A DNA stretch of 11,243 nucleotides from Candidatus Heimdallarchaeota archaeon. GTDB lineage: Archaea > Asgardarchaeota > Heimdallarchaeia > Heimdallarchaeales > Kariarchaeaceae. The position numbers and the translations under genes are program-made. The stretch is from assembly GCA_015523565.1 (NCBI GenBank), contig WAKA01000022.1, positions 1 through 11,243 of the forward strand, in the 5' to 3' direction. Positions 1 to 11,243 of this stretch are shown piece by piece; the stretch's first letter is position 1, and every line of letters begins with the position of its first letter. The notes under the pieces are model-generated. The model did no database searches. It saw only the letters and a list, made by a program, of their open reading frames with translations, and had not been told where the DNA came from.

Positions 1-114
1 CAGGCTCTTTCTTTTCAGGTTCCTCCACCTTCTCAGGCTCTTTCTTTTCAGGTTCCTCCACCTTCTCAGGCTCTTTCTTTTCAGGTTCCTCTACCTTCTC
101 AGGCTCTTTCTTTT
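1..114 (-). repeat. 33-bp coding tandem repeat (~3.5 copies visible, truncated by window edge) encoding EPEKKEPEKVE
   Basis: Unit caggctctttcttttcaggttcctccaccttct at 1, 34 and 67 (the last with one synonymous change), with a partial copy at 100-114. The unit length is a multiple of 3 and there are no spacers. Confidence 0.95.
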
Positions 115-1237
115 TTTCTGATTTTGTTTCTTCCTTCTTTATCTTGGTTTTTTCTTTCTTGAGCGTCTGTTTATGCAATACTCTTGTTTTCACGGTTTTT
201 GATTTCACGGTCTTTTGTTTTATCTTCACATTCTCTGAGTGCTTTTCAGGTTCACGTTCTTCAATCTTTCCAAATTTGGTTCCTGTGGGTTTTGCAGGTT
301 GTTTGTTAAGCTTTTCAATTGGAATCTTCAACACTTCTTTTGCATGTTCTCTTCTTACCTCTTTATCGTCTTCTCCAAGATTTTCAATAACCTTTCCCTT
401 TTCCTCGATTTCTTGGTATGTTTTTTCAATGAGCCTTCGTGTTTTTGCATCTGATATTTTCCTTGTGATCCAATATTTTGGCATTTTCAAAACTTCAATG
501 AATGTTTTCAATGTCAGGTTCATTTTTGGTGGCTCAACGTTTGCTTTTCTTATTCCTTCTTCAATGAGGTAAGTTGAACCTGAAATGACTCTCTGTATTA
601 TTTCCGCAGTTACTTCCAACAAATATTGGTCAACTCCCTCCGCAGGTTTTTTTCTTCCTTTTTTTATGTTAAAATGGTCAATCACTGTCCAATAATGTTC
701 ATGGGATTTTATGGCCCCCTCCTTGACCATCTCAATGACCCAATCCTCGCCTTGTGGTGGTTGGAATTTCTTTATTCCTCCCTTCTTCACAATTATTTCT
801 TGAATTTTTGGATAGGATTGGAGAATTCCCCATTCATAGAACTTATGCACTTTCCCTTCTTCCTCTGTCTGTCCAGTATGCAATGGTTGTTGGGGATCTG
901 AATAGTAGTGCGTCATGACTGCGGCGGCATAAGCGGCATCTTTCCATCTTTTTTCCTTTAGGGAGGTGACATACCTTCCAAACCATTCCAATGTCTTTGC
1001 AGGTGCCCCTCCCCAAAAATTCTCTTCAACATGGAGGACATGGTTCTTATAGTCCTTGAACTCTCGATCAGGAGCCCTTGACCCTTTCATGTACTCATCA
1101 TTGAAATAAAGGAAGAATTCAATCCATTTTTCTGCATTGGGAACGTCTTTGATATTTTTTGCAGCGTCCAATGCAATCTTGCTATGTGTTGAGTTTGATT
1201 TGTTATTGAACAAAATTTTGAACAATGTTTCATTCAT
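1..1237 (-). CDS. Zn-dependent phospholipase C / P1 nuclease-fold protein with K/E-rich repetitive tail (partial: 3' end runs off the window; >=412 aa)
   Basis: Manual translation from ATG at 1237 (in-frame TAG just upstream at 1246-1244) is open to position 2: MNETLFKILFNNKSNSTHSKIALDAAK...KGSRAPDREFKDYKNHVLHVEENFWGGAP...AAYAAAVMTHYYSDPQQPLHTGQTEEEGKVHKFYEW... The spacing of H18, D57, H66, H110-x3-D114, H120 and H131-x3-E135 matches the tri-zinc ligand set of the PLC/P1 superfamily. It is absent from the ORF track because it has no stop in the window. Confidence 0.9.
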   Translation of the reverse strand, partial: MNETLFKILFNNKSNSTHSKIALDAAKNIKDVPNAEKWIEFFLYFNDEYMKGSRAPDREFKDYKNHVLHVEENFWGGAPAKTLEWFGRYVTSLKEKRWKDAAYAAAVMTHYYSDPQQPLHTGQTEEEGKVHKFYEWGILQSYPKIQEIIVKKGGIKKFQPPQGEDWVIEMVKEGAIKSHEHYWTVIDHFNIKKGRKKPAEGVDQYLLEVTAEIIQRVISGSTYLIEEGIRKANVEPPKMNLTLKTFIEVLKMPKYWITRKISDAKTRRLIEKTYQEIEEKGKVIENLGEDDKEVRREHAKEVLKIPIEKLNKQPAKPTGTKFGKIEEREPEKHSENVKIKQKTVKSKTVKTRVLHKQTLKKEKTKIKKEETKSEKKKEPEKVEEPEKKEPEKVEEPEKKEPEKVEEPEKKEP

Positions 1238-1403
1238 TAAAAACTATTTGTTTTTGCTGGATATTAGCATTTTTCTTATTAATCAATCAATCGCGATCAT
1301 AAAATCCATTTTTTTGATTGTTCCTGTATTTCTCAATAAAAAAAAGGGAATTTTGGATAAAATGCCATGCAATATATTTTATATTATTTTTTGAATTGTT
1401 GTA

Positions 1404-2111
1404 TTGACGGATTTGATTACTCTATTGTTTGCATTTTATCTCATTTCGTTGGGTTTGTTGCTTTCGAGCCTAATCCATCTTCGATGGGGCATTCGGGATG
1501 CAATCCGTGAGTACCTTGTCTTGTCACTGACATTTTTTGCAGGTGCCATATATTCCTTGGGTCTGGCAATTTCGGGCAAGCCAGATCCGACAATCCCTCT
1601 TTTCATATTTTTTTCGTTTTTGGTTCTGGGGACAATGGTTCGCAAGGCAAGTCTTCAAAGCAAGAATCTTATGTTTGGCATTTTATTTCTTCTTTTGATT
1701 CTTGTTCTTTCCAATACTGTCTCCTCCTTCAGAGGCAATTTACGAATTTATGTTGCCTCTTACGAACTTTTCACTGTATTCTGGTTCAATTATGCTTTTA
1801 TTTATTCACGTCCTTTTAGGAATTCAAGGGAGACGACTTTTGTAAAATTCGTGTGGACCATGATTTTAACATTTCTTACATATACATCCGTTCTTCATTT
1901 TCTTCTTTCAGATGAGTTGCTTTATGCATTGAATCTATTGTATACTTTATCTATAATGGCATTGTTCACGACGCTAAAGAAAAATTCCGTACTTTTTTCA
2001 ACTAGACAGGCAGTTCAAATTGCAAAGAAGCTTGCTTCTGAAAATAGGGACAATATTTCGACGATGGATCCCATCAGTTACATTGAAAAAGTGAAAAAGC
2101 ACATAAAGTGA
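1404..2111 (+). CDS. Hypothetical 7-transmembrane protein (235 aa)
   Basis: About 7 hydrophobic segments (aa ~4-25, 37-56, 64-79, 89-106, 115-134, 146-167, 172-190) followed by a short polar tail. TTG start preceded by TATA-like ttttatat at 1377-1384. Confidence 0.8.
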   Translation: MTDLITLLFAFYLISLGLLLSSLIHLRWGIRDAIREYLVLSLTFFAGAIYSLGLAISGKPDPTIPLFIFFSFLVLGTMVRKASLQSKNLMFGILFLLLILVLSNTVSSFRGNLRIYVASYELFTVFWFNYAFIYSRPFRNSRETTFVKFVWTMILTFLTYTSVLHFLLSDELLYALNLLYTLSIMALFTTLKKNSVLFSTRQAVQIAKKLASENRDNISTMDPISYIEKVKKHIK

Positions 2112-2113
2112 AG

Positions 2114-3412
2114 TCAACTAAATGGTTGAAGTGGTTCAAGCTCTGGGAGCTCTTCAAGTTCTGGCAATGGATCCAATTGTGGAAGTGGGTCTTTTTCTTT
2201 TTTGATGATCATTTTCTTCGTTTTTGGTTCTATTCTTTTCATGCTTTTGACATACTTTTTGTCTTTCTCCTCTTTTCTCATTTTCTTAGATCTTTCATAT
2301 GCCTCTTGCAATTTGCCGATGCATTCTTTCATAAGGGATTTCGTAGTTTCTGTCTTTATCATCTTAAGTTTTAGGTCATTTGGATTGCTTTCCAAACCTT
2401 TCTTTGCGACATGTTGGACAAATTTCCTGATTTTGGGTAGATTGTCCATGTATTTTACAAATTTCTCTGTGGCATCTTCCAACTTCATTTCTTCAACTAT
2501 CAAGACGTTTTGCAGGTAATTATCCAATTCTTCCATTGCCAAAATGGATTTGTCAATATCAATGCCTAGCTCATTTGTCATTCCTTTTAGTAGGTTAATG
2601 AATGCGATTGTCTTTTCATGGGCAATTTTGAGTGTCTTGAGATATTTTGAAAATGTCCATTCTTTCAGGTCATATGTTCCATCTTCTGTTTCCACAAGTT
2701 TTAAGTCTAATGTTGCCTCGAATAGACCACTTAATTCTGCTTCAACTAGTTCCAGTTCATTTGGCAATTTCTCAGCTTCTGCAGGGAGGTCTTCCAAAGT
2801 CTCCAATGTATGTTCCAGACTATCTATCTTGGCAAGCAGTGAGGCAAGTTCCTCGTCCACTTGATCTGCTGAAATCAAATTTCTGAGGATTTTCACATGC
2901 AACCTATCAAAAAGGAATGCAATATGTATCTTTTCATGTTCTGTAATGATCTTTCCTCGGCTCAATGCCTCCTGAAACTCAGAATATTTCCTTTTGAATT
3001 CCTTTAAGTCTGTCAAATCATATTTGTCATCATTAATTTTTCTTTTGGCGTATGCCTTGAGTATTACTTCCTTATAATTGGGTGGTATTTTTTGTTCCTC
3101 TTGGGGTTGTGGTTTTTCTCCCCATCCTTGCGGTTGTGTCCACCCCTGTTGTCTTCTTGGCTGCTGCATGGGTGGTTGTTGTGGTTGTGTCCACCCCTGC
3201 TGTCTTCTTGGTTGCTGCATGGGTGGTTGTTGTGGTTGTGTCCATCCCTGCTGTCTTCTTGGTTGCTGCATGGGTGGTTGTTGTGGTTGTGCCCATCCCT
3301 GCTGTCTTCTTGGTGGTGATTGTTGTACTGGTTTTTGTACAATTTTTGTTCCGCAATAAGGACAGAATCTGGCATTTTGCCTTACCGTGCGGTGGCATCT
3401 TGGACATATCAT
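2114..3412 (-). CDS. Zinc-ribbon protein with Q/P-rich GW repeats and long helical/coiled-coil region (432 aa)
   Basis: N-terminal CPRC-x10-CPYC, 17-aa repeats PPMQQPRRQQGWTQPQQ, about 290 aa of L/E/K-rich helical sequence and a C-terminal LPxLE-like repeat. TATA-like ttaataag lies ~25-32 nt upstream of the ATG. Confidence 0.88.
   Translation of the reverse strand: MICPRCHRTVRQNARFCPYCGTKIVQKPVQQSPPRRQQGWAQPQQPPMQQPRRQQGWTQPQQPPMQQPRRQQGWTQPQQPPMQQPRRQQGWTQPQGWGEKPQPQEEQKIPPNYKEVILKAYAKRKINDDKYDLTDLKEFKRKYSEFQEALSRGKIITEHEKIHIAFLFDRLHVKILRNLISADQVDEELASLLAKIDSLEHTLETLEDLPAEAEKLPNELELVEAELSGLFEATLDLKLVETEDGTYDLKEWTFSKYLKTLKIAHEKTIAFINLLKGMTNELGIDIDKSILAMEELDNYLQNVLIVEEMKLEDATEKFVKYMDNLPKIRKFVQHVAKKGLESNPNDLKLKMIKTETTKSLMKECIGKLQEAYERSKKMRKEEKDKKYVKSMKRIEPKTKKMIIKKEKDPLPQLDPLPELEELPELEPLQPFS
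3129..3314 (-). repeat. 51-bp coding tandem repeat (~3.6 copies) encoding PPMQQPRRQQGWTQPQQ
   Basis: Units start at 3132, 3183, 3234 and 3285 (ggttgtg(t/c)cca(c/t)ccctg...). They are near identical, in frame and have no spacers. Confidence 0.95.
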
Positions 3413-3558
3413 GTATAGTTATCTCTTAGTTTACATCTTATTAACTTTAATCCATTGATGGGGTATTTTTGCGCACAAATTTTTCGCTTTGGATATGTTG
3501 TCCCATTTTTATTAGGTTGTTTGATCTTTGTTTTTATTTTATCTCTTTAAATTGACTA

Positions 3559-3572
3559 GAAAACCTTATGTA
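3559..3572 (+). promoter_or_regulatory. Putative archaeal BRE/TATA promoter of the LRR gene
   Basis: gaaaaccttatgta ends ~23 nt before ATG 3595. The same aaaaccttat core precedes the S9 peptidase gene. Confidence 0.5.
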
Positions 3573-3594
3573 TTTTGTTTGCATTGAAACCCTA

Positions 3595-4458
3595 ATGGAT
3601 GAGTGGTGGAAAGATTTGTGTCTATACATGCGGTTGTTGTATGACGGATTAAAAGTTTCAGGAAATTATTTACTGGATTCCAGTGGTTATTACATTGCCA
3701 ACTTTAACCAAGGCAGTTTTTCAATCAATGGCTCCTCAAAGTTTAAAGATGATCCTACGCTTGTAAAAGAGATGCTTGAATATATGCATTCAATATCTGC
3801 CTCTCAAAAAATCAAACGTCTGGCAATCAACAAGGCAGACCTGATTAATTTGGCTGAGTTTTTAATGCATTTCCACGAATTGGAGGATATTGAAATTGTT
3901 GGATGCACAACAAATGGTTTTCCTGATTTTTTGCAATCTTTCAGAAAACTTCGTAGACTTAGGATCGTTAATTGCAGAATTCCACGGATACCTGAATGGA
4001 TTGCTGACTTCAAAAACATGATTTCCTTGGATATTGCACTCAATCAGTTGGAGGATTTGCCTGATAGCTTCAATCGCCTTTACAAACTAGAGAAACTTAA
4101 TCTGTCATACAACAGGTTTATGACTTTTCCAAATATCATCTGTAGTCTTGAAAAGCTAAGGGGTCTTTACATACATAACAACATGATCCATAAAATTCCA
4201 AGAGAAATTAGGAACCTACAAAATCTATCTGAATTAAATTTAAGTGAGAACTGCATTTGTCATTTGTCGATAGATGGTCTATTCAAGTTGCAAGCGCTGA
4301 ACATCAAAGGTAACTTTATGATAGAGCTTCCAAATCTAGATAATTTTCCCTTTCTTTCTGAGCTGTACGTTGGTGGGAACCATTGGAATGACCAATCACT
4401 TAAAAAATTGATGCAACTGCATAATAATGGTGTTTTTGTTTCTTTTGAGGATCAATAG
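3595..4458 (+). CDS. Leucine-rich repeat protein (~9 LRRs)
   Basis: Repeats of about 23 aa with LxxLxLxxN/C (e.g. LRRLRIVNC, LEKLNLSYN, LRGLYIHNN, LSELNLSEN, LQALNIKGN, LSELYVGGN). The ORF track starts at 3568, but that ATG lies inside a TATA-like box, so ATG 3595 is preferred. The 3' end overlaps msrA by 7 nt. Confidence 0.88.
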   Translation: MDEWWKDLCLYMRLLYDGLKVSGNYLLDSSGYYIANFNQGSFSINGSSKFKDDPTLVKEMLEYMHSISASQKIKRLAINKADLINLAEFLMHFHELEDIEIVGCTTNGFPDFLQSFRKLRRLRIVNCRIPRIPEWIADFKNMISLDIALNQLEDLPDSFNRLYKLEKLNLSYNRFMTFPNIICSLEKLRGLYIHNNMIHKIPREIRNLQNLSELNLSENCICHLSIDGLFKLQALNIKGNFMIELPNLDNFPFLSELYVGGNHWNDQSLKKLMQLHNNGVFVSFEDQ

Positions 4459-4991
4459 CCAATGTTTAATTTATCTGCAAACTTCTTTCTGAACTTGACA
4501 ACCTTTGGCTCTATGACTATCCTACAATAAGGGTTTTTGTCCTTATTGTTTTGGAAATAATTTTGGTGGTAATCTTCTGCTGGATAGAATTTGTTGAGGG
4601 GTGCAACCTCGGTCACTATTTTGTTCTTCCAGATTCTTTTATCTTCAAATTCCATGATGACATCCTTTGCTATTTTTTCTTGTTCGGGTGACAAAAAGAA
4701 AATTGTGGACCTGTATTGTGTGCCTATGTCATTGCCTTGCCTGTTTGGTGTTGTGGGATCATGAACTGTAAGGAATATCTCCAAAATCTCTCTTAAGCTG
4801 ATCTCATTTGTATCAAACTCCACTTTGACGACTTCCGCATGACCTGTCATTCCACTACAGACCTGTTCATAGCTTGGGTTTTCCACATGTCCCCCTGCGT
4901 ATCCAGATATTGCGGATTTTACTCCCCTGACTTGCTTGAATATTGCTTCAATACACCAAAAACAGCCGCCTCCAAGAACAATTGTCTCCAT
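4452..4991 (-). CDS. msrA: Peptide-methionine (S)-S-oxide reductase
   Basis: GGGCFWC active site, SGYAGG, YEQVCSGMTGHAE, HDPT...RQGNDIGTQYRS, FYPAEDYHQNY and a C-terminal YC resolving Cys. Confidence 0.97.
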   Translation of the reverse strand: METIVLGGGCFWCIEAIFKQVRGVKSAISGYAGGHVENPSYEQVCSGMTGHAEVVKVEFDTNEISLREILEIFLTVHDPTTPNRQGNDIGTQYRSTIFFLSPEQEKIAKDVIMEFEDKRIWKNKIVTEVAPLNKFYPAEDYHQNYFQNNKDKNPYCRIVIEPKVVKFRKKFADKLNIGY

Positions 4992-5236
4992 GAATTTATT
5001 CCTTGTGTTGTAGATTTAATATGTTGGCATTCATGCAAGTGTCTTTTTTTTGTCATGTTAAATTTCCCAAATTTTTCCCATTTGCATTTTTCAACGAGTG
5101 TTTTTATGGTGATGGATTTAATGAGAAATGGGCAGGTGTTGCAAGTTTGTATCTGCCTATGCCATCATCAATGACGGCAATAACTCCATTGTTTGATTCA
5201 AATTTCAACCCGATTGTTCAATTTTCTGTTGGGAAT

Positions 5237-7198
5237 TTATTTATGGTCTTCAAACCATTGTATCATTCTTTTTAGTCGATCAACTACATGCAGTGGCTCT
5301 CCAGACCTAGAGAGTTCATGTCCATCTCTTGGATATCTCACAAACATTGTTTCCTTGTTCTGAAGGCGAAGGGCGGCGAAAAGTTCTTCTGATTGGGATA
5401 TTGGCACTCTGAAATCATTTGTGGCTGCGATGATGAGTAGAGGTGTTTCAATCTCTCTTGCACGAGATAATGGGGACAATTTCCAAAATTTCTCATGCTC
5501 GTCCCATGGGTTTCCCACTAATTCATCCATGAACCAAAGTGGAATATCTGTGGTCAAGGTAAAGCTAATGTTGTCATATACCCCTCTTTGTGCAACAGCC
5601 GCCTTGAAACGCTTGTCCCTACTGATGACATTTGCAGTTTGGAATCCAGCATACGATCCTCCAAGAACAAACATCTTGTCTGGGTCATATCTGTCGCTTA
5701 TGCTTTCTAGTGCCTTTTGTATATCTAGATAATCCTTCTCGCCCCATTCACCGACAATCGATGTAGTGAAATCCCTGCCGTATCCTGAACTTCCATGTGG
5801 GTTTGTGGCAAGAACAGCATATCCTTTTGCTGCAAAACATTGGAATTCATGCCACATTGTGCCTGCGGGTGTCCACATAACATGTGGTCCTCCATGAAGG
5901 TGGAGTGCCAATGGTGGTTTTTTCTCGTTATTTGCAGGAGGAAAGAACCATCCTTGGAATTTTCCTCCATGAGGTGATTCAAACCAGATCTCTTCTGGTT
6001 CCACAATTTTATGCGATTTTAAGTATTCCTCATTGGGGTCTTCTAGAAGAGAAAGTTCATCAGCTTGTTTCCACACTGCCCATGGATGCCGTACGCTAGT
6101 TGCAGTAAAGAAATACCCTTCGTCATTTCTGTCCCATTGCAGGATGCTGTTCTCTCCTCGATAGATTGTCTCAACTTGGTTGTTTTCAAGGTTAATCTTT
6201 CTCAAGTCCATGGTTCCACGGTCTTCAACTGTGAAATAAATTTCAGATGGGGAAATCCACTTGAAGTTTGTGATGTCCCTGTCAATATCTTCAAGAATAA
6301 CTCTTTGCTTTCCTGTGTCCATGTCAATGATGACTGGTACTAAAATGCCACCTGCAAGTGTTTCTCCTGCAATTTTCGTGGTCACTACAAATTTCCCGTC
6401 AGGGGATGCTTCAAGTTGCATTCCAAAATATCCCATGAATTTTGCCAATTCCTTTCCTTTTTGCATGACGGGATTGCTAACATCAAACTTAAGGACAGTG
6501 ACTTCTTTTGACAGGTCTGGTGGGATGTCTGTTTTTGCATATGCCACAATTGTGTTTTCATCCAGCCATTCAATTGCCGCATGGTTTGTCCAACGTTCTG
6601 TGATGCGTGTTGCATGCTTTTCTCCTAAATTCTGGATATAGATGTGTGACTTTCTCTTGTCATGATAGCTTGTTCCTTCCCTATATACCAATTCGTCAGT
6701 GACATAGGGATCAAACATCCTATCTTTTTTCTCTTCCTCTTCAAGCTTTTTCCGTTCAACATCAAATTTGTTTTTTGGGGGCTCTTTTTCCTCATATTCT
6801 TTTCCTGCTTCTTCCTCATTTATTCTTGCTGTGAATGCAATTCTTTTTCCATTTGGGCACCATGCCACCTCTGATATTCCGTTAGGATGATTGGTTATCT
6901 GTTGGGCTTCTCCACCAAATTCCAAATCCAACAGAAAAGCTTGTGGCTTATCATTTCTTGTGCTGATAAACAAGAGTTTTTTTCCATCTGGAGAGAATTT
7001 TGGGGAGTAATCTTGTTTTTTTCCACTGGTTATCTGTCTGATCTCTCCATTTTTCAGAAGGCGAATATGTGATGTATAGGATTTCTCGGTTGGAGATGGG
7101 AATGTCTGCACCCAAGCCACCAATTTTTTGGATGCTACAATTTCCCCAACCTTTGAAAGTTTGAGGTAATCTTCTGGGACAATTGGTTGTAACTCCAT
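5237..7198 (-). CDS. S9 family serine peptidase (acylaminoacyl peptidase / dipeptidyl aminopeptidase-like)
   Basis: N-terminal beta-propeller motifs (FSPDGKKLLF, WCPNGKRIAF), HGGPH, N-x-HGSSGYG, nucleophile GGSYAG, acid NDFRV and His in DGHELSRSG. Start is ATG 7198 (alternative TTG 7201). Confidence 0.95.
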   Translation of the reverse strand: MELQPIVPEDYLKLSKVGEIVASKKLVAWVQTFPSPTEKSYTSHIRLLKNGEIRQITSGKKQDYSPKFSPDGKKLLFISTRNDKPQAFLLDLEFGGEAQQITNHPNGISEVAWCPNGKRIAFTARINEEEAGKEYEEKEPPKNKFDVERKKLEEEEKKDRMFDPYVTDELVYREGTSYHDKRKSHIYIQNLGEKHATRITERWTNHAAIEWLDENTIVAYAKTDIPPDLSKEVTVLKFDVSNPVMQKGKELAKFMGYFGMQLEASPDGKFVVTTKIAGETLAGGILVPVIIDMDTGKQRVILEDIDRDITNFKWISPSEIYFTVEDRGTMDLRKINLENNQVETIYRGENSILQWDRNDEGYFFTATSVRHPWAVWKQADELSLLEDPNEEYLKSHKIVEPEEIWFESPHGGKFQGWFFPPANNEKKPPLALHLHGGPHVMWTPAGTMWHEFQCFAAKGYAVLATNPHGSSGYGRDFTTSIVGEWGEKDYLDIQKALESISDRYDPDKMFVLGGSYAGFQTANVISRDKRFKAAVAQRGVYDNISFTLTTDIPLWFMDELVGNPWDEHEKFWKLSPLSRAREIETPLLIIAATNDFRVPISQSEELFAALRLQNKETMFVRYPRDGHELSRSGEPLHVVDRLKRMIQWFEDHK

Positions 7199-7220
7199 CA
7201 ATGTTGTTTTCTCAATTCGG

Positions 7221-7240
7221 CAATAAGGTTTTGGAAAAAG
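7221..7240 (-). promoter_or_regulatory. Putative BRE/TATA promoter of the S9 peptidase gene
   Basis: Minus strand ctttttccaaaaccttattg ends ~23 nt before ATG 7198. Confidence 0.5.
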
Positions 7241-7291
7241 GAAAGGTTACTTTTGTAATGTATTGCCAAAGTTTCACTATTTTTCCTTTTC

Positions 7292-7915
7292 TTATATCTC
7301 ATGTTCTGAATCCAAATGCTTCAAATCGTTGAGGCAGACAATGGATCTTTGTCCCTCTTCTTCAGTTAATATTGACAATGAACAATTTTTTAGATGGAAA
7401 TAGACCCTTGGCTTTAAATGCTCTTCCAACCTAATCCAATTCTGAATAAGTGAGACCAATGTCTGGAAATGCGAAACTATGATTATTTTGTCTTCCTGTA
7501 CCTTCTCAATCCATTTGACAAATTTTGCAATTCTCGTGTCCAACTCTCTCCAAGTTTCAGCTCCCTCATAGGGTCGCCAATCCATTATGTTTTCTGTTTT
7601 AGGGCTCTTCATTTCATATGCTTTGGTTCTATGCATGCCGTCAACGATTCCCTGTTTAATTTCACGAAGCTCTTCCATTTCAACAATGTCGACATTGAAT
7701 CTTTTCGCGATTGGAGAGGCAGTCTCCATTGCTCTTTGCAAATCACTGCTCAATAGCAATGGTTTTCCTTCGATAATATCTGCAAGCCGTTTTGCAGTTT
7801 GCTCTGCCTGCCATCTTCCGTGATCCGTTAATGAAACATCTGTCCATCCACCGACAAACCCTTCTGTCTGATGAAATCCCTGACCATGCCTGACAAGGAA
7901 TAATGTCTTCTCCAC
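7292..7915 (-). CDS. Histidine phosphatase (phosphoglycerate mutase-like) family protein
   Basis: LVRHG phospho-His motif, GWTDVSLTDHG, SSDLQRAMETA, LREI and IIVSH second His. GTG start. Confidence 0.93.
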   Translation of the reverse strand: MEKTLFLVRHGQGFHQTEGFVGGWTDVSLTDHGRWQAEQTAKRLADIIEGKPLLLSSDLQRAMETASPIAKRFNVDIVEMEELREIKQGIVDGMHRTKAYEMKSPKTENIMDWRPYEGAETWRELDTRIAKFVKWIEKVQEDKIIIVSHFQTLVSLIQNWIRLEEHLKPRVYFHLKNCSLSILTEEEGQRSIVCLNDLKHLDSEHEI

Positions 7916-7990
7916 AAGTCTAAGACATTTCTTAAGATAAAAAAAACTGGTGTAGTGAACAAAAGAAGTTGAAATTATTTTGAATGAAGT

Positions 7991-8701
7991 TTATTCACTT
8001 ACTTCTTCTGGGGGATGAGGATAAGGGTTACGGGTTGCATCTATGTCAATGGGGTTTCGAGCCAAGGGTCCTTGTGCAGGGATGGATTCTACATCCTCAA
8101 TAGGCATATTTGCCCATCCTGCCTTGTTTTCAATGCCATCAACTGTCTTTTGAGCTGCTTCATCAATAAATTCTGGGACTTTTGGTCTCTTCCATTTCTT
8201 CCCTGCGGCAATTTTTTGTTGGAGAACACCTATTCCAAAGAAAAGTGCCTCTGGTCTTACTGGACATCCTGGGAGATAGACGTCAATTGGGATTATCTCA
8301 TCTGCTCCACCGATAATGCTGTATGCTTCCCAAAATGGCCCGCCTGATGTAGCGCATTCTCCCATTGCAATTGCCCATTTTGGTTCTGGGATTTGATCCC
8401 AAAGCAATCGAAGCCTTGGTGCCATCTTGTGTGAAACCGGTCCATTCACGACAATTGCATCAGCTTGTCTTGGGGATGGTCTGTAAATGACTCCAAACCG
8501 TTCCCCATCAAATCTACCAACACCTGATGCCATCATTTCAAGTGCACAACACATAATACCGAAAGTCAACGGCCAAATGGAACTTCTTGATAACCAATTC
8601 CTTCTCCCCTCAATGAACCCCTTGGGATCTTTGATTGCATTAACTGTCGATTTAGTTGCATTTTTCAGGAAATCTGCCAAATTTGTGACTTGAAAACCCA
8701 T
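7991..8701 (-). CDS. nuoB: NADH-quinone oxidoreductase subunit B (complex I-like Fe-S N2 subunit), orphan, with C-terminal extension
   Basis: FGIMCCALEMM (tandem Cys), RPSPRQAD, QIPEPKWAIAMGECATSGG and DVYLPGCPVRPEA, giving all four N2 cluster cysteines. Confidence 0.93.
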   Translation of the reverse strand: MGFQVTNLADFLKNATKSTVNAIKDPKGFIEGRRNWLSRSSIWPLTFGIMCCALEMMASGVGRFDGERFGVIYRPSPRQADAIVVNGPVSHKMAPRLRLLWDQIPEPKWAIAMGECATSGGPFWEAYSIIGGADEIIPIDVYLPGCPVRPEALFFGIGVLQQKIAAGKKWKRPKVPEFIDEAAQKTVDGIENKAGWANMPIEDVESIPAQGPLARNPIDIDATRNPYPHPPEEVSE

Positions 8702-8840
8702 ATTTCTTCAAAATATCATAAATGGCACCAAATATAAAGATGAGGATAAGATAAGCGGTATAATTTGAAATCTGCAAGCAAGATTAACCAGATTGCTATT
8801 CTCACATTTCTTGTTTTGAGATGGTGTTCTTATGACTTGT

Positions 8841-8845
8841 AAAAA
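8841..8845 (-). terminator. Oligo-T tract immediately after tRNA-Leu
   Basis: TTTTT on the minus strand directly follows the discriminator base, typical of archaeal intrinsic termination. Confidence 0.45.
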
Positions 8846-8930
8846 TGCAGGGGGTGGGATTTGAACCCACGAACCTCTAAAGGACTGGGACCTAAACCCA
8901 GCGCCGTTGACCAGGCTTGGCGACCCCTGC
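8846..8930 (-). tRNA. tRNA-Leu (anticodon TAG), intronless, CCA not encoded
   Basis: Minus strand GCAGGGGTCGCCAAGCCTGGTCAACGGCGCTGGGTTTAGGTCCCAGTCCTTTAGAGGTTCGTGGGTTCAAATCCCACCCCCTGCA. Acceptor stem GCAGGGG/CCCCTGC, anticodon arm CTGGG-TT[TAG]GT-CCCAG, long variable arm, T-arm GTGGG-TTCAAAT-CCCAC, discriminator A. Confidence 0.97.
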
Positions 8931-8956
8931 TTGCACAAACTGTGCGTTAAGTTCTG

Positions 8957-8968
8957 TTATATTTTAAA
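8957..8968 (-). promoter_or_regulatory. Putative TATA box of tRNA-Leu
   Basis: Minus strand tttaaaatataa, 27-38 nt upstream of the mature tRNA 5' end. Confidence 0.5.
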
Positions 8969-9052
8969 TCTTAAAAAAATAATCATTGATTTCATTTTGA
9001 AAAATAAAAAAATGTGATGATCGGAAGGGATTGACTTTTCCAAAAATGTTTT

Positions 9053-9718
9053 TTGTTTGGCAAACCTTATGTGGCTGTGGAACTAGATGCAGTATTTTTG
9101 GACGTGGATGGTACTCTAACTCGTGGATTAAGCTGTTGGCAATTGGCACATCGGAAATTCGGGGTTGAGGCACAGTCAAACAGATATTATGAGATGGCTA
9201 TGCGTAAGGAGATTGATTACGATACTTGGGCAAAACTCGATGTCAATCTATGGCGGGGGAAATCAATCGAAGAATTGCGGGATGCCTTACTTCCCCCTAA
9301 ATTATTGGCAGGTGTACGTGAAGGAATTAGCCAATTCAAGGAACATAATGTGAAGGTAATCTTGGTCAGTGGTGGGATTGATATTTTTGTTAATGCTGTA
9401 AAGGATGCTGTAGGGGCTGATCTTGCATTTTCCAATATCGTGCATCATTCTGGGGGATTGATAACTGGGGATATTGATGTCCATGTTGGAACTACAAAAC
9501 AACCAATTCTGGAGTATGTTGCAAGGGAATATGGGGTTGAACTTTCCCGTTCCGGATGCGTCGGTGATCATTACAATGACGTAGACATGTTTAAGTCTGT
9601 TGCTTATCCTATCGCGTTCAATCCCAAAACCCGTGAAATAAAAAAATTGGCAAAAAAAATTGTTATTGGCAATGATTTTAGATTGGCATCAAATGCCCTT
9701 CTTAGTCTTGTTGTATAA
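9053..9718 (+). CDS. HAD superfamily IB phosphatase, phosphoserine phosphatase-like (archaeal type)
   Basis: Motif I DVDGTLT, cap S-x-WQLAH, motif II VSGG, motif III Lys (TTKQP), motif IV GDHYNDVDM and AFNP. Start uncertain (TTG 9053, GTG 9071 or GTG 9077). Confidence 0.92.
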   Translation: MFGKPYVAVELDAVFLDVDGTLTRGLSCWQLAHRKFGVEAQSNRYYEMAMRKEIDYDTWAKLDVNLWRGKSIEELRDALLPPKLLAGVREGISQFKEHNVKVILVSGGIDIFVNAVKDAVGADLAFSNIVHHSGGLITGDIDVHVGTTKQPILEYVAREYGVELSRSGCVGDHYNDVDMFKSVAYPIAFNPKTREIKKLAKKIVIGNDFRLASNALLSLVV

Positions 9719-9792
9719 GAAAAAAAAGTAATCCCTTGTTTCAATTTTCCAAAAACATTTAATTTGTTGAAAACAAAATCATATGATTAAGA

Positions 9793-11130
9793 TTGTCAGA
9801 TGCCTTAATTATCCTTGATATGGTAATTCTTTCATTAGCAATGGTTATTACAATTCGTTTTTTCTATTTTTGGCAGATTATGAAATTGAATGAATTAAAA
9901 TTAATGGGGATTGTTTTTTCATTTGCCTATTTGGGGATTCTTGCAAATGTTGCCTCCATCCTAACCAATGCCCTTTTCTGGTTTCAATTAGCTGTATTTT
10001 CCTTTAATGCTGTTGGTCTAACTTTAATTCACTTTTACTTAAATCTTCATTATAATAGGTTAGAGAGAGTAATCAAAATTTTTTCATGGGTCTGGTTTGG
10101 ACTACTGACCATCTTGCTTCTTTTTTGGACGCCTTTTATTCAACCCGAATATGCAAATGTGCTTTTTATTTTCAACAACCTCCCTCATACTCGCGGTGAT
10201 GCACACCCATATGGTGCTGGATTGAAAGTTCCATACAAAGGAAAAGAAACCATAATCTATAGTACCAGCCACCAGCTTTTAGGTATTCTTTTTTGGTTTT
10301 TTTCCGTTTCACTTTCATTGTACCAACTTTATCGCATGGAAGTCCCAGAAAAACAAGCTCCCTCTATCCAAAAACGTATTAACAATGCACGTCGAAATTT
10401 TCTAATAGAAAGGGGATTGCATCTTATTTGGGTTGTTTCCCTCTTTCCAATTTATCCAGTTGCTTTTATTCCCTTATTGTCTTCATTGAACGCATTAGTT
10501 TTGATTTCCTATTCTTTAATTGCCTATACCGTCTTGAAATATCCTGAAGCAATGGTGATGAGCAAGGATCAATTTAAACAGACCTTCGAAAAAATTTCTG
10601 AAGTCTTTTTACGACGTTCTTTTACTAATGAAAATGATACTTATCTGATGACCTTGGTTTCTATCATTGAAAATTATAATTTGGATGATTTGAAAGGTAG
10701 AGGTGTTGTCATCACTGATTTGGAAGAACCCTATGGTTTTTACATTTCCAAATCAAGTCTGATTCGATATCAAAAGACGTTTCACAATATTTTCAACTCC
10801 CTCCTGATTTCCAATTTCATTGCGGCATTTTCCAGTTTTTCAGATGAGATTTTTGATCAAAGTGCTCATTCCCCTCGGATACAACGTATCCGTAATGGTG
10901 AATATGAAGTCTATGTCCTTATAATAAATCAATTGATGTTTGCATATGTGTTCAAGGGGGTAAGCCTTCTTTTGAAAACTAAAGTAGAAAATATCGCACG
11001 GTCTCTTCTTGCAGATGAAACCATCAAAAACTATCTATTGTCTGAAAATGCCAAGCAAGACTTGCAGATTGTTTCCACCATTGATGAAATGGTGAAGGAG
11101 ACGTTTAATACCAGTGAATTAGTTCTTTGA
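9793..11130 (+). CDS. 7TM receptor-like membrane protein fused to a predicted C-terminal longin-like domain (445 aa)
   Basis: Seven hydrophobic segments in aa ~4-248, a long loop between TM4 and TM5 and a basic loop between TM5 and TM6. aa ~302-440 show a beta-beta-alpha-beta-beta-beta-alpha-alpha pattern including LISNFIAAFSSFSDEIF. The CDS is secure, while the domain call is inferred. Confidence 0.85.
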   Translation: MSDALIILDMVILSLAMVITIRFFYFWQIMKLNELKLMGIVFSFAYLGILANVASILTNALFWFQLAVFSFNAVGLTLIHFYLNLHYNRLERVIKIFSWVWFGLLTILLLFWTPFIQPEYANVLFIFNNLPHTRGDAHPYGAGLKVPYKGKETIIYSTSHQLLGILFWFFSVSLSLYQLYRMEVPEKQAPSIQKRINNARRNFLIERGLHLIWVVSLFPIYPVAFIPLLSSLNALVLISYSLIAYTVLKYPEAMVMSKDQFKQTFEKISEVFLRRSFTNENDTYLMTLVSIIENYNLDDLKGRGVVITDLEEPYGFYISKSSLIRYQKTFHNIFNSLLISNFIAAFSSFSDEIFDQSAHSPRIQRIRNGEYEVYVLIINQLMFAYVFKGVSLLLKTKVENIARSLLADETIKNYLLSENAKQDLQIVSTIDEMVKETFNTSELVL

Positions 11131-11243
11131 AATGGTGTTTTTCCTATTGATTGTCTTTCACATTGTTAATATGATAGTTTCTTTTTCATAGCCATTAATT
11201 AATGAAATCAGTTATATAATCCAATATTTATTATTATATGGAC

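Follow-up and report, generated by a model that had tools for sequence, protein, structure and literature searches.

The 11,243-nt stretch analyzed here (the window), from a Heimdall-group Asgard archaeon, encodes a receptor-shaped seven-helix (7TM) membrane protein that carries a longin domain as its C-terminal tail. Asgard archaea have numerous small GTPases and longin/roadblock proteins of eukaryotic type. The genes concerned are seldom found in operons and, to our knowledge, no link of these proteins to the membrane has been reported. In the protein described here, one such platform is covalently joined to a membrane domain, a probable sensor, and faces the cytoplasm.

The protein is read from a single open frame with a TTG start codon, and the coordinates of its parts are given in Table 1. 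The database copy begins at the ATG at 9820 and comprises 436 residues; the TTG start matches the aligned N-termini of the orthologues. These were found in three other species (61–63% identity), and a paralogue with 45% identity lies as a tandem copy 117 nt downstream on a longer contig from the same organism. The architecture was accepted since it is confident in the AlphaFold2 models (full length: mean pLDDT of 89.3, pTM of 0.83) and is kept in the orthologues; on the basis of conserved orthologues and model confidence, the possibility that the frame is not a gene was rejected. The exact 7TM–longin fusion was seen solely in the genus of the window, and no description of it was found in the literature searched. 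The whole protein matched no Pfam or NCBIfam family (for Pfam, none even at E ≤ 1), and it carries no kinase, cyclase or MCP output domain, as proposed in a preliminary description of this DNA.

Table 1. Coordinates in the window of the 7TM–longin gene, the domains of its product and the neighbouring upstream gene.
Feature	Residues	Position (nt)	Strand	Basis and content
Whole 7TM–longin gene	1–445	9793..11130 (including stop codon)	+	Single open frame, 445 aa: 7TM domain, helix 8, linker helix, longin domain
7TM domain	1–249	9793..10539	+	Hydropathy, AlphaFold2 helices, K+R bias, GPCR-fold matches; N-terminus outside
TM4–TM5 extracellular loop	111–161	10123..10275	+	Modelled five-stranded sheet; carries P-x-G-A-G and I-Y-S-T
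Cytoplasmic helix 8 and linker	250–305	10540..10707	+	AlphaFold2 helices 251–274 and 283–293 (linker helix)
Longin domain	306–445	10708..11127	+	AlphaFold2 domain model, mean pLDDT 80.6; Foldseek, VIA
HAD-IB phosphoserine-phosphatase-like gene		9053..9718	+	Pfam Hydrolase, HAD; NCBIfam TIGR01488 above cut-off

The seven-helix domain and its family

Seven transmembrane (TM) segments were detected by hydropathy, and the AlphaFold2 helices (residues 2–30, 33–58, 61–83, 91–110, 162–180, 190–215 and 223–249) fitted the boundaries proposed in the preliminary description. The long TM4–TM5 loop noted there was recovered with strands at 113–116, 120–123, 127–131, 140–148 and 151–157 (pLDDT of 91–98 for the block), and the helix after TM7 corresponds to the modelled helix 8. 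An N-out, C-in topology was deduced from the distribution of lysine and arginine, which make up 16 of the 70 residues assigned to the cytoplasm vs. 4 of 55 outside.

The 7TM domain is a member of an unannotated Heimdall-group family with about 45 relatives, mostly stand-alone proteins of roughly 290 residues, whose HMM matched the 7TM–longin protein with an E-value of 5e-81. The motifs of the family are a glutamine in TM3, W-x(5)-Q-P after TM4, P-x-G-A-G and I-Y-S-T in the TM4–TM5 loop, P-E at the end of TM7 and a glutamine in helix 8, and all of them are present (Q65, W112, Q117-P118, P139, G141-A142-G143, I155-Y156-S157-T158, P251-E252 and Q260). Among 35 family members, P251 shows no variation, E252 and Q260 are kept in 97%, and G141, A142 and G143 in at least 94%; along the 7TM family alignment, conservation peaks in helix 8 (2.28 bits per column). 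A further open reading frame in the window (1404–2111), considered as a third member, matched the C-terminal half of the family with a HMMER E-value of 2e-4 and an hhalign probability of 6.7%.

In one family member from another archaeon (P0015), the same 7TM domain is followed by PAS, HisKA, HATPase and receiver domains. Since its kinase domains need cytoplasmic ATP, this fusion implies that the C-terminus lies inside the cell, and together with the charge bias it bears out the cytoplasmic C-terminus predicted earlier. It also points to the 7TM domain as a signal input, and thus strengthens the earlier reading of the protein as a receptor. Stand-alone proteins, the histidine kinase and the longin fusion make up the contexts of the family, along with weak PCI and HTH matches below the cut-off. 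As a Rosetta-stone test, the surroundings of stand-alone members were searched for longin genes and none was found in six loci, so that the link between 7TM and longin domains rests on one genus-restricted fusion.

A GPCR-like arrangement of the helices, as suggested in the preliminary description, gained support from structure comparison. VIA matched the 7TM part to GPCR folds with Z-scores of 11.7–14.1 (rmsd of 3.8–5.1 Å over 200–233 residues), and longin rows aside, the best 50 fold matches were all GPCR folds, comprising natural GPCRs, two designed GPCR-like proteins and GPR155; for helical bundles, however, a Z-score of up to 14.1 is borderline, as the arrangement of the helices alone can give such matches. 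Foldseek TM-scores of the 7TM part were 0.25–0.49. Seven TM helices, an N-out/C-in topology and a helix 8, as would be expected of a GPCR, are predicted. None of the motifs DRY, NPxxY and CWxP occurs in the 7TM part, and neither the protein nor its 7TM family matched the Pfam 7tm families. As regards a rhodopsin, none was among the best 50 fold matches, and a lysine is absent from TM7 ahead of its cytoplasmic end.

Bacterial 7TMR-DISM and HisKA_7TM receptors likewise combine a seven-helix input with alternative cytoplasmic outputs, but none of 35 members of the Heimdall-group family matched either Pfam model at E ≤ 1. In a language-model atlas, residues 1–280 gave no named family at ≥ 0.9; there was a lead at 0.88 to a cluster in which 10% of the members carry HisKA_7TM. 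We know of no bacterial receptor of these two types with a longin output.

Since most family members are stand-alone proteins without an output domain, the helices may be functional by themselves. One reading, which we regard as quite improbable, is that of a regulated transporter or channel, in which the 7TM part would transport a solute or ion and be tuned by the longin domain as a cytoplasmic regulatory or ligand-binding module; longins have a distant relationship to profilin and to GAF-type sensor folds. Besides the stand-alone members, the HAD-IB gene kept upstream in four species hints at a small-molecule context. However, there was neither a transporter nor a channel among the 50 best fold matches, the C-terminal domain fits longins well above any small-molecule-binding fold, and the histidine-kinase fusion argues for signalling.

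The longin domain and its relatives

In two independent AlphaFold2 models, DSSP assigned to the C-terminal domain strands at 312–320 and 323–329, a helix at 336–354, strands at 362–368, 371–378 and 381–388 and helices at 394–416 and 424–438. This order (beta-beta-alpha-beta-beta-beta-alpha-alpha), a five-stranded sheet between one helix on one side and two on the other, is that of a longin, as had been read from the sequence before. The earlier assignment of the first two strands did not hold: GVVITD, taken as the first, is a short extra strand, the supposed second is the true first, and the true second, SLIRYQK, had been missed.

Foldseek retrieved the longins of TRAPP, VAMP7, Sec22b and Ykt6 as best matches, with E-values from 1.6e-4. 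Using VIA, the highest Z-scores were obtained for Sec22b (13.0; rmsd of 2.8 Å, 121 residues), VAMP7 (13.0) and synbindin (12.6), and adaptor mu and sigma subunits scored 9.4–11.9. Roadblock proteins (MglB, MP1-p14 and LAMTOR) reached 7.6–7.9, MglB itself 7.8, vs. 12.2–13.0 for longins, and no PAS or GAF fold was found among the best 50 structure matches, so that the longin proposed earlier stands against a PAS, GAF or roadblock domain. The TRAPP core subunits (Bet5/TRAPPC1, Trs23/synbindin and sedlin) and the longin SNAREs share the fold throughout (Z of 12.2–13.0, rmsd of 2.3–2.8 Å, 117–121 residues), although at merely 5–16% sequence identity. TRAPP longins are soluble subunits and SNARE longins the N-termini of tail-anchored proteins, whereas the longin described here ends a polytopic membrane protein at its C-terminus.

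Sequence profiles gave weaker signals. The longin alignment profile matched nothing among PDB sequences, even at an E-value of 10. Among 22 longin relatives, the only Pfam families matched were PF19036 (Fuz_longin_1), with weak matches in 7 (best E-value 4.6e-4), and PF19031, in 3 (best E-value 0.017). PF19036 represents the first longin of Mon1, Fuzzy and HPS1, and PF19031 that of CCZ1, INTU and HPS4. The tri-longin Rab GEFs to which these models belong were also matched in structure (CPLANE, 7q3d, Z of 10.9; Mon1–Ccz1, Z of 8.5–8.8), but they carry three longin domains per subunit, in contrast to the one of the 7TM–longin protein, which itself matched neither model. We know of no GEF activity or Rab partner of this protein.

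Sec22b, VAMP7 and Ykt6, together with adaptor sigma and mu subunits, are longins of trafficking. The SNARE longins at the top of the structure matches and the adaptor subunits below them would agree with a trafficking-type domain, i.e., a sorting or fusion handle for coat-like or ESCRT-linked Asgard proteins rather than a GTPase regulator. We consider this very improbable, as the AlphaFold2 model shows no SNARE or coiled-coil segment behind the longin domain, the longin comes after the membrane part rather than before it as in longin SNAREs, and the weak profile matches point to Mon1/Fuz-type rather than SNARE longins. Moreover, Z differences below 1 leave SNARE and TRAPP longins (12.2–12.6) tied.

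The closest relatives of the longin domain are the C-terminal ends of TPR proteins. A word-indexed homologue search with residues 295–445 returned orthologues only, and the TPR relatives were therefore taken from genome searches, in which phmmer with a single longin sequence found just the two paralogues in the own genome and a profile was required for the others. Two TPR-longin proteins of this genome are encoded at C159:6398–8263 and C180:25620–27824. A second, unrelated 7TM family in the same genome also ends in a homologous longin domain. When the two families were compared by hhalign, the longin domains aligned with 97.3% probability (E-value 2.3e-11) and the 7TM parts with 4.8%; a shared origin was accepted for the former and rejected for the latter. 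The longin domain would accordingly behave as a modular output, placed on TPR proteins and on two 7TM families.

Similar shuffling of longins onto varied partners has been described in the same lineage: NPRL2-like longins are fused to two-component signalling domains in Asgard archaea (Liu et al., preprint 10.1101/2020.10.19.343400), and GTPase–longin and GTPase–roadblock fusions occur as well (PMC10933270). Neither source speaks of a transmembrane or 7TM partner; TPR appears in the preprint alone, in an unrelated passage. The fusion presented here differs in that the longin is joined to a seven-helix membrane domain. A Z-score of 10.1 was obtained for the match between the Heimdall longin domain and 8yqg, the Roadblock-Longin structure from Lokiarchaeota.

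Gene neighbourhood, possible longin pairing and proposed mechanism

The HAD-IB gene lies directly upstream of the 7TM–longin gene, on the same strand, in four of four species, with gaps of 11–74 nt, while the surrounding genes are rearranged. We treat it as a conserved neighbour that provides genomic context.

No GTPase gene adjoins the 7TM–longin gene, its paralogue or three orthologues; the nearest one is found at a distance of about 8.6 kb, with oppositely oriented UvrA and ClpB genes in between. The own genome has 28 longin-like ORFs and 32 small-GTPase loci, and no longin-like ORF was found within 5 kb of a GTPase locus, against a chance expectation of about two to three. In another genus (g7), two species share a row of two TPR-longin genes and one gene for a 177-aa Ras-family (Rab-like) GTPase, all in the same direction and separated by 117 and 92 nt. 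In genome G004, a GTPase gene directly adjoins a TPR-longin gene. Eukaryotes use the longin fold to control small GTPases, and longins also serve GTPase-independent roles. The TPR-longin/TPR-longin/GTPase row of the other genus and the eukaryotic precedent are the sole, indirect support for a putative coupling of the 7TM–longin protein to a GTPase.

Conservation within the longin domain is highest in helix alpha-1 (2.95 bits) and in the strands beta-3 and beta-5. The single-helix face is the dimer face and carries the GTPase in structures of MglB, TRAPP and Mon1–Ccz1, and Levine et al. are said to have described in 2013 that this face of longins dimerises and carries a GTPase. Tri-longin Rab GEFs heterodimerise via the first longin domains of two paralogous subunits. 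When the complex of the two tandem longin domains was predicted, a score of 0.41 was obtained vs. 0.00 for the best control; the runs shared at least 80% of contacts, and the pLDDT of the partner was at least 76. Of 80 solved complexes, 58 reach the mark used in these predictions, as do 2 of 110 mismatched pairs, and those reaching it at scores of at most 0.60 are seven of the 80 solved complexes plus both mismatches. As longin dimers have already been solved, a passing score may mirror likeness alone. The model therefore weakly supports pairing of the tandem copies through their longin domains, and the tandem pair is suggestive of a heterodimer.

Pairing of this kind would also suit a passive anchor, whose non-sensing helices hold the longin platform at the membrane while TPR-longin or other partners are constantly recruited, much as LAMTOR1 does for Ragulator and the TM helix of a SNARE for its longin domain. 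In addition to the weakly predicted tandem pairing, the closest longin relatives sit on soluble TPR scaffolds that longin–longin contacts could recruit, and no ligand-binding residues could be identified in the 7TM part. However, an anchor needs neither seven helices nor the conserved folded loop with its G-A-G stretch, nor the invariant P-E motif, and the 7TM domain that feeds the histidine kinase in P0015 is typical of a sensor; we hold this reading to be rather unlikely.

The reading that we tentatively favour, with somewhat less than even confidence, is that of a one-polypeptide membrane signalling protein consisting of a 7TM sensor and a longin dimer platform, with a Ras-superfamily GTPase as the most likely partner. 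By prediction and comparison, the seven GPCR-like helices are oriented N-out, the folded, conserved TM4–TM5 loop lies outside, the strongly conserved P-E motif and helix 8 are placed where TM7 reaches the cytoplasm, and a short linker joins them to the cytoplasmic longin domain. The 7TM part would serve as the sensor input, judging from the histidine-kinase wiring of the same family in another archaeon, and the longin domain as the output. The latter may pair with a second longin, be it from its own copy, the tandem paralogue or one of the TPR-longin proteins of the genome, to form a membrane platform for the partner, most likely one of roughly 30 Ras-superfamily GTPases, which a change in the state of the 7TM part would recruit or switch. 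This reading is weakened by the SNARE and TRAPP longins being the best structural matches, by the lack of GTPase neighbours and of longin-like ORFs near GTPase loci, and by the longin having no Pfam match of its own, with weak PF19036 matches in its relatives and a borderline GPCR likeness.

A comparable outline is known from the lysosome, where polytopic, partly GPCR-shaped sensors contact longin/roadblock platforms controlling Rag GTPases, as in LYCHOS (GPR155)–GATOR1 and SLC38A9–Ragulator. GPR155 is among the fold matches of the 7TM part (Z of 11.9), but in both systems the sensor and the longin/roadblock proteins are separate polypeptides, and the comparison is one of analogy that does not imply homology. 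An extended version, in which Asgard seven-helix receptors act directly on small GTPases via a built-in longin platform, as a heterodimer of tandem-encoded receptors, appears unlikely. If true, it would unite in a single prokaryotic polypeptide what corresponds to the eukaryotic pathways leading from a membrane sensor via longins to a GTPase, such as LYCHOS–GATOR1–Rag, and would show a first, pre-eukaryotic tying of GTPase switching to the membrane.

Should no GTPase bind, the protein would still represent a clean case of domain shuffling for a eukaryotic signature fold. It can be used as bait against the roughly 30 GTPases and the handful of TPR-longin proteins, and further handles are given by the family wired to a histidine kinase, by the tandem pair and by the second 7TM family with a longin domain in the same genome.

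The 7TM-longin protein: topology and fold

The gene studied here encodes a 7TM-longin protein in a single open frame of 445 amino acids with a TTG start, as determined by ORF listing and translation, on contig G000:C22 (11,243 bases, the entire window), which belongs to an Asgard archaeon of the Heimdall group. The database copy starts at ATG 9820 (436 aa), and in the alignment the TTG start matched the N-termini of the orthologues. Scans of the whole protein recognised no Pfam or NCBIfam domain anywhere, in line with a preliminary description that had claimed the absence of a kinase, cyclase or MCP output domain.

The full-length AlphaFold2 model (input alignment of 49 rows; mean pLDDT 89.3, pTM 0.83) comprised seven transmembrane (TM) helices, and hydropathy likewise gave seven TM segments. 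Lysine and arginine accounted for 16 of 70 residues at one membrane face versus 4 of 55 at the opposite face, orienting the protein N-out, C-in. Independent support came from P0015 (949 aa, from a Hodarchaeales MAG), a hybrid histidine kinase in which an N-terminal input of the same 7TM family precedes two PAS domains, HisKA, HATPase_c and a receiver, since the histidine kinase core is necessarily cytoplasmic. All of this agrees with the seven TMs and cytoplasmic C-terminus described initially. Further, the kinase fusion marks the 7TM domain as a putative signal-input module; that it serves as a passive anchor we consider rather unlikely.

Besides longins, all matches listed for the full-length model in an exhaustive structural comparison were GPCR-fold proteins, i.e., ADGRF1 (Z 14.1, rmsd 4.8 Å, 223 residues), a class T receptor (Z 13.7), designed GPCR-like folds (Z 13.2–13.5) and GPR155 (Z 11.9), at Z values which, by the aligner's own caveat, helical bundles can reach through arrangement alone. 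Foldseek agreed weakly with a GPCR fold (endothelin B receptor, E 7.7e-4; TM-scores 0.25–0.49). The GPCR-like layout proposed before gained borderline support for the helix arrangement, and a helix 8 was predicted, but the DRY, NPxxY and CWxP motifs were absent from the sequence; for this reason, and given the caveat on helical bundles, we name the domain GPCR-shaped, not GPCR. A longin-regulated transporter or channel would be an improbable reading of this protein.

The AlphaFold2 model of residues 280–445 (mean pLDDT 80.6) displayed the order β-β-α-β-β-β-α-α. Its top Foldseek matches were the longins of TRAPP subunits, VAMP7, Sec22b and Ykt6, and the exhaustive aligner returned Sec22b (Z 13.0, rmsd 2.8 Å, 121 residues), VAMP7 (Z 13.0), synbindin (Z 12.6), the CPLANE complex (Z 10.9), the Lokiarchaeota longin 8yqg (Z 10.1) and Mon1-Ccz1 (Z 8.8), compared to only about 7.8 for roadblock proteins. 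Neither a PAS nor a GAF fold, given at the outset as examples of a fold that would refute the longin reading, was among the matches listed, so this refutation did not occur. Despite the proteins matched, we regard a trafficking-type longin as very improbable. Conservation was highest in helix α1 and strands β3 and β5.

Features of the 7TM-longin gene, its protein and related loci (G, genomes, G000 being that of this organism; C, contigs; L, loci, L014 lying on a longer contig of the same organism; g7, a related genus)
Feature	Location	Strand	Remark
7TM-longin gene	window 9793-11130	+	
TM helices	aa 2-30, 33-58, 61-83, 91-110, 162-180, 190-215, 223-249		AlphaFold2 model
Sheet in TM4-TM5 loop	aa 113-157		five-stranded sheet, AlphaFold2 model
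Helix 8	aa 251-274		AlphaFold2 model
Linker helix	aa 283-293		AlphaFold2 model
HAD-IB phosphoserine-phosphatase-like gene	window 9053-9718	+	
Paralogue	L014:11429-12772 = G000:C13:16-1326	+	beyond window end; same 7TM-longin architecture
Second polytopic-longin family	G000:C185:1855-3021, C154:67-1218, C50:18338-19516, C31:4961-6082, C204:198-1337		loci L025-L029
g7 TPR-longin/TPR-longin/GTPase row	L035:781-5798 (G032:C76); L034:1581-6586 (G012:C40)	co-oriented	kept in two species
Apparently split 7TM-family copy	L005:156-992 = L022:3768-4604	+ / -	
Hydrophobic ORF	window 1404-2111	+	same position in L014:1543-2241, L021:603-1292
Zinc-ribbon gene	window 2114-3412	-	
Leucine-rich-repeat gene	window 3568-4458	+	296 aa
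NuoB-like (Oxidored_q6) gene	window 7991-8701	-	236 aa

Relatives of the two domains

Among 1.84 billion cluster representatives searched, 55 relatives were identified, only two of which were full-length look-alikes: the orthologue cluster (63%) and the paralogue (45% identity). Around 45 matched the 7TM part alone, most of them being stand-alone and about 290 aa long; all members with a name derived from Heimdallarchaeota or Hodarchaeales MAGs. One family member, P0027, showed weak PCI and HTH matches below the cut-off. Residues common to the family were Q65, W112, the extracellular loop P139-x-G141-A142-G143 and I-Y-S-T, P251, which is invariant, together with E252 where TM7 ends, and the helix 8 residue Q260.

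Three further stand-alone members are encoded in the same genome, including a tandem pair on C61. At L005, two ORFs of 139 aa each follow one another and correspond to the N- and C-terminal halves of the family, apparently one copy broken by a stop or frameshift; an intact stand-alone copy lies nearby. A 235-aa hydrophobic ORF in the window weakly matched the TM5–TM7 and helix 8 half (HMMER E 2e-4; hhalign probability only 6.7%); its position adjoining the zinc-ribbon gene, whose 432-aa product is recognised only in that N-terminal ribbon, is kept in other contigs.

In 61 related genomes, region 303–440 matched the C-termini of many 600–780-aa proteins, several per genome, the scanned representatives of which were TPR proteins. 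Seven of 22 longin relatives weakly matched PF19036 (best E 4.6e-4), the Pfam family for longin domain 1 of Fuz, Mon1 and HPS1, and three matched PF19031, unlike the target itself, which had no Pfam match. A profile search of its own genome detected 28 longin-like ORFs, including two long soluble proteins (622 and 735 aa, similar to TPR-longin proteins in size) and several small longins that stand alone. At least five more of these ORFs encode polytopic proteins, about 380 aa long, that end in a longin domain. The longin of this second polytopic family is homologous to that of the target (hhalign 97.3%, E 2.3e-11), and its membrane part showed no detectable sequence relationship (4.8%). In the ESM Atlas, Asgard clusters of 360–436 aa cover most of the target model, and TPR-, receiver-, Arf-like- and V4R-longin clusters were also found. 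Given such varied partners, the longin domain is a shuffled module, and the target gene represents a single combination confined to its genus. Published Asgard proteins include longins fused to signalling domains (10.1101/2020.10.19.343400), and a list of Asgard eukaryotic signature families contains 7TM proteins (10.64898/2026.10.28.762692); our literature search found no published description of a 7TM-longin protein.

Possible longin pairing and the GTPase question

A complex prediction of the target and paralogue longins scored 0.41 (best control 0.00), with at least 80% of contacts agreeing between runs and a partner pLDDT of at least 76. Of 80 solved complexes, 58 attained the pairing mark, as did 2 of 110 mismatches; scores of 0.60 or below with the mark comprised only seven of the 80 solved complexes, yet both mismatches. 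Longin dimers are present in the PDB, so the score may reflect likeness only. The prediction lends weak support to the tandem longin domains pairing with each other. The architecture of the protein is shown by prediction and comparison. As its mechanism we propose, tentatively and with some doubt, that the 7TM part would sense, the longin domains would pair and the pair would offer a GTPase, or some other partner, a platform.

Around 32 Ras- or Arf-type GTPase loci occur in the same genome. No GTPase gene adjoins the target, the nearest lying 8.6 kb from the paralogue, past opposite-strand UvrA and ClpB genes, and no GTPase locus was located within 5 kb of any of the 28 longin-like ORFs. This agrees with the literature, where it has been remarked that GTPase and longin genes of Asgard archaea as a rule do not share operons (PMC10933270). 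Two independent cases of adjacency were found among five related genomes. In genus g7, two tandem TPR-longin genes precede a gene for a Ras-family (Rab-like) GTPase of 177 aa, the intergenic distances being 117 and 92 nt; in G012 the second TPR-longin gene is split, its two ORFs measuring 495 and 198 aa. In G004, a TPR-longin gene and a gene containing a GTPase converge. Both provide modest, non-independent support for a GTPase link of the longin family, not of the target gene.

Gene neighbourhood

A contig of 129 kb from this organism shows the 447-aa paralogue, co-oriented with the target, 117 nt downstream of it, and a break in the G000 assembly falls between the two copies; the three orthologous species carry one copy each, with no tandem. 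In each of the genus's four species, the HAD-IB gene immediately precedes the 7TM-longin gene on the same strand (gaps of 11–74 nt), while the other neighbours are inverted or reshuffled, and it may be co-transcribed with the target. The window also carries a leucine-rich-repeat gene, and a NuoB-like gene as the only nuo or hydrogenase subunit gene within it.
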